From Leptospiraceae bacterium (GTDB lineage: Bacteria > Spirochaetota > Leptospiria > Leptospirales > Leptonemataceae), in contig JAVJNR010000005.1 of the NCBI GenBank assembly GCA_040217195.1, positions 544,001 through 608,000 of the forward strand: 64,000 nucleotides of DNA, given 5' to 3'. A model generated the notes under the pieces. The model ran no database searches. It was given only the letters and a program-made list of their open reading frames with translations, and was not told where the DNA came from. The position numbers and the translations under genes are program-made. This document shows positions 1 to 64,000 of the stretch, one piece after another. Each line of letters begins with the position of its first letter. Within the stretch, counting starts at the first letter, position 1.

Positions 1-3000
1 AATAGTACTGCGAAGGACTCCTTCTGTTCGGCTATGGTAGAGCCGGTAACGGTCTTATCTGCCAGAAAGTCCTTCAGTCGAAGACCAAAGATGTAATCCT
101 GAAAATCTGCGCTGTATTCGCTTTCATCTGCCTCCAGCAGATTGTCTGGAAAGTCCGTGCCGGCCCTTGCATCTGCCTCGGCCTTCATTTCATTCCACTG
201 GCGAACGGCCAGAATCTCATTTAGCAGGCCTGTTTGACGGGGCTCCATCTTTCTGGATTCAAAATAGGCCCCCAGGATTTCACTGTTCGAGAATCCAGAA
301 AGACTGCTGAAAGCATCGAAGTCAGTTAGCGCAGAAGCATTATCCAGAAATGCATGAAAGTCCCGGGCCAGAATCTGCTTTTGAAAGAATACAGGGATTC
401 CGTTCAGGTTAAGTCCAGGTCGTTCTTCCTCAGATACACTACCCGGTAGATCCTGTCCTTCCAGAAAATCCTGATAGCGCTTTTCGGCCAGCTCGCTGCC
501 CCGAACCACCAGTAGATTGACGAATTCCTCTGGATAGCTTTCTGGATTGAAAGCCTCTTTGCTGGATTCGGAGTTAAAGCTTTGCAGCGCTATGATAAAG
601 GCTTTCTCTTTCTGAGTATCGGTGAGCGCAGCCAGTTCCCCATCCCAGGCCCCGTTCTTTCCGTCTTCACCTTTGAGATACGAAAAGAGCATCTGAGCGG
701 TGAGAGCCGCCTGCATCATTTCATCCAGGGAGGAAGTCAGACTAGACTTCGCATCGTTCAATTCTTGAATGAGAGCAGCCTTCAGAGCATCGCCAGTGAG
801 TTCCGGCTCATTTACCATTATTTCCATGATAATGCTTCTGGACAGGGAACCAGAAGCCAGTTCCGGAAGTTTAGCCGTAAGCAGACTTCGCAAAGTCTCA
901 TCGCTGTCTGGATCGCTGGGCGATTCTTCCTGCCCCTCGGACTCCTTCAATGTCTCCAGGGAGCCGCTATCCGCCAGATTTTCAATCCTGGATATGGCAA
1001 TTTCAAAGTCCACATTCTGACTCTGATTCAGATAGTACTCTGGATCTCTTTCTGCTTCAAAGTCATTGCTCGGGTTCAGCTCTGCCTGAAGCTGTGATTG
1101 AAAACTGGACAATGCAGAAGCCAGAACTTGATCCGCTTTATAATTTCTCAGTAGCTCATGGGCATCTTCGTAAAGCGAAAGCCTTTGCGCTATGGCTTCC
1201 GGCACATCTGTTTTCTCATCTCCGTCTACATTTCTACGAGCTTCTTCTTCCAGAAGCTCAAAGTTCTCCTGAGAATCCAGAATCGCAAGTATGGCCGATG
1301 GAGAGGCACCGTTTTGCAATGCTTCCATTAGCTGATCTTCAAAGCCTTTCCAGGCAGGAAGGACTTCCTGAAGATGAGCGGAGTTTCGCTTCATGCGATC
1401 CGCCCGATCTTTGATCTCTTCCACAGAAGAGTCCCGCATATCTATGATTTCACGAGCCGCAGCCACCTCGATTAGATGCCCCTGAAGCATCATGATGGCC
1501 GCCTGCATCTCCTCAGACAGGCGTCCGCTGTTGTCTGGATTGGATGCATAGTCCAACAGGTTCTCGGACAGAGCTTCCAGAACAGGCCCTGGCAGGCTTT
1601 CATTCAAGACACCTGCAATATCATCGATGGACTCAACATCGGTGAGTCCCAGAGATGCGAAATCATCAGATATCAGAAAGGTATCGCCGCTCTTGCGTGC
1701 CTCGCCGCGAATATCAGGAACAAAAACTCCCAGAGCCAGTCCCAGGGTTTCAATTACAGGAACTGGGTCCTGATTCTGATTATTGTCCTGATCAAGAATC
1801 TGTCTTTTCTGCTGATCCTCGTTCAGTTGCTTCATTTCCTCTTCGAAGAAACCGCTAACTGCATTCATGAACTGAGAGCTACTGCCTTTTCCCTGCTTCA
1901 GTTCCTGTAGATAAGCACTCAGCCTGCGAATCTCAGCCTGACGAGCCTCCACATCTGGCTTCGCTGCATCGATTATATCCTGGAGTTCCTCTATGCGCTC
2001 TTCCAGAACGGCCATGTCGGAAGCATACTTCGCTTCCAGGTTCCCTCGTTCTGTGGCATCGGCAGCGCCATCGATTGCTTCGCGCATTTCCAGAAGTTGA
2101 GTGCGAAGAAGATTGATCCTGGCCTGAGTTTCCCCGTATTCCGGATGGGCTTCCGCCAGTTCTTTTTGAGCTTTATGAATCCGGCGGGTTAGATTCTTCG
2201 CTTCTTCTCTTTCAAAAATGAGTTCGAAATCTGTGTCCAGTTGATCCAGGTCTCTTTGAATTAAATCTCGAATCTGATTTAAATCTCTTCTTAGATAAGT
2301 GCTGTTGCCAGTGCGAATTCCACTGTAGCCCAGTAACAGTTCTCGCTCATCGGTATTGAGTCCGTAAAAAACATCTTCTATGTTTGCATCATCCGAACTC
2401 AAAACAGTATCCAGAGTATCCCGTAGATCTTCTCGTTCGGTTCTAAACTCCGTTACCCAGGCATCGCCGCTGGATTCTGGCTTGCTGTTTTCGAACTCCA
2501 GCCAGTAAGTGGAGCTCTCTTCCACACGATCCAGTTGTGCAAGCAATGCATCCCACCGTTTTTCTTTGGGTGTGGGATCATCCGAGTCCGGCTCTTCGTT
2601 GGCCGCATCGATCAGATCCCGGCTGTCTATGATCCAATCCTTACTGAATCTAAGAGAGGCGACGGTTTCGCTTGCTTCCGGATCCTCTCCGTCTGCGGTA
2701 ACATCGGTCACAGCGGTAGCGATGTCGGAGTCGCTGGCTGCAATCATGGCGCTGTAGGAATTCCCGCGATGATCTGTAAGGAATTGCTTTAAATCACCGG
2801 CAACGAGTTCTGCAAATTCCAGCATATCATCTCGAAGCTCTTCGCTTCGATCCTTCAATTCATCATTTGTGGGAACCTCGCTTTCGTCCGGCTCTCGATC
2901 CAGCTTTTTGAGTAGCGCCAGCCGAACAGCCTCCTCTGTAGACTTTAGAACGTCCTGAAGTCGGGTGATGTCCTTCTCCAGATCCGCAAGAGCTCGCTGC

Positions 3001-6000
3001 TTCTGGTCCTCGGCATGGGCTTTTTCTTCCGCATTCACATCTTCGTCGTCGATGGTTTCTTGAAGAGACTCCAGAAGGTCCAGGCGGCCCTGAAGCGAAC
3101 TGAGTGCGCTGGAGACCGTAGGACTTGCTGCTTTTGCAATATCCTCTTTGATCTCCAGAATAGCCTCGGCCCGGGCCTGAACATTTTCCGGCGCAGGGGC
3201 TCCCTGGGGATAGTCCTCCGAGCTTTGCAGATCTCGCAGGGCTTCACCGGCTTGCACGGTATTGTTCAAAGCTTCTACAAGTCCCAGTGCCTGCCTGGTT
3301 TGCTCTCGATTGTAGGCGCTTTCGTTCTTCTCACGAATGGTATCAAAATAATCGTCTTTCGCGGATTCCACCTGAGTTTGTAGAGGTATATCTGCTGCAT
3401 CCTCTACACTTTTCATCTGAGTCATCACAGCTCCCAGAGCACTGGCTGCGTTTCGCAGCTCTATCTGGATCAGTTCCTGAGCTTCGCCAGAATTCTGAAT
3501 CTCCAGATCTATTCTGGCCTGCTTGTAAGCTTCCCTGGATTCATTCAGGCGCTCTTCTGCCAGACGGAGAGTATCCGTAGTGGATTCCAGATCGTCTTTC
3601 AGATCTCCCAGGGCATCACTTCTCTGCTTTAGATTGGGCTGCGAAAGAGCGGTCCGAATAAGCTCCCGCTCTTCTGAATAGTTAAACTCTCCGGCCAGCT
3701 TTTCCATTTCCAGAGACAGAGCACGGGCCGTTCCATGCAGAGCTTTCCATCGGTTGGCAAGTGTGGATGCACTTGCATTTCCGGATAGTATCTCATCTCG
3801 AAAGGATTGCAGTCGGGAGCGAAACGGAAGCAATGGATGGGCGGAAGCATCGTCGCCACTGAACTCAGCCAGTAGAGTTCCGAGCTCTGCCAGCATTTCG
3901 TTTACATCATCTACGTCCGGAACCGTTTCTGCATCCAGTCCAGCCACATCGGAGATAAAGTCTGAACTGGACTGTAGATTTTCGCCTCTGGCTGCATACA
4001 GCTCAAAGTCTGTTTGTTCTTGAATAAGTTGTTCAATTAGTGCTTCATAAGCTGCTGGATCTGCGTCCGGATCCATGCCCTGGAGCTGAAGGGCCAGAGC
4101 TCCCGCTTCCCCGGCCGTTACATCATAGGCCAGCTGAAGTAGATCTGTTTTTGTCTTACTGGCCTGTACTCTCCAGTCTGTAACCGCAGCCATTTCCAGG
4201 CCGGCTCCGTGTTTTTCGGCTATATCTGCGTAATGTTTTACTCTACGAGCTCGCTCCAGTCTCTGAGCCTGACGATCCCGTTCCCGACGAAGGACTTCCC
4301 ATTCGTATTTCGCATCGGTCATCAAGTAGGGATCATTGGCATTACCCGTAATGTGCTGCCGATACAGTCCATCTTCCAGTTTTCCCAGGATCAGTTCCCG
4401 AAGACGCAGATCCTCCTCTGTGGACTTGTTGAAGAACTCGCTAGCTATGGCTGTTTTGATATCTGCCAGTGCTTGCTCTCGTAATTGCTTCGCAGCCTGA
4501 TCTTGCGCGGATCCTTCTTCTACATCTTCCGGCCAGAGTTCTTCTGCTCCGCCTTTCTGCTTGATAATGTCATTGATGAGCTTCGTGATTTCAATACCAT
4601 GTTCCAGATATTCCTTATCTAGACCGGCAACCAGCTCACGTATCTCCTGGATGCTGTCCATAGCTTCATAATTGAAGTCCTGGCTGTTCTGTAGCTCCTG
4701 CGCTCGCTCTACAAAGAGTCTGTTGGAGCGAATGTCGCTTTCCATGTCTCGCACATACAGAGCGTAGTTGGTTCGATTCTCTTCGTTCGCGAGCCAGTTC
4801 AGGAGCTTTTCTCGAAACGTCTCTTCGTCGAACTCTTCCAGTTCCTCTCTTAAATCCTCACCGAACTGCCGCTGATCATTCAGTAATCCAGAGGAAGAGT
4901 CTTCCGAATACAGAGTTCCATGCAATTCTTCCTGGGCTCGAAGCAGAATCAATTCGAATCGATCGATGGACTCAGCCATCTCCTGCTCTTCCTCTGTATA
5001 GAAATCCTTGAGTCGATCATTGTTCGTGGATGAGTCTCCCAGTAGCTCCAGAAGCTCCTGGTAATAGGCCTGGGCCTCCTTCGCTTCCAGAAGAGCTGCT
5101 CCGCCTCCGCGAACCATACTTGCCAGCTGTTCGGAAGAACCATTCCAGCGATCCCTTTCCTGATCTATGTAATCCTGAAGATCTGCCTCGGCCTGTGCAC
5201 GATTCTCCTCGAATTCCTGATATTTCGCTGCGTATTTCGCCCGGCCTTCTTCGATCTTTGTTCGTACAGCCTCAAGCCAGTCATCTCTCGCGCTTTTGAG
5301 CTTCTCGTGTTCTTCTTTCCAGATTTCTTCGGCTTCTGCGCGAGAGGTCTTTGTGGCTTCCATCCAGACAAGCCGATCCTGATACAGATCTTCTTCTGCT
5401 TCTTCGAATACCTGAAGCCCCTGGCTGATAATCTCCTCAACCTGTCTCTGATACTCCAGAGGATCCGGACTGCCTTCTTGAGAATTCAGAGCTTCTTCGC
5501 TCTGCTCCAGCAGGGCTGCGGTTTGCTCTTCTACCTGGATTTGCGCATTTTCTATAGCCTGATCGCCAATCTCTTCTGCGGAACCGGATTCGCTCTGCAC
5601 TTTAGCGCTGAGATCATCCGATCGTTTCAGAGCTATGTAGCGGTTCTTGGCTTTAAGAAGATAGAAATGCTCACGCATCTCAAACTTATTTCGAATCTCC
5701 GCTTCTTTCTCTGCAATGGCCTGGTCCAGAGCTTCAATCTGGGTATCGTCCAGAGGACCTATGTTGTCTCTTGCTTCCGCAATCCTGGCTTCCAGGTCCG
5801 TTTCAAAAGCCTCAACAAGGCTTTCATTCAATCCTTCTACAAGACTCTCCCAGCTATCCAGCTCCAGTTCCGGATTATTCTCGAAGGCAGCCTCCGCGGT
5901 GGAAATGATCTCTTGATACTCCTGTTCCGATATCTCAAGGCCTTCGATATTCTCTTGCTTTACACGAAAATCCGCTTCCCGTTCTAATATTAGCTGCGAA

Positions 6001-6359
6001 GCTTCCGTTTCCCAGTCTATACGGGCTGTTTCATATTCTGTATCCAGAGCATCCAGTTCTTCTTCTTGCTCATCCTCATCCAGATCGTCTTCACGAATAC
6101 GATCCTGGCGATCCTGAATCTCCTCAGCCGCATCTTCTTCCCAGTCTGCTTTTAGTGATATGAGACCTGCCTGTACATAGCTCCGCCACTGATCCAGATC
6201 CTGCATATTTGTGGCGCGATTCAGATAGCTTTCCAGAGCCTTCTTATCTTCGCCATCGAAGTCTCGGAATGGTTCAGCAACGAGGCCGGGAGGGAAAACA
6301 AAGATGGTAAGAAAATTAAGGATCAACCAGAAGCTTATGGATTTTTGAATCCAGTTCAT
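1..6359 (-). CDS. Giant secreted acidic coiled-coil protein, >=2119 aa, C-terminus runs off the left edge; resembles Leptospira 'putative large structural protein' (TIGR04388-like) N-terminal region
   Basis: ATG at 6359 gives MNWIQKSISFWLILNFLTIFVFPPGLVA-EPF (signal peptide), then ...DQWRSYVQAGLISLKADWEEDA...ARIDWETEASQLILERE; internal GNANDPYLMTDAKYEWEVLRRER; same frame still open at positions 3-110 (DFQDYIFGLRLKDFLADKTVTGSTIAEQKESFAVL). The ORF track reports nothing in this frame, consistent with no stop inside the window. Confidence 0.85.
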   Translation of the reverse strand, partial: MNWIQKSISFWLILNFLTIFVFPPGLVAEPFRDFDGEDKKALESYLNRATNMQDLDQWRSYVQAGLISLKADWEEDAAEEIQDRQDRIREDDLDEDEQEEELDALDTEYETARIDWETEASQLILEREADFRVKQENIEGLEISEQEYQEIISTAEAAFENNPELELDSWESLVEGLNESLVEAFETDLEARIAEARDNIGPLDDTQIEALDQAIAEKEAEIRNKFEMREHFYLLKAKNRYIALKRSDDLSAKVQSESGSAEEIGDQAIENAQIQVEEQTAALLEQSEEALNSQEGSPDPLEYQRQVEEIISQGLQVFEEAEEDLYQDRLVWMEATKTSRAEAEEIWKEEHEKLKSARDDWLEAVRTKIEEGRAKYAAKYQEFEENRAQAEADLQDYIDQERDRWNGSSEQLASMVRGGGAALLEAKEAQAYYQELLELLGDSSTNNDRLKDFYTEEEQEMAESIDRFELILLRAQEELHGTLYSEDSSSGLLNDQRQFGEDLREELEEFDEETFREKLLNWLANEENRTNYALYVRDMESDIRSNRLFVERAQELQNSQDFNYEAMDSIQEIRELVAGLDKEYLEHGIEITKLINDIIKQKGGAEELWPEDVEEGSAQDQAAKQLREQALADIKTAIASEFFNKSTEEDLRLRELILGKLEDGLYRQHITGNANDPYLMTDAKYEWEVLRRERDRQAQRLERARRVKHYADIAEKHGAGLEMAAVTDWRVQASKTKTDLLQLAYDVTAGEAGALALQLQGMDPDADPAAYEALIEQLIQEQTDFELYAARGENLQSSSDFISDVAGLDAETVPDVDDVNEMLAELGTLLAEFSGDDASAHPLLPFRSRLQSFRDEILSGNASASTLANRWKALHGTARALSLEMEKLAGEFNYSEERELIRTALSQPNLKQRSDALGDLKDDLESTTDTLRLAEERLNESREAYKQARIDLEIQNSGEAQELIQIELRNAASALGAVMTQMKSVEDAADIPLQTQVESAKDDYFDTIREKNESAYNREQTRQALGLVEALNNTVQAGEALRDLQSSEDYPQGAPAPENVQARAEAILEIKEDIAKAASPTVSSALSSLQGRLDLLESLQETIDDEDVNAEEKAHAEDQKQRALADLEKDITRLQDVLKSTEEAVRLALLKKLDREPDESEVPTNDELKDRSEELRDDMLEFAELVAGDLKQFLTDHRGNSYSAMIAASDSDIATAVTDVTADGEDPEASETVASLRFSKDWIIDSRDLIDAANEEPDSDDPTPKEKRWDALLAQLDRVEESSTYWLEFENSKPESSGDAWVTEFRTEREDLRDTLDTVLSSDDANIEDVFYGLNTDERELLLGYSGIRTGNSTYLRRDLNQIRDLIQRDLDQLDTDFELIFEREEAKNLTRRIHKAQKELAEAHPEYGETQARINLLRTQLLEMREAIDGAADATERGNLEAKYASDMAVLEERIEELQDIIDAAKPDVEARQAEIRRLSAYLQELKQGKGSSSQFMNAVSGFFEEEMKQLNEDQQKRQILDQDNNQNQDPVPVIETLGLALGVFVPDIRGEARKSGDTFLISDDFASLGLTDVESIDDIAGVLNESLPGPVLEALSENLLDYASNPDNSGRLSEEMQAAIMMLQGHLIEVAAAREIIDMRDSSVEEIKDRADRMKRNSAHLQEVLPAWKGFEDQLMEALQNGASPSAILAILDSQENFELLEEEARRNVDGDEKTDVPEAIAQRLSLYEDAHELLRNYKADQVLASALSSFQSQLQAELNPSNDFEAERDPEYYLNQSQNVDFEIAISRIENLADSGSLETLKESEGQEESPSDPDSDETLRSLLTAKLPELASGSLSRSIIMEIMVNEPELTGDALKAALIQELNDAKSSLTSSLDEMMQAALTAQMLFSYLKGEDGKNGAWDGELAALTDTQKEKAFIIALQSFNSESSKEAFNPESYPEEFVNLLVVRGSELAEKRYQDFLEGQDLPGSVSEEERPGLNLNGIPVFFQKQILARDFHAFLDNASALTDFDAFSSLSGFSNSEILGAYFESRKMEPRQTGLLNEILAVRQWNEMKAEADARAGTDFPDNLLEADESEYSADFQDYIFGLRLKDFLADKTVTGSTIAEQKESFAVL

Positions 6360-6470
6360 GAGACGCTCTCCAAAAAAGAATTATTATCGAGCGTCGCTAT
6401 ACGAGCGAATGTTGAGCCTAAATGGCAAAAGAGCGAAAAGGGCAGGATTCGAGCGCAGTGGCTCGACTTC

Positions 6471-7058
6471 TCAGGGCCGCATACGATTTTTCCCGGTCAC
6501 CTTCTCATCGGATGAACTGGCCGACGTTTGTTTCTGTGAAAGCAACCTGGACAGCAGGATTCTCAACCCTTCCATTATATCGGACCGATTCACCGACTTC
6601 AATTCTTCCTGATGCAACGATCCTTGAGCAACCGTAGAGCCCCGAACTAGATCCAGAATCTCAAGAGAAATAGTAATCGAAAACGTTCTGCGAATCAAAG
6701 TCTCCTCTGGTCGAATGTCTAATTCGCCGCGCAACCAGTATCGACCAATGTAACTTCGATTAAGCATCAATAGCCCCTTTCTGTTAAGAAAACCATCAGA
6801 AGTTCGAAACCGATCCATATTCGCATCCAGAACCCGGGGATCCACTCCGCGTCGGCGCAGGGAAAAAATTAAACTGGATAAAAGAGAGGATCTATCAATA
6901 AACCTGGACGAAAGGCCTTGCATGGCGATATTTCCCAGACCGATTCTTCTGGTCTCCGGCGGGTTGTCCGAAAACCAGAATCGGGAATTCCAGTCCCGAC
7001 ATCCAATCATCAAAAAAACGCATAGCAATGACAGAACGATTCGCTTTAGTGACAACAT
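6471..7058 (-). CDS. Lipoprotein of unknown function (possibly CsgG/LpoB-like alpha/beta fold)
   Basis: Lipobox-like LMIG-C after hydrophobic stretch; overlaps upstream ORF; directly precedes the giant ORF. Confidence 0.6.
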   Translation of the reverse strand: MLSLKRIVLSLLCVFLMIGCRDWNSRFWFSDNPPETRRIGLGNIAMQGLSSRFIDRSSLLSSLIFSLRRRGVDPRVLDANMDRFRTSDGFLNRKGLLMLNRSYIGRYWLRGELDIRPEETLIRRTFSITISLEILDLVRGSTVAQGSLHQEELKSVNRSDIMEGLRILLSRLLSQKQTSASSSDEKVTGKNRMRP

Positions 7059-7600
7059 CGCACTCCCAGTCTGGGACTTTCCTTTTGGGGAGAGACTCTG
7101 CGAAACGTAAAGCAGTCAGCCATTCCTATGATGACCGGATCCCCTTCGGGCCCGGATACCCATTCGGCAGCATTACCCGCCATATCCGAAGGTGCATTTG
7201 GACTTCCGGAGCAGGCAGCACCTGTTGGCAAAATCCCGGACCTATCGGAGCAGGCCTTTGATTGTTGAGCTTCAGCGGCCTTGCAGGCCCATATCCATTC
7301 CCGGTAGTTGCAAATCCGAGCAGCGGATGCAGAACACAGCCTTTTTGCTTCTTCATAATTAATATTTGTAAGCGGTATCAGTCCCTGTCCTCCAGGGGAT
7401 TTGGAAGCACTCTTCGCACGTTCAAAACGTTCTATTCCATAATTCACTCCAAACAACTGAAGGTAACTCACATAGGGTACATCTACCTTTCTTTCAGAAG
7501 TATGCACCCTCCGATCTCTGCCTTCCTTCGTAGAGATTCTACAATTTGACAAGGAAATGGAAAGAATGCAAATGCCTGCGATAATCAAAAGACGCATCAA
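7046..7600 (-). CDS. FGE-sulfatase (SUMF1/C-type-lectin-like) domain lipoprotein
   Basis: Lipobox-like SLSN-C; motifs NYEEAKRLC, REW, DMAGNAAEWV, GVRCC. Confidence 0.75.
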   Translation of the reverse strand: MMRLLIIAGICILSISLSNCRISTKEGRDRRVHTSERKVDVPYVSYLQLFGVNYGIERFERAKSASKSPGGQGLIPLTNINYEEAKRLCSASAARICNYREWIWACKAAEAQQSKACSDRSGILPTGAACSGSPNAPSDMAGNAAEWVSGPEGDPVIIGMADCFTFRRVSPQKESPRLGVRCCH

Positions 7601-8220
7601 GACCTTCCCCCAATTCGTCCAGGTTTGTCTGACAGAAACCTTACTTCCTTTAGAATCCGCTCTTTTCCGGACGGACCGCCCAGACTATGATCGGCGATTC
7701 CCCGAAATCTTTGCCCGGGTGCACGGAAAGAAATTCGTTTCCATATCTGGCCTTCGCAAACTCCCCGAATCAGGTCCTTTTCAGTCCCCGGGTTCTTTAG
7801 AGTAATTTCACAGACTACTGGATGCCGAAACTCCGCACCAGATCTATCATCCGACAATTCTTTGAATCGGATCGAACGCAGAGCATCGATTCGAAACTCT
7901 CGATTGGCTCCGGACTGAACCACCACTATCTTCCTGGCAGGCAATGCAAGCAATCCTTCGAATCTAGCATCCGAGAATCGAATCAGAGCACTTTGAATTA
8001 ACCTTTGATTTTTCTGTGCCGACGCCTTCTTTACATCCTGCGTACCAGGCGGCAATATCTCTAATTCCGCGCGCATCTCATTCAGGATTTCTGAGGGCTC
8101 TTTATCATCTGTAAGAAAATCTTCGCCCTGAATTGCTCTGACCGAAAGGATGGCAATGACGAGAATCGAGGCTCTGGCAAAACGGGTGTAAAGGTACTCT
8201 GGTTTACTTTTGACGCACAT
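7597..8220 (-). CDS. Hypothetical exported protein (start uncertain; track extends to 8355)
   Basis: Open frame; hydrophobic ASILVIAILSVRAIQG segment; 4-bp overlap with next gene. Confidence 0.55.
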   Translation of the reverse strand: MCVKSKPEYLYTRFARASILVIAILSVRAIQGEDFLTDDKEPSEILNEMRAELEILPPGTQDVKKASAQKNQRLIQSALIRFSDARFEGLLALPARKIVVVQSGANREFRIDALRSIRFKELSDDRSGAEFRHPVVCEITLKNPGTEKDLIRGVCEGQIWKRISFRAPGQRFRGIADHSLGGPSGKERILKEVRFLSDKPGRIGGRS

Positions 8221-8466
8221 CGCCCCTTCATGTCTCCAGTGGAACCCCCGTTGCGCTTTTTTTCTGGCCCCGCAGGTTCTTGCCGAGAAACTGAGGAAAG
8301 TGTGGTACGAGACCAGGCGGACTCTTAGTAAGGAAATTATTTTGCGCCGGGCCAAAACCGGGGCAGATTCATTCAGCCATTTGGCAAGAATTGCGTTGCA
8401 GGGTTAAAAAGCTGGTAGAGTACAGATACCCGTTCAATTCAATTTATTATAGAAAGGAAAAAGCAA

Positions 8467-8787
8467 ATGAAAGATCGGATTTTTAGATATATTCTCATCG
8501 CCATCGCAGCAGGATTCACTCTCTTTTTCTTTTACTATGTAATCCCACCAGCCCTTTCCCCATTCGATCCTCTGGGGGCCATCCTCGGTGGATTCGTGAA
8601 CCCATTCGCATCTGGTTACTCTACCGATGTAATTCTGTGCTGGCTGATTCTGGTTGCCTGGATATTGTATGAAAGGGACCGGGTCCGACATGGATGGGTG
8701 TGCATCATTCTTGGAGCTATCCCTGGAGTAGCCGTGGGCTTTGCACTCTATCTGATTCTACGATTGGAACAACATGCAAAAGTTTAA
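8467..8787 (+). CDS. Small membrane protein (DUF2834-like)
   Basis: Three hydrophobic helices; FVNPFASGYSTDV and PGVAVGFALYL motifs; AAGGAAA upstream. Confidence 0.7.
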   Translation: MKDRIFRYILIAIAAGFTLFFFYYVIPPALSPFDPLGAILGGFVNPFASGYSTDVILCWLILVAWILYERDRVRHGWVCIILGAIPGVAVGFALYLILRLEQHAKV

Positions 8788-8863
8788 TTGACCTGCGGCC
8801 AAAGGCCTAGTCCCGCACCGGACCGATTTCGATTCCAGGCCAATCCTGCGACGCGCACCGACC

Positions 8864-9099
8864 CCCGAGTTCGCTTCTGCCCGCCAAGCCGCTTTAAGGC
8901 GAACCCGCGCCGCAAAAAGCAATCTGCCCCGAGTTCGCTTTTGACCACCAATCCGCTTTAAGGCGAACCCGCGCCGCAAAAAGCAACCAACCCCCGAGTT
9001 CGCTTCTGACCACCAATCCGTTTTAAGGCGAACCCGCGCCGCAAAAAAGCACCATCACCCGAGTTCGCTTCTAACCACCAAGCCGTTTTAGGGCGAACC
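8864..9099. repeat. Tandem array of four 64-65 bp palindromic units (REP/BIME-like) between convergent genes
   Basis: CCCGAGTTCGCTT recurs at 8864, 8928, 8993 and 9058; each copy has (A/G)GGCGAACC as imperfect inverted partner. Confidence 0.9.
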
Positions 9100-9126
9100 T
9101 GACTGAATTGCGGCTGCTATCCCACT

Positions 9127-10161
9127 TTATTCAACGTCAATCCATTCACCTACACGGACGTACCGGTAGCCTTTTCCAAAGGCCCGAGCGAACTGTTCTA
9201 TGACTTCGTCTGAACTATCGTGAGTTCCCAGAGCCACCAGTGCTGGACTTAATTCACGAATCAGGCGCAGATCATTATTGACATCTTCCTGGCTCAAAGG
9301 CTGTAGGGGACCATTTCCGGAAGCGAGCCAACGCTGGGCATTGATTCCCAGAGGATTCATACGTCCCTGAGGCACTGGAAGATGCAAATCGCCCACAATG
9401 CCGTATATCTTCTGCGGGAAGGTTCTCTGGACCTGGTCCAGCAGTCGAGACACAGTCTGATGTCCGCAGCCCACCACGATTACCAGGCCTTTGCCCTGAA
9501 CGTTAATGACCAGGGCCTGCTCTTCAATGTATCCTATGAATAGTTGCCTGGGAATTCCGCCCGTTGTGGCCATTCCAGGAAGGATTCGCTTAGCCTTCGG
9601 GGTAAATCTTACATCCAGCGCTCCGGCACCGGAACGACTCAGAAATTCATCGAGAGGTTTCAGATCCAGAGCCTGAGGAGTAAAAATGGGGATGCTGCGC
9701 TGCGACTGAGCCAGATAATCGAACATTGGACTGTTTCGTGTATCCAGTTCGCCCACATGATCAAAGTGAGTATGCGAAATGAATATCGCATCCAGGGATT
9801 CCCAGGATATCCCCAGATTTTCCATGTTTTCTACAAGTGCTGATGGATTCTCCTTTGCCGGATTGTGGCCAAGGTCGAATAGCACTGTTCCTCGGTTTGT
9901 GCGAATTAAATAGGAAACTCCTACCTCGGCACGAAGGTGCGGCATACCTGCGTCGGATCGATCCCGGGCTGGATGAAAGTTTACCAGGGGCAAGATGGAA
10001 AGCTCTTGAACTTCATCCAGATCCCGCACAAGTGCTGCTCCGGGTATCCAGTCATTGTCCACGGCTTTCGCATTAAAGTAGTGATAGACCAGGACGCCGG
10101 AAATTGTAGTCAGAATCACCAGCGCTCCAATGATCCATTTCTTGCCGTTTCTCATGATCAA
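9127..10161 (-). CDS. MBL-fold metallo-hydrolase with N-terminal membrane anchor
   Basis: LFDLG, SHTHFDH, VGCGH, GDLHL, THDS motifs. Confidence 0.85.
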   Translation of the reverse strand: MIMRNGKKWIIGALVILTTISGVLVYHYFNAKAVDNDWIPGAALVRDLDEVQELSILPLVNFHPARDRSDAGMPHLRAEVGVSYLIRTNRGTVLFDLGHNPAKENPSALVENMENLGISWESLDAIFISHTHFDHVGELDTRNSPMFDYLAQSQRSIPIFTPQALDLKPLDEFLSRSGAGALDVRFTPKAKRILPGMATTGGIPRQLFIGYIEEQALVINVQGKGLVIVVGCGHQTVSRLLDQVQRTFPQKIYGIVGDLHLPVPQGRMNPLGINAQRWLASGNGPLQPLSQEDVNNDLRLIRELSPALVALGTHDSSDEVIEQFARAFGKGYRYVRVGEWIDVE

Positions 10162-10514
10162 CTCAGAAAGGGTTCCAGATCTTCGGGTACAGGCATGGGG
10201 CGCACCGGGCTAACATTCGAGCCTCCAGTGTTTCCAATCGGCACCCAGAGTCTGGAGACTACCAGTGAGGCCAGGATGCGAAATAGCTGTCCAATCATTT
10301 CGCGCAGGTCACCTCTGTGATAGCCAATCTTGAACATCCACCAGTGGGATTGGGTATGAGCAATCATGTAGGATTGGCTCAGTATATGTACCCGTTCCAA
10401 TCGATAGAAAGCTCGGTCCCATTCTTTTCTTCCGTAGAAGTCCAGGGCTAGTTTCATCTCTTCGTTTAGCTTTTCCATTTGCCTTGAAGGCATCTTCCAT
10501 GTTGTAAGATTCAT
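10158..10514 (-). CDS. DUF3703-like protein
   Basis: LERVHILSQ, HTQSHWWM, PIGNTGGSNVSP-PMPVPEDL; 4-bp overlap with MBL gene. Confidence 0.8.
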   Translation of the reverse strand: MNLTTWKMPSRQMEKLNEEMKLALDFYGRKEWDRAFYRLERVHILSQSYMIAHTQSHWWMFKIGYHRGDLREMIGQLFRILASLVVSRLWVPIGNTGGSNVSPVRPMPVPEDLEPFLS

Positions 10515-10766
10515 GATATTATTCTAGTCCTCTTGATTCTGGAAAACTTGAAGAAACTGGCTATCGGCCTTAAAATTCGGAACATTGGTATTTGCTTCCC
10601 TTGCTGCCATTTCGAAACCGGAAACAGACTTCCCGGGTATAAAAATACAAACCCGGTCTTCACCTTGCTGTGAAACTATTTCCTTTTGAGCAATCATGGG
10701 TAGATCATTAGGATTTGACTGTGGACCGGCGGAAAAAACAATTCAGCCGGGAGTGAGACGTCCAGA

Positions 10767-11522
10767 ATGACTGAAAGAAATTTATTTCTATTTCCGGATC
10801 GCTCGCTGTTTGTAGGGCCCCTCACCGACAACGGAATGCATTCCCATCATGCACTGCAAATTGTGTATTCTCCAGGACCGGTAACCGTTGAACTTGAGAA
10901 GCAGGTCCTGAAGTCTTCGCTTACTGTTATCGGGCCCAACGTCAAACATGCTGTCACGGGAAACCATCCATTGCAGTGTATCCTCCTTCTGGATGGAGAG
11001 AGTTCACTTTGTCAGTCCATCGTCCGCAACTGCCTGGAGAATAAGGAAGTTCTTTCTCTGAGTCTATCCTCCCATGTTCCATTTGATGTATCCAATGGCG
11101 ATTCCCCTTCCAGGTGGATTGAAGGACTTATGACTTTCTTGCCTGGACAGCCACTCCGCGAAAAGACCGTTGCTCTGGATGAGCGAATCGCATCTGCATG
11201 TACCTACATTCAGAATGATCGGGATCTACGGGCTTCCCTGATTGAACTTGCTCAGCATACCGGCTTATCCGAGGGTCGATTTACCCATCTTTTCAAAGAA
11301 CAGATGGGTATTCCACTTCGAAGGTACATACTATGGTTGCGAATCAGGCGAGCCATAGAAGCACTGAAAGAAGGACTGTCCCTCACCGATGCAGCCTATG
11401 AAGCAGGATTCGCGGATCAAGCTCATATGAGCCGGAGTTTTAAGGAGAGTTTCGGTTCCAGTCCCGCTGAACTATTGACAGCCCGGGGAAATGTCAGAAT
11501 TACATTCTGCGCTCCTTCCTGA
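10767..11522 (+). CDS. AraC-family transcriptional regulator
   Basis: N-terminal HSHHALQ cupin; C-terminal LSEGRFTHLFKEQMG...AGFADQAHMSRSFK HTH. Confidence 0.92.
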   Translation: MTERNLFLFPDRSLFVGPLTDNGMHSHHALQIVYSPGPVTVELEKQVLKSSLTVIGPNVKHAVTGNHPLQCILLLDGESSLCQSIVRNCLENKEVLSLSLSSHVPFDVSNGDSPSRWIEGLMTFLPGQPLREKTVALDERIASACTYIQNDRDLRASLIELAQHTGLSEGRFTHLFKEQMGIPLRRYILWLRIRRAIEALKEGLSLTDAAYEAGFADQAHMSRSFKESFGSSPAELLTARGNVRITFCAPS

Positions 11523-11569
11523 ATCGTTACTCTAATGGTTTCCGCAGGTTGCTGACACAAAATTGTTCG

Positions 11570-12097
11570 TTAGATGGTGGAACCGGCTTTGAATCCTTTC
11601 GTCTGGTTTCTGGCTATCCTTTTGCTGTGAGCTCTGGAGGTGCCGATTTTCGAGTCAGTGGATTCCCTGGTATTGTTCATTCCAATGTTTGCAGTCTTGC
11701 CTTCCATTGATTGCACCAGTTCTTTAATCCCTTCAGTTCCTTTATGAGGGTTGCTTCTACAGTGATTCAGCAAAGCATTTACATTCTCTCTAATTACCTG
11801 CAGTGAACGAATCTTCGCATCCAGCTGCTCACTTTTTAAGGCCATTTTCCTTTCCATGGCTTCGGAAGCCTCTTTTCTGGACCGGCCCAGCAATTCCAGA
11901 AACTCTCGGATTTCATACAGACTGAAACCCAGCTTCTTTACCTGATCTACAAAAATCAGAGAATACATGGCCTGCTCGCCGTATTCCTTATAGCTATTCT
12001 CCCGGCGCTGATCGGCACGAATTAATCCATACTTCTCATAATAACGAATTGTATGCCTGCTTATGCCAGTGCGTCTAGATAGCTCCAGAATCAACAT
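11570..12097 (-). CDS. MerR-family regulator (NmlR/AdhR-like by operator)
   Basis: ISRHTIRYYEKYGLI, R-ENSYKEY, LGFSLYEI, coiled coil. Confidence 0.9.
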   Translation of the reverse strand: MLILELSRRTGISRHTIRYYEKYGLIRADQRRENSYKEYGEQAMYSLIFVDQVKKLGFSLYEIREFLELLGRSRKEASEAMERKMALKSEQLDAKIRSLQVIRENVNALLNHCRSNPHKGTEGIKELVQSMEGKTANIGMNNTRESTDSKIGTSRAHSKRIARNQTKGFKAGSTI

Positions 12098-12173
12098 TTG
12101 GTTCTCCTGGCCAAACAGTAACGTCTGCCCTCCCAGGGGTCAGTGATTTTTTTTGTTTTTTACCGGCCGGCCC

Positions 12174-12205
12174 TTGACATTAGAGTTAGCTCTAAGGTAT
12201 AGAAT
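12174..12205 (+). promoter_or_regulatory. MerR-type promoter: TTGACA / 20-bp spacer with TTAGAG-N4-CTCTAA operator / TAGAAT
   Basis: Read directly; over-long spacer with internal dyad is the MerR hallmark; lies between divergent merR and DJ-1 genes. Confidence 0.85.
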
Positions 12206-12289
12206 GTATTCCTGTATCCCGGGCCCGCGGTCATACCCTGTAGAGGGTATCGTTGTGGTGCCGAATCCCTTGGGGATCAGGAGGAATTC

Positions 12290-13243
12290 ATGACTCAGTC
12301 AGATAAGAAGGGCGCAGCCCCGAAAATGGAGCATATGCGAAGTAAGTTAATCGGAATCAATCCGCGGGATGCCATCCCGGGTAGCGAGCCAGGGCTGCCG
12401 ACCTTTAGTTCGAAGAAACGTGCCAGGAGGCGCGTCCAGATGTTTACAGTTGCGGTCACTTTGTGCGCCCTTCTGGGAGTAGCCTGCAGTAACCAGGTCC
12501 TGGGCCAGCCAACCGTGAAAAATAGTCCGGCGCGCGAGGCTCTGGGAAATAAAAAGGTGCTCATCGTAATCTCTGCTTATCCGAAGTACGGCGAATTAGA
12601 TGAGCCCACCGGATACTGGCTTTCCGAAATTACCCATTTCTATCATGTACTGGCCCGGCATGGCATTGAAATGGACATCGCTTCGCCCGGCGGAAAACCA
12701 GGTGTGATGGATCCGCGAAGCGATGATATGGATGATCCTCTGAATGCTGCTTTCTGGAACGATGTAGATTTGAAGTCTCAGCTAGATAATCCACTGGATC
12801 CAGCGGAACTTAATGCGGAAGACTACGGAGTTATCTACTTTGCCGGAGGACATGGAACCATGTGGGATTTCACCGATTCAAAACCACTGTCCCAACTTAC
12901 TGTCAGCATCTATGAAAACGATGGTATCGTTAGCGCCGTATGCCATGGTCCGGCCGGCCTGATCAATGTAAAACTCTCAAATGGCAGTTATCTGCTGCAG
13001 GGCCGTAATGTGACTGGATTCGCCAACTTCGAAGAGACTTTAATCGGAAAAACGGATATGGTGCCCTATCTTCTGGAGGACAAACTTAAAGAACGGGGAG
13101 GAATTTATTCCAATGCATTTATTCCTTTCACCTCATATGCAGTGACGGATGGACGTCTGGTTACAGGCCAGAATCCTTTTTCCACGGTCGATGTGGCCCA
13201 ACATGTCATTCAAGTGCTTTCCTCTCAATCGATGAAACAATGA
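12290..13243 (+). CDS. DJ-1/PfpI (class I GATase-like, Hsp31/glyoxalase III-type) protein with N-terminal lipoprotein-like signal
   Basis: TGYWLSE, AGGHGTMWD, AVCHGPAGL, VTGQNP; RBS AGGAGG; LLGVA-C lipobox. Confidence 0.88.
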   Translation: MTQSDKKGAAPKMEHMRSKLIGINPRDAIPGSEPGLPTFSSKKRARRRVQMFTVAVTLCALLGVACSNQVLGQPTVKNSPAREALGNKKVLIVISAYPKYGELDEPTGYWLSEITHFYHVLARHGIEMDIASPGGKPGVMDPRSDDMDDPLNAAFWNDVDLKSQLDNPLDPAELNAEDYGVIYFAGGHGTMWDFTDSKPLSQLTVSIYENDGIVSAVCHGPAGLINVKLSNGSYLLQGRNVTGFANFEETLIGKTDMVPYLLEDKLKERGGIYSNAFIPFTSYAVTDGRLVTGQNPFSTVDVAQHVIQVLSSQSMKQ

Positions 13244-13402
13244 AAGCCGGGTTTCGCTTCAGATAGGCGTGACCCTGACTGAAAGAGATATGCTCAGGGT
13301 AATAAGAAAAAAGCCGGGGCAGGAAACTGGCGCACAACAATTTAGGCCGTGCAATGTATCCCCTGGACAGGCTCCGGACCCCTGGGGGCCCGGAGCGATC
13401 TG

Positions 13403-15091
13403 TCAGGCTGCTGCGCCGGCCTTCTCCCTGGCGGGCTTTGGCGCCGCATGTCGTATGAGGTAGTCGAATGCGCTCAAGGAAGCGGTAGCTCCATGCCCCA
13501 GAGCCACAACGATTTGCTTGTAGGGAACGTTTGTCACATCACCGCAGGCAAATACTCCCGGCACATTCGTCTGGCACTTTTCATCCACAAGGATTTCGCC
13601 CATTGTGTTTAGATTCAGAAATCCTTCTGCGAATCCGCTGTTGGGCAGCAATCCGATCTGGACAAATATTCCGTCCACTTTCAGTTCTCTGGTTTCGCCG
13701 GAATCTCGATCTGTATACTGCAAACCGGTAACTCCTTTTTCATCGGCAATCACTTCTGTAGTCATGGCAGACTTGATAACAGCAATGTTTTCCCGGTCCT
13801 CCATGCGAGATTGCAGAACCTGATCTGCCTTTAACTCCGGAGCAAACTCCAGCACAGTGACACTCTTGGTAATTCCAGCCAGGTCCAGGGCCGCTTCTAC
13901 CCCGGAGTTTCCTCCGCCTATAACCGCCACATCTTTTCCTTTGAAGAAAGGACCATCGCAGTGAGGACAGAAGGCAACGCCTCGACCCAGGTTTTCCATT
14001 TCTCCTGGAACGTTCATTTCCCGCCATCGGGCACCGGTAGCCACAATTACGGTTCGAGAGCGGACTTCACGGCCGGTATTTAGATGCAGGGATTTAGTAT
14101 CCCCCAGATCCTCCATTGATTCCACGCGAAGATGTTCGCGAACCACAACTCCGTGGGCCTTCAATTGCTCGGCCAGTGTACCGGACAATTTTGGTCCCGT
14201 GGTGCTGGGTATGGCCACTAGATTTTCAATGTCCATTGTATCTTTGACCTGTCCACCCAGGCGATCTGCGATAACGGTAACTTTCAGCCCTTTCCTTGCA
14301 CTGTAGATGGCCGCTGCAACTCCGCCTGGACCTCCACCAACGATGGCCACGTCGAACACTTCATTGGAGGCCCTGGTTGCTTCTGCATCCCTGGAAGACT
14401 CTTCACCGGCCACAGGAGACTTGCCGGATTTCGGTGGAACGGATGCAGAACTCTGGTTCGCGGCTCGTTCCATAAGCCTGGAGATAATGGTGGAAGCATC
14501 CACCTTACCCGAGCTGAACGGTTCTCCATTTAGGAAGACAGCGGGTACTCCCTGCACCTTGTATTTTTCCACAACCTCCGGATACAACGATCCATCAATC
14601 ATATCGTGACTTATGGCTCCACTGACCAGGCTCAATGAATTCAAAGTTTGAACCACATCTGGACAGTTATGGCAATCCAGAGAAACCACAGTTTCAAAAT
14701 GCAGCTCTCCGCCAAGCCGGGACATCATATCGATTACATCTTCATCCAGCCGAACCGGAACACCTCCGGCCTGCAGAATGGCCAGAATCAAAGAGTTGAA
14801 TTCATGGCCGCCGGGAACTCCACGAAAACGAATCCCGGTAGACTCTCCTGCAGAAAGTACATAAAAAGTTAAGCCATCAGAATTAGATTCGGTGTATCCG
14901 GAGCCGGAGAACTTTTCGCTGCTTTCAGCCTCTATAAGTTCTACCTTCGGCGAAGCAGAGGCCACACCCTGAAGCATTCCCATTAACTCCTGGCGCTTTT
15001 CATGTTCACCGGAATGCAAAACCAGGGTTACTTCCTTTTCCAGTCTTTCGAAATATTGCTTTAATTGCTCGATCAGTTGATTGTCTAACAT
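13403..15091 (-). CDS. ahpF: Alkyl hydroperoxide reductase subunit F
   Basis: [42 protein letters not shown]. Confidence 0.97.
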
Positions 15092-15175
15092 ACCGTCCTC
15101 CTCCAGTTTCTAACGCCGGCCCGAATAAAGTTTCGAACCGGGCTAGCGCTCTTAATCAAATTTAAATAATTGCAG

Positions 15176-15197
15176 GCCCGGGTATAGCCGCCCGGGC
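15176..15197. other. GC-rich hairpin between ahpC and ahpF (partial terminator or mRNA stabiliser)
   Basis: GCCCGGG-N8-CCCGGGC. Confidence 0.4.
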
Positions 15198-15235
15198 ATC
15201 GGCTTAAAAATGGTTCAGATGCTCTTAAATGTATC

Positions 15236-15799
15236 TTAGATCTTGCCTACAAGGTCCAGACCGGGCTTAAGAGTTTCTTTTCCTGGCTGCCAATTTGCAG
15301 GGCATACTTCGCCGTCATTGGCTGCAACATACTGAGCTGCTTTCACTTTACGAACCAGCTCGTCAGCAGAACGACCAATTCCATCGCTGTGCACTTCGTA
15401 AGCGCGAACGATTCCTTCCGGATCCACTACAAAGCTTCCTCGGAAAGCCAGTCCCACTTCTTCATCCATCACGTCGAAACCTCGAGTAAGTTCCCCTTTG
15501 GGATCACCCAGCATTGGAAATTGAATCTTCTTGATGGTATCCGATGCTTCATGCCATGCTTTGTGCACGAAATGAGTGTCTGTGGACACCGAGTAAACTT
15601 CTACACCAGCGCTTTTAAGATCCTCATAGTGATCTGCTACATCACCCAGCTCAGTGGGGCATACGAAAGTGAAATCAGCCGGATAAAAGAAAAACACCGA
15701 CCATTTACCCTTCACATCCTCTGAAGTAATAGATTTGAATTCGCCTTCATGAAAGGCTTCCAGTTTGAAATGTGGAATTGCTTGATTGATTTTTGCCAT
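15236..15799 (-). CDS. ahpC: Alkyl hydroperoxide reductase subunit C (2-Cys peroxiredoxin)
   Basis: [13 protein letters not shown] and [11 protein letters not shown] 15799 with AGGAGG RBS. Confidence 0.97.
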
Positions 15800-15822
15800 T
15801 TGGCTACCTCCTAACTGCACTC

Positions 15823-15887
15823 AGTATACATCAGAAGGACGCATTTACAAAATATATTGTATCAATCAATACATAGCTAAAATCAAT
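15823..15887 (-). promoter_or_regulatory. Putative ahpC promoter with upstream OxyR-type boxes
   Basis: Minus-strand TTGTAA (15850-15845) and TATACT (15828-15823); ATTG-N7-CAAT (15856-15870) and ATAG-N7-CAAT (15873-15887) resemble ATAG-N7-CTAT. Confidence 0.6.
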
Positions 15888-16064
15888 ACAGAGGCAGAGG
15901 CAATGCCAGGATTCCACCTCAGAGACTGATTGGATGTGTATTGGGGAAAGGCCGTTCCTCCGGGCATTAGTCCGGCCCTTGAATGTGTCCACAGTTGATC
16001 AAGGAGGTCGTGCCAGGAGTAGTAATTACCTCGGCCACGGCCAGGACTGCAAAGAAGGTTCGTT

Positions 16065-16673
16065 TCAGTGCCTGCAGTATGCAAAAAATGGTAGAATCCA
16101 ATCCTCGCAAAAATTGATCAGGCCCAGTTGGATGGCCGAGCTGCCGGTGTTTATAAGACCAATCTGGATGCCTGCCCCAACATTCACCGGAGCAATGCTA
16201 ACGTAGGACCATCCGAAATTAATCAGTCCAAGCTGAAGAGCACTGCTGGCAGTTTCATTGTAAAGCCCCACATTCAGGCCAGATATAAGCGTCTGATTGA
16301 CCAGCCCAAGATTCAGCCCGGACATGGCCGACCGATTTACGGCTCCAGCACTGATAAAAGCGGCCCCGCTTTCGTTGTACCCACCAACATTTAGAACTGC
16401 GAATTCATTTTCTCCGGAAATCAGATTCAGTTGTAAAAAGCGTTCCCGTTTCTCTCTTTCCTGTGGAGGAATGGATAGCTCAACGTCCGAAATAATGGAA
16501 AATGCAATGCAATTTCCTGTGAGCCACATAGCGGCAAGGAGCAGGCCACCGCGAAGGCAGTAAAGGGTGGCTCGCTGCAAATCGACGTTTACGCTCTTTT
16601 TTGATTCTTGGATTTTGCATATTTCCAGTTCCTGGATTGTCCTCGAACAAAATTTCTCGGATCCTACCACCAT
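16065..16673 (-). CDS. LA_2272-like surface repeat lipoprotein (true start probably downstream of 16673)
   Basis: Repeats GLNLGLVN/GLNVGLYN/LQLGLIN/IQIGLIN; C-terminal ILPFF; LTGN-C. Confidence 0.65.
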   Translation of the reverse strand: MVVGSEKFCSRTIQELEICKIQESKKSVNVDLQRATLYCLRGGLLLAAMWLTGNCIAFSIISDVELSIPPQEREKRERFLQLNLISGENEFAVLNVGGYNESGAAFISAGAVNRSAMSGLNLGLVNQTLISGLNVGLYNETASSALQLGLINFGWSYVSIAPVNVGAGIQIGLINTGSSAIQLGLINFCEDWILPFFAYCRH

Positions 16674-16682
16674 CGATAAATA

Positions 16683-17600
16683 TCAGTCCAGCACATCTTC
16701 GGCACCGATGAGCTTTCGATCCTTTTGCTGATGCAGATCCTCCGGAACATTGGCCAGGATGGTTTCCTGAAGAGCCTTCAATAGTCGGCTTTTATAGAAT
16801 GATTTTCCATGAATGATTCCAATCTCTCGAACCGGCTCTGGATCCTGAAATCGCACAACTCGATCGCTTTTAAGGTTGGCCGAAAGTAACGGTAGAAGCG
16901 TGGCCCCCATTCCCTGATCGACCATTTTCTTAATCGTATCCAGGCTGCCACATTCGATTTTGCCTGCATTACCCTGGCCGCATAATTTCAATGATTGGTG
17001 GCGAAAACAGTGCTCCTCGCCCAGAAGAATCATATCGGTTCCCTGAAGATCATCCAGTGCAATTCGCTTCTCAGGTACTTTCGCATCTGGCGGGAAATAC
17101 ACTACAAAAGGCTCATAGTAGAGCGGAAGCTCATCGATCATTCGCTCATTCAAAGGCGTGGCCAGAATCCCAAGGTCCAATTCTTCATTTTGAATCTTCT
17201 GTAAAATCTGGCTGGTGGGCAGTTCATGGATATAGAACTCGGCTTCAGGATATTTCACCTTTAACTTCTTGAATATTTTTGGCAGCAAGTAGGAAGAAAC
17301 CGTGGGAATAATGCCGAGTCTGATTTTCCCGCGAAGAGCTCCTGTATCATCTTCAAATTCCTCAAGCAATGAATCCGCTTCGTCCAGTATTCGACGAGCA
17401 TAGGCCTCCACCTTCTTTCCAGGCTCGGTCAGTCGGATGGGACTCTTCTTTCGATCAAATATTTCTATGCCCAGTTCTTGCTCCAGTTTTTGAATCTGAA
17501 TGCTTAGAGTGGGTTGCGCCACCAGACTGTGTTGTGCGGCCTTACCAAAGCTTCCGTGCCGTGCCAGAGCCAGCACGTATCTCAACTGCGTAAGGGTCAT
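16683..17600 (-). CDS. oxyR: Hydrogen peroxide-inducible LysR regulator
   Basis: LysR HTH (AQPTLSIQIQKLE); redox motif EEHCFRHQSLKLC (C-X8-C); near ahpCF. Confidence 0.88.
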   Translation of the reverse strand: MTLTQLRYVLALARHGSFGKAAQHSLVAQPTLSIQIQKLEQELGIEIFDRKKSPIRLTEPGKKVEAYARRILDEADSLLEEFEDDTGALRGKIRLGIIPTVSSYLLPKIFKKLKVKYPEAEFYIHELPTSQILQKIQNEELDLGILATPLNERMIDELPLYYEPFVVYFPPDAKVPEKRIALDDLQGTDMILLGEEHCFRHQSLKLCGQGNAGKIECGSLDTIKKMVDQGMGATLLPLLSANLKSDRVVRFQDPEPVREIGIIHGKSFYKSRLLKALQETILANVPEDLHQQKDRKLIGAEDVLD

Positions 17601-17760
17601 GGTTCAGAAAAACCGGACCGGCCCCGTGCAGACCAGCCATTTCTAAACCGGAATCTTTACCAGAAATCTCATTTTCTTCCCCGCTTTAAAATCCAGGTCC
17701 AATCATATGAACTATGTCATTCCTTCGATCGGGTACTCCGGTCTAAGCGATTGACAGTAA

Positions 17761-18681
17761 ATGCATGCGAGCTTCAATGCTATCATGAGCATTCGTTTCA
17801 GAAATTGGGCACCATTGACTGTACTAATTGCAGCCCTACTTCTTCCCAGCCCGGATTCGGCCAGGGCCGAGGACCTGCCAGGTCATGTTAGTTACAGTTC
17901 TCTTTGCTGCCTGATCGAAACGTTGAAGTCTGATGGTATCAAGTTCACATTTGAAACCGGGGAGATCCAGCAACTGGATGATAAGGCCATCTCCCATTGG
18001 GAAGGCCGTACCTTCTTATTTATGAAGCCTGAAAACGCCAGACAGTTGTTTTCCATGAAAATTCAATCCGCGCGCCAACGGTTGCAGAGGCAGCATCTAG
18101 AACATACAACGGTTGAGTTTCAAAGATTGAGATTGGGGAAAAGAAGCTTTCTACTAAGTGTTTATAGCACAAGTCCCGTAAGCCGTGCCACAGCGGTATG
18201 GACTTCCAATGCAGAGTTTAGATTCAGCGTACAGGGTGATCTGCTGGCTGTCGATCCTCCGAACTGGAAACGCAAGACTTTCCGACTCTATTTCTGGAAT
18301 CCTACAGGTTCTGACCTGGCAATCGTTGATTATACTCCTGAGAAGGGAATTTTCGATCCCATCCTTGCAGTATTTCATTCTGATGGGACCTTTAGCGATG
18401 GTAGCAAGAACGATCCATTTATTCCGGTAATGCGCAAGCAGTACAATCTGGAAGAGTCCATAGAACTATTTGATCATTTTAGCAGTTTTCGCCAGGCGAA
18501 GGGAACTTTGAAAGCCAGAACAAATTTCTGGCTTCTGGCCAATCAGAAGGAATGGAATTTAATCGCCTACAGGATGCAGCCTGATCCATCCAGGAATGAA
18601 AAAGAGGCTGTCTTTCAGCCAGAGACATTTTTTGCAGAAGTGCTATTTACAACGGCCTGGATTCGCAAAGATCTGGATTAG
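17761..18681 (+). CDS. Hypothetical exported protein
   Basis: 306-aa ORF, signal-like LTVLIAALLLPSPDSARA; no motif recognised. Confidence 0.6.
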   Translation: MHASFNAIMSIRFRNWAPLTVLIAALLLPSPDSARAEDLPGHVSYSSLCCLIETLKSDGIKFTFETGEIQQLDDKAISHWEGRTFLFMKPENARQLFSMKIQSARQRLQRQHLEHTTVEFQRLRLGKRSFLLSVYSTSPVSRATAVWTSNAEFRFSVQGDLLAVDPPNWKRKTFRLYFWNPTGSDLAIVDYTPEKGIFDPILAVFHSDGTFSDGSKNDPFIPVMRKQYNLEESIELFDHFSSFRQAKGTLKARTNFWLLANQKEWNLIAYRMQPDPSRNEKEAVFQPETFFAEVLFTTAWIRKDLD

Positions 18682-18690
18682 ACTGAGGGA

Positions 18691-19692
18691 TTAATCGAGC
18701 CAGCGATACCCCGGCACTCTTAAAAAATTCTTTTCAACCATTGCCTGGGCCACCTCAATTTGCTGCTCATGGCCGTATCTATACGTAGTCAGCTTGCCCC
18801 GAAATCGACCACCCAGCTCCGACTCTACGATCTTCAGAAATGCCATCACATCGATCAGTTCATGCAGAATGAATTCATAATTATGTCCATTCCATTCAAA
18901 TGATTCCCGGGGATTTCTCAGACCATTTACATCGGCAAATAATACATTGGATTCGCTTACAGGAAATGGCAATGCGCCGGCACGAGCACCGCGAATAATG
19001 TCATCCGTCTCCTGCACAGAACGGAAAGAGGGTGTACGAGCTCTTGCAAGGAAAAAGAAAAACTGAGGATTGATTTCTACCTGGATGCGCTGCCGGCCCA
19101 GAACACCGGGGTAGTCAATTTCATGATCAATAAATAGTGCTCGATCATCCGGTTCAATCAAACAATAACCGGTTTCGAATCTGAAGGCCACCGGCGCAGC
19201 TACCGTGAAATGGCTGGCTCTACGACGGGTCTTTCGCACGTGATGCAAAAGAGCATCAAGAAAAGGACCGTTACAGTCATCGAATGTGGGGAAACTGGAC
19301 AGAGTAATGCCTATGTCCACGTCCAGGTTCAATGCATGCATAAGAGCGATTGGATGTTCAATAATCTTGATGGGGCCAAGCTGAATATTGTTCGTACCAT
19401 GGATCAAATTTCTTGGTCGAAGAGCTCGTCCCCGGCTTTTTCCATCCTCCAGGTAGAACATGGGCCTGCTGCCCTTCTGGGGATAAAAGGTAATTCGCAC
19501 TGGAGCATTTTCGAAAGTAGCCGTTCCTTCCACGGAAAGTGGCTTCCGCACGGTCCAGACGATTCCGGGATCCCAGTCCACATCGGCTGCAAAATGCTCG
19601 GGCACCTGAATGGGCTCGCTGCGCCCGCGAATCATGGGATGCCACTGGGTCTTTTTGTGCAAAACTTCCATAGAAACAGGGCATTGTACCAA
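18691..19692 (-). CDS. Divergent LpxC-like zinc deacetylase
   Basis: IIEHPIAL (cf. TVEHLLAAL), FPTFD (cf. PIxDGS), ARARTPSF (cf. ARTFGF), EFILHELID (cf. ExVRHKxLD), YGH (cf. SGH). Confidence 0.72.
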   Translation of the reverse strand: MVQCPVSMEVLHKKTQWHPMIRGRSEPIQVPEHFAADVDWDPGIVWTVRKPLSVEGTATFENAPVRITFYPQKGSRPMFYLEDGKSRGRALRPRNLIHGTNNIQLGPIKIIEHPIALMHALNLDVDIGITLSSFPTFDDCNGPFLDALLHHVRKTRRRASHFTVAAPVAFRFETGYCLIEPDDRALFIDHEIDYPGVLGRQRIQVEINPQFFFFLARARTPSFRSVQETDDIIRGARAGALPFPVSESNVLFADVNGLRNPRESFEWNGHNYEFILHELIDVMAFLKIVESELGGRFRGKLTTYRYGHEQQIEVAQAMVEKNFLRVPGYRWLD

Positions 19693-19822
19693 GCTGTCAT
19701 GTTCTGTCAGTGCTTTTCTAATTCCTTCTTAAAGTGTATTATTATGCCTGCAGCCAGAGAAAAAGGTGCGAACTAATTTCAATTCTGCTTGGCCCTGGCG
19801 AGCATTTGTAGATTCTGCGGCC

Positions 19823-20389
19823 ATGATTCGAAACGCTTTATTAATGGCTGCGGCCATAATGCTATCGCTCACTGTGTCCTGCGAAACAGAAGACAGCGCA
19901 ATAACTCTGTACGGTGGCGCTCCTTCCGGTTTAGTCATTCGCAGCGAACCGACTACTACAGGCGAAAAGCTGGGTTTACTAGAATTTGGAGAGCCGGCAG
20001 AAGTGGTGGAGCAAAAAGAAGAGTCTCTGACTATTCAGGGAAAAACAGGTAAATGGACCAAAATTCGACAGGGATCTGTAGAGGGCTGGGTCTTCGGTGG
20101 ATTCCTGCTGGCCAATCCCCCGGAACAGAAGAAGGGGCAAAAAGACCTTCCCACCGTCACTTCCCTGCAATCCGGAGACGTTGGATGCTACGTAGAATTG
20201 ACCTATCCGGATGGGAAAACGGAAACCTGGCTGGGCTATTTTGATGTATGCGAAGAGTCTATTCTTAATAAGAAGATAAAATTTACCATAAAGAAAGGTC
20301 AGGTCATGGCAGATTCCTGTATGGGCGACCCGGAATGCCCGGATACAGAGGAAGCGGATTTAATCAGCACTGTAACTGTCGTTGAATGA
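19823..20389 (+). CDS. SH3b-domain lipoprotein
   Basis: LTVS-C lipobox; GLVIRSEP...W-K...EGWVFGGFL SH3b signature; Cys-rich C-terminal domain. Confidence 0.8.
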   Translation: MIRNALLMAAAIMLSLTVSCETEDSAITLYGGAPSGLVIRSEPTTTGEKLGLLEFGEPAEVVEQKEESLTIQGKTGKWTKIRQGSVEGWVFGGFLLANPPEQKKGQKDLPTVTSLQSGDVGCYVELTYPDGKTETWLGYFDVCEESILNKKIKFTIKKGQVMADSCMGDPECPDTEEADLISTVTVVE

Positions 20390-20560
20390 CCTTTCAAAAA
20401 TATAATTCAAGAAGATTACAGTCTGGCTTGCCGGGCACTACTCGACAGTGCTCCGGCGCAGGCCTTACTTCTGTTCTGTCGAAACCTTTTTCGGTATACT
20501 ATTTCAGGTTTTCAGAGATTTGAATTCCGCTGGTACAGGAAGTACGAGCTCAGGAAACAA

Positions 20561-21295
20561 TCATAGAGATTCCATCATTTTTAGAACAGTCCGCAAAACC
20601 TTGATTCTTGCAAATCTCTTATCATTTGCCTCGATCAAATTCCAGGGAGCAAAGTCTGTATCCGTTCTATCAAGCATCTCCTGAACAGCCTGCTCATATT
20701 CCGGCCACTTCTGCCTGTTTCGCACATCCTCTTCAGTGAACTTCCATTGCTTGAGCGGACTACTGGCACGGGCCTGAAACCGATTGGCCTGCTCATCCTG
20801 GTCAATGTGCAGCCAGAACTTGGCCAGGTGAGTTCCTGCGCGATGAAGGCTCAGTTCCATGGAATTAATCTCATCGTAGGCACGAGACCATTCTCTTGCA
20901 GATGCAAACCCTTCCACTCGCTCCACCAGAACTCGTCCATACCAGCTGCGATCAAAAATTGCAAGTCTGCCAGGCGGGGGCATCTGTCTCCAGAACCGCC
21001 ATAGATAATGGCGCTTTTTTTCAAAAGGTTCCGGCGCCGCGATGGGTATTACCCGGTAAAGGACCGGAGGCATGGATGATGTTAGCCGTCGAATAGCTCC
21101 TCCTTTTCCACCCGCATCCTTGCCTTCAAAAACCAGAACAACGGATGCTTTCTTTCTATACATTTTCAAAGCAGCTTTAATAAGATCGGTTTGAAGCTTT
21201 TTCAATTCGCGCTTGTATCGGTCCTGAGCTATGCTTTGAGTTAGATCTACGGTTCGTAGATCCTGCTTTTTGCGAAATTGTATAGATTCTGACAT
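20561..21295 (-). CDS. ppk2: Polyphosphate kinase 2 family protein
   Basis: FEGKDAGGKGG Walker A, HYLWRFW, FDRSWYGRVLVERV, KFWLHI, APW. Confidence 0.93.
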   Translation of the reverse strand: MSESIQFRKKQDLRTVDLTQSIAQDRYKRELKKLQTDLIKAALKMYRKKASVVLVFEGKDAGGKGGAIRRLTSSMPPVLYRVIPIAAPEPFEKKRHYLWRFWRQMPPPGRLAIFDRSWYGRVLVERVEGFASAREWSRAYDEINSMELSLHRAGTHLAKFWLHIDQDEQANRFQARASSPLKQWKFTEEDVRNRQKWPEYEQAVQEMLDRTDTDFAPWNLIEANDKRFARIKVLRTVLKMMESL

Positions 21296-21322
21296 GAATG
21301 ATCCCTGTGAGCCCTGGAAGTT

Positions 21323-22081
21323 CTAGCCCTTCCCATCCTTATTTTTCTGCTCTTTTTCCAGTTTTCGCATAAGGGCCATGGCCTCATCATAAGAGGCAAC
21401 AGCCTGACGCGAATCTACGTTTAATGCCTCTTCCATGCGAGCTATGAGATAATCCATCACCAGCCCTCGCACTTCCTTTCCTTTCCCTTCGGGAGGTGTA
21501 AACCAGGGAGCCCGGGCCGAACCGGTTTCCAGTAGAAGTTTATCCATTTCCCTGGTATAATCCTTGTATTCATTGAGCAAGTATGTGGATCTTTTTCGCA
21601 GCAATGACGTCCTGGCTTTTAACTTCTTCTCCGACTTTAGTTCGGACTCCAATTCCCTGGGATTTCTCTGGAAGCGAATCTTCAGCACAAGATACTGGTT
21701 AGCCTCCAGGCTGGACTCGAAGCGATTGATGTCATCGATCCAGCCCTGCCGTTCTTTTCCGGAGATTTTTCCTTTAATGGTTCGCCGAACCAGTTCATGG
21801 TAATAGGAACCATCGAACATGGCCAGATCCCCGTACCTTGGCAGATGCATCCAATAATGGTGCAGAAATGGATCTTTTCTTTCCGGTGCTGTTTCATACC
21901 CCGGAAAATGATGAACTTCGAAGTGTCTGGGATCCAGGCAGGAGCTCAACTCATCCACAGTATAAACGATTCCAGCCAGGCCGGTACCTTCCAGAATCAG
22001 AAATACTCCGATTTGCTGGTTTTGAGCCGCCCGAAATAGCAGGGAGATTCTATCTGTCTTTTCCAGTTCGGGACTTTTCAC
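21323..22081 (-). CDS. Degenerate PPK2-like domain protein
   Basis: LDPRHF, PFLHHYWMHLP, FDGSYY, INRFE, APWF present; Walker A eroded to EGTGLAG. Confidence 0.75.
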   Translation of the reverse strand: MKSPELEKTDRISLLFRAAQNQQIGVFLILEGTGLAGIVYTVDELSSCLDPRHFEVHHFPGYETAPERKDPFLHHYWMHLPRYGDLAMFDGSYYHELVRRTIKGKISGKERQGWIDDINRFESSLEANQYLVLKIRFQRNPRELESELKSEKKLKARTSLLRKRSTYLLNEYKDYTREMDKLLLETGSARAPWFTPPEGKGKEVRGLVMDYLIARMEEALNVDSRQAVASYDEAMALMRKLEKEQKNKDGKG

Positions 22082-22201
22082 AGGCGCCTGTAATACCCCT
22101 GCTCTGTTTTAGCCGCAAGCAATAAAGCGATGGAAAAATGCTTGTAGACCTGACAGCCGGGCAAAAGCTTTCCTATCGGAATAATAGGATTTTCTTTAAG
22201 A

Positions 22202-22495
22202 ATGGGAACCGGGGATAAAAACAGACAGAGAGAGAAGCAGGTGGGCACCGTAAATGGATCCCCAGTGGTGGAAAAGCATTACCGGAGCCTTTTGAAATCC
22301 ATTTCCTGGAGAGTCACCGGAACCCTGGATACAATGGTCGTTTCCTACATCATTACAGGCAGTTTTGCGCTGGCGGCTTCCATCGGATTTTTTGAGGTTT
22401 TCACGAAGATGGCCCTCTACTATGCTCATGAACGGATCTGGTCCAGACTCAAGGTAGGGCTGGAAGTGAAGCAGCCACCAGACTACAGTATCTAA
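22202..22495 (+). CDS. DUF2061 membrane protein
   Basis: RSLLKSISWRVTGTLDT, KMALYYAHERIW. Confidence 0.85.
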   Translation: MGTGDKNRQREKQVGTVNGSPVVEKHYRSLLKSISWRVTGTLDTMVVSYIITGSFALAASIGFFEVFTKMALYYAHERIWSRLKVGLEVKQPPDYSI

Positions 22496-22573
22496 CTTTT
22501 GGGTCGACGGCATTCGATACGGTTTCCGAAAGCTTTGCATTGACCGCTACTCTGGCGGGAAATCTATACCTAC

Positions 22574-23353
22574 ATGGAAAGCGAGGAACGTAAGTCTCCA
22601 GGGACGGCTCTTGTTACTGGAGGGGCTATTCGTCTGGGTCGGGCTTTATGCATTGGTTTGGCCAGGAATGGTTATAACATTGTTTTACATTACAACAATA
22701 GCGAAGGCCCTGCCCGTAGCACAGCTGAGGAAATAGAAAGTCTTGGGGTTCAATGCAGAATCGTGCAGATGGATCTTAACAACAACCTTGATTCCGAAAA
22801 TCTGATCCAACAGGCGCAAAAGCCCTTCGGCAAACTCCAGGTACTTGTAAACAGTGCATCCGTTTACGACGGAGGAACGATCGCAGATACCACAGAGGCG
22901 ATGTTTGATCGCAACATACAGGTGAACTTGAAAGCTCCATTTTTTCTAAGTCGTGCTTTCCAGAATCAATGCGGATCCGGCAACATAGTGAACATTCTGG
23001 ATAATAAGATCTACTTTAATCAGTTCCACTATGCAGCATATTTGCTCTCCAAGAAAATGCTGGCTGAATTTACCTATCTGGCGGCCCTGGAGTTTGCTCC
23101 CAATATTCGAGTGAATGCAGTAGCACCAGGGGTAGTATTGCCAGCTTCCATTCGCAGCCCCGAGTACGTTGCCTGGAGACTTGAGGCGATTCCATTAAAA
23201 AAGCAAGGCAATACCGAACATATAGTAAAAGCATTGCATTACATCCTGGATAATGATTTTGTTTCCGGACAGGTATTGACTGTAGATGGAGCCGAAGGTA
23301 GAACTTCCATCGGTCGAAACGCTGAATCTTATCCCGGAGACAATAGCCAATGA
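22574..23353 (+). CDS. Pteridine reductase/FolM-like SDR
   Basis: TGGAIRLG, HYNNS, VNSAS, YLLSK, RVNAVAPG; overlaps folK. Confidence 0.85.
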   Translation: MESEERKSPGTALVTGGAIRLGRALCIGLARNGYNIVLHYNNSEGPARSTAEEIESLGVQCRIVQMDLNNNLDSENLIQQAQKPFGKLQVLVNSASVYDGGTIADTTEAMFDRNIQVNLKAPFFLSRAFQNQCGSGNIVNILDNKIYFNQFHYAAYLLSKKMLAEFTYLAALEFAPNIRVNAVAPGVVLPASIRSPEYVAWRLEAIPLKKQGNTEHIVKALHYILDNDFVSGQVLTVDGAEGRTSIGRNAESYPGDNSQ

Positions 23354-23742
23354 TTACAGCTATCATAGCCGTAGGTTCCAACATTGATCCGGAAAACAAC
23401 GTAGAAAAAACTATCGAATTGATGAAGAGGGACTTTCCTTTCGTTTACGCCTCTGATTTCATTAGTACAGAACCCGACGGTTATAAAGACCAGGCAGATT
23501 TTTTGAATGGCGCAATCTGTATTCGAACCTCTCTGACCAGGGAGCAACTGGAGCACTATTTAAAAAGTACAGAAATCAAACTTGGTAGAGTTAAGGGACC
23601 TATCAAGTCCGGCCCTCGCACAATCGACCTGGATCTGGCGATCTGGGACGGCAAGGTAGTTCATGATGATTATCGTGCAAAAAGCTACACTCAGATACCG
23701 GTGGATCAGCTCCTGAAAGAGCTAAACATGACAGTTGAGTAA
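23350..23742 (+). CDS. folK: 2-amino-4-hydroxy-6-hydroxymethyldihydropteridine diphosphokinase
   Basis: GSNI, Q-DFLNG, E-KLGR, GPRTIDLD. Confidence 0.92.
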   Translation: MITAIIAVGSNIDPENNVEKTIELMKRDFPFVYASDFISTEPDGYKDQADFLNGAICIRTSLTREQLEHYLKSTEIKLGRVKGPIKSGPRTIDLDLAIWDGKVVHDDYRAKSYTQIPVDQLLKELNMTVE

Positions 23743-23827
23743 TTTTCCTTCTGGCCCATGCGAAAAGAACGATCCCTGGACACCTATGAAGATCCCGACC
23801 AGAGAATTCTTAAGCCGGACCCATAAG

Positions 23828-23841
23828 ATGGGCCGGCCCAT
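23828..23841. other. Perfect 14-bp palindrome between convergent genes (possible terminator stem)
   Basis: ATGGGCCGGCCCAT. Confidence 0.35.
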
Positions 23842-23867
23842 TAAGCAGCAACTGCAAGCAAATTGCA

Positions 23868-24038
23868 TTATTTTCGCAGACTTTTGAGGTAATCGCAAAA
23901 CTCCTTATCGTCCGGGTTTTCAGAAAAATGCTGAATCAGGGTATCCAGATTCTTCTGTACATAGTCCTGTTCATCGGCGCTTAATGCGGCCCTGTCCAGT
24001 AATTTGATCACGATTTCCTGCCAGCTAAATTCCGCCAT
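23868..24038 (-). CDS. Small hypothetical protein (56 aa), below ORF-track cutoff
   Basis: MAEFSWQEIVIKLLDRAALSADEQDYVQKNLDTLIQHFSENPDDKEFCDYLKSLRK*; AGGGGG upstream; fills an otherwise empty gap. Confidence 0.6.
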   Translation of the reverse strand: MAEFSWQEIVIKLLDRAALSADEQDYVQKNLDTLIQHFSENPDDKEFCDYLKSLRK

Positions 24039-24203
24039 CACTGATCCCCCTGAATAAAATGAATTGAGCGTTCATCGCTGAAAAGAATCTTTTTTGCACT
24101 TATAACACTTGCCACAGCTCCCTGGACATTCTTGCCTCTATCGTAGATTATCGATTGACGATGTGTTTTATTATGCCCACCTTTAAGATTCTCGGATTCA
24201 ACT

Positions 24204-25616
24204 ATGTTTAGTTCTGAAAAAGAACAAATCCTGATTCAGCATATGGAAGAACTGGCTCGTATGGGAGCCTATGAGGTGGACCTGGCCAGAATGCGATGGA
24301 AGGCTTCCCATAACTTTCTGCGTTTATTTCATTTGCCGACCCAGTCTGAATTTACCTACCAGGATTTGCTGAATCTGATTCATCCAGACGATCTGGATCG
24401 AGTCAGGACGCATTTTGATCAATGCCTGGCCGGAGAAAACGAATATAATATTAGCTACCGTTGTATCATAGATGGACAGGAACGGTTTATTCAAACCAGA
24501 TCACGCATCGAACGGGAAGCCGATGGAACGCCAGTTAGACTTGTAGGGATCAAACGCGATATAACCGAGGAAAGCCAGCTACAGGCTTTATTCCAGGCTG
24601 CACCCAGCGGGATGTTGATGGTGGATCAAAAGAGACGGATCCTTATGGTAAATGCGGAGATCGAGCGAATTTTCGGATACGTTGCCAATGAGCTACAGGG
24701 AAAGGAAATCGAAGTTCTGCTACCCGAGCGTTATAGAATGGGTCATCCACAACTGGTGGAAATGTACATGAACTCTCCAGTGCCCCGAGCCATGGGCGAA
24801 GGCAGGGATCTCACGGCACAGAGAAAGGATGGAACGGAAGTTCCAGTAGAGATAGGACTTCATCCAATCTTCCTCAACAATCAGCTTTCTGTCATTTGCT
24901 CTGTAGTGGATATAACCGAAAGGCAGAAGATTGCAGAAAGGGAAGCCCGGCAAAAGCAGGAATTAAAAGATTTCGCCTACAGAATTGCCCACGATATTCG
25001 CAATCCACTGACAAACCTCAAGGCATTGCTGGAACTTAGCTCGGATGAAGACGGGGCTGCCATTTCGAACGAAGAGGCCCGTCAGATGATGTCCGGAATT
25101 ACCACTGACCTTCTGCAATTCGCCGAGGAAATTATCGGGGCTTCCCTTGCTGCTCCAGGGGAATCAGTACTTAAACCATTGAGATTCGATTCCATGAAGG
25201 ATCGAATCAATCAGCGTTTTAGCTTTCCTTTGCTGGAATGCGAAGGAAGTCTTAACTGGATCGAAGGACACTCTACATTGCCGCAGGTGCCTGTTGGATC
25301 TATGGAAGAAATAGTCGGAAACCTGGTTTCAAATTCTTTGCGGTATCGTCATCCAGAACGAGCACCGGCTATTCAGATTCGCACCGGCAATGAGGGGAGT
25401 ACATTCTGGCTGGCAGTGGAGGACAATGGCCGCGGGATTTCAGCAAAAAACAGGGATCGCATATTCGAGATGTTCGGTAAACTTCAGGATGAAGAAGGCA
25501 CGGGTCTGGGATTATATCTCGTCAAGGAAAACCTGAACCGATTGGGAGGCTCCATCGATTTCGAAAGTAGCGACCAGGGTTCACGTTTCCGGATTTCGTT
25601 ACCTCTGTTCCAATAA
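24204..25616 (+). CDS. Cytoplasmic PAS-PAS sensor histidine kinase (no adjacent response regulator)
   Basis: IHPDD PAS, IFGY...LLP PAS, AHDIRNPL H-box, NLVSNS, EDNGRGI, GTGLGL. Confidence 0.93.
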   Translation: MFSSEKEQILIQHMEELARMGAYEVDLARMRWKASHNFLRLFHLPTQSEFTYQDLLNLIHPDDLDRVRTHFDQCLAGENEYNISYRCIIDGQERFIQTRSRIEREADGTPVRLVGIKRDITEESQLQALFQAAPSGMLMVDQKRRILMVNAEIERIFGYVANELQGKEIEVLLPERYRMGHPQLVEMYMNSPVPRAMGEGRDLTAQRKDGTEVPVEIGLHPIFLNNQLSVICSVVDITERQKIAEREARQKQELKDFAYRIAHDIRNPLTNLKALLELSSDEDGAAISNEEARQMMSGITTDLLQFAEEIIGASLAAPGESVLKPLRFDSMKDRINQRFSFPLLECEGSLNWIEGHSTLPQVPVGSMEEIVGNLVSNSLRYRHPERAPAIQIRTGNEGSTFWLAVEDNGRGISAKNRDRIFEMFGKLQDEEGTGLGLYLVKENLNRLGGSIDFESSDQGSRFRISLPLFQ

Positions 25617-25671
25617 TCCCTTGCTTTGAACCTCCGAAGTACTGGCCGCTTATACTGATTATCTTGCCTGT

Positions 25672-26655
25672 CTATCTAGCGCCTCTACCTTTCTGGCTGG
25701 CCAGATATACATGTTTTCGAGCACGCATCACATCCCCCAGGGGTCGATGCTCGAATAATGCCTGCCAGGGGTCGAAGATTGCATTTTCAATGGTTTCCTG
25801 AATGGCCTCCAGCTCCTCCCCGGACTGGGCCGGAATGCTCAGCCGGCCCACAGTAACATAAGGTGCCTGTTTTTCCTTCCAGTCTACGGAAGCGTCTTCA
25901 ATGGGAGTATGCTTTTCATCGGTAAAGAATTGTAACTGAAGATCCATGTGGATGGGCCCGGCTTTCAGACGGTTCCTTATTTCATCACTCAGATCCATTG
26001 GTTTGGATGCACCTCTCTTTAGCCCAGGATCTGGAAGTAGACGGACTCGCACTGCATAGGGACCGCATGCAATGGGAGCTGCAGAAAAGAACCGTTCGGT
26101 AACGAATCCGGAGAATCGGCGATTTACGGAAGCGCCCAGTTTCTTCATTCGCATGAGTCCGCCCAGAAAGCCATAGGTGGATATCATATGCTTTAGCAAC
26201 GGTGCCGTTCCCTGAGCAGCCGCCTGGACCATCTGGACGAATTGTTCGCTTTTCGGAGAGGAAAAAGAAGGCAAATTGATTAACAGAAAATCCTGACAGT
26301 CCGTATTAATGCCCAGGGCCCCCGGACCATCCAGCCCGCGTACTTTGATCGCGAATCCACGGACATCACCTATATTATCTGGCTGAACATTTAAACTACC
26401 ATTGGAAAGTCGAATCCAGGCATCATGAAGTCCTGGAAAAGCGAAAAGACCGTGGCGAGCATGCTCGGGAATATCTCCCAGTACTTCCAGGGTTGCATTG
26501 AAGCCCAGAATCTGCTTTCGGTGCAGAGCCCGGCCCGGACCGAATTGCCTGGATTTCAGTTTTTGGAGTAAACCGAATTGTTTTGAGTATTTCTTAAACC
26601 TTTCTTCTTCATCGTCCGCTATTTCTTCTTTCCAGTCTGTTGAGGGTTGTTTCAT
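25672..26655 (-). CDS. Small catalase-related heme protein
   Basis: RALHRK distal His, RLSNG, DVRGFAIK, DFLLIN, R-HVY proximal Tyr; only 327 aa. Confidence 0.82.
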   Translation of the reverse strand: MKQPSTDWKEEIADDEEERFKKYSKQFGLLQKLKSRQFGPGRALHRKQILGFNATLEVLGDIPEHARHGLFAFPGLHDAWIRLSNGSLNVQPDNIGDVRGFAIKVRGLDGPGALGINTDCQDFLLINLPSFSSPKSEQFVQMVQAAAQGTAPLLKHMISTYGFLGGLMRMKKLGASVNRRFSGFVTERFFSAAPIACGPYAVRVRLLPDPGLKRGASKPMDLSDEIRNRLKAGPIHMDLQLQFFTDEKHTPIEDASVDWKEKQAPYVTVGRLSIPAQSGEELEAIQETIENAIFDPWQALFEHRPLGDVMRARKHVYLASQKGRGAR

Positions 26656-27014
26656 CTAATCAGCCGATCCGGTGTATATTGTTTCAATTTCTATGTACTG
26701 CCTCTGGCCGGAATACTCCGCGAGGCATATCTCGGTCCGAAAGCAGTGACTAACCGTATCCCTGGGTACAATCCTGTAAAGTTAAACATGCCCTCTGAAA
26801 CCAACGTTAATTGCTGCCCTGCAATACCGTCTGCCAAGCCAATAGCCTGTTGCCCGGCAGTTCCTACGATCACTCCCATGTTGCGGGACGAACCTTGTGC
26901 TTTATTAGCCTGCCGGCCGATACGGTGGTTCTACCCTGCTCGCTGATAGTGACCATTCTTGCAGATTCGTAAAGAGGAAGAAGAATCCGAATAATCAGAT
27001 GGAACGGATACCTG

Positions 27015-27413
27015 CTAGTCCGAGCCCCAGGGGACCAGAGGTATGATAAAACCGGCCCAATCCGGAGGTCCGGCCAGATTTCCTCCTTCGGGAAAAGGAT
27101 CATGAATGGGTTCAAAGCCAGGTCCAGATGTCTGCGCCACGATGATGTGACGATGACTCCCTCTTGGACTTGGACCGGCCACCAGGCAGTAGATTCCGCT
27201 GGCAGAAGCAAATTCCAGTTGCCCGGAATGGAGCTTCACTTTGAGAAATGCAAGCCCACGAGGGTGAAGAAATTCATTAATTGCCACCAGGTAGTCCGGA
27301 AAATCAATGAAGTTGGGCACCGATTCCAATTCCAGGTTCAGAAGCGAAGCAATGCAGGCCTGCAATGCATTCCCCTTACCGTCCTCCCAGTGAGATTGCC
27401 AGACTGGATTCAT
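27015..27413 (-). CDS. Hypothetical protein, C39-peptidase-like pattern
   Basis: Q...GNALQACIASLL, H-IVA, IHDP; GGAGG RBS. Confidence 0.6.
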   Translation of the reverse strand: MNPVWQSHWEDGKGNALQACIASLLNLELESVPNFIDFPDYLVAINEFLHPRGLAFLKVKLHSGQLEFASASGIYCLVAGPSPRGSHRHIIVAQTSGPGFEPIHDPFPEGGNLAGPPDWAGFIIPLVPWGSD

Positions 27414-27626
27414 ATATTGCCTCCGGAAAACATCAGACCCTGGCTATTCTGGCCCTCTGTTGCCTGGTCCAGATGAAAATCCTGAACGTGCAGTCCAGGG
27501 GCTAATGCCCACAATATGTGTCAAAGAATACGCGATGCGAAAGAAGGCAATTATACCGGGACTTTCATACATCCAATGTTGAGATGCTTTTGTAGACGCA
27601 GAAATGCCAGTTTTTACAATTAATCC

Positions 27627-28739
27627 ATGAAGTGGTCCCTATTCGTCGGAAGACCTTTTGGAATTCGGGTATATCTGCATTGGACCTTTCTCATTCTGCT
27701 CGGTTGGGTTGTTGCTTCTCAGCTTGGACAACCTCTGTGGGATTTGATGGGCATCCTGCTTTTCATTGTAACCCTGTTTCTCTCGGTCCTGCTCCATGAG
27801 CTGGGCCATGCTCTGGTAGCGCGAAAATTTAAAGTCCGAACCAGAGATATTATCCTGCTTCCCATCGGTGGAATGGCCCGGCTTCGCAAAATGCCAGAAG
27901 AGCCCAGAGCTGAATTCATGATTGCTCTGGCAGGTCCTGCTGTGAATGCAATCATCGCTATAGCACTATACCTTACTCTTGTAGCCCTGGGTAGTATTCC
28001 GGCCATTCCGGAAAAACTCACACTTCTAGAAGGGCCCCATGCATTGTTGAAGAATCTGTTCTGGGCCAATACTCTTCTGGCTGGCTTCAATTTGATCCCC
28101 GCATTTCCCATGGATGGAGGAAGAGTACTGCGCGGACTGCTGGGCTTTCGCATGAGTCATGAGAAGGCCACCACCATTACAGCAGAGATTGGACAGGCTC
28201 TGGGAATTGTATTTGTAATACTTGGATTTATCTACAGTCTGGGGCTTCTATTTGTGGGAATCTTTGTTTTTCTGGGCGCTTCAGCAGAATCCTCATCGGA
28301 ACAGATTCGCAGTTCGCTTCGCTCCTATACAGTATCCAACATATTGATCAAACACTTCACGGCTCTTCGTCCTGAGCAGAGCATTATGGATGCCGTGGAG
28401 CAACTTCTGTCTGGACAGGAATCTGAATTTCTTGTTATGGAAGACAAAACGGTAGTGGGCGTACTTACGAAAAAAGAGATATTCAACGGTCTGGGCTCCC
28501 ATGGAAACCAGGTTTCCATAAGGAAAATCATGACCACTCATTTTCCTCATCTTCGCATGGATGCTACGCTGGAAGATGCGCTGCGCTCTCTACAGGAAAG
28601 CAAGGCATCCATTGCGCCGGTTTATCGAGGACGAAAACTGGTAGGCATCCTGGACAGGGAAAACATCGAAGAATTACTTACACTGAATAAGGCCATGCGT
28701 CAATACCTGGACTCTCCAATCAGAGATTCAAACCCATGA
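27627..28739 (+). CDS. Site-2 protease (M50) with CBS pair
   Basis: HELGH, NLIPAFPMDGGRV, two C-terminal CBS domains. Confidence 0.93.
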   Translation: MKWSLFVGRPFGIRVYLHWTFLILLGWVVASQLGQPLWDLMGILLFIVTLFLSVLLHELGHALVARKFKVRTRDIILLPIGGMARLRKMPEEPRAEFMIALAGPAVNAIIAIALYLTLVALGSIPAIPEKLTLLEGPHALLKNLFWANTLLAGFNLIPAFPMDGGRVLRGLLGFRMSHEKATTITAEIGQALGIVFVILGFIYSLGLLFVGIFVFLGASAESSSEQIRSSLRSYTVSNILIKHFTALRPEQSIMDAVEQLLSGQESEFLVMEDKTVVGVLTKKEIFNGLGSHGNQVSIRKIMTTHFPHLRMDATLEDALRSLQESKASIAPVYRGRKLVGILDRENIEELLTLNKAMRQYLDSPIRDSNP

Positions 28740-29017
28740 AAGAATTCGCCAATCCGTCTGGAAACAGGGCTCCTGGTCAAAGTAAATCTACCTTCTGGAT
28801 CATTGGCGCTCTTGTTACGCTACTGGCCATTGCGCCTGTGGGGCAGGAACCGCATCTATGGCAAAAGTTAATACTACTCTGGCATGGCTGGCTTAAGACT
28901 CTTCTGGACTGGTTTGACCTGGCTATCCATGGCTTGCCGCTAATTTCTTTTATTGGTTATGCTATCTATGGAAAGCTTCGAAAGGAGTCCCGGAATAAAA
29001 CAAGCACCGACTTTTAA
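28736..29017 (+). CDS. Small membrane protein
   Basis: LAIAP...EPHLWQKL...DWFDL-IHG; 4-bp overlap with protease gene. Confidence 0.7.
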   Translation: MKEFANPSGNRAPGQSKSTFWIIGALVTLLAIAPVGQEPHLWQKLILLWHGWLKTLLDWFDLAIHGLPLISFIGYAIYGKLRKESRNKTSTDF

Positions 29018-29537
29018 GTCTGGTCATCGTAGCTACGTCTGTTAGTATACTCCAGGCTAATCTGAGAAGAACGTCGCCCCAATTGGCCCACCAATCCCGA
29101 AACAACGTCTTCCCATCGCTAGAAAAAGGTATAAGAATCCTCCGCCTTTGCGAATCCCGCGGAGGTTGGCCTGGCTAGACCATAAGGTCCAGTAAATCGG
29201 AATAGAGCCGCTGGCTATTGGCCCCATTTAATAGCTGAATCTCCTCATCTGTGAGAGAGGCCCGTGCCCAGCAATCCAGGGAGATAGTGAAATAGAAGAG
29301 ATGCATTTTCTTAACCTGTGCCCTATGGCTCTCTGCTTTCGGAGCACACAGAAGGCTACCCGGCAATGGGAATCCTTGACGGCTCTTTAATCATTGGACG
29401 GATAAAATGTGTTTCAGGTAAAAACTTTCCTCCAATGCCGGAGATCTGTTTTACTCCCTGGACCTTAGAAATAGCGGCCGGAGGGCCGATAATATCCTTC
29501 GACGCCTCTAAAGCGAACTCTGAATCAGGAATCGAAA

Positions 29538-30683
29538 ATGCATAGAACTGGCATCCTGCTAATTTCCGCTCTACTACTCACCTGCCAGCAAAACACCAGC
29601 CAGGTCGAAAAACAAAACCCTGAAGAACTGGAACGATCGGAATGGCATGATCGGGCCCTGTTTCTGGCCGGACTTCCCACATCTCAGAAATTCCAGAAGA
29701 GACCGGAGATTGCCAGAATTCTGAAGCTTCCGCACTATGAAGATCATCGCAGGCAGATGAATGCGTTCTGGTCCACTGTAGATCGCCAGAGGGTAAAGCC
29801 CATGACTGCCTGGTGGAGATCCGAGCTATCTCCTCGGATGGATGGTGTAAAAACCAGAACAGCTCTTTATCCCCTCAGTGGAGGCGATCTACTGAACTTT
29901 AAATTGATGTACCCGGATGCAAAGAAATATGTAATGATAGCCATGGAGAAGCCGGGCAGCATGCCGGACCCCACTTCCATGACCGATCCTCAGCTGCAGG
30001 AAGGATTGTACTCTGTGCGAAAGATGCTGGGAAACATTGCTCTTACAGGTTACTTCTTTTCCAGGTGGATGAACTGGTACATGAATCCAGAAAAATATGG
30101 GTTCTTTGGAACACTTCCCACAGTTTCTGTATTTCTTGTTCGCCTGGGTCATGAAATACGAACCGTGGACGAAACTTGCGTCAATGAAGCCGGAAAACTT
30201 GTATTTGAAAACACTACTCCCTGCTATCTACCAGGATACAGAATTACATTTCGCGACGGCAATACCGATGAGCAAAAGGAACTCTACTACCACTCCACGC
30301 GAATTGACAATGCTTTATTCTCTGAAAGCACAGCCAGGGGCAAATACATTCAAAGTCTGGGAAAAGTAGCTGTGATGATGAAAGCAGCAGTGTATCTTTT
30401 TCACAGACAGGCACATGCTGCAGGTGCTCAGTATCTTATGGAGAATTCTGAGGTAATCGTTCAAGATGATTCCGGCATTCCCTACCGATATTTCTCTGCT
30501 TCTAACTGGGACATCACCCTTTACGGTACCTATCGCTACCCGCTTCCGGGGATGGGAGTATACCCTCAACAGGATCTGATTCGAGCATACAATGCAGGCA
30601 GTGAGCATCTACCATTTGCCTTCGGCTATGGTCCAAAAACCGCAGCCCGGGCATCTGGACTGATGGTGGCCTTCAGTAATTAA
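29538..30683 (+). CDS. Conserved-looking hypothetical lipoprotein
   Basis: LLLT-C lipobox; motifs YPLSGGD, KAAVYL, QDDSGIPY, LPFAFGY. Confidence 0.75.
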   Translation: MHRTGILLISALLLTCQQNTSQVEKQNPEELERSEWHDRALFLAGLPTSQKFQKRPEIARILKLPHYEDHRRQMNAFWSTVDRQRVKPMTAWWRSELSPRMDGVKTRTALYPLSGGDLLNFKLMYPDAKKYVMIAMEKPGSMPDPTSMTDPQLQEGLYSVRKMLGNIALTGYFFSRWMNWYMNPEKYGFFGTLPTVSVFLVRLGHEIRTVDETCVNEAGKLVFENTTPCYLPGYRITFRDGNTDEQKELYYHSTRIDNALFSESTARGKYIQSLGKVAVMMKAAVYLFHRQAHAAGAQYLMENSEVIVQDDSGIPYRYFSASNWDITLYGTYRYPLPGMGVYPQQDLIRAYNAGSEHLPFAFGYGPKTAARASGLMVAFSN

Positions 30684-30723
30684 AAGCCCGAGCCAACCTG
30701 GAGGATCAAACCAGGGCGCCTTC

Positions 30724-31104
30724 CTAATTCTGGAACGCTGTAGCGCGGCCGGATTGGCTTTCCAGGGCTAATAGGCGCTTTTCCAATTTCAGTATACGCG
30801 CTTCCAGTTCCTGGATTTGCTTCTGCGCTGCCCGGGCTTCCTGTAATCCCTTGATCTGCACCTTTCCGTCACGAACAATCAATTCATCACCTACAGTAAG
30901 TGGGCCCTTTATATAGACCATACCGTCCGCAGCTACTATCAGACTTGCACGGGCACCTATATGAACATCCCCGGACGGACTCACTTCCAGAACCATACCG
31001 TCGGTCATTCGAGTAGCTGAATATTCAGGACTGGCTGATGATGCATCGTCGCAGCCAGTCATAAATACTGGAATCAGAATTATCAAAACGGATAGTAGTT
31101 TCAT
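30724..31104 (-). CDS. Small lipoprotein with beta-repeat and C-terminal coiled coil
   Basis: ATG 31104 with AGGAG RBS; FMTG-C lipobox; GDVHIG/GMVYIKG/GKVQIKG repeats; QIQELEARILKLEKRL. Confidence 0.7.
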   Translation of the reverse strand: MKLLSVLIILIPVFMTGCDDASSASPEYSATRMTDGMVLEVSPSGDVHIGARASLIVAADGMVYIKGPLTVGDELIVRDGKVQIKGLQEARAAQKQIQELEARILKLEKRLLALESQSGRATAFQN

Positions 31105-31144
31105 TGTTTCTCCTTTGTTTGCCCTTTGTTTCGCATCTGGATAT

Positions 31145-32149
31145 TTATTCGGTTTCCTGAATCGAAATGGAACCAAAGGGTGCGCGTATGCGAAGAGGCC
31201 GATTGGGAATCTGCAACTCCTTCATACTATAATGGCCCGGAACCACATTGATTTCTCCGCCATGCTCCACATTGTCTAGCGCATCCTGCATACTTTTAAA
31301 GGGAGCCTCTATACCACCTGTGGATGGCTGTTGCATTGGACCGATGGAATCCAGGTATATTGTTGGACTTCCATTGGCATTGTTCAGCGCTTTCAGAAAT
31401 CCAGGATTCAAAACCGATGTGGCGATGTTGGGGCAACCTCCTCCCCGATGCGTACCGTAGGCATACAAGCTTCCGGAGCTCTCTTGATAGAGCGGAGATC
31501 CGGAGCTTCCCATGTGAGTATCCGCATAATGTATCAAATATCCAGGGCTGTTATGAGCTGTGGCAACACTGCTTTGCATGGTTCGATTTCGTTTTTTGCA
31601 GCCATCGAAGGTGCGTAATTCAACGCCAAAGCCTGTATTCTTTAGACTCTTTGACTCCTTTGCATCGATTCTATGGTTACTGAGTCTGAAGAAATTTCCT
31701 TCTATGAAATAAGAGGGCATCCCCTGAGCATTTGGCTGGATGCGAAATATAGCCCAATCCTGGGTAGTCGGCAGATCGACTTTCAATTTCAGGGATTCCT
31801 GTAGTATCTGAAATCTGTCAGAGTCAGCGGGCAGCTGAATCTCACCTTTGCAGCTGGAGGCCGGAACCTGAAATTGCACTTCATCGAATCTATAGTACCC
31901 CGATGCACAATGTCCGGCGGTGACCAGCCATCCGTTGGGAGCAATCCAGGCAGTGCAGATAGCTTCTTCTCTTTCATTGAAATATAGGCGACCGACTGGA
32001 TAATCTTGATCAGGGAGTCGATCGTCGGTATCACAGATGGTATTCATTCGGATTCTAGTCTCTCGCTGTTCAGCCATAAGACCGGACCAGAATACAAAAG
32101 TTAATAAAAGCAGTCCGACCATCAAAATGGAAATCATTCTGCGCTGCAT
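31145..32149 (-). CDS. Secreted trypsin-like (S1) serine protease with C-terminal DUF1565-like module
   Basis: TAGHC, QDWA, GSSGSP triad; GGIEAPFKSMQDAL...I-V-PG-Y. Confidence 0.88.
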   Translation of the reverse strand: MQRRMISILMVGLLLLTFVFWSGLMAEQRETRIRMNTICDTDDRLPDQDYPVGRLYFNEREEAICTAWIAPNGWLVTAGHCASGYYRFDEVQFQVPASSCKGEIQLPADSDRFQILQESLKLKVDLPTTQDWAIFRIQPNAQGMPSYFIEGNFFRLSNHRIDAKESKSLKNTGFGVELRTFDGCKKRNRTMQSSVATAHNSPGYLIHYADTHMGSSGSPLYQESSGSLYAYGTHRGGGCPNIATSVLNPGFLKALNNANGSPTIYLDSIGPMQQPSTGGIEAPFKSMQDALDNVEHGGEINVVPGHYSMKELQIPNRPLRIRAPFGSISIQETE

Positions 32150-32240
32150 GAATCAAATGAATGCAGTATGGCCAGGGTACTGTCAACTGAAAGGTCGGCA
32201 GGTCTGGCATTGCTTTCTTCCGATAGTTTTCTAAAAACCC

Positions 32241-32479
32241 TTGACCCTCAAAAGTAGAAGCTTAGCCTATTGGGGCCTTCTGACCTGCTCACTGACTATT
32301 CTGTGCTATCTCGCAGTGAATCTAACTGACTGTTTTTCAAGCGTAGTTGATTCGGATGATCGGTGGCATAAAGTGCAGATCATAGCTGGCCTTAGATATC
32401 ATTGAGAATATCGCATTTCAATACCGTTTGAATGGGCTTATTCCTGTTTCCATTCATCTGGTCTGTCCGGGGAGTATTC
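32241..32479 (+). promoter_or_regulatory. Putative sigma70 promoter and ~200-nt structured leader of the betaine operon
   Basis: TTGACC-N16-TAGCCT; five consecutive inverted repeats before the GGGGAG RBS. Confidence 0.4.
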
Positions 32480-34147
32480 ATGATCAAGACAGAGAATTCC
32501 ATTCATCGCTTTTATCTGTACGTAGTGCATCATCCGCTTATTTCATCTTCGCTAGTTTTTTCAGCATTGCTCTTGATTGGTCTGCTACTTCAGAATCTAA
32601 GCGATGAATTCCTGTGGCCCAGCTACGCAGTAATGTGTCTTTTCTACTCTGCCATGTTCTACGTGGGATCCAGAAGCGGAAAAAAAAGAGAAAACCTTTC
32701 AGACGAAAAAGAAGTGGAGGAGATGATTCTGGCCGGTCGCTCCCTTCCGCTGGGACTGGCTCTGTTCACAATGACAGCTACCTGGGTAGGCGGAGGTTTC
32801 ATTAATGGAACTGCAGAATCTGTGGCCGTGAATGGACTTGCATGGGCCCAGGCTCCCTGGGGTTATGCGTTGAGCCTTCTGTTCGGCGGAATCTTTTTGG
32901 CCAAGAAGATGAGATCCTACAATTTCTCCACTCTTCTGGATCCCATATCCGATCGCTTTGGCGATCGCATGACAGCGTTGCTTTACATACCGGCTTTACT
33001 GGGCGAAGTATTCTGGACTGGAGCCGTACTTACAGCCCTGGGTACCACGTTTGGGAGTATTCTTGGAATAGACTTTAATCTGGCCATTATTCTATCTGCA
33101 TTGATTGCTATTACTTACACTGCGATTGGCGGTATGCGAGCGGTGGCCCATACGGACGTTCTACAGCTGGGAATATTGATCGTGGGTCTATGGCTGACGA
33201 TTCCATTCCTCATTCCTGATGGAGCCAGCCTGGGCAGTATTTACGGAGATTACAAGACCGAAATGGGTCCCATGGCGAATCTGTTTCCTCCGCTGGAAGG
33301 CTGGAAAGACCCGAACTGGGGAGATTCCTACTTTCTATGGTGGGACTCTGCATTGCTTCTGATCTTTGGTGGCATTCCCTGGCATGTGTATTTCCAGAGA
33401 GTTCTTTCGAGCCAGAATGGGCAGGTAGCACGATGGCTTTCCATAGGTGCAGGTGGTCTTTGTATCGTCGCTGCTGCGCCAGCCATGATCATCGGGATGA
33501 TAGGAGCCACCACGGATTGGAATGCCCTGGGACTGGAAGGCCCGGAAGTGTCGGCTGTTGTACTTCCCTACGTATTGCAGAACCTGGCTCCTGCTTTAAT
33601 CGCAATCATTGGTCTGGGTGCACTGGCCTCCGCGGTAATGAGTAGTGCAGATTCTTCTATATTATCTGCCTCTTCTCTGGGTGCATGGAACGTATACAGA
33701 CCGTTTTTCGCAAAGGGAAATCATTCAGAAATTCCAAAAGTCATTAAACGATTGATCTGGATTGTAGGAGTGGCTGCCACGCTTATCGCACTTCAAGTTA
33801 AGAGCGTCTATGCACTCTGGTTTCTGTGTAGCGATTTCGTATATTGTATTTTGTTTCCTCAGCTTATTCTTGCATTGTTCGACAGGAAGACAAATACCAT
33901 CGGCAGTCTGGTTGGATTTATTGTAGCTCTATTCCTGCGTCTGGGAGGAGGAGAAGCTGTTCTGGGAATTCCGACATTCCTGCCCTATCCGATGGTTGGT
34001 GAGGATGGAGTTGTAAACTTCCCCTTTCGCACACTGGCCATGCTTTCATCTATGGTGACCATCATTCTGGTTTCCCGGTTGACCCATACCTGGTCTCCTC
34101 CAAGACCGCTGGTAGTAAGAAAAACCTCCGACAGTCAGGAAGCATAG
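32480..34147 (+). CDS. Sodium:solute symporter, high-affinity choline transporter (SLC5A7/CHT1)-like
   Basis: FTMTATWVGGGFINGTAE, QAPWGY, GGIPWHVYFQRVLS, AVMSSADSSILS, LCSDFVY; ATG 32480 with GGGGAG RBS. Confidence 0.88.
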   Translation: MIKTENSIHRFYLYVVHHPLISSSLVFSALLLIGLLLQNLSDEFLWPSYAVMCLFYSAMFYVGSRSGKKRENLSDEKEVEEMILAGRSLPLGLALFTMTATWVGGGFINGTAESVAVNGLAWAQAPWGYALSLLFGGIFLAKKMRSYNFSTLLDPISDRFGDRMTALLYIPALLGEVFWTGAVLTALGTTFGSILGIDFNLAIILSALIAITYTAIGGMRAVAHTDVLQLGILIVGLWLTIPFLIPDGASLGSIYGDYKTEMGPMANLFPPLEGWKDPNWGDSYFLWWDSALLLIFGGIPWHVYFQRVLSSQNGQVARWLSIGAGGLCIVAAAPAMIIGMIGATTDWNALGLEGPEVSAVVLPYVLQNLAPALIAIIGLGALASAVMSSADSSILSASSLGAWNVYRPFFAKGNHSEIPKVIKRLIWIVGVAATLIALQVKSVYALWFLCSDFVYCILFPQLILALFDRKTNTIGSLVGFIVALFLRLGGGEAVLGIPTFLPYPMVGEDGVVNFPFRTLAMLSSMVTIILVSRLTHTWSPPRPLVVRKTSDSQEA

Positions 34148-34148
34148 A

Positions 34149-35657
34149 ATGAAGTTTGGAACACTAAAAAGCTTTATCAACGGAAAGTACTCCGAAAAAG
34201 ATTCAGGCAGGTATATAAGCATAGAGTATCCGGCCACAAATGAAACCATAGGTAAAGCCTCCGTGGCCGATGAGGCAGAACTTCAGAAGGCTGTGGATCT
34301 GGCCAGAGCTGCGCAGCAGAAATGGGCAAGACTATTACCCGCCGAGAGAGCAAGGATCCTTCATCGCAGCTCCCTCTTGATTCGCGAAAAAAACGATGAA
34401 CTGGCAGCTCTGGAGGTGTGGGATACGGGCAAGCCCATCCAGGAAGCTCTCAGCGTAGATATAGTCTCCGGAGCCGATGCGGTGGAATACTTCGCCCATG
34501 CAGCAGCCCTGCTCAAGGGAGACTATTATCCGCTGGGAAACAACTATGCCTATTCCGTACCTGAACCCCTGGGCGTTGTTGGAGGAATTGGTGCCTGGAA
34601 TTATCCATTTCAGATCGCATGCTGGAAATCTGCGCCGGCTCTGGCCGGCGGCAATGCTATGATCTATAAGCCCAGCGAGCTTACAATGATGACAGCCCTT
34701 AAACTGGCTGAAATCTATCAGGAGGCCGGTCTGCCAGATGGCCTTTTTCAAGTTCTACTAGGAGATGCAGAACTGGGAAAGGCCATGGTTTCGCATCCAG
34801 ACATTCACAAGATTTCCTTAACCGGCGAAGTGGGCACGGGAAAGAAGATCATGGCCAGCGCCGCAGCAACTCTGAAGCATGTAACTCTGGAACTGGGCGG
34901 AAAGTCCCCACTGATCATTTTTGAGGATTCTGATATTTCGAACGCTGTGCAGGCAGCCATGATGGCCAACTTCTATACCCAGGGTGAAATTTGCTCCAAT
35001 GGAACCAGAGTCTTTGTACATTCCTCAATACAAGACAAGTTCCTTGCTGAATTAAAGCGCTGTTCCGATAAATTAATAATCGGCGATCCCATGGATCCAG
35101 ATACCCAGATTGGAGCTTTGATCGATGCGAAGCATTTTAAGAAGGTAAGGGGTTATATAGATTTGGGCATAAAAGGCGGAGCCCATCGATTTCTGGGTTC
35201 GGATGAATTGATTCTGAATCAATCGTCGGTTTCAGATAAGGATTATGGCCGAACTGTAAGTGAATTGAAGAATGGTAACTTTGTAGCTCCCACAGTTTTT
35301 ACAGAGTGCAAAGATGAAATGCAAATCGTATGCGAAGAGATTTTCGGACCGGTAATGAGTGTGCTTCGCTTTGACGAAGAGGAAGAGGTAATTCGAAGAG
35401 CAAACGATACACCTTTCGGTCTGGCTGCCGGTCTTTTTACCAAAGATGTAAATCGAGCTCATAGAGTGAGTCAGTCATTGCAGGCAGGAATAATATGGGT
35501 GAACAACTATAATCTCACTCCCATTGAAATACCATTTGGTGGGTACAAACAATCAGGGATTGGCAGAGAGAACTCCGTAGAAGCATTAAGGCATTATACC
35601 CAGATAAAAACCATTTTTGTGGAAACGGGTGATGTGGACTCTCCCTATCGGATTTGA
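34149..35657 (+). CDS. betB: Betaine-aldehyde dehydrogenase
   Basis: GAWNYPFQIACWKSAPAL, LELGGKSP, QGEICSNGTRV, EEIFGPV. Confidence 0.93.
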   Translation: MKFGTLKSFINGKYSEKDSGRYISIEYPATNETIGKASVADEAELQKAVDLARAAQQKWARLLPAERARILHRSSLLIREKNDELAALEVWDTGKPIQEALSVDIVSGADAVEYFAHAAALLKGDYYPLGNNYAYSVPEPLGVVGGIGAWNYPFQIACWKSAPALAGGNAMIYKPSELTMMTALKLAEIYQEAGLPDGLFQVLLGDAELGKAMVSHPDIHKISLTGEVGTGKKIMASAAATLKHVTLELGGKSPLIIFEDSDISNAVQAAMMANFYTQGEICSNGTRVFVHSSIQDKFLAELKRCSDKLIIGDPMDPDTQIGALIDAKHFKKVRGYIDLGIKGGAHRFLGSDELILNQSSVSDKDYGRTVSELKNGNFVAPTVFTECKDEMQIVCEEIFGPVMSVLRFDEEEEVIRRANDTPFGLAAGLFTKDVNRAHRVSQSLQAGIIWVNNYNLTPIEIPFGGYKQSGIGRENSVEALRHYTQIKTIFVETGDVDSPYRI

Positions 35658-35759
35658 GCAAGAGCATCAAGGCGCAAATGCAAAAGTAATTGAATTCAGA
35701 GCAAAAAGTAGTACCAGCAGAAGGTTCCATTCCAGAGGCTTCGAGAACAGGAGAAGAAG

Positions 35760-37439
35760 ATGGCAGATCTATATGATTACATAATTGTGGGCGGCGGTTC
35801 AGCCGGATGCGTTCTGGCCAATCGACTTAGCCAGGATCCGGACAATCAGGTATTGATGTTAGAAGCGGGTCGCCCGGATTATATCTGGGATCTTTTTATC
35901 CACATGCCGGCGGCGCTCACAATCCCCATCGGAAACAAAAATTATGATTGGATGTACGAATCTGCTCCTGAGCCCCATATGGATGGTCGCAAAGTCTATC
36001 ATGCAAGAGGCAAGGTGCTGGGCGGCTCCAGTAGCATCAATGGAATGATCTTTCAACGAGGCAATCCGATGGACTATGAAAAATGGGCCAGAATTCCGGG
36101 TCTTGAAAACTGGGACTATGCTCATTGCCTGCCCTATTTCAAGCGAATGGAATCCTGTATGGCAGAGAAACCAGCTTCTGAGTCCAGGCACAACACAAGT
36201 CCTCGAAGTCGCAGTCGTCCATTTCGCGGAATTGAAGGTCCCCTATGGCTGGAACGAGGTCCTGGAATCAATCCATTGTTCAGCGCTTTTCTTGAAGCCG
36301 CGGAACAGGCCGGCCATCCACGCACAGACGATGTAAACGGCTACAAACAGGAAGGGTTTGCCTTGTTCGATCGAAATGTGAAGCAGGGCCGACGATGGAG
36401 CGCTGCCAGGGCCTATTACCATCCAGTGAAGCATCGCAAGAATTTGGAACTACGAAGTAAGGTACTTACATCCAGGATCATTTTTGAAGGAAAGAGAGCC
36501 GTTGGAGTTGAATATAGAAAGGGTAAGAAGATCCACCAGGTAAGAGCTAAAGAAGTAATACTTTGTGCAGGAGCGTTCAATAGCCCACAATTGCTACAAT
36601 TGTCTGGAGTCGGAGAAAGGAAACATCTGCAGGATCTGGGAATCAATGTAGTCCATGAACTGAACGGTGTGGGCCAGAATCTGATGGATCATCTTGAGGT
36701 CTACGTTCAGTACAAATGCCTGAAACCAGTATCCATGAATCCTGCATTGAAACTCTGGCGAAAACCTTTTATCGGTTTACAATGGCTGTTTCGCAAGGGA
36801 CCGGCAGCAACCAACCATTTCGAAGCAGGTGGTTTTATTAAGAGCAACTCAAGGGAAGGCTATCCCAACCTGATGTTTCATTTTCTGCCCCTGGCCATTC
36901 GATACGACGGTTCCTCACCGGAAGGAGGTCATGGCTACCAGGTGCATGTTGGCCCCATGTTCTCAGATGCTCGCGGGCATGTGCGAATCAAATCCACCGA
37001 TCCTTCCCAGCATCCAGAAGTGTTATTCAACTATTTGAGTACAGAACAGGACAGAAGAGAATGGGTGGAAGCGATTGAAAGAGCAAGGGAGATTCTAAGT
37101 CAACCTGCAATGAAACCGTTTAACGGTGGAGAGATATCACCGGGTCCGGATGTAAAGACTCCAGAACAGATTCTTAAATGGGTGGCCGACGATGCAGAAA
37201 CTGCATTGCATCCGTCGGGAACCTGCAAGATGGGTCGAGATGATCTGGCCGTTGTGGATCCGGACACTTTCAAGGTCCATGGCATGGAAGGCCTTCGAGT
37301 GGTTGATGCATCTATAATGCCCATCATTACGAATGGCAACATTTACGCCCCGGTCGTCATGATGGCCGAGAAGGCTTCGGATGCCATTTTAGAAAATACT
37401 CCACTGGCACCTGAGTATCTGGATTTCTACAAAGCCTGA
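35760..37439 (+). CDS. betA: Choline dehydrogenase (GMC oxidoreductase)
   Basis: [43 protein letters not shown]. Confidence 0.95.
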
Positions 37440-37475
37440 TTAAAGTAGCTTGCCTCTCCCCAGGTAGAGAACCCA

Positions 37476-38936
37476 ATGGAGGGACCTTCGTCTAAATACG
37501 GAGTTTCCAGGAGAGGTTATATGACTCGTAAAAGGCTATACTTCGGTGCAGCAACAATTCTGTTTTTGTTTAGCTCCCTTTCGTTACAGGCAAAGCCCAC
37601 AGGTGACCAGGTCAGTGAGGCTACCTGCGATTTCAATCTACCGCAGGTACAGAAATATGTAGCCCAGGGATGGGGAATCAACGATCCGTTGAGTTCCGAT
37701 TCTGGTGCCACTGCCCTAACACTTGCATCCTATTGCTACGGTGGTAGTGCAGAGATCGCTGCCTGGCTCATTCAGAGAGGCGCAGATGTAAATAAGCACG
37801 ACAGGAACAACTATTCCAATCTGATGTGGGCCCTTCGCAGCGTAGATGACCTGGGCGATGGAATGCATAAGGTTGTATGGGATATGATCCGTCGAGGCGC
37901 CAGTGTAAACTGGCAGGATCCCACCACCGGTCGCACTGCACTTATGCTAGCTTCCAGCAACGGAGATCTGGACATGGTAAAGGACTTAATCCGTCGCGGG
38001 GCCGATCGAAATATGAGAACAAAAGGCGATTGGTGCATCTCTGACAATTATGATGTCCAATGCACCGCTATGGATTATGCGAGACTGGACGGTCATGTTC
38101 AGGTAGCACTCTATCTGGAAGGAAAAGATACAAACGCTTATGAAAGAACCCTTCATTACGCTGCCAAATCAGGCGATCTGGAAAAAGTAAGGTCATTGAT
38201 CCAATCCGGAGCTGATGTAAACGAAGCAGAAGAGATGTCGAAATTGACTCCGCTTCACTATGCAGCTAGAAGCAACAACCTGCCTATAGTAAAACTTCTA
38301 CTGAGTTCAGGGGCAAAACCATCTCCCCAGGATTATGTGGGAATCACACCTCTTCGAGATGCAATAGTAAATTATAGGAAGGAGCTGGCCACGGTTCTGA
38401 TTGAAGCCGGCGCTTCCGGAAGTTCCGAACAATTGCAAGGCTGCGGCGGCGGACTAACCGAGTTCGGCTGGGCCATGAACTACAGTCAGTATGATATCGC
38501 AAAGCTGCTTATAGAGAAGAATGCCCTGGATTTGAAGGGCGGCTGGTCTATCTTCAGAGAAATCGATGGAGCAAGCGAGGAGACTGTAAAAATAGCAGAA
38601 ATGGTTCTGGTTCGTGGCGCCAAACCACCGGAAGACTATATCTCAGTGCTTCAGAAATGGGAAGGTGAGTATGATTTCAAATTTGTGCCACAGATCATAG
38701 CACTGGTAAAGAAACATGAGCAAAAGCCAGTCATTCCAATTCCAAGTATCCTCATCCCGGATAATCCGGATTTCGAATCTGTGGCTCCTCCCAGTCCTGC
38801 AGCTCTCAAGAATCTACAGATTCGCAATCGCTCGTTGAAGCCGGACCCGGAGGTTCAGCGAGCCATCGACCGTAGCCATCAATTCTACGAAAAGGGAGAT
38901 AGGATATCTCCAGACGCTCACTTCCCTGCAAAGTAA
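37476..38936 (+). CDS. Secreted ankyrin-repeat protein
   Basis: Signal peptide ending SLQA; repeated GA-VN, TALMLA, TPLHYAA. Confidence 0.88.
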   Translation: MEGPSSKYGVSRRGYMTRKRLYFGAATILFLFSSLSLQAKPTGDQVSEATCDFNLPQVQKYVAQGWGINDPLSSDSGATALTLASYCYGGSAEIAAWLIQRGADVNKHDRNNYSNLMWALRSVDDLGDGMHKVVWDMIRRGASVNWQDPTTGRTALMLASSNGDLDMVKDLIRRGADRNMRTKGDWCISDNYDVQCTAMDYARLDGHVQVALYLEGKDTNAYERTLHYAAKSGDLEKVRSLIQSGADVNEAEEMSKLTPLHYAARSNNLPIVKLLLSSGAKPSPQDYVGITPLRDAIVNYRKELATVLIEAGASGSSEQLQGCGGGLTEFGWAMNYSQYDIAKLLIEKNALDLKGGWSIFREIDGASEETVKIAEMVLVRGAKPPEDYISVLQKWEGEYDFKFVPQIIALVKKHEQKPVIPIPSILIPDNPDFESVAPPSPAALKNLQIRNRSLKPDPEVQRAIDRSHQFYEKGDRISPDAHFPAK

Positions 38937-38941
38937 CGTCT

Positions 38942-40477
38942 CTAGCCCTGACCCGGGTTCGCCCGGGCATGGCTGAATGCTTGTTCAAAAGCATCGTTTA
39001 TTAAGGAAGGATCTTCAAGACCAATCGAAATTCGAAATAGGCCTGGATCCATATGCAAGTGCTCCAGTAGCTTCCGTCCATCTTCCGTGGAAACCAGTTC
39101 GTAATGAGCCAGATACATATAGAGCATAACCAGAGTAAAGTCTGTGCCAAATGAAGGCCCTTTCAATACCTGCAAAGAATCGTAAACGGACTCCATGGAC
39201 GATGCCACTTCCATGGTAATCATTCCGCCAGGGAGCACACTTCCATCATGCTTTCGGGCTATTCGATTGTAATTTTCAGCCCAGGGCCCACGATCTGCCC
39301 GAAATAACTTTCGCACAGAAGGGTTCTTCTCCCACAAATCTCCAAGGATATTCAGGTTCCTTCCAATTTGAATCATTCGATTCTGGTATCCAGGAATTCT
39401 ATGAGCCATACGATCCGAATCTGCAACATAGGGTACTTCCAGGTATTCATTTAAGGTACCTGCAATTTCATCGTGAAATCTGGAAGATGGATTCAGCATC
39501 ACAGCACCCATCATTACATCGCATGAGCCACTTGCAAACTTGGTCAGGCTTTCCACCACAACATCGCAATAGGGCAGCGCATCCACGCATACAGAGCTGC
39601 CCACAGAAATATCGGATAGCAAAGCGCAGCCTTCGGACTGACAAATATCATATAGTTCTGGCATGTCTGGAGTTTGCAGCAACGGATTTGTGGGCAGCTC
39701 CGTAATTACTCCGGCCACACGACCTGCCTGTTCCTTAATTACCCGTCGAAGTTCATTCAGATTACTCAGATCGTAGACTTTTTCCGAGGCAACGGCAAAT
39801 TTCTCCAGAATGCGAATGTTATCTACATAAAGCCAGCCCAGTTGAATCCAGATATCCCTTCCCTTCTTTTTCTGGATTTCCTGAATGGAGCGAAAGGCGC
39901 CATAGATTCCGTTCATTCCACTCACGGAAAGAAATACATCCCGTGTGTTCAAATGATTCAGGCCTGCCATTTCCTTTTGAACCAGCTCCGGTCCTGTACC
40001 TTTTCTGACACGCTCTTCGGTTTGCTCTTCTTGTAGCAAGTTTCGGTCCAGAAGAAACCTTTCCGCACGACGAGAACTAACCAGACAACCGGTATGCTGA
40101 ATAAAACTAAGCAAATAACCGGCCCTGGTCTCATCCTCCGGCAGGGGAAAAGCCACAATACCATCCTCTTCAATCAGTTCGGTTGTATGGTGACCGGCCC
40201 AGGAAAACAGATCATCCGCCGCTCGCCGGGAAGATACCACAACACATGGATTCCGGGAAAAAGATGGCTGAAAATAAGATACAAGTTCGGTGACGTAGGG
40301 ATGCGCAACAAAACGCGGATAACCGGATTTGATGCGACTCATGGTTTCTGAACGTTTCTCTTCGTAACCAATTACATCGGCCACAGCTGGTAGACTTACA
40401 GAAACTGCATGAACGGTACTGCCTGGAATCCTCCCGCCGACCTCCGGGATGGCAATCTTTCCGGAATCAATAGCCAT
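38942..40477 (-). CDS. PLP-dependent transsulfuration enzyme (cystathionine gamma-synthase, long type)
   Basis: HAVSVSLP, GYPRF, E-PTNPLL, ESLTKFASG, KGPSFGT, RISIGLE; ATG 40477 coupled to rpiA stop (TGATG). Confidence 0.85.
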   Translation of the reverse strand: MAIDSGKIAIPEVGGRIPGSTVHAVSVSLPAVADVIGYEEKRSETMSRIKSGYPRFVAHPYVTELVSYFQPSFSRNPCVVVSSRRAADDLFSWAGHHTTELIEEDGIVAFPLPEDETRAGYLLSFIQHTGCLVSSRRAERFLLDRNLLQEEQTEERVRKGTGPELVQKEMAGLNHLNTRDVFLSVSGMNGIYGAFRSIQEIQKKKGRDIWIQLGWLYVDNIRILEKFAVASEKVYDLSNLNELRRVIKEQAGRVAGVITELPTNPLLQTPDMPELYDICQSEGCALLSDISVGSSVCVDALPYCDVVVESLTKFASGSCDVMMGAVMLNPSSRFHDEIAGTLNEYLEVPYVADSDRMAHRIPGYQNRMIQIGRNLNILGDLWEKNPSVRKLFRADRGPWAENYNRIARKHDGSVLPGGMITMEVASSMESVYDSLQVLKGPSFGTDFTLVMLYMYLAHYELVSTEDGRKLLEHLHMDPGLFRISIGLEDPSLINDAFEQAFSHARANPGQG

Positions 40478-41178
40478 CAGGGTTCCAGAATTTTCACTCC
40501 AGAGGATTCTCCTACCAGGACTCTCGCAGGTCTGCAACGAGCGAATATCCCGTTCTCCACTACTCCGGAGATTGAGTTTAATTCCTTTTCCATGGCTTCT
40601 GGATGAAAGGAATCGAACCTGACATCCAGGATCAAGTTTCCATGGTCTGAGATAACAGGGCCGTCTTTTCGCAGGGCCATTCTTAGGCTTACTTCCCGGG
40701 CTCCCAGGCGCTCCAGTTCATGTCGAACAACGTTAATGGCCTGCGGCAAGATTTCCAGTGGAACAGGAGTCCTTTCCCCCAGACGAGAAACTAGTTTAGA
40801 GCCATCCACCAGGCAAATAAAGCAATTGGACAACGAATGGACAATCTTCTCCAGGGTATGCGCCGCCCCTCCACCTTTGATTAGATTCAGGGCCGGATCC
40901 ACTTCATCGGCTCCGTCCAGAGATAAATCCAGTTCCTCAAAACTTTCCACCGGAAATACACGAAGACCTGCTTCTCTGGCAAATTGCATGGACTGATACG
41001 AGGTGACACAATAATCGCATTTCAAGGATTCCGTATTCTGCAAACGGCCCAGTTCTTCAATTGCGATGGCTGCGGTAGAACCGGTTCCCAGACCCACTGT
41101 CATACCACTTTTTACATGTTTTACAGCTTCCAGGGCTGCAAGCCTCTTGGATTCTTTGTTGGCGTCCGGTTGTCTCAC
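40477..41178 (-). CDS. rpiA: Ribose-5-phosphate isomerase A
   Basis: GLGTGST, DGADEVD, IKGGG. Confidence 0.96.
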   Translation of the reverse strand: MRQPDANKESKRLAALEAVKHVKSGMTVGLGTGSTAAIAIEELGRLQNTESLKCDYCVTSYQSMQFAREAGLRVFPVESFEELDLSLDGADEVDPALNLIKGGGAAHTLEKIVHSLSNCFICLVDGSKLVSRLGERTPVPLEILPQAINVVRHELERLGAREVSLRMALRKDGPVISDHGNLILDVRFDSFHPEAMEKELNSISGVVENGIFARCRPARVLVGESSGVKILEP

Positions 41179-41246
41179 AATCTACGAGAATTGACAGTCC
41201 GGCCTCCGGTCAAACGCTTTCCCGGGCCTGGAATCTACGGCTACAC

Positions 41247-43472
41247 TCAGTCCATAGAACCGGATTGAAGATTCTCCAGAAGGGTCTTGATTCGATCGTC
41301 TTCCGGTTGAAGAAATGCTGCCTTTTGCAGCACTTCTATGGCCGTAGCATTACGACCGGCATCCGCATACACCTGGCCTAAAAGATAAAGCACACTTGCC
41401 CTTTCCCCAACCAGGTTTCTGGCTTCCTGAAGACTTTCCAGAGCCCTGGCCTGGTCACCGGTTCTAGAATAGCATAGCCCGGAGTAATAATGTTTATAGA
41501 AATTCTCATCTTCCATCTTGGCCAACAGAGACAGGGCTGTGTCGTACTCTTCCAGACCTATAAGCTTCTCTACTTCATCCACCAGACTTTCCGACCCTGG
41601 TGCTGCACCGGTGGGATGGGCCGATTCTCGATAGGCAATGCGCATCAATGAAATGTCATCGGTCGGCTCTCCCAGGGAATAGAGCACTTCACGAATCCCG
41701 TGCAATTCGCCACGTCCCCGCTCTACGACTCCAGTAAATAGATCCGGATCCAAGTTAACCGATTTATCTTCCCCTCTCTGTTTTCCCTGGCGAATGGAGT
41801 CTCGCCCATCAGAACCTGCAATCAATACATCTCCGGTTTCTAGCTGAAAGCGAACCGGTTGCGAAACCGGGCCAGCTTCTCCAATTCGTCTGGATGAACT
41901 CTTCTGTTCAAGAAACGATGCCTGGCCTTTGCGATAAAGGACTGTTCTAGGATGACCGGCGTTGAGCAGATGTAAAATACCGGAGCGTTCTTGAATCAAT
42001 CCAAGCAGGCATCCCACCTGCATCTCCCCGTGAAAACTGCTGAACACCCCATGCAGTTCTTCCACCATGGCCACCATCCACTGAATTGGCTCCATAGTAG
42101 GTTTGCGCATTAGAATGGAATTTACCAGAGCGCCCATAATTAGTGAGCCCCCCGCCCCATTGAGGGCCCCTCCGGTGGCATCCCCATTAAAGAAGAATGC
42201 ATGAGCTTCGCCATCGAAGTCCACGTTTCCTGTAACGCACAGGTCTCCGCCGAGCTCGGCCTCCCATTTTTGATATTTAAACTTCTTCTTGTACTCAATG
42301 AGAAAGTCCGTATGGACCGAATCGCTTACATTTCCATTCTTTAGCAGAGGATTGGCCAGCATCGTGGTGAGATAGTAATCTGCATCCTGCTGATTTTTCA
42401 GATCCTCTACCTTTCGCAGGGTGGATCGCAGTTCACCGGTTTTTCGAACAACTATATCCTCCATATGCAGAGTATAGCTTTCCACTTCACCTACCATGGA
42501 ATTAAAAGCCCTGGCCAGCTGACCAAATTCATCTCCAGACCTCTCTTTAAGTCGAACCGAAAAATCCCTTTCCTGTACCTTCTCCACAGCACGGGTCAGC
42601 TCCAGCAATGGACGCGAAAGAATTCTGGAAATAATCAGGCCCAGAAGCCCGGCCACGAAAACGCTAGTAATGATAACTGTTACCAGGATTCTCTGAGTTC
42701 GATTGATAAGACTGAATTCGCTTTCTGCTGAAAGATCGATTCCCATTACTGCAAAGGTTTCGCCGCTTTCATCCTTGATTGGAATGTATGCTGAAAGCCA
42801 GACTCCCCATTCATCCCTGTAGTACTCTTCGCTGGCCGTTGCCTCCCCTTGAAATGCCTCAAGCATCTGGGGCTGACCGGACACATTATAGAGCATTCCA
42901 ATCTGAGTCGCCTCTTCATCCGAAGCGATTACACCATCGGAATTTGTATCCAGGCGCTGATCGTCCCCATCAACTATGAATTTAAGAATGGTTCGGTCCG
43001 GGGATTCGGGCACAGGTACGAGTATATAGGCATAGCGCAATAGCGGAGGATCCGATGGATTGATCTTTTGAGAAACGATTGCTCCAGGTTCTGAAATACT
43101 CTGTCTGGTGGAGCTTTTGATTCGGCGCATCAATTGCACCAGTCGCTGATAGTCTGGTCGTTGTTCGAGCCTCTGCCGTCTGGAGTCCGAAAGAATTTGA
43201 TAATTTTCTCCCGGGCGAATCCCCTTCAGCAGAGACTCAGGCCTGGGATCACTCAATTGCTCGGACAGGTCATCCAGGGTCCGAATGGCCTTCCTATCCT
43301 CAAGTGTGATCAAATACTGGCCAGCTCGACCAATGTCCTTTAGACGAGAGGCGGTCTGAGTCCACACATGGGATTGCAAAGTCTGATAGAAGATATAGGA
43401 TGAAATGGCCGAGATCCCGGCTGCTAGCAGACTTATGGTAACGATCAACCGGGTCTGATAGCTCAGGGACAT
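41247..43472 (-). CDS. Membrane sensor with Cache-like, HAMP, SpoIIE/PP2C and TPR domains
   Basis: Two TM helices, DEFGQLARAFNSM HAMP, GGDLC, NAGHP, GSDG, TDDIS, C-terminal TPRs. Confidence 0.87.
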   Translation of the reverse strand: MSLSYQTRLIVTISLLAAGISAISSYIFYQTLQSHVWTQTASRLKDIGRAGQYLITLEDRKAIRTLDDLSEQLSDPRPESLLKGIRPGENYQILSDSRRQRLEQRPDYQRLVQLMRRIKSSTRQSISEPGAIVSQKINPSDPPLLRYAYILVPVPESPDRTILKFIVDGDDQRLDTNSDGVIASDEEATQIGMLYNVSGQPQMLEAFQGEATASEEYYRDEWGVWLSAYIPIKDESGETFAVMGIDLSAESEFSLINRTQRILVTVIITSVFVAGLLGLIISRILSRPLLELTRAVEKVQERDFSVRLKERSGDEFGQLARAFNSMVGEVESYTLHMEDIVVRKTGELRSTLRKVEDLKNQQDADYYLTTMLANPLLKNGNVSDSVHTDFLIEYKKKFKYQKWEAELGGDLCVTGNVDFDGEAHAFFFNGDATGGALNGAGGSLIMGALVNSILMRKPTMEPIQWMVAMVEELHGVFSSFHGEMQVGCLLGLIQERSGILHLLNAGHPRTVLYRKGQASFLEQKSSSRRIGEAGPVSQPVRFQLETGDVLIAGSDGRDSIRQGKQRGEDKSVNLDPDLFTGVVERGRGELHGIREVLYSLGEPTDDISLMRIAYRESAHPTGAAPGSESLVDEVEKLIGLEEYDTALSLLAKMEDENFYKHYYSGLCYSRTGDQARALESLQEARNLVGERASVLYLLGQVYADAGRNATAIEVLQKAAFLQPEDDRIKTLLENLQSGSMD

Positions 43473-43493
43473 AGCTCTGTTGCCCTCGAAAAA

Positions 43494-45767
43494 ATGCTCA
43501 GGTCAAGCAATAATGGAGGGCGGCGAAAAGGGATGAGCAATTTAAAGTTGATCTTTATCCGCCGATTTCTTGAATTTACTTTAATGTCTCTTATATCCCC
43601 CAGGCGACTACCTGGCTTTGCCATACTGCCACTATTATTACTTGGATTGCTAACCGGATGCCAGAACTCTGAGAATCCAGGATCTACCATTGTGCTTGAA
43701 GATCTGGATTGGACACTTCTAAAGGGCTTCGAAAAGAGTTACATCAACGGAATCCCTGCTTCCAGGCTACAGGAAGCGAAAAAGATTGAATCCTTTCCCG
43801 TAGTTATCAATCGCTCCCTGGAACTAAGCACCGGTGAGTCTCTGGTCCACAGCACAATGCAAAGCCAGTTCACTCTGGATGAGCAGCAATTACGCGAGCC
43901 ACTGGGCATTCACTTCCCGTGGATTGGTGAAGCCTGGCAATTATTTGTAAATGGCCATCTGGTTGAAGACCAGTTAGTCCTGGATTCCAGCGGGCAGCTA
44001 AAATACCGAAGAATATTCCGGCATCTTACAGTACCGGTGAACAACGCATTACTTCGAAAAGGTACCAACACACTGACCATTCATTTTGCTGGCTATCAAC
44101 ATCCCACAGCCATTGAATCCAACGACAATCATGGTCTACTTTTTTCAGGAGGGTATGAGATTGCACCACTGGCAACTCTGGAACAGAAGCACACGGATAC
44201 TCTACGAATCGTACTGAGTACTGTTTATCTGTTTTTTGGATTGTACCACATGGTTATATTCGCACGGCGAAAGCAGGACAAATACAATCTTTTCTTTGGA
44301 CTATTCTGCTTTGCCCTGGCTCTTGACTCTGTAACAGGCACCATGCAATTGCACAGGGCCACCCTGGAAACCGCCTGGATCAATCGAATCAAATATTTCA
44401 GTCAGGCACTTCAAATACCTCTGTTCTTTTACTTCGTGCACCATTATTTCTTTTCTGAGCATCGCACCCCCGTGCTTGTTCGGATCCTGGCCTATCCACT
44501 CTATCTGCTGGCATTTCTTTTTATCGTGGTACCATTTCGCTACACTGAAGTCTTGCTAAACTTATTTCATTATGCAGCGGCCCCATCTCTGCTTTATGCA
44601 ATATTCTTCATGGGCAAAGTCTTCTTTTCCAGAAAGAGAGATTCTCTGCTTTTCGGCATGAGCATTCTGATTCTTATCGCAGCCGGCTTCTGGGGCATTC
44701 TGGATAGCGAATTCTTCCACACCGGAATTCATCTCGTGCCCTATGGATTCCTATTTTGTATACTTAGCATTATTTTCATTCTGGCTAATCGCTTCCTGTC
44801 GGTGCATAATGAATCGGAACGCCTGAACCTGGAACTCACCGAACAAAAGAATGCATTCCATCGATTCGTTCCCACTCAGTTTCTCAATCACCTGGGTCGA
44901 GACTCTGCGGTAGAGGTAAAGGTAGGCGATTCTGTGCTTCGAGAAATGACGGTCCTGTTCTGTGACATTCGATCCTTCACAGCAAGGTCGGAAGGCTCCG
45001 GCCCGCAGGAGACCTTTTCGAGACTGAACGAACATCTTCAGCAAATGGAACCATGTATTTACCGGCATGGAGGCTTCGTGGACAAATACGTAGGCGATGC
45101 TATTTTATCACTATTCTCTGACGATAAAAACCGCAGCACAATATATACCGGTAATTCCGGTCAAAGCCAGAGAATGAATTCGGCCCAGCGAGCTGTATCA
45201 GCAGCCGTGGAAATGGCTCGTCTTGCCCGGTCTGCCCAGTCTTCGGCGGACCAGGAACACCGCTTTTTGCCGGGATTTGGTATAGGTATCAACTCCGGAA
45301 ATCTTGTGCTTGGGACCGTAGGCAGCCCCAGTCGCATTGATACAACGGTAATAGGCGATACTGTGAATACATGCTCCAGGCTGGAAAGCCTCACCACTCA
45401 CTATAGATGTCCGATCCTTATTTCCGGTTCAACGAGAGAACGTCTGGGCGAAGGAATATTTCATCTTCGTCAAGTGGACGATGTTTACCTTCGCGGAAAG
45501 AAGCAAAAGACAACTATTTTCGAAGTGTTCGATGCGGATCCTCCAGAACAGCTGCTACAGAAAAGTCGTACACTGGTTCGATACAATGAGGCTCTGGAAC
45601 TATATCGTACAGGTAAATTTGATGAAGCGTTGACGATGTTTCAAACCCTGCAGCAAAAGGCCCCGCAGGATCAGATTTTACCACTTTACATTGAGCGGAT
45701 CAAAGGCCTGAAAGAGCAAAGTAATATCACTAACTGGGATGGAGTGATCCCGGTGCTGGGCAGCTGA
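43494..45767 (+). CDS. 7TM-DISM-type class III adenylate/guanylate cyclase (start uncertain)
   Basis: Beta-rich N-domain, ~7 TM helices, FCDIRSFT, VDKYVGDA, TVIGDTVN-CSRLE. Confidence 0.9.
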   Translation: MLRSSNNGGRRKGMSNLKLIFIRRFLEFTLMSLISPRRLPGFAILPLLLLGLLTGCQNSENPGSTIVLEDLDWTLLKGFEKSYINGIPASRLQEAKKIESFPVVINRSLELSTGESLVHSTMQSQFTLDEQQLREPLGIHFPWIGEAWQLFVNGHLVEDQLVLDSSGQLKYRRIFRHLTVPVNNALLRKGTNTLTIHFAGYQHPTAIESNDNHGLLFSGGYEIAPLATLEQKHTDTLRIVLSTVYLFFGLYHMVIFARRKQDKYNLFFGLFCFALALDSVTGTMQLHRATLETAWINRIKYFSQALQIPLFFYFVHHYFFSEHRTPVLVRILAYPLYLLAFLFIVVPFRYTEVLLNLFHYAAAPSLLYAIFFMGKVFFSRKRDSLLFGMSILILIAAGFWGILDSEFFHTGIHLVPYGFLFCILSIIFILANRFLSVHNESERLNLELTEQKNAFHRFVPTQFLNHLGRDSAVEVKVGDSVLREMTVLFCDIRSFTARSEGSGPQETFSRLNEHLQQMEPCIYRHGGFVDKYVGDAILSLFSDDKNRSTIYTGNSGQSQRMNSAQRAVSAAVEMARLARSAQSSADQEHRFLPGFGIGINSGNLVLGTVGSPSRIDTTVIGDTVNTCSRLESLTTHYRCPILISGSTRERLGEGIFHLRQVDDVYLRGKKQKTTIFEVFDADPPEQLLQKSRTLVRYNEALELYRTGKFDEALTMFQTLQQKAPQDQILPLYIERIKGLKEQSNITNWDGVIPVLGS

Positions 45768-45916
45768 TGGGGCCGCTGCCCGGCTGGAATCCATTGCGGT
45801 ATTGCGAATCAAATCACTGTTTGCTGAGCTCCAATCAAGCAGCTTGAGCCGTGGCAAAGTGTCCGATGCCAGCGGCCCAATTGTCGTAACATTGAGCCCT
45901 GGCACCGGGCCTGGCA

Positions 45917-46516
45917 TCACAGAGGATCGGATGTGCTGGCGCTGGCAGGCGCAGGAACATTTACAAAAACAGAGGAACATTCATAGGCTTTCCAGATTCC
46001 ATTATCATTCTTTTTCAAAGTAATGGGTCTTGGACTGAATCCATGAACATTTACAAAGACCTTAACTCGCCCGGAAGATTCATCGCCACTGTATTTATTT
46101 CTGGAAGTAACAATCTTATACGGAGCAGAAACCTTGTAATTGTTTTCTGCTGTCGCTCCGGCCACATAGGCGAATGGAGTGTACCACCATACATTCTGTC
46201 GGTTCAGACGATTTACATGGTACATTATGCTAGAAGAGGGAGCATAACCTTTGTATGCATTTCCCGATCCAACGTTTCCTTGATCAAGGGCCAGAGTTAA
46301 GAATTGCATTCCCAGAGTTTCCGATTTAGAAAATCCCATCATTGCAACAATTAACATGGCAGCGCCCCCTTCCGGGGTAGTAGCCAGCTGGTCTCGCATC
46401 TGGATAAACTCATCAGCAGATGCAGGGATGGAAGATATAGTTACCTCCCTGGACTGTGCCTGAGCAGACACGGCGGAAACAAGAAAGATGGTTATTGCAA
46501 GGGCGATAATTCGCAT
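45917..46516 (-). CDS. Secreted hypothetical protein (DUF6935-like)
   Basis: ATG 46516 with GGAGG RBS; signal peptide ending AQA; TPEGGAAM, GATAENNY, PRPI-L...G-W. Confidence 0.7.
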   Translation of the reverse strand: MRIIALAITIFLVSAVSAQAQSREVTISSIPASADEFIQMRDQLATTPEGGAAMLIVAMMGFSKSETLGMQFLTLALDQGNVGSGNAYKGYAPSSSIMYHVNRLNRQNVWWYTPFAYVAGATAENNYKVSAPYKIVTSRNKYSGDESSGRVKVFVNVHGFSPRPITLKKNDNGIWKAYECSSVFVNVPAPASASTSDPL

Positions 46517-46676
46517 ATTAGCCTCCAGAAGTATAGGCTTCCGATCTACTCTTGGACGAAGAAATCGTTGGAATTGTTCTGCGTATCCAGATTCCAGATC
46601 AGAAGGTCCTTCGGAATCTCTTATTGAAATAAGAATCTGTCCAGCTATAATTCGATGAGCCACAGCCGAAGAAGGA

Positions 46677-47720
46677 TTAATGGTCCTTTTTTTCTCCCAG
46701 AGCATGGTCCAAAAGCATTCCGGCGGCTTCAAAAGGAGACAACGTACCCTCCGTTACACGATTTCGAAGTTCCGTCCTGTACTGTCTGGAATCCGGGTTC
46801 TCCAGGATTCGGTTTCGGACCAGTTCTGACAGATATTCATTCATCCAGTACACAGCCTGGCCTTTGCGCCGACTTTCGAAATGGCCGTTTTCGCCCATGG
46901 ATTCTTTAAAATTCTCCAGCAGACTATAGATATCATCCAGGCCCATGCCGGTCATGGCGCTAGTAAGTATCACCTGGGCCCTCCATCCATGATCAGCCGG
47001 AGGAAATAACTCCAGGGCCCTGCGATAATCTGCAGCAGCAATCTTGGCTTTCTTTTCATTTCCAGAATCGGACTTGGTAATGGCTATTCCGTCAGCCATT
47101 TCCATGATGCCCCGCTTCATTCCCTGAAGCTCATCTCCTGCGCCGGGTAGCATCAGGAGTAAAAAGAAATCCACCATAGAATGAACGATGGTCTCACCCT
47201 GCCCGACTCCAACGGTTTCAATCAGGATTCTATCAAAGCCGGCCGCTTCGCACAGAATCACACTCTCTCTGGTTTTTCGGGCCACTCCTCCCGGGGATCC
47301 ACCGGAAGGACTGGGTCGGATGTATGCGTTCTCTTCCCTGGTCAGAGCCTCCATTCTGGTTTTGTCCCCCAGAATGGAGCCTTTACTTCGTTCCGAAGAT
47401 GGATCGATGGCCAACACAGAAAGCTTATGCCCCCTTTCCAGCATCAGTTGTCCGAAGGATTCTATGAAAGTGCTTTTTCCAACTCCAGGAATTCCGGTTA
47501 TTCCAATGCGAAGGGAGTTACCTGCATGTGGCAAGCAGGCATGAATCACTTCCGAGGCAAGGTGCTGATCCTCCGGAAGAGTGCTTTCAGTCAGTGTAAT
47601 TGCCTGACTGAGGATGACACGATTTCCGGATCGCACTCCCTCAATGTACTCGGCAGCACTTTTTCGCCTGGGGCCTCGATCGAGACCACCGGAAAGCAGC
47701 CGTGGATTGAATGGAGGCAT
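46677..47720 (-). CDS. meaB: Methylmalonyl-CoA mutase-associated GTPase
   Basis: GITGIPGVGKST, AIDPSS, GDKTRM, ETVGVGQ, GDELQG. Confidence 0.96.
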   Translation of the reverse strand: MPPFNPRLLSGGLDRGPRRKSAAEYIEGVRSGNRVILSQAITLTESTLPEDQHLASEVIHACLPHAGNSLRIGITGIPGVGKSTFIESFGQLMLERGHKLSVLAIDPSSERSKGSILGDKTRMEALTREENAYIRPSPSGGSPGGVARKTRESVILCEAAGFDRILIETVGVGQGETIVHSMVDFFLLLMLPGAGDELQGMKRGIMEMADGIAITKSDSGNEKKAKIAAADYRRALELFPPADHGWRAQVILTSAMTGMGLDDIYSLLENFKESMGENGHFESRRKGQAVYWMNEYLSELVRNRILENPDSRQYRTELRNRVTEGTLSPFEAAGMLLDHALGEKKDH

Positions 47721-49876
47721 TAACCTGCCTGTGCCTGCGGCTCTTTACCCAGAAGAATTTTTAGAATGGATGCAGCGGCCTGGGGAATTACAGTACCTGG
47801 ACCAAATATAGCGGCTGCTCCTGATTCATACAGAAAATCGTAATCCTGCTGAGGAATCACTCCGCCCACAACAACAAGGATGTCAGATCGATCCAGCTTC
47901 TTCAGTTCTTCCACAACCTGAGGCACCAGGGTTTTATGCCCGGCAGCCAGGGAAGATACTCCCAGGATATGTACATCGTTTTCTACTGCCTGCCGTGCCA
48001 CCTCTTCCGGAGTTTGAAATAGAGGTCCGATGTCCACGTCGAATCCCAGATCAGCAAAGCTAGTAGAAATGACTTTCGCACCCCGGTCATGACCGTCCTG
48101 ACCCATTTTCGCTACAAGGATTCTTGGTCTACGACCCTCTTTCTCAGCAAACTCATCTGCCAGGGCTGTGGCATTTCTAAAATCTTCGTTATTTTCAATC
48201 TCGGAAGAATACACTCCTGATATACTACGAATAACGGCTTTGTATCGTCCAAAAACTTTTTCCATGGCCTGAGAAATCTCTCCCAGACTGGCCCGTTTCC
48301 TGGCTGCCTGAACGGCCAGATCCAGTAAGTTCCCTTCTCCGGATTCTGCACATCGGGTAATGGATTCCAGAGCCTGCTGGCATTCCTCAGCGTTGCGTTC
48401 ACGACGGAGCTTGTCCAAGCGCTCCAATTGAGACTTTCGCACTGCAGTATTATCAATATCCAGAATTTCTAACGGATCATCGGAATCGCTCTTGAATCGA
48501 TTGATTCCCACAATCACATCCCGCCCAGAATCAATACGGGCCTGTTTTCTGGCGGCCGCTTCTTCGATTCTCATCTTTGGCAGTCCGGTTTCAATGGCTT
48601 TGGCAATGCCTCCCAGCTCTTCCACTTCTTCGATAAGCTTCCAGGCTCTGCGAGCCAGCAGATTGGTTAGAGCTTCTACGTAATAACTACCGGCCCAGGG
48701 ATCCACAGCCCGGGTAATGTCCGTTTCATCCTGAAGGAAAAGCTGTGTGTTTCTGGCAATACGAGCGGAGAAATCTGTGGGCAATGCAATGGCTTCATCC
48801 AGAGCATTGGTATGTAATGACTGAGTATGACCCAGTGCAGCCGACAGTGCCTCCACGCAGGTTCTCGCAACGTTGTTATACGGATCCTGTTCGGTAAGGC
48901 TCCAGCCGGAGGTCTGGCAATGGGTTCGCAAAGCCATGGATTTAGGATTTTTTGGGTCGAATTGATTTACCAGTTTGGCCCAGAGTAATCGACCGGCTCG
49001 CATTTTAGCAATCTCCATAAACTGATTCATGCCTATGGCCCAGAAAAAGGAGATTCTGGGGGCGAATTCGTCTACAGTGAGGCCGGCAGACATTCCGGTG
49101 CGAAGGTATTCCAGGCCATCGGCCAGTGTATAGGCCAGTTCAATATCTGCAGTGGCACCAGCTTCCTGCATATGGTAGCCAGAAACACTGATTGAGTTAA
49201 ATTTAGGCATTTTCGCAGAAGTATAGGAGAAAATATCTGCGATGATCTTCATGGATGGACCCGGCGGATAAATATAGGTGTTTCGCACCATGAATTCTTT
49301 GAGAATATCGTTTTGAATGGTACCGGTTAGCTTTTCTGGAGGTACTCCCTGCTCTTCACCAGCCACTATGAAAAAGGCAAGAACCGGTATCACCGCTCCA
49401 TTCATGGTCATGGAAACAGATACAGAATCCAGAGGTATTTGATTGAATAGAACCTCCATATCCAGAATTGAATCGATGGCCACTCCAGCTTTACCTACAT
49501 CGCCCACAACCCTGGGATGATCTGAGTCGTAGCCGCGATGTGTCGCCAGGTCAAATGCAACGCTCAAACCTTTCTGACCGGCAGCCAGGTTTCGACGATA
49601 GAATGCATTGGATTCCTCTGCAGTGGAGAATCCGGCGTATTGACGGATGGTCCAGGGACGAGTGACATACATTGTAGAGTAAGGTCCTCGTAAATAAGGA
49701 GCCACACCAGCTCCAAATCCAGGGTGCTCCAGTCCGGTGAGTGCATCGGCACCGTAGGCGGACTGCACAGGGATTCCTTCCGGCGTATTCATGGCCAGAT
49801 CATCGGAAACCTGGCTTTTTGAGCTTCCTCCGCTGGAGATGGGCGAGTAACTTAATTTGCTAAAATCCGGTTTCAT
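47720..49876 (-). CDS. scpA: Methylmalonyl-CoA mutase, large (B12-binding) subunit
   Basis: [29 protein letters not shown]. Confidence 0.97.
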
Positions 49877-49916
49877 AATCTAATCCTTATCTTGTCTGGC
49901 TGCCAGAGACTCTCTT

Positions 49917-51920
49917 TTAAGATTCCTTCTTATGCGAGCCCACGCTAGAGCCCAGGATTCGTTTTTGAAGATCCACCAGTGTGGCAAAAACATTCGATTT
50001 TAGATGAATGAATTCAACAATACCCTTCTCCGTAAGGGAATCTCGATTCTCTGGACTACCGGCGATAATAACTGGCAGGCCTTTTTCTTTTGCAATAGGC
50101 AGAATCTGGTCCGCCAGTTCTTCGTACTCTTCATCGCTGGAACAAAGAGTAAGCGCAACAATAGATGTACTTTTTCCAAGCCGGTCCTTTAGATAGGTTG
50201 CGGCCTCTTTCGAATTTCCCAGAGAACCCGGATCTTCCACCGAGAAACCAGCACAGCCAAGGAAATTCTGCGAAAATGCAGCACGAGCCCTTTGCATTGC
50301 CAGTTTTCCCGCAGGAATAAGAAGAATTTCCGGGCGAAAGCCTTTGCTGGATGCCACCGATTGGAAGTGAATTCTAAGATCTTCAAAGCCTGATGTGGCC
50401 CTTCCAAATTTCACTGGAGGCACAGCCTTACCTTTGGCATCGTCGCTTTGAAGTTGAACCCCGTTGATCCAGTGAGCGGAATACGGATCGAATCTCTTAT
50501 CTTTCACCTCTTCTTTCAGAGAGGGATACTGGTTCACCCCAACATAGGTAGATTGTCGGCTTTCCACCTTACCCAGGGCCTCTGCAAGCTGCTGCGATAG
50601 TTTCTTCTGGATAGCACCGGACTTCAGGTTCTGAAGAAAGCCACCATTGCTTTCCAGTTCCTGAAAATCCTGAAAAGCGGCGGCGGCCAGCTCATCGGTC
50701 AGATTCTCCAGATAGTAGGAGCCACCGCCAGGGTCGGCTACCTGCTGAAGGTAACTTTCATGACGTATCAGGTTTTGAATATTTCGCGCCATCCTTCTGG
50801 AAAAGGCATCCTCTCGATCTGTAATCAAGTGAAACGGATGTACTGTATGTCTTTGCGAACCACCCAGCACAGCACTGATAGATTGCGTGGTGGAGCGAAG
50901 CAGATTCGTGTAGGGATCGAGAGCAGACAGTTCGAAAACAGAGGTTTCTGTGGACTGATAAAGAGCCGCCGCATCCTTCCACTGGCCCGTAGTTTTTCCT
51001 TCATTTTCCAGAGTCTTCGCATACGCGCTGGCAATTTGCGCCCATAGATATCTGGCCGCTCGAAGCTGAGCCACTTCAGGAAAGAAACTGGAGGATACTG
51101 CACTGCGAACATGGACCGCTTTTAGAGCTTCCTGGAATTCCAGCCCCAGCTCAAGTAGAGAGGCTAGATAGTAGGAAGCCAGTGAAAGACCAAGGCTTAG
51201 CTGAGTTCTATTGTTAGCACCTGCGTAGCGAAACAGATGGGCACTGACAGAAAAAAACGGGCGACTTCCTTTCTTTAAAAAATCGGCTGCTGCCTCCAGG
51301 TCTTCTGTGAGCTCCGTTTCCATGGCCGATGCTTCTACCGCGCCTGTGCGTAGATAACGCGCCACCGGATCCACAGAAATAAGAACCTGATCAGATGATT
51401 TTGTTGCAGCCCAGCCCAATAGCGCGGCTGCATCCTTCATGTGAATCTCCAGATCCAGATTTACTGATATCCGGCTCAGATCGATTTTCTCACAGAATTC
51501 CGCTGCATGGCCCGCATAGGATGCATCGTTTACCAGTAGTCTCAAACTACCCAGTTCATGATTGTAAAACTCCTGGAGCAATGCATCCAGCTGCGCTTCT
51601 TTATGATGCAGAGAAAAGTCGATGGTTTGCTCCGTAAGCCAGACATTGCTCCTGGAACGAATGCCTCTAAGGTAAGGGAACCTACCGGGCACATGACTTT
51701 CCAGGCCCTGGGGCTTTTCCTCCGGAACATAGAATGGCTTTAGTGTGAATCCCTCTCCGGTTTTCCAGTCCAGTTTGCCCAGAGCTTTTTGGGGATCCTC
51801 CGGATTCTTAAGATCTTTCAGTATCTTTTCTTCCCAGGATTTGCGATCCAGGGCAGAGAAATCTTCGAATAATTTCAGGTTCGGTTCTGGAAATAGTTCC
51901 GGGTCCAGCTTGGCGCTCAT
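49917..51920 (-). CDS. mutA: Methylmalonyl-CoA mutase, small subunit
   Basis: W-KI-KDLK, DPYTNLLR, ADPGGGSYYLE, VGVNQYP, RAAFSQNF, LCSSDEEY; lacks DxHxxG. Confidence 0.9.
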   Translation of the reverse strand: MSAKLDPELFPEPNLKLFEDFSALDRKSWEEKILKDLKNPEDPQKALGKLDWKTGEGFTLKPFYVPEEKPQGLESHVPGRFPYLRGIRSRSNVWLTEQTIDFSLHHKEAQLDALLQEFYNHELGSLRLLVNDASYAGHAAEFCEKIDLSRISVNLDLEIHMKDAAALLGWAATKSSDQVLISVDPVARYLRTGAVEASAMETELTEDLEAAADFLKKGSRPFFSVSAHLFRYAGANNRTQLSLGLSLASYYLASLLELGLEFQEALKAVHVRSAVSSSFFPEVAQLRAARYLWAQIASAYAKTLENEGKTTGQWKDAAALYQSTETSVFELSALDPYTNLLRSTTQSISAVLGGSQRHTVHPFHLITDREDAFSRRMARNIQNLIRHESYLQQVADPGGGSYYLENLTDELAAAAFQDFQELESNGGFLQNLKSGAIQKKLSQQLAEALGKVESRQSTYVGVNQYPSLKEEVKDKRFDPYSAHWINGVQLQSDDAKGKAVPPVKFGRATSGFEDLRIHFQSVASSKGFRPEILLIPAGKLAMQRARAAFSQNFLGCAGFSVEDPGSLGNSKEAATYLKDRLGKSTSIVALTLCSSDEEYEELADQILPIAKEKGLPVIIAGSPENRDSLTEKGIVEFIHLKSNVFATLVDLQKRILGSSVGSHKKES

Positions 51921-52144
51921 GACTCCAGATTCCAGAAATAAGCCTCTATGTCAGCAGAAAATCGAAGGTAAGACGGAAGCCCCACGCCGAGAGCTAAACC
52001 GGAACGGCCCGGCTCGTTACATAAATTGCAGAAAAGATCGCTGCCAGTATTTAGAGGAGGATCAAATCTTACCTTGTAAGTCAGCCAAAATGTCCTTCCT
52101 ATGATGGCCAGCCCCCATGGTGAATGGGCTGCGGATAATGCCAT

Positions 52145-52321
52145 TCATTTTCGGTTAAACCCGAAGATTGTGGATCCACTGGAGTAACCTTCGCCCGGAT
52201 CCGCAACAGAGCCCCAGATTGACCAATAATGGGTATCCGGTACATGGTCGAAGCCTTCCCCGTATAAGGACTCATTGATTTTGGACCGCCGAAACTTTTC
52301 TTCCGCTTTTGAATCTCTCAT
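52145..52321 (-). CDS. Possible small ORF (58 aa) or gene remnant
   Basis: MRDSKAEEKFRRSKINESLYGEGFDHVPDTHYWSIWGSVADPGEGYSSGSTIFGFNRK*; AGGGGT upstream; no motif. Confidence 0.25.
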   Translation of the reverse strand: MRDSKAEEKFRRSKINESLYGEGFDHVPDTHYWSIWGSVADPGEGYSSGSTIFGFNRK

Positions 52322-52619
52322 ATACGACCCCTGGCGAATGAACCTCCAAATGCAAACCTCTCGGGCCTACCGTACTTTATAGCATCCCTTTCAGTTTTCC
52401 GCACTAAATCGGTTTTTCCCGAAGCCCTGGCTAAAACCGACAGTTGTAAGGATTTGTGGCTCCCGAAAATATGTTGCCTGCTTCTATTTAAGGCCCCTCA
52501 TAGGCCGCAGTGTCGCGATACCTTTGTCTACCGACAGAGTAAGTTATGCAAACTCTTGGAGAGATTGAACCGGGAGTATCGAAACTTTAGCGACCAGTGG
52601 GTAAGGATGAGCCATAAAC

Positions 52620-54080
52620 ATGCAACAGTATCCCTCTTCTCAGGCCTCCCCGCCGGACAACGGCACCAATAGAGAAATCAGGACCGCGACAGCCGATCAG
52701 GGGAATCCCTTTGGTCATCGAATCACATTCAAAGAGGCGACTAAAGTATGGTGGCGAGTGGCCATTTTGAGCTTCGGAGGTCCTGCAGGCCAGATCGCGG
52801 TAATGCACCGTATTCTTGTGGATGAAAAGCAATGGATTAGCGAGAGTCGCTTCCTGCATGCTTTGAATTACTGCATGGTCCTCCCTGGACCTGAGGCCCA
52901 GCAATTGGCCACCTATATAGGTTGGCTCTTGCATGGCATAAGAGGTGGACTGGTTGCAGGTGCCCTTTTCGTGCTGCCGGGCTTTCTCAGTATTCTGGTC
53001 CTCAGCCTGCTCTACGCCGGCTTCCAGGATGTGTCCCTGGTGCAGGCCTTGTTTTTCGGCATAAAAGCGGCGGTGCTGGCAATCGTAATCCAGGCAGTAA
53101 TCCGGATCGGCAAGCGGGCGCTCAAGAATACCTACATGTACGGTTTGGCGGCAGTCGCATTTGTGGCGCTCTTCTTCTTTGCCATTCCCTTCCCAATCGT
53201 AATCATTAGCGCTGCATTTATTGGTCTTGTGGGGCGATATGTTGATCTGAAACGGTTTGTAATCATCAAGGGGCATGATACCCCGGACGAATCCGGGCAT
53301 ACCATCGATGCCATGCTGAACAGCGGTGCAGCTAACCATACGAAAGCATCACCGGCTCGAGCACTCAGGGTACTCGCACTCTGGCTTCCGCTATGGTTTG
53401 CGCCCCTTATAGCAATGGTTCTGACCCTGGGTTACGAAAATGTATTCACCCAGATCGGACTCTTCTTCAGTAAGCTGGCAGTGGTTACTTTTGGCGGCGC
53501 CTATTCGGTGTTGGCCTATATGGCCCAGGAGGCAGTACTAAACTATGGATGGTTGGCTCCTGGAGAAATGCTGGATGGTCTGGGCATGGCCGAGACGACA
53601 CCGGGCCCCTTGATTCAAGTTGTGCAATTCGTAGGCTTTCTTGCTGCCTTCAGGGAACCGGGTGTACTGAATCCCTTTGCTGCAGGCCTACTGGCATCGG
53701 TACTGGCGACCTGGGTGACTTTTGTCCCTTGCTTTTTGTGGATTTTTCTTGGTGCTCCCTATGTGGAAACGTTGCGCCATAATCAGACCGTGAGTGCAGC
53801 GCTTTCGGCCGTGACGGCCGCTGTGGTGGGCGTGATGCTCAATCTGGCCCTCTGGTTCGCAGTGCATGTCGCATTCGAAGAGGTTGACACTCTTCAGTTT
53901 CATGGAATACAAATCCTATTGCCCAACTGGAGTAGCATCCAAATCGTCAGCGTGTTGCTGGCGACGGGAGCCTTCATAGCCATTCTTCGTTTCAAGGTAG
54001 CTATGCTACCGGTTATCCTGGTCAGCGCACTGCTGGGGACCGCTTACTATTTCCTATTCGGAGTTTCCCCGCCGGTATGA
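52620..54080 (+). CDS. chrA: Chromate efflux transporter (long-chain CHR)
   Basis: SFGGPAGQIAVMH, LPGPEAQQLATY, TFGGAYSVL, ETTPGPLI. Confidence 0.95.
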   Translation: MQQYPSSQASPPDNGTNREIRTATADQGNPFGHRITFKEATKVWWRVAILSFGGPAGQIAVMHRILVDEKQWISESRFLHALNYCMVLPGPEAQQLATYIGWLLHGIRGGLVAGALFVLPGFLSILVLSLLYAGFQDVSLVQALFFGIKAAVLAIVIQAVIRIGKRALKNTYMYGLAAVAFVALFFFAIPFPIVIISAAFIGLVGRYVDLKRFVIIKGHDTPDESGHTIDAMLNSGAANHTKASPARALRVLALWLPLWFAPLIAMVLTLGYENVFTQIGLFFSKLAVVTFGGAYSVLAYMAQEAVLNYGWLAPGEMLDGLGMAETTPGPLIQVVQFVGFLAAFREPGVLNPFAAGLLASVLATWVTFVPCFLWIFLGAPYVETLRHNQTVSAALSAVTAAVVGVMLNLALWFAVHVAFEEVDTLQFHGIQILLPNWSSIQIVSVLLATGAFIAILRFKVAMLPVILVSALLGTAYYFLFGVSPPV

Positions 54081-54227
54081 CCGGGCCCAGAACGAAAAGA
54101 GCGCTGAATGTTCCTGATAGCGTATAAGATTCAAGCACTCATCTTCATGCAGACAGGGTGTCGATAGCCGGCGTGCCATGAGCGACCGCACCGGACTGAG
54201 AGCGGCCAGATTCCAATTAGAACCTCC

Positions 54228-54447
54228 CACGCGTTATTACACGAACCGATCGGGCCGGGGTTCCACTTATGGCCGCCCGCGCGTTTTAACACGAACCAAG
54301 CCGCCCGAGGTTCGCCTTATGACCGGCCACGCGTTTAACACGAACCCAGCAGCTCGGGTTCCACTTATGACCTTCCACGCGTTATAACGCGCACCAAGCA
54401 GCCCGGGTTCCACTTAGGGCCGCCAGGTGGTAAAAACCGAACCCAGC
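54228..54447. repeat. Tandem array of four (plus partial) 48-50 bp palindromic units
   Basis: CGCGTT at 54230, 54280, 54330 and 54378; units carry GAACC...GGTTC inverted pairs and CTTA. Confidence 0.85.
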
Positions 54448-54460
54448 CCTACCAAATAAG

Positions 54461-54873
54461 AAATCGCGAAGCGGTTTCTTCCATACCAGCGATTTACCCT
54501 GGGCCCTAAGCGGCGGGAGCCTGGGGGATGCGAAAAACGAGGACAGGAGGTCCGAGTCTGCGCTCGTTTGTCCACGGAGGGGCGACCGAGCGCAGGAGCG
54601 TGCCTCAGGCTGCCGCAGCACGAAAGCGGTCCTAAACCGCGAAGCGGTTTCTTCCATAGTAGCGGTTTACCCGGATCCTTATTTTGCGATCGTGGTGGGA
54701 GCCGCTTCATAAGGCGAAGACAGGAAGTCTGAGCCGAGCGCTCGTTTGGATATGGACGATGAACATGGATGTTCAAGTGTCCGCGGAGCCACGGAGGGCG
54801 AGAGCGGACGGGACAGCCGGGCGCTCAGAAGTGGCTCCCACCGCGACCAACAGGATAAGCGGTCCTAAACCGC
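54461..54873 (+). ncRNA. Two tandem homologous structured units with GGA-loop hairpins (candidate Csr/Rsm-like sRNA or MITE-like element)
   Basis: 21-bp identity at 54465-54485 and 54638-54658; 17-bp direct repeat at 54624-54640 and 54857-54873; shared core GACAGGARGTCYGAG...GCGCTCGTTTG...CCACGGAGGG; long closing stems. Confidence 0.5.
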
Positions 54874-56076
54874 CTGGGCTTTCTCTTTTTTCCGTTCCAT
54901 GGCTGCTTTCTTACGATAGTAAGCCACCTGCTTCTCCAGTTCCACAAGGTCCTGGCAGATGATCTTTCCGCCGTCCAGTTTTAGCCATCGATTCTTGAGC
55001 ATATCCAGGATGAGATGCTCGTCTTTGTTCGGATCATACCCCACCATTTTAAGCAGGTCTTTGCCACCGATGTCAAAGTTATGATTGGAACGAGGGGCAA
55101 TCTTGATATGGTTTTTCTCTGCCAGCGTTAGCAGTGTGTCATAGAGTCTGCCCTGAGGATCGGAAATCATCAGGTTGGCCAGCTGACGATAGGCCATCCA
55201 GATTCGCTCGGATAATAGAGTAATAAGACGTGTTGCTAACTGCGGTTGAGCCTTTACCATGGCTTCGAAGTTTGCTTTGTTAATGGCCAGCATGGTGGCT
55301 TTTTCAGCACAGATGGCAGATGCACTTCTGGGTTTATTATCCAGAATTGCCATCTCTCCGAAGATATCACCGGTTTGAATTACAGCCAGCATCACTTCCT
55401 GACCGTCTACCATCTTGGTAATCTTGATTCGGCCGCCCTGAATAATATAGAGTTCAAATCCAGGCTCATTTTCGCAGAAGATCATATCATCTGGATTGAA
55501 AGTGCGATTGATGCTTTTTTCCATGTAGGCCGGAGCTTTGAGTGGCTTATTCATGGATTGAAGCCTCATCTTGGCCTGGCTTACATTCTTTCCTTTGGGA
55601 TTCCATTGAAGGTAGCGCTGAAATGCATAGGCTGCATGATTGAACCTCTCTTCTTTGAAATAGAACTCTCCCAGTTCAAAAAGATGGGATGGATCCTCTT
55701 CAAGAGCCGTTCTAAAGGAAAGTCGAGTAATAGTGCTATCAAAGGCCCTCAACTTCATGGAGAAGGAGCGGATGATCTTCATGGCCACGGGAGCATTTTT
55801 CTGAATCAGTAAGCCGAACTGATCATTATTTACCTGAATGAGGGAGACATCGGTCTGAGCCACCACGGTTTCAATTCGGCTATGGCCAGACATGGCACTT
55901 TCCACGCCAAAAAAGTCCCCGGGTCCCAGAAGTGTGGTTCCTTCCTCGCCGGCCACAGGGGTCTCTTTCGAAGTACGTACCTTTCCCTGGCGAACGATAT
56001 AGAAGTGCCCGACTTCCCTTTTCCCCTCAATAATGATGTAGGAGCCGGCACGATAATTAACCATTTGAAAGGCCAT
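54865..56076 (-). CDS. Crp/Fnr-like protein with two cNMP-binding domains separated by a TPR
   Basis: GPGDFFG...RIET; TPR (YFKEERFNHAAYAFQRY); GDIFGEMAILDNKPRSASA. Confidence 0.9.
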   Translation of the reverse strand: MAFQMVNYRAGSYIIIEGKREVGHFYIVRQGKVRTSKETPVAGEEGTTLLGPGDFFGVESAMSGHSRIETVVAQTDVSLIQVNNDQFGLLIQKNAPVAMKIIRSFSMKLRAFDSTITRLSFRTALEEDPSHLFELGEFYFKEERFNHAAYAFQRYLQWNPKGKNVSQAKMRLQSMNKPLKAPAYMEKSINRTFNPDDMIFCENEPGFELYIIQGGRIKITKMVDGQEVMLAVIQTGDIFGEMAILDNKPRSASAICAEKATMLAINKANFEAMVKAQPQLATRLITLLSERIWMAYRQLANLMISDPQGRLYDTLLTLAEKNHIKIAPRSNHNFDIGGKDLLKMVGYDPNKDEHLILDMLKNRWLKLDGGKIICQDLVELEKQVAYYRKKAAMERKKEKAQAV

Positions 56077-56157
56077 AGCTTCCTACACTCTCCCTTGTTC
56101 CGGCAAGATCATGGTATACAGATTCAATATCGGAACGGATAGTACGATCAACCAGTT

Positions 56158-57090
56158 TCAGGGACTTTTTTTTGGTTCCCCGTTCCCGGGTTCCGAAGGT
56201 TCCGAAGGTTCCGAAGGTTCCACAGAGGAGCCGGAATCCGCCTTCTCTATGCCTTCACCCATCCGATCCAGAGCTCTTTGTCCAGTTGATGGCCTCCCGT
56301 CGGCTGTGTCAATTCCAGTGTCATCGGCTTCGGATTCCTGGGACTTTTCTGTGCTGTTATCCATGGGAAAGAGAGGTTTTCCGGAATCCTGGTTCTCCTG
56401 ACCGGACAAATTGTCCTGGTTTGTGCCTGGATTGGAGGGATTCTCGTCTGTCCTGGGCGATTCGATGAATCGAAAGGAACGTTCCAGCAATTGGGCCTCT
56501 CGTTGCTCGGCAGTGCCCGGAAATCGATTTTGAATGTTTTGCAGAAGGCTACGAGCCTTGGAATACTGCCCTTGCTGGATATGAATCCTTGCCATTTCCA
56601 GCATGGATCGCGGCTCCTTCTGATCTGGAGTTTCCAGAATTGCCGATTGCTGATAGCGCTTCAATGCAGCTCGATGATCACCGGTTTTTCTTTGTAGATC
56701 GGCCAGTTCCATGCGGGCCCGGCCTGCCATGGGATGGCTGGGATAGAGAATCAAAAAATCCTGCAATCTTCTGCGGGCCGAGTCATACTGACCTTCGGAG
56801 ATCTGCTCCAGAATAAAGCGAAATCTTCGGTCCGCTTCCTGGTTATACAATACTTTGAACGATTCGTTTCGTTTTTCCCGGTTCGTCTTATAATTACGAA
56901 AATCCGCCGGAGACGATGGGCCTCCGGAAGTAGGCTCATTTACATTCTCGCCTGGATTATTTCCTGGATTGTTTTGCGGATTGTCTGGATTTTCGGAGCC
57001 CGGCTCCGCCGGTGAAGTATTCGGATCTTCTGCACCCAGAGGTGCGCAGAGCCAGAGGGTGCCGAAGAGTATCAGCGTGGCTCTTTTCAT
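56158..57090 (-). CDS. Exported TPR (BamD/YfiO-like) protein with low-complexity termini
   Basis: Signal MKRATLILFGTLWLCAPLGA; YPSHPMA and RFPGTAE TPR ends; EPSEPSEPSEP tail. Confidence 0.72.
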   Translation of the reverse strand: MKRATLILFGTLWLCAPLGAEDPNTSPAEPGSENPDNPQNNPGNNPGENVNEPTSGGPSSPADFRNYKTNREKRNESFKVLYNQEADRRFRFILEQISEGQYDSARRRLQDFLILYPSHPMAGRARMELADLQRKTGDHRAALKRYQQSAILETPDQKEPRSMLEMARIHIQQGQYSKARSLLQNIQNRFPGTAEQREAQLLERSFRFIESPRTDENPSNPGTNQDNLSGQENQDSGKPLFPMDNSTEKSQESEADDTGIDTADGRPSTGQRALDRMGEGIEKADSGSSVEPSEPSEPSEPGNGEPKKSP

Positions 57091-57155
57091 GGAAGTTTTT
57101 AGTGGGCCAGGCATGGTAAATTCGGGGAAGTGAACCTGCAAGGCAGACTCACAGC

Positions 57156-57686
57156 TCAGCCTGTACTCTGGGAAGATTGTTGCAAGAAGGATTCGAACCA
57201 TCGCTGATCGATATCGGACACCTCGCATTCAGACAGCTTCAATTGTTCAAAGTATTGCAGGAGTATTCCCATATGGGCGGCCTGCTCATGCTCGGTATTC
57301 CATTCACCCCGGTCTGTTCCGGTGGCAATAATGGCCTCTTCTCTGACCTGTTCGCAGAATTCGGATGACTTGCTTCGAAAGATCATCGTTGCCGATACTA
57401 GATCGAATCGAATGGTATCAACGATCTTAAGAAATTCTGCATCACTGAGATCGAAATGCCGACTGGCCACTTCCGTTTGAAAGTAATCTCCCCAGGTTAC
57501 TACTTCAGGCTCTGCGCCATACTTTTCCTTCAGAGCCTGGATTTCCTCCAGCTCAACATAGTTACATTGAGCAAAGCGCTCCACGGTTTCTCGAAGTTCA
57601 ATAAGAGCAGCGATTTTTCGACCGGATAACTGTCCGCGCTGGACCATTCCGGAAAGTTGGCTGTGCAGTCCGTTGATTTCCATCAT
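57156..57686 (-). CDS. Hypothetical protein
   Basis: 176-aa ORF co-oriented with neighbours; TWGDYFQTE, DTIRFDL. Confidence 0.7.
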   Translation of the reverse strand: MMEINGLHSQLSGMVQRGQLSGRKIAALIELRETVERFAQCNYVELEEIQALKEKYGAEPEVVTWGDYFQTEVASRHFDLSDAEFLKIVDTIRFDLVSATMIFRSKSSEFCEQVREEAIIATGTDRGEWNTEHEQAAHMGILLQYFEQLKLSECEVSDIDQRWFESFLQQSSQSTG

Positions 57687-57938
57687 ACCGAATCCATCGG
57701 CAGAGGTCCAAATTTTCCGCAGAACTTTCCAGAGAACAGCGGCGGCACAGTCTGGAATAAAATCAGAAATGAAAGCCTGGCAACGTTGGCCGCAAGTTGC
57801 GGAATTAATCAGAGATGAAAGCCCGGTGAGCAGGCCGCCTGTTGAGCAGTAATCTACAAGGGCCCATTCTAAGTGTAGGTGGTATCAGGTAGCCGGATTC
57901 GATACGAATAGAGTTAATTGCTCTGTGACTCTGTGACT

Positions 57939-59777
57939 CTAGATATCGGAAGAGAAACCAAACTGGACCGAGGTTTCATCCACTGGAAGATACTGTGCTT
58001 CATTGGTATCATATTCCCAGGTTCGTTGAAACACTCCCTTGATGTACAGTCCACCCATGAAGGTAATGCCTGCTTCTCCTGCCAGCAAGGAGTTATCATC
58101 CAGTTCGAATGCATTTCCGAAACCCTCGAAACTCTTTTTTGAATAATAGCCATTCAAAAAGAGACCGCCAAAAGTAGGTGGGATGTAGAATCCAACAAAG
58201 ATTTCCGAGTTGGATGGACCATCGTAATCTTCATAATTCATCTCAATGATAAAAATGCGCGAGAAGTCTAACAGACCATGAATAAAGAATCCCTTCTTCT
58301 TTTCACCATCTGTAGGCAATGACTTTAAGTAGGCCAGCTTGGTAGTAGTTTGAGTACTTGCATCTCCTGTTTCAGGGATGTAAACCGTTCTTTCAATGGC
58401 ATAGTAGGAATCAAAGTAAGCAGGCAAATAGTTAGACGTAACTTCGCGATATTCGGGTTTCAGGGTAATACTTACCAGGCTGAAGTTCAGCTGAAACAGA
58501 ATTCCCGCATGAATGCCCTCACTGTTTTCTAGATCCTTAACTTTATTAATGTCCACATAAGGAGTCAGATCAAACCAGCTGTAGGGGCTTAACTTTAGCT
58601 CCGTATCCATACCCACAATGTACAGATCCTCTGTTTCCAGAGCTCTGGGACGAAGAGAATCGGGGTCCACTACCAGATTATTGGAACCATCGTATTCAAG
58701 AGTTAGTGGAGTTTCATGATCTCGAGCCACTGTATAGCCCACTGCCCATCGGCCCCAGAACCCGGCATCCCATTCATCTGAATCTCGGTCGGTGGGAGTA
58801 TCTGATGGATCCTGCAATCCCTGATCTCCGGGACCGGATGGATCCTGAGGACCATCCGGACCGGTTGGTTTTTCTACAGGACGGACCTTCACTTCATTGG
58901 TAACCGGATCTCGATATTCCTCAAAATCCAATTCTGTATCCTGTAAATCTTCCCGTAACCGATTTAGCCTGTACTGTCGAAGGGCTCCTCCTTCATCCGG
59001 CTTGGGTATCTTCTCATAATAATAGGCACTGTTGTTTTCCTGGATGGAAAGTGCTACTTCTGTGGGCGAGAATCCCCCTCCTCGATTATGAGAAACAAAG
59101 AAACCGTTATAAACAGAAGCCACGATACCGGCAGGACGGATATAAACACGGCCGGCCTCTACCTGTTTTCGCAATACGTTGGACTGGAAGTATTCCACTC
59201 CACCCCAGTCATTGTTTATGTCTGCCATCAATCCAGGGCTCTGGATCGTAGGATCATAGGTGGATACATATCGATCGATGATTGTGCGATGCCCTATGTA
59301 GCCATCATACATTCTGCCATAGTAAAAAGACCAGTTCCATTCGCCGGGTTCATAAAAGCCATGAGTACCCTTTCGCACATAGGTAATCAGTTGTGAATAA
59401 TCCTCCAGAGAGTCATAAGTACCTGTGCGAAGATCCGGAACCTTTTCTGCTGTCTTGGGCTCTGTATCATAGACCAGAACCTCCAGTGGAACCTGAAGAC
59501 CTATCCTGAAATCATAGGGCAGCGGTAATTCGAATTGAGGAGTGATGGTTATGTAATAATCGTCTTCAATTGTCTTGAAGCCTGTATTAACTCCAAAGCC
59601 CATACCCTCCACCTGTTGTCCAGGCCCATAGCCTGGAGGTCTCCACTGAGGATTGGAATCAGCAAAAGCAGGGACGGAGAAAAACAATAGCAGCAACCAC
59701 GAGCCAGTAGCTCGAAAGAAAGCTGGAAGCTTAACCCGGAACCTGGCTCCTGTGCTTTGAGGGATAGGATTCACCAC
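57939..59777 (-). CDS. Exported protein, probable outer-membrane beta-barrel
   Basis: Signal ending AFA; alternating aromatic beta-strands; C-terminal VQFGFSSDI. Confidence 0.7.
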   Translation of the reverse strand: MVNPIPQSTGARFRVKLPAFFRATGSWLLLLFFSVPAFADSNPQWRPPGYGPGQQVEGMGFGVNTGFKTIEDDYYITITPQFELPLPYDFRIGLQVPLEVLVYDTEPKTAEKVPDLRTGTYDSLEDYSQLITYVRKGTHGFYEPGEWNWSFYYGRMYDGYIGHRTIIDRYVSTYDPTIQSPGLMADINNDWGGVEYFQSNVLRKQVEAGRVYIRPAGIVASVYNGFFVSHNRGGGFSPTEVALSIQENNSAYYYEKIPKPDEGGALRQYRLNRLREDLQDTELDFEEYRDPVTNEVKVRPVEKPTGPDGPQDPSGPGDQGLQDPSDTPTDRDSDEWDAGFWGRWAVGYTVARDHETPLTLEYDGSNNLVVDPDSLRPRALETEDLYIVGMDTELKLSPYSWFDLTPYVDINKVKDLENSEGIHAGILFQLNFSLVSITLKPEYREVTSNYLPAYFDSYYAIERTVYIPETGDASTQTTTKLAYLKSLPTDGEKKKGFFIHGLLDFSRIFIIEMNYEDYDGPSNSEIFVGFYIPPTFGGLFLNGYYSKKSFEGFGNAFELDDNSLLAGEAGITFMGGLYIKGVFQRTWEYDTNEAQYLPVDETSVQFGFSSDI

Positions 59778-59794
59778 TTTGTAAAACCACGGGA

Positions 59795-61444
59795 TTAGCC
59801 TTTGGACTCTTCGGCCGCCTGGATAATCTCCTGTAGGAATAATCGGGCTGAGGCTACCGTATCCTTGAATACGAAAAACTCATCCAGCTTACTCATTTGA
59901 AAAAGCTTCTCCACATTTCCCTGAACATTTACAAGGATCAGTAGCCCTCCCCTGTTCTTGAGCCAGTTGGAGATTTGAATCATGGTACCTATGCCCGATG
60001 AATCCACATAGCTCAGATCTGTGAGATCAAAAATCATGAACCTATAACCATTTTCCAGATGCCTGCGAACCATATTCTTCACTTCCGGGCATTTGTACAG
60101 ATCCAGCTGCCCTTCCATAGAATGCTCGAGAATGCGATTATGCACACCTGCTTCTGCTTTGTATACGGAACGAAAGGCCTTGCTGTCGGACCCTCCGGCC
60201 ATCAGCTGCTTTCTTGCAATGATTAGATTATCTTCCAGGTTTCTTTCCATGTCCGAGAGCCTGCCAATCATTCGTTCTATGATTTCAGGATTCACGTCTC
60301 GGTTATTATTCAGCCTTTGTATGGCCTGTCGAATTACATCCCGGGCGGCTCCCAGATCCCGTTCACCGGAAATCCTGGAGGCTTCCATCATGGCCTTGCT
60401 GGATGCAGCCAGCAGGCTTTCCAGACGCACATTGTTGTCCCGATCGGAGGATGGACTGGCAGAGAACTTACTTAGAAGGCTTGCCGCATGATTCTCCATT
60501 CTTGAATCTTCTTGGAGATTATAGAAGGAAAGCTCAGCCTCTATCAACGGGGATTCCGATTTACTGGCCTCTTTGCCATCCACTTCCAGAACCATTACAA
60601 TATTTCTAAGATCATCGGAACGCAGGTCTCCGGGTCTCAGGATCAGGTCCTTTTTTTGCTGTTGCTCGGAGCCTGTGGAACCTTCTCCAGTTTGCCGGTC
60701 CCGATAATCATGGGGAATATCGCTCAGGAATTCTTTGATATTAACTCCTGGAGCCAGTCGAAGTCGGATCTCCAGGCCCTGACCAAAAAGGGCTGCAATA
60801 TCGCCAAACTCTCGAAAGAAGACTTCATGAGCCTGCTCGGGACCTTCAATAAAGTAGAAATTCCCACCACCTGCTGTGGCGATGTCTTTGAGTAGAGTCT
60901 CCGAAAAGTCCCGTCCAAAACCTATGGTTGTGGTAGAAATACCTCGATTATAGTGATCTCTTGCGATCTTTTTGAGCTCTGTGGGAGAGACCACTCCTGT
61001 ATTGGCCATACCGTCTGTAAGTAAAATGACACGTTTATATCCATTTTCTGCCTGGGCACCTTCAACGGTGCGAAGGGCCTGTAACCAGCCCCCGCTGAGG
61101 TTCGTGGAGCTTCCTACGCGAATCTGTTCAATCTTCTTGGTAACGGAATACTTGTCCGTTAAAGGGATGAGCGGCTGCACTACTTCTATATTGGTATCGT
61201 AGGCCACAATGGTGAGCTGATCGTGTCGAGTAAGCCAGTTCACCAGGGCGCTTGCAGATTCAGTAACCGATTGCAACTTGTCGCCATACATGGACTTGGA
61301 TTTATCTATGGCCAGCCCCACAATCAACGGTCTGCGATCCGGGGAGTCCGAAACAGGCGGCGTTTCCACACGAACCAGCAGATGAGTGAGCGAATTTTCC
61401 TGATTGGATAGCTCCTGATTCTCAAGATGTAGGCTAAAGTTCAT
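59795..61444 (-). CDS. VWA (YfbK-like) domain fused to C-terminal STAS anti-sigma-factor antagonist
   Basis: MIDAS DKSKSM, STNLSGG, LLTDGMAN, IGFG; C-terminal G-LDLY...DLTDLSYVDSSGIG. Confidence 0.88.
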   Translation of the reverse strand: MNFSLHLENQELSNQENSLTHLLVRVETPPVSDSPDRRPLIVGLAIDKSKSMYGDKLQSVTESASALVNWLTRHDQLTIVAYDTNIEVVQPLIPLTDKYSVTKKIEQIRVGSSTNLSGGWLQALRTVEGAQAENGYKRVILLTDGMANTGVVSPTELKKIARDHYNRGISTTTIGFGRDFSETLLKDIATAGGGNFYFIEGPEQAHEVFFREFGDIAALFGQGLEIRLRLAPGVNIKEFLSDIPHDYRDRQTGEGSTGSEQQQKKDLILRPGDLRSDDLRNIVMVLEVDGKEASKSESPLIEAELSFYNLQEDSRMENHAASLLSKFSASPSSDRDNNVRLESLLAASSKAMMEASRISGERDLGAARDVIRQAIQRLNNNRDVNPEIIERMIGRLSDMERNLEDNLIIARKQLMAGGSDSKAFRSVYKAEAGVHNRILEHSMEGQLDLYKCPEVKNMVRRHLENGYRFMIFDLTDLSYVDSSGIGTMIQISNWLKNRGGLLILVNVQGNVEKLFQMSKLDEFFVFKDTVASARLFLQEIIQAAEESKG

Positions 61445-61564
61445 TTCAGTCCTGACTCCATTAATACGACGAAACCAAAGGCTCTTTTCTACACGGCACG
61501 ACTCTGACAGTGCACTGTAAGATTGCAACAATCCGACGCAAGGAGATTCCCGGACGGAATTTAG

Positions 61565-62341
61565 TCACAAAGCGGGAAAATAAAGACTGGAAAATAGATC
61601 ATTTAGATCCCGTTTGCCAGCCAGATAGGCTTTCACGGCCGATTTATGGGGTGAATTCTGAAATGCAGGCCTCTTTTCCGCAGCAAAGTGAAGAAGTATA
61701 TCATGGCTTCGATCCGGGTTTCGGTCCGGTCCGGGAAGGTAATAATGCCGGGCCAGTAATATAAAAGTATCATCGGCCAGATCCGACTCCGGATATCGGT
61801 CCAGCAGATCATAGAACAATGTGGCCGATACATAGCTGTTTCCTCTGTTTTGCGCGTACCTACCTACCTGGTAGAGCAAGGCCGCCGCCTCCGGATCTCC
61901 AGGAAACTGATCGGGATAAACCAGCAGAAGATCCAGGGCCTCTGTGGATGCACCTGCATCCAGTAGCAGAAATCCAGCCGTTCGATAAAGAGCTGGCTGA
62001 AAGGCAGGCGAGGCGCCGGCCAGAAGCTCCCGGAACTGTGCATCGGCCCCCTTCTCTTTTATTCTCATTTCCAGAAGAGCCAGTCGAGCCTGGTCTGCCT
62101 CTTCACTATCCTGGGAAAGTGCTTCATTAAAATATTGCAGCGCAAGTTCCCTGTGACCCAGGGAACGGTGCATTACTCCCTGCCTGTAGGCTGATACCTG
62201 CGCTCCCTGCTCGGCTTGCAGAGAATTAGACAGGACAGAAATGAACAGAGCCAATGCTACCAGTGCAGGACCGGGTAGAATCCTGCCTATTTCGATTCCC
62301 GTTCTTCTTAACGGAGTAGAACTGTGTATTTCAGGAGGCAT
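61565..62341 (-). CDS. Exported TPR protein
   Basis: Signal ending SLQA; QFPGDPEA and RYPESDLAD. Confidence 0.7.
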   Translation of the reverse strand: MPPEIHSSTPLRRTGIEIGRILPGPALVALALFISVLSNSLQAEQGAQVSAYRQGVMHRSLGHRELALQYFNEALSQDSEEADQARLALLEMRIKEKGADAQFRELLAGASPAFQPALYRTAGFLLLDAGASTEALDLLLVYPDQFPGDPEAAALLYQVGRYAQNRGNSYVSATLFYDLLDRYPESDLADDTFILLARHYYLPGPDRNPDRSHDILLHFAAEKRPAFQNSPHKSAVKAYLAGKRDLNDLFSSLYFPAL

Positions 62342-62988
62342 TAATTCTGAGATTTCTCAGGAAGCAGCTGCATATCCTGAAACCCGCCTTCATCTGTATT
62401 GTCCCGGTTCTGGTCGTTGTTTTGCGACCGGGGCTGAACCGGTTTTTCTGATTGGGGCGCCTGCCTTGTTCTTGTAGATTCGTTGGACCGCTCCATGGTC
62501 CGATCCGGCTCGGAAATCATAGGTGGTTCCGCATCCCTGTCAGGGGCCCTGTATTCTGGTTCATTTCGTCTGGGAAAAATAATCTCATCGCTTTCTCCCA
62601 GGAAGGGCGGTAGAGTTTCCGAATCTGGATTGGGATCCCGTTCCTTTAGATCTGCAGATCCAGGCAATGTGGTAACATCTTTGCGCGGCTCTGGAAGAGG
62701 AAGATTATCTATAGCCGAGTTCTCGGGTAAAATTTGATCCGGATCCGGCAACTGAATCTCCGCAGCGTTGTTTCGATTCTCCTCTCTAACTATCTGCTCT
62801 TTGATTCTAGATAGCTGCAGGTCCTGTCCATCCTGAGGGGCTTCGGACTGACCGACAATGCAGGCCCGGTAGGAAATGGCGCCGGCCACCAGAACCCAGA
62901 CCCCTATGAATCCCAGTCGAATGCTTCGAGCCAATTTCTCCGGCATGGAGTGAAATAGTTGATCAATCCATTTAAATACAGTCTGCAC
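62341..62988 (-). CDS. Single-TM protein with Pro-rich disordered tail
   Basis: One hydrophobic helix; 1-bp overlap with next gene. Confidence 0.65.
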   Translation of the reverse strand: MQTVFKWIDQLFHSMPEKLARSIRLGFIGVWVLVAGAISYRACIVGQSEAPQDGQDLQLSRIKEQIVREENRNNAAEIQLPDPDQILPENSAIDNLPLPEPRKDVTTLPGSADLKERDPNPDSETLPPFLGESDEIIFPRRNEPEYRAPDRDAEPPMISEPDRTMERSNESTRTRQAPQSEKPVQPRSQNNDQNRDNTDEGGFQDMQLLPEKSQN

Positions 62989-63036
62989 TATGTTCAGTAT
63001 CGCACCATTTGCGCAGCATACCGAGAAAAAAAATGA

Positions 63037-64000
63037 CTATTTAGCCGGTTGCGCCTGCTCCAGCAAAAAGCCAGTAATAGAGGGATAACAGTCAATGGAT
63101 AGATGGCTGGCATCGTAGTAGTGCTGACAATTCGTTGCCCGGGCTGTATTCAAGTCAGCCGTGGACAATCCGTACCGCTGGGCCAGACGGCTCACTCGCG
63201 TCCACAGGAAGGATACCTTATCCTCTTTTTGATAAACCTCGCGCAAATAGGGATTCACCCGTGGCCAGAATACCACTGCTGGTATGTTGGCTTCATCGAT
63301 GAGGCGCATGGTACGCTCCAGGTAGAACATCTGCTCTTCGGATACCGTAAAGGCTTTGAGATAAAGTGACACCAGGGTTTCGGTCTCTTTTTTCAGATCC
63401 TCAGGACTCATTACACCGAACCATCCGTACTGGGCTCCACCCAGTTGATCCAGTACATCGATTTGCGGCGATGTGTGAAAATCATATATAGAAAGGTTCT
63501 CCGAACTGGCCTGCGCAAGAGAGAGATATTGCGCTCTTTGGGCATCGCTCAATTCCTTTCCCTGCAAAAAAGGCTGAAGTTTGGCCAGGGGATCTTTCGA
63601 GGAAAGACTGCCACGTATGCGACGAATTAAAGTGCGAATGGAAAACTGCATTCCAACGATGGCAAATCGCCGGCTATTCGCATAAGTATCCAGGTCATGG
63701 TCCGGAATCTGGGTATGATAGCTTTTAATGAATTCTGTATCAACCCCATAATTCAGGACTGGACTGGCAAAAATCCCTGCATTTCTTCCCAGGGCATCCG
63801 GCGAAAGTCCCAGAATTATCGCATCTGGTTTCCGGTCCGACTGCAATATTCGTTCAAGAATAAATAGATGATAGGCAGGCACTGCCTGGGGCCCGGCAAA
63901 GTTCCAAATCTTTACATCGGTTTTTCCGGCCAGCTCAGCCATGGAAGTGCCAATGCCAAAACTTCGGGAATCGCCCAGCACCACAACGGTACGCTCCCTC
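63037..64000 (-). CDS. SGNH-like DUF1574 protein, 5' end beyond the right edge
   Basis: VLGDSRS, WNFAGP, YDASHLS; frame open to window end. Confidence 0.8.
   Translation of the reverse strand, partial: RERTVVVLGDSRSFGIGTSMAELAGKTDVKIWNFAGPQAVPAYHLFILERILQSDRKPDAIILGLSPDALGRNAGIFASPVLNYGVDTEFIKSYHTQIPDHDLDTYANSRRFAIVGMQFSIRTLIRRIRGSLSSKDPLAKLQPFLQGKELSDAQRAQYLSLAQASSENLSIYDFHTSPQIDVLDQLGGAQYGWFGVMSPEDLKKETETLVSLYLKAFTVSEEQMFYLERTMRLIDEANIPAVVFWPRVNPYLREVYQKEDKVSFLWTRVSRLAQRYGLSTADLNTARATNCQHYYDASHLSIDCYPSITGFLLEQAQPAK

What the first reader, a model, noticed from the sequence alone, without database searches (positions are those of the whole stretch)
54461..54873. Tandem structured RNAs presenting GGA in hairpin loops: candidate CsrA-sponge sRNAs in a spirochete
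Seen on the + strand, six GGA-loop hairpins: GGAC-AGGAG-GTCC (54541-53), TCC-ACGGAG-GGG (54571-82), GCGC-AGGA-GCGT (54590-601), AGAC-AGGAA-GTCT (54718-30), TGAACA-TGGA-TGTTCA (54760-75) and GCC-ACGGAG-GGC (54788-99). I count 17 GGA in total. Each unit is closed by a long stem whose sequence differs between units while pairing is kept (GCGGCGGGAGCCTGGGG/CCTCAGGCTGCCGC; CGTGGTGGGAGCCGCTTC/GAAGTGGCTCCCACCGCG), and GGAC/GTCC vs AGAC/GTCT is a compensatory change. Knowledge: CsrB/RsmY/RsmZ sequester CsrA through ANGGA loops; spirochete CsrA is known to be antagonised by FliW, and I know of no described spirochete Csr sRNA. Inference: an RNA-based CsrA antagonist or a mobile repeat carrying CsrA sites. 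Similar GGA-rich dispersed repeats may exist in other bacteria, so novelty needs checking.
Basis: partly seen in the sequence, partly recalled or inferred. Interest (0 to 1): 0.8.

Follow-up and report, generated by a model that had tools for sequence, protein, structure and literature searches.

The report
Nested mobile GGA-hairpin repeat array
The stretch is a fast-changing array of small folded repeats, related to the known but untested TwoAYGGAY RNA motif, whose loops look like docking sites for the regulator protein CsrA and one of whose parts behaves like a tiny jumping insert; nothing yet shows that it is a dedicated regulatory RNA.

Summary
The structure is real (fold z -7.3; 5 of 6 claimed GGA hairpins form). 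It behaves as a repeat array, not a conserved sRNA gene. Each unit is a long basal stem with two GGA hairpins, the TwoAYGGAY (Rfam RF01731) layout, but scores 18.1 bits against a cut-off of 43. Eleven units from five congeners covary strongly and keep GGA (11/11, 10/11). A 53-nt double hairpin (54757-54809) is an insert: one near-identical strain's contig lacks it. Related inserts occur 12 times in this genome, in 18 of 81 genomes of the order, in Desulfosporosinus and a Lysobacterales genome, and sit in other GGA loops, five tRNA T-loops and broken genes. With the loop left free, 76 of 78 matches read ANGGAN, the CsrA site. csrA and fliW are present. The GGA strand is antisense to the flanking crp-like gene; no promoter was found and expression is untested. 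The sponge idea is published for TwoAYGGAY, a CsrA-like RNA was predicted in Leptospira biflexa, and this scan noted similar elements in three other genomes. New here: filled and empty sites, and recursive nesting.

The parts
52620..54080 (+). Chromate transporter gene; only + strand gene pointing into the array; not found in the syntenic stretches fetched from four congeners
   Evidence: Pfam PF02417 E 3e-77; tblastn against those four stretches found nothing
54208..54454 (.). Five 49-50-nt repeats of a second dispersed family; copy number varies between strains
   Evidence: contigs of X1 and X4 skip 97 and 146 nt here; half-site within 1.5 kb of 6 of 12 core copies against 0.96% of random positions (pattern made after seeing the repeats)
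54461..54477 (+). Linker hairpin with a three-base GAA loop; repeated at 54634-54650 and in congeners (GAA or GCA)
54487..54640 (+). Unit 1: conserved outer arms, basal stem 54510-54526/54603-54616, two GGA hairpins
54538..54556 (+). Short hairpin, AGGAG loop, closed by a GA/GA internal loop
54557..54595 (+). Long hairpin, ACGGAG loop; an empty site for the insert seen in unit 2
54660..54873 (+). Unit 2: outer arms, basal stem 54691-54708/54828-54845, AGGAA hairpin (54715-54733), host hairpin carrying the insert
54757..54809 (+). 53-nt double-hairpin insert (ATGGAT and ACGGAG loops) placed right after the GGA of the host loop; aligns to RF01731 positions 49-109
   Evidence: 18.1 bits, cut-off 43; absent from one X1 contig; in 3 of 11 aligned units
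54857..54873 (.). Right arm, identical to 54624-54640; holds the last codons and stop (54865-54867) of the crp-like gene
54865..56076 (-). Gene with two cyclic-nucleotide-binding domains (crp-like); anchor of the array in congeners
   Evidence: Pfam PF00027; 98-99% protein identity in G002, G004, G005

Best explanation
A hypervariable array of TwoAYGGAY-like structured repeats at the 3' end of a crp-like gene. Shown: each unit folds on the + strand into a basal stem with two GGA hairpins; stems turn over with pairing kept while loops stay A(N)GGAN; a ~52-nt double hairpin of the same kind inserts cleanly, with no consistent target duplication, into GGA loops, tRNA T-loops and genes; unit number and content vary within a species. 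Inferred: the inserts are non-autonomous elements moved as a folded single strand by an enzyme encoded elsewhere (not identified); arrays also expand and contract by recombination between the repeated arms. Inferred: loops are kept because a protein reads them, most likely CsrA (about 0.6), so copies transcribed on the GGA strand would bind CsrA and add up to a diffuse, strain-variable sink; that this locus is a dedicated regulated sponge gene is less likely (about 0.2).
For: Fold z -7.3. 11 units from 5 genomes: second GGA 11/11, first 10/11, insert in 3/11; 22 of 29 pairs change on both sides, 90.9% of cells paired against 68.9% shuffled. + strand preferred: 51 G-U and 3 A-C facing pairs on +, 29 and 18 on -; strand gap larger than the shuffle mean in 11 of 11. 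Strain polymorphism with ~99% alike flanks: X1 lacks the insert, X4 has 116 other letters in place of 54508-54857. Model R1: 12 matches at E<0.001 in G000 (4 were seeds), 18 of 81 genomes of the order with 1-38 matches, 33, 24 and 55 in G081, G082, G085. Five 51-nt copies at the same T-loop position in a tRNA array of G024; leaving them out lets ARAGORN more tRNAs. Copies inside remnants of integrase, HTH and Hint-domain genes and in one arm of palindromic repeats in G085. Many clusters hold GGA hairpins on both strands. Loop-free scan: 76 of 78 loops ANGGAN, 50 of 52 distinct cores, matching the site in PMC7652899; leptospiral CsrA binds GGA (PMC8668096).
Against: No mobilising gene: no Y1 transposase in G000 (93.7% complete), no family shared among 68 neighbouring proteins picked from 204. 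The empty allele within the species rests on one contig of depth 5 with 72 letters on the short side. Target sites differ in sequence and some junctions are off by one base. The array has stayed at the same locus in 5 of 7 genomes of the genus searched with strong one-strand constraint, which also fits a functional RNA. No csrA hit in G084 or G085, which carry 3 and 55 copies, though both are draft bins and 28 of 31 genomes in the G085 relatives search have csrA. Both-side changes in palindromes can also come from template switching (recalled).
Confidence: 0.68

Rival explanations
1. A dedicated CsrB/RsmZ-like sponge gene: the array is transcribed on the + strand from its own promoter and titrates CsrA alongside FliW; unit turnover tunes valency.
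For: 5 GGA loops in the fold; loops match ANGGAN/AGGAN; + strand bias with G-U pairs; same locus in 5 genomes; csrA present; a T-rich tract follows unit 2.
Against: No sigma-70 promoter in 54000-55000 or at the G005 locus; in G002-G005 no + strand ORF over 138 aa points into the array; 1-4 units, differing between near-identical strains; no Rfam CsrB/Rsm match; the T tract is coding sequence of the crp-like gene; very long stable stems, whereas SELEX sites had short stems (PMC7652899).
Confidence: 0.2
2. DNA-level hairpin elements: the GGA loops are read by a recombinase or HUH nuclease on single-stranded DNA and the likeness to CsrA sites is incidental.
For: Clean insertions without consistent duplication; linker hairpins with three-base GAA/GCA loops, recalled as stable in DNA; mixed orientation; two carrier bins without a csrA hit.
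Against: Free and fixed loop positions match the CsrA rule exactly; RNA energies favour + in 13 of 13 units, DNA energies in only 9 of 13; no such enzyme found; three-base-loop hairpins are not enriched in the window (1 strict match).
Confidence: 0.12

Closest known systems
TwoAYGGAY RNA motif (Rfam RF01731; PMC2864571 table passage; PMC4333381 passages; bioRxiv 10.64898/2026.09.22.753630 abstract, passages and Discussion)
   Same: Two GGA hairpins on a poorly conserved basal stem, tandem GA, many copies with large differences between strains, neighbouring repeats, extra GGA hairpins in variants, CsrA-sponge role proposed but untested. RF01731 reaches its cut-off in 4 of 81 genomes of this order and in G081 and G082.
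   Different: Below the cut-off here (18.1 of 43 bits; no match at E<=1 in G000); first loop usually five bases; tandem same-strand units rather than divergent doublets; filled and empty sites and nesting of one module in another's loop, which I did not see in the passages read; outer arms built from the host gene's 3' end.
CsrB/CsrC/RsmY/RsmZ sponges (PMC7652899 passages)
   Same: Several A(N)GGAN loops on one strand.
   Different: No Rfam match; no promoter or transcript shown; multi-copy and mobile-like; long stable stems; host has fliW.
Predicted CsrA-like ncRNA of Leptospira biflexa (PMC4863578 passages)
   Same: Same order, same proposed role.
   Different: Computational prediction only; its sequence was not found in the 9 supplement files searched (one scanned file unreadable), so relation to this family is unknown.
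REP/REPIN repeats with RAYT transposase (recalled)
   Same: Short palindromic intergenic repeats in variable arrays.
   Different: No Y1 transposase in G000; strand-specific conserved loops and heavy covariation.

Membership tests
TwoAYGGAY (RF01731) | [quoted passage not shown] | tested here: met
TwoAYGGAY (RF01731) | AYGGAY in both terminal loops | tested here: inconclusive
   Insert has ATGGAT and ACGGAG; units mostly have an AGGAN five-base first loop
TwoAYGGAY (RF01731) | Tandem GA pairs in a stem | tested here: met
   GA/GA internal loop under the first hairpin nearly invariant
TwoAYGGAY (RF01731) | Score at or above the 43-bit gathering cut-off | tested here: not met
   18.1 bits, E 3.9, positions 49-109; none in G000 at E<=1
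TwoAYGGAY (RF01731) | Multi-copy with strain-level variation | tested here: met
TwoAYGGAY (RF01731) | Pseudomonadota extension with 3' pseudoknot and 5-6-nt upstream repeats | not tested
   extended model not available
CsrB/Rsm sponge sRNA | Multiple GGA motifs in hairpin loops | tested here: met
   5 loops against 0.89 in shuffles
CsrB/Rsm sponge sRNA | Match to an Rfam Csr/Rsm family | tested here: not met
CsrB/Rsm sponge sRNA | Discrete transcript with own promoter and terminator | tested here: inconclusive
   no sigma-70 or terminator match on +; other promoter types not covered; expression not testable
CsrB/Rsm sponge sRNA | GGA-dependent binding and titration of CsrA | not testable with these tools
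   needs gel shift and genetics
CsrB/Rsm sponge sRNA | Cognate csrA in the genome | tested here: met
   one copy beside fliW
CsrB/Rsm sponge sRNA | Activation by BarA-UvrY/GacS-GacA | not tested
   not searched
REP/REPIN-RAYT | Y1 (RAYT) transposase in the genome | tested here: not met
   PF01797 0 matches in G000, 6 of 14 control genomes; genome 93.7% complete

The most novel reading that the evidence does not exclude
The ~52-nt double hairpin is a non-autonomous insertion element that travels as a folded single strand, targets hairpin loops (its own GGA loops, tRNA T-loops, other repeats) and uses CsrA binding for its persistence; recursive insertion builds multivalent CsrA sponges from scratch, giving FliW-type bacteria such as spirochetes and Desulfosporosinus an RNA layer of CsrA control and showing how CsrB-like RNAs can originate.
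Probability: 0.2. Interest if true: 0.82.

Novelty: new variant of a known kind. Interest (0 to 1): 0.5.

Why it matters
TwoAYGGAY has been of unknown function since 2010; the 2026 preprint suspects both CsrA sponging and mobile-element-like spread and calls the link unresolved. This locus gives filled and empty versions of one site, exact junctions, and a 53-nt minimal module shared between a spirochete family and Desulfosporosinus, which makes both ideas directly testable. If the copies bind CsrA in vivo, lineages thought to control CsrA only through FliW have an RNA input that varies from strain to strain.

Tried and rejected
Rfam at 52000-57500 gave only two chance snoRNA hits. A first strict regular expression for the module found 0. 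No RNA holder listed among 17 runs; this is no evidence on expression. X2 and X3 covered only 3 of 30 bins and told nothing about the array. No match in viral contigs, plasmids or phages. Co-occurrence with csrA within the order is uninformative: 78 of 81 genomes have it. No shared mobilising gene. The ORFs of 91-120 aa that overlap the array were set aside: stems change with pairing kept and units differ in length by non-multiples of three. An integron attC reading was dropped by eye against the recalled core consensus, not by a tool. Target-site duplication: the 4-base repeat around G085 copies is also the usual first four bases of the module elsewhere, so it was not taken as a duplication. 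The 50-nt repeats do not fold better than shuffles as DNA (3 tested, z 1.05, -0.09, -1.32). Two Breaker-lab surveys had no GGA or CsrA passage; PMC9788540 was not relevant. Searches for a description of T-loop or loop-targeted GGA inserts and of a spirochete Csr sRNA found none beyond the papers cited; the library lacks most subscription papers. Rows dropped: G002a (near-identical to G002b) and G004b2 (atypical) from the 13 units before alignment A3; 9 of 17 cores from A1 before building R1.

Full report
Observation. The quoted strings and the count of 17 GGA are correct. The region folds far better than shuffles (z -7.33, 0 of 100). Five of the six hairpins form; the one at 54590-54601 does not. 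GGA count alone is weakly enriched (14 of 500 shuffles reach 17), GGA in loops clearly (5 against 0.89, maximum 4 of 100). No Rfam family reaches its cut-off.

Setting. The window lies in G000 (4.6 Mb, 93.7% complete), between a chromate transporter gene (+) and a crp-like gene (-). A record title places a congener in Leptonemataceae. csrA is single-copy beside fliW. The 17-nt right arm of both units is a copy of the crp-like gene's end and holds its stop codon. Five 49-50-nt repeats of a second family lie upstream.

The orthologous locus. Of 7 genomes of the genus searched, 5 (G000 included) match the array. G002-G005 hold one to four units per array with the same outer arms. The crp-like genes are 84-86% alike as DNA, while the basal stems share almost no sequence. 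In 11 aligned units (13 extracted, 2 dropped) the second GGA is in 11, the first in 10; 22 of 29 pairs change on both sides and 90.9% of cells pair against 68.9% in shuffles (structure from RNAalifold of the same alignment). The + strand is the folded one: 51 G-U and 3 A-C on +, 29 and 18 on -. In G002, G003 and G004 a 1961-2143-aa GAF/cyclase gene lies between two copies of the array and ends in the same three codons supplied by the arm. The chromate gene is not in those stretches. In all four congeners the long flanking genes run on the - strand, so read-through would carry the complement of the GGA loops. No sigma-70 promoter was found.

Variation within the species. Contigs of four metagenome runs were laid on 51500-55600. 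Two were informative, with flanks about 99% alike. X1 lacks two of the 50-nt repeats and has a plain GGA loop in place of 54751-54809, that is, no 53-nt insert (one contig, depth 5, 72 letters on the short side). X4 lacks three repeats and has 116 other letters in place of 54508-54857.

The insert is a dispersed element. A model from 8 of 17 cores finds 12 copies at E<0.001 in G000 (four were seeds) and matches in 18 of 81 genomes of the order, 1 to 38 each, with only 70 candidates scored per genome. A pattern that fixes the scaffold and leaves the loop free found 78 matches in 76 loci among 185,579 species genomes: 47 in Desulfosporosinus and kin, 31 in others, mostly Leptospirales by title. 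76 of 78 loops are ANGGAN, with positions 2 and 6 varying (50 of 52 distinct cores). That is the site bound by CsrA/RsmE (PMC7652899 passages); leptospiral CsrA binds GGA (PMC8668096 passages). Copies sit directly after the GGA of another hairpin (3 of 11 units; more), inside opposite-strand GGA loops in Desulfosporosinus, at one T-loop position in five tRNA genes of G024, where leaving them out yields 3 more ARAGORN calls, behind tRNA genes with a repeated 3' part, in integrase, HTH and Hint-domain gene remnants, and in palindromic repeats in G085 (55 copies). Many clusters carry GGA hairpins on both strands. No consistent target duplication and no shared mobilising gene were found.

Against the CsrA link: no csrA hit in draft bins G084 and G085; 28 of 31 genomes in the G085 relatives search have it, so incompleteness is the likelier cause. 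Within the order csrA is in 78 of 81 genomes, so co-occurrence says nothing.

Mechanism. Shown: one-strand fold, loop constraint, multi-copy spread, filled and empty sites. Inferred: movement as a folded single strand by an unknown enzyme, array change by recombination between arms, and loop conservation through protein binding, most likely CsrA (about 0.6). A dedicated sponge gene at this locus is possible (about 0.2); expression could not be tested.

Known relatives. 54757-54811 aligns to the core of TwoAYGGAY at 18.1 bits, cut-off 43; RF01731 has matches in 20 of 81 genomes of the order, 4 over the cut-off, none in this genus (30 candidates scored per genome). Gardner and Eldai proposed TwoAYGGAY as a CsrA sponge (PMC4333381 passages). 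Li et al. report variable copy number, flanking repeats, extra GGA hairpins, and propose sponging and mobile-like spread (bioRxiv 10.64898/2026.09.22.753630: abstract, passages, Discussion); 'leptospir' does not occur in its main text, and its figures and supplements, which list taxa, were not visible. A CsrA-like ncRNA was predicted in L. biflexa (PMC4863578 passages). So it works like TwoAYGGAY but fails the score test. Three earlier notes of this scan describe like elements in other genomes; I had reached TwoAYGGAY before seeing them, and they are not independent support. Loop-targeted nesting and T-loop inserts were not found in searches.

Verdict. Real; new variant of a known kind; interest 0.5.

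Noticed in passing
L169 (G024:C1:4552000-4563000) 4958-7146: A tRNA gene array in which five genes carry a 51-nt GGA double hairpin at the same T-loop position; three become ARAGORN-callable without it. A group II intron-type reverse transcriptase gene lies 2 kb away.
   Followed up: partly
L029 8677-14562, L030 67-6498, L031 4953-11384: A 1961-2143-aa GAF/adenylate-guanylate cyclase gene flanked by direct copies of the array in three congeners, taking its last codons and stop from the repeat arm; absent at this locus in G000 and G005, consistent with gain or loss by recombination between arms.
   Followed up: partly
window 54208-54454; G000 C5:523950-524360, C4:311850-312200, C10:289280-289420, C1:18320-18380: Second repeat family with inverted 11-nt arms and a variable spacer, often near GGA cores (6 of 12). 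The arms recall a tyrosine-recombinase half-site and the tRNA T-loop (recalled, untested).
   Followed up: partly
L023, L025-L027 (genus g22): RF01731-scoring elements antisense and downstream of a tRNA-Pro/Arg/His cluster, alternating with partial tRNA-His copies that hold an insert in the T-loop; 14 of 16 genomes of that genus have a match.
   Followed up: partly
G000 C8:70897-71221: Seven alternating GGA-loop hairpins in tandem on the - strand, the densest GGA-hairpin cluster in the genome; not matched by model R1.
   Followed up: no
G000 C1:1-50000: Region rich in decayed mobile and Hint-domain toxin-like gene fragments; it holds 6 of the 12 core copies.
   Followed up: partly
window 51920-54100: The chromate transporter gene and about 700 nt before it are not in the syntenic stretches of four congeners but are present in strains of X1 and X4: a species-specific gain beside the array.
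   Followed up: partly
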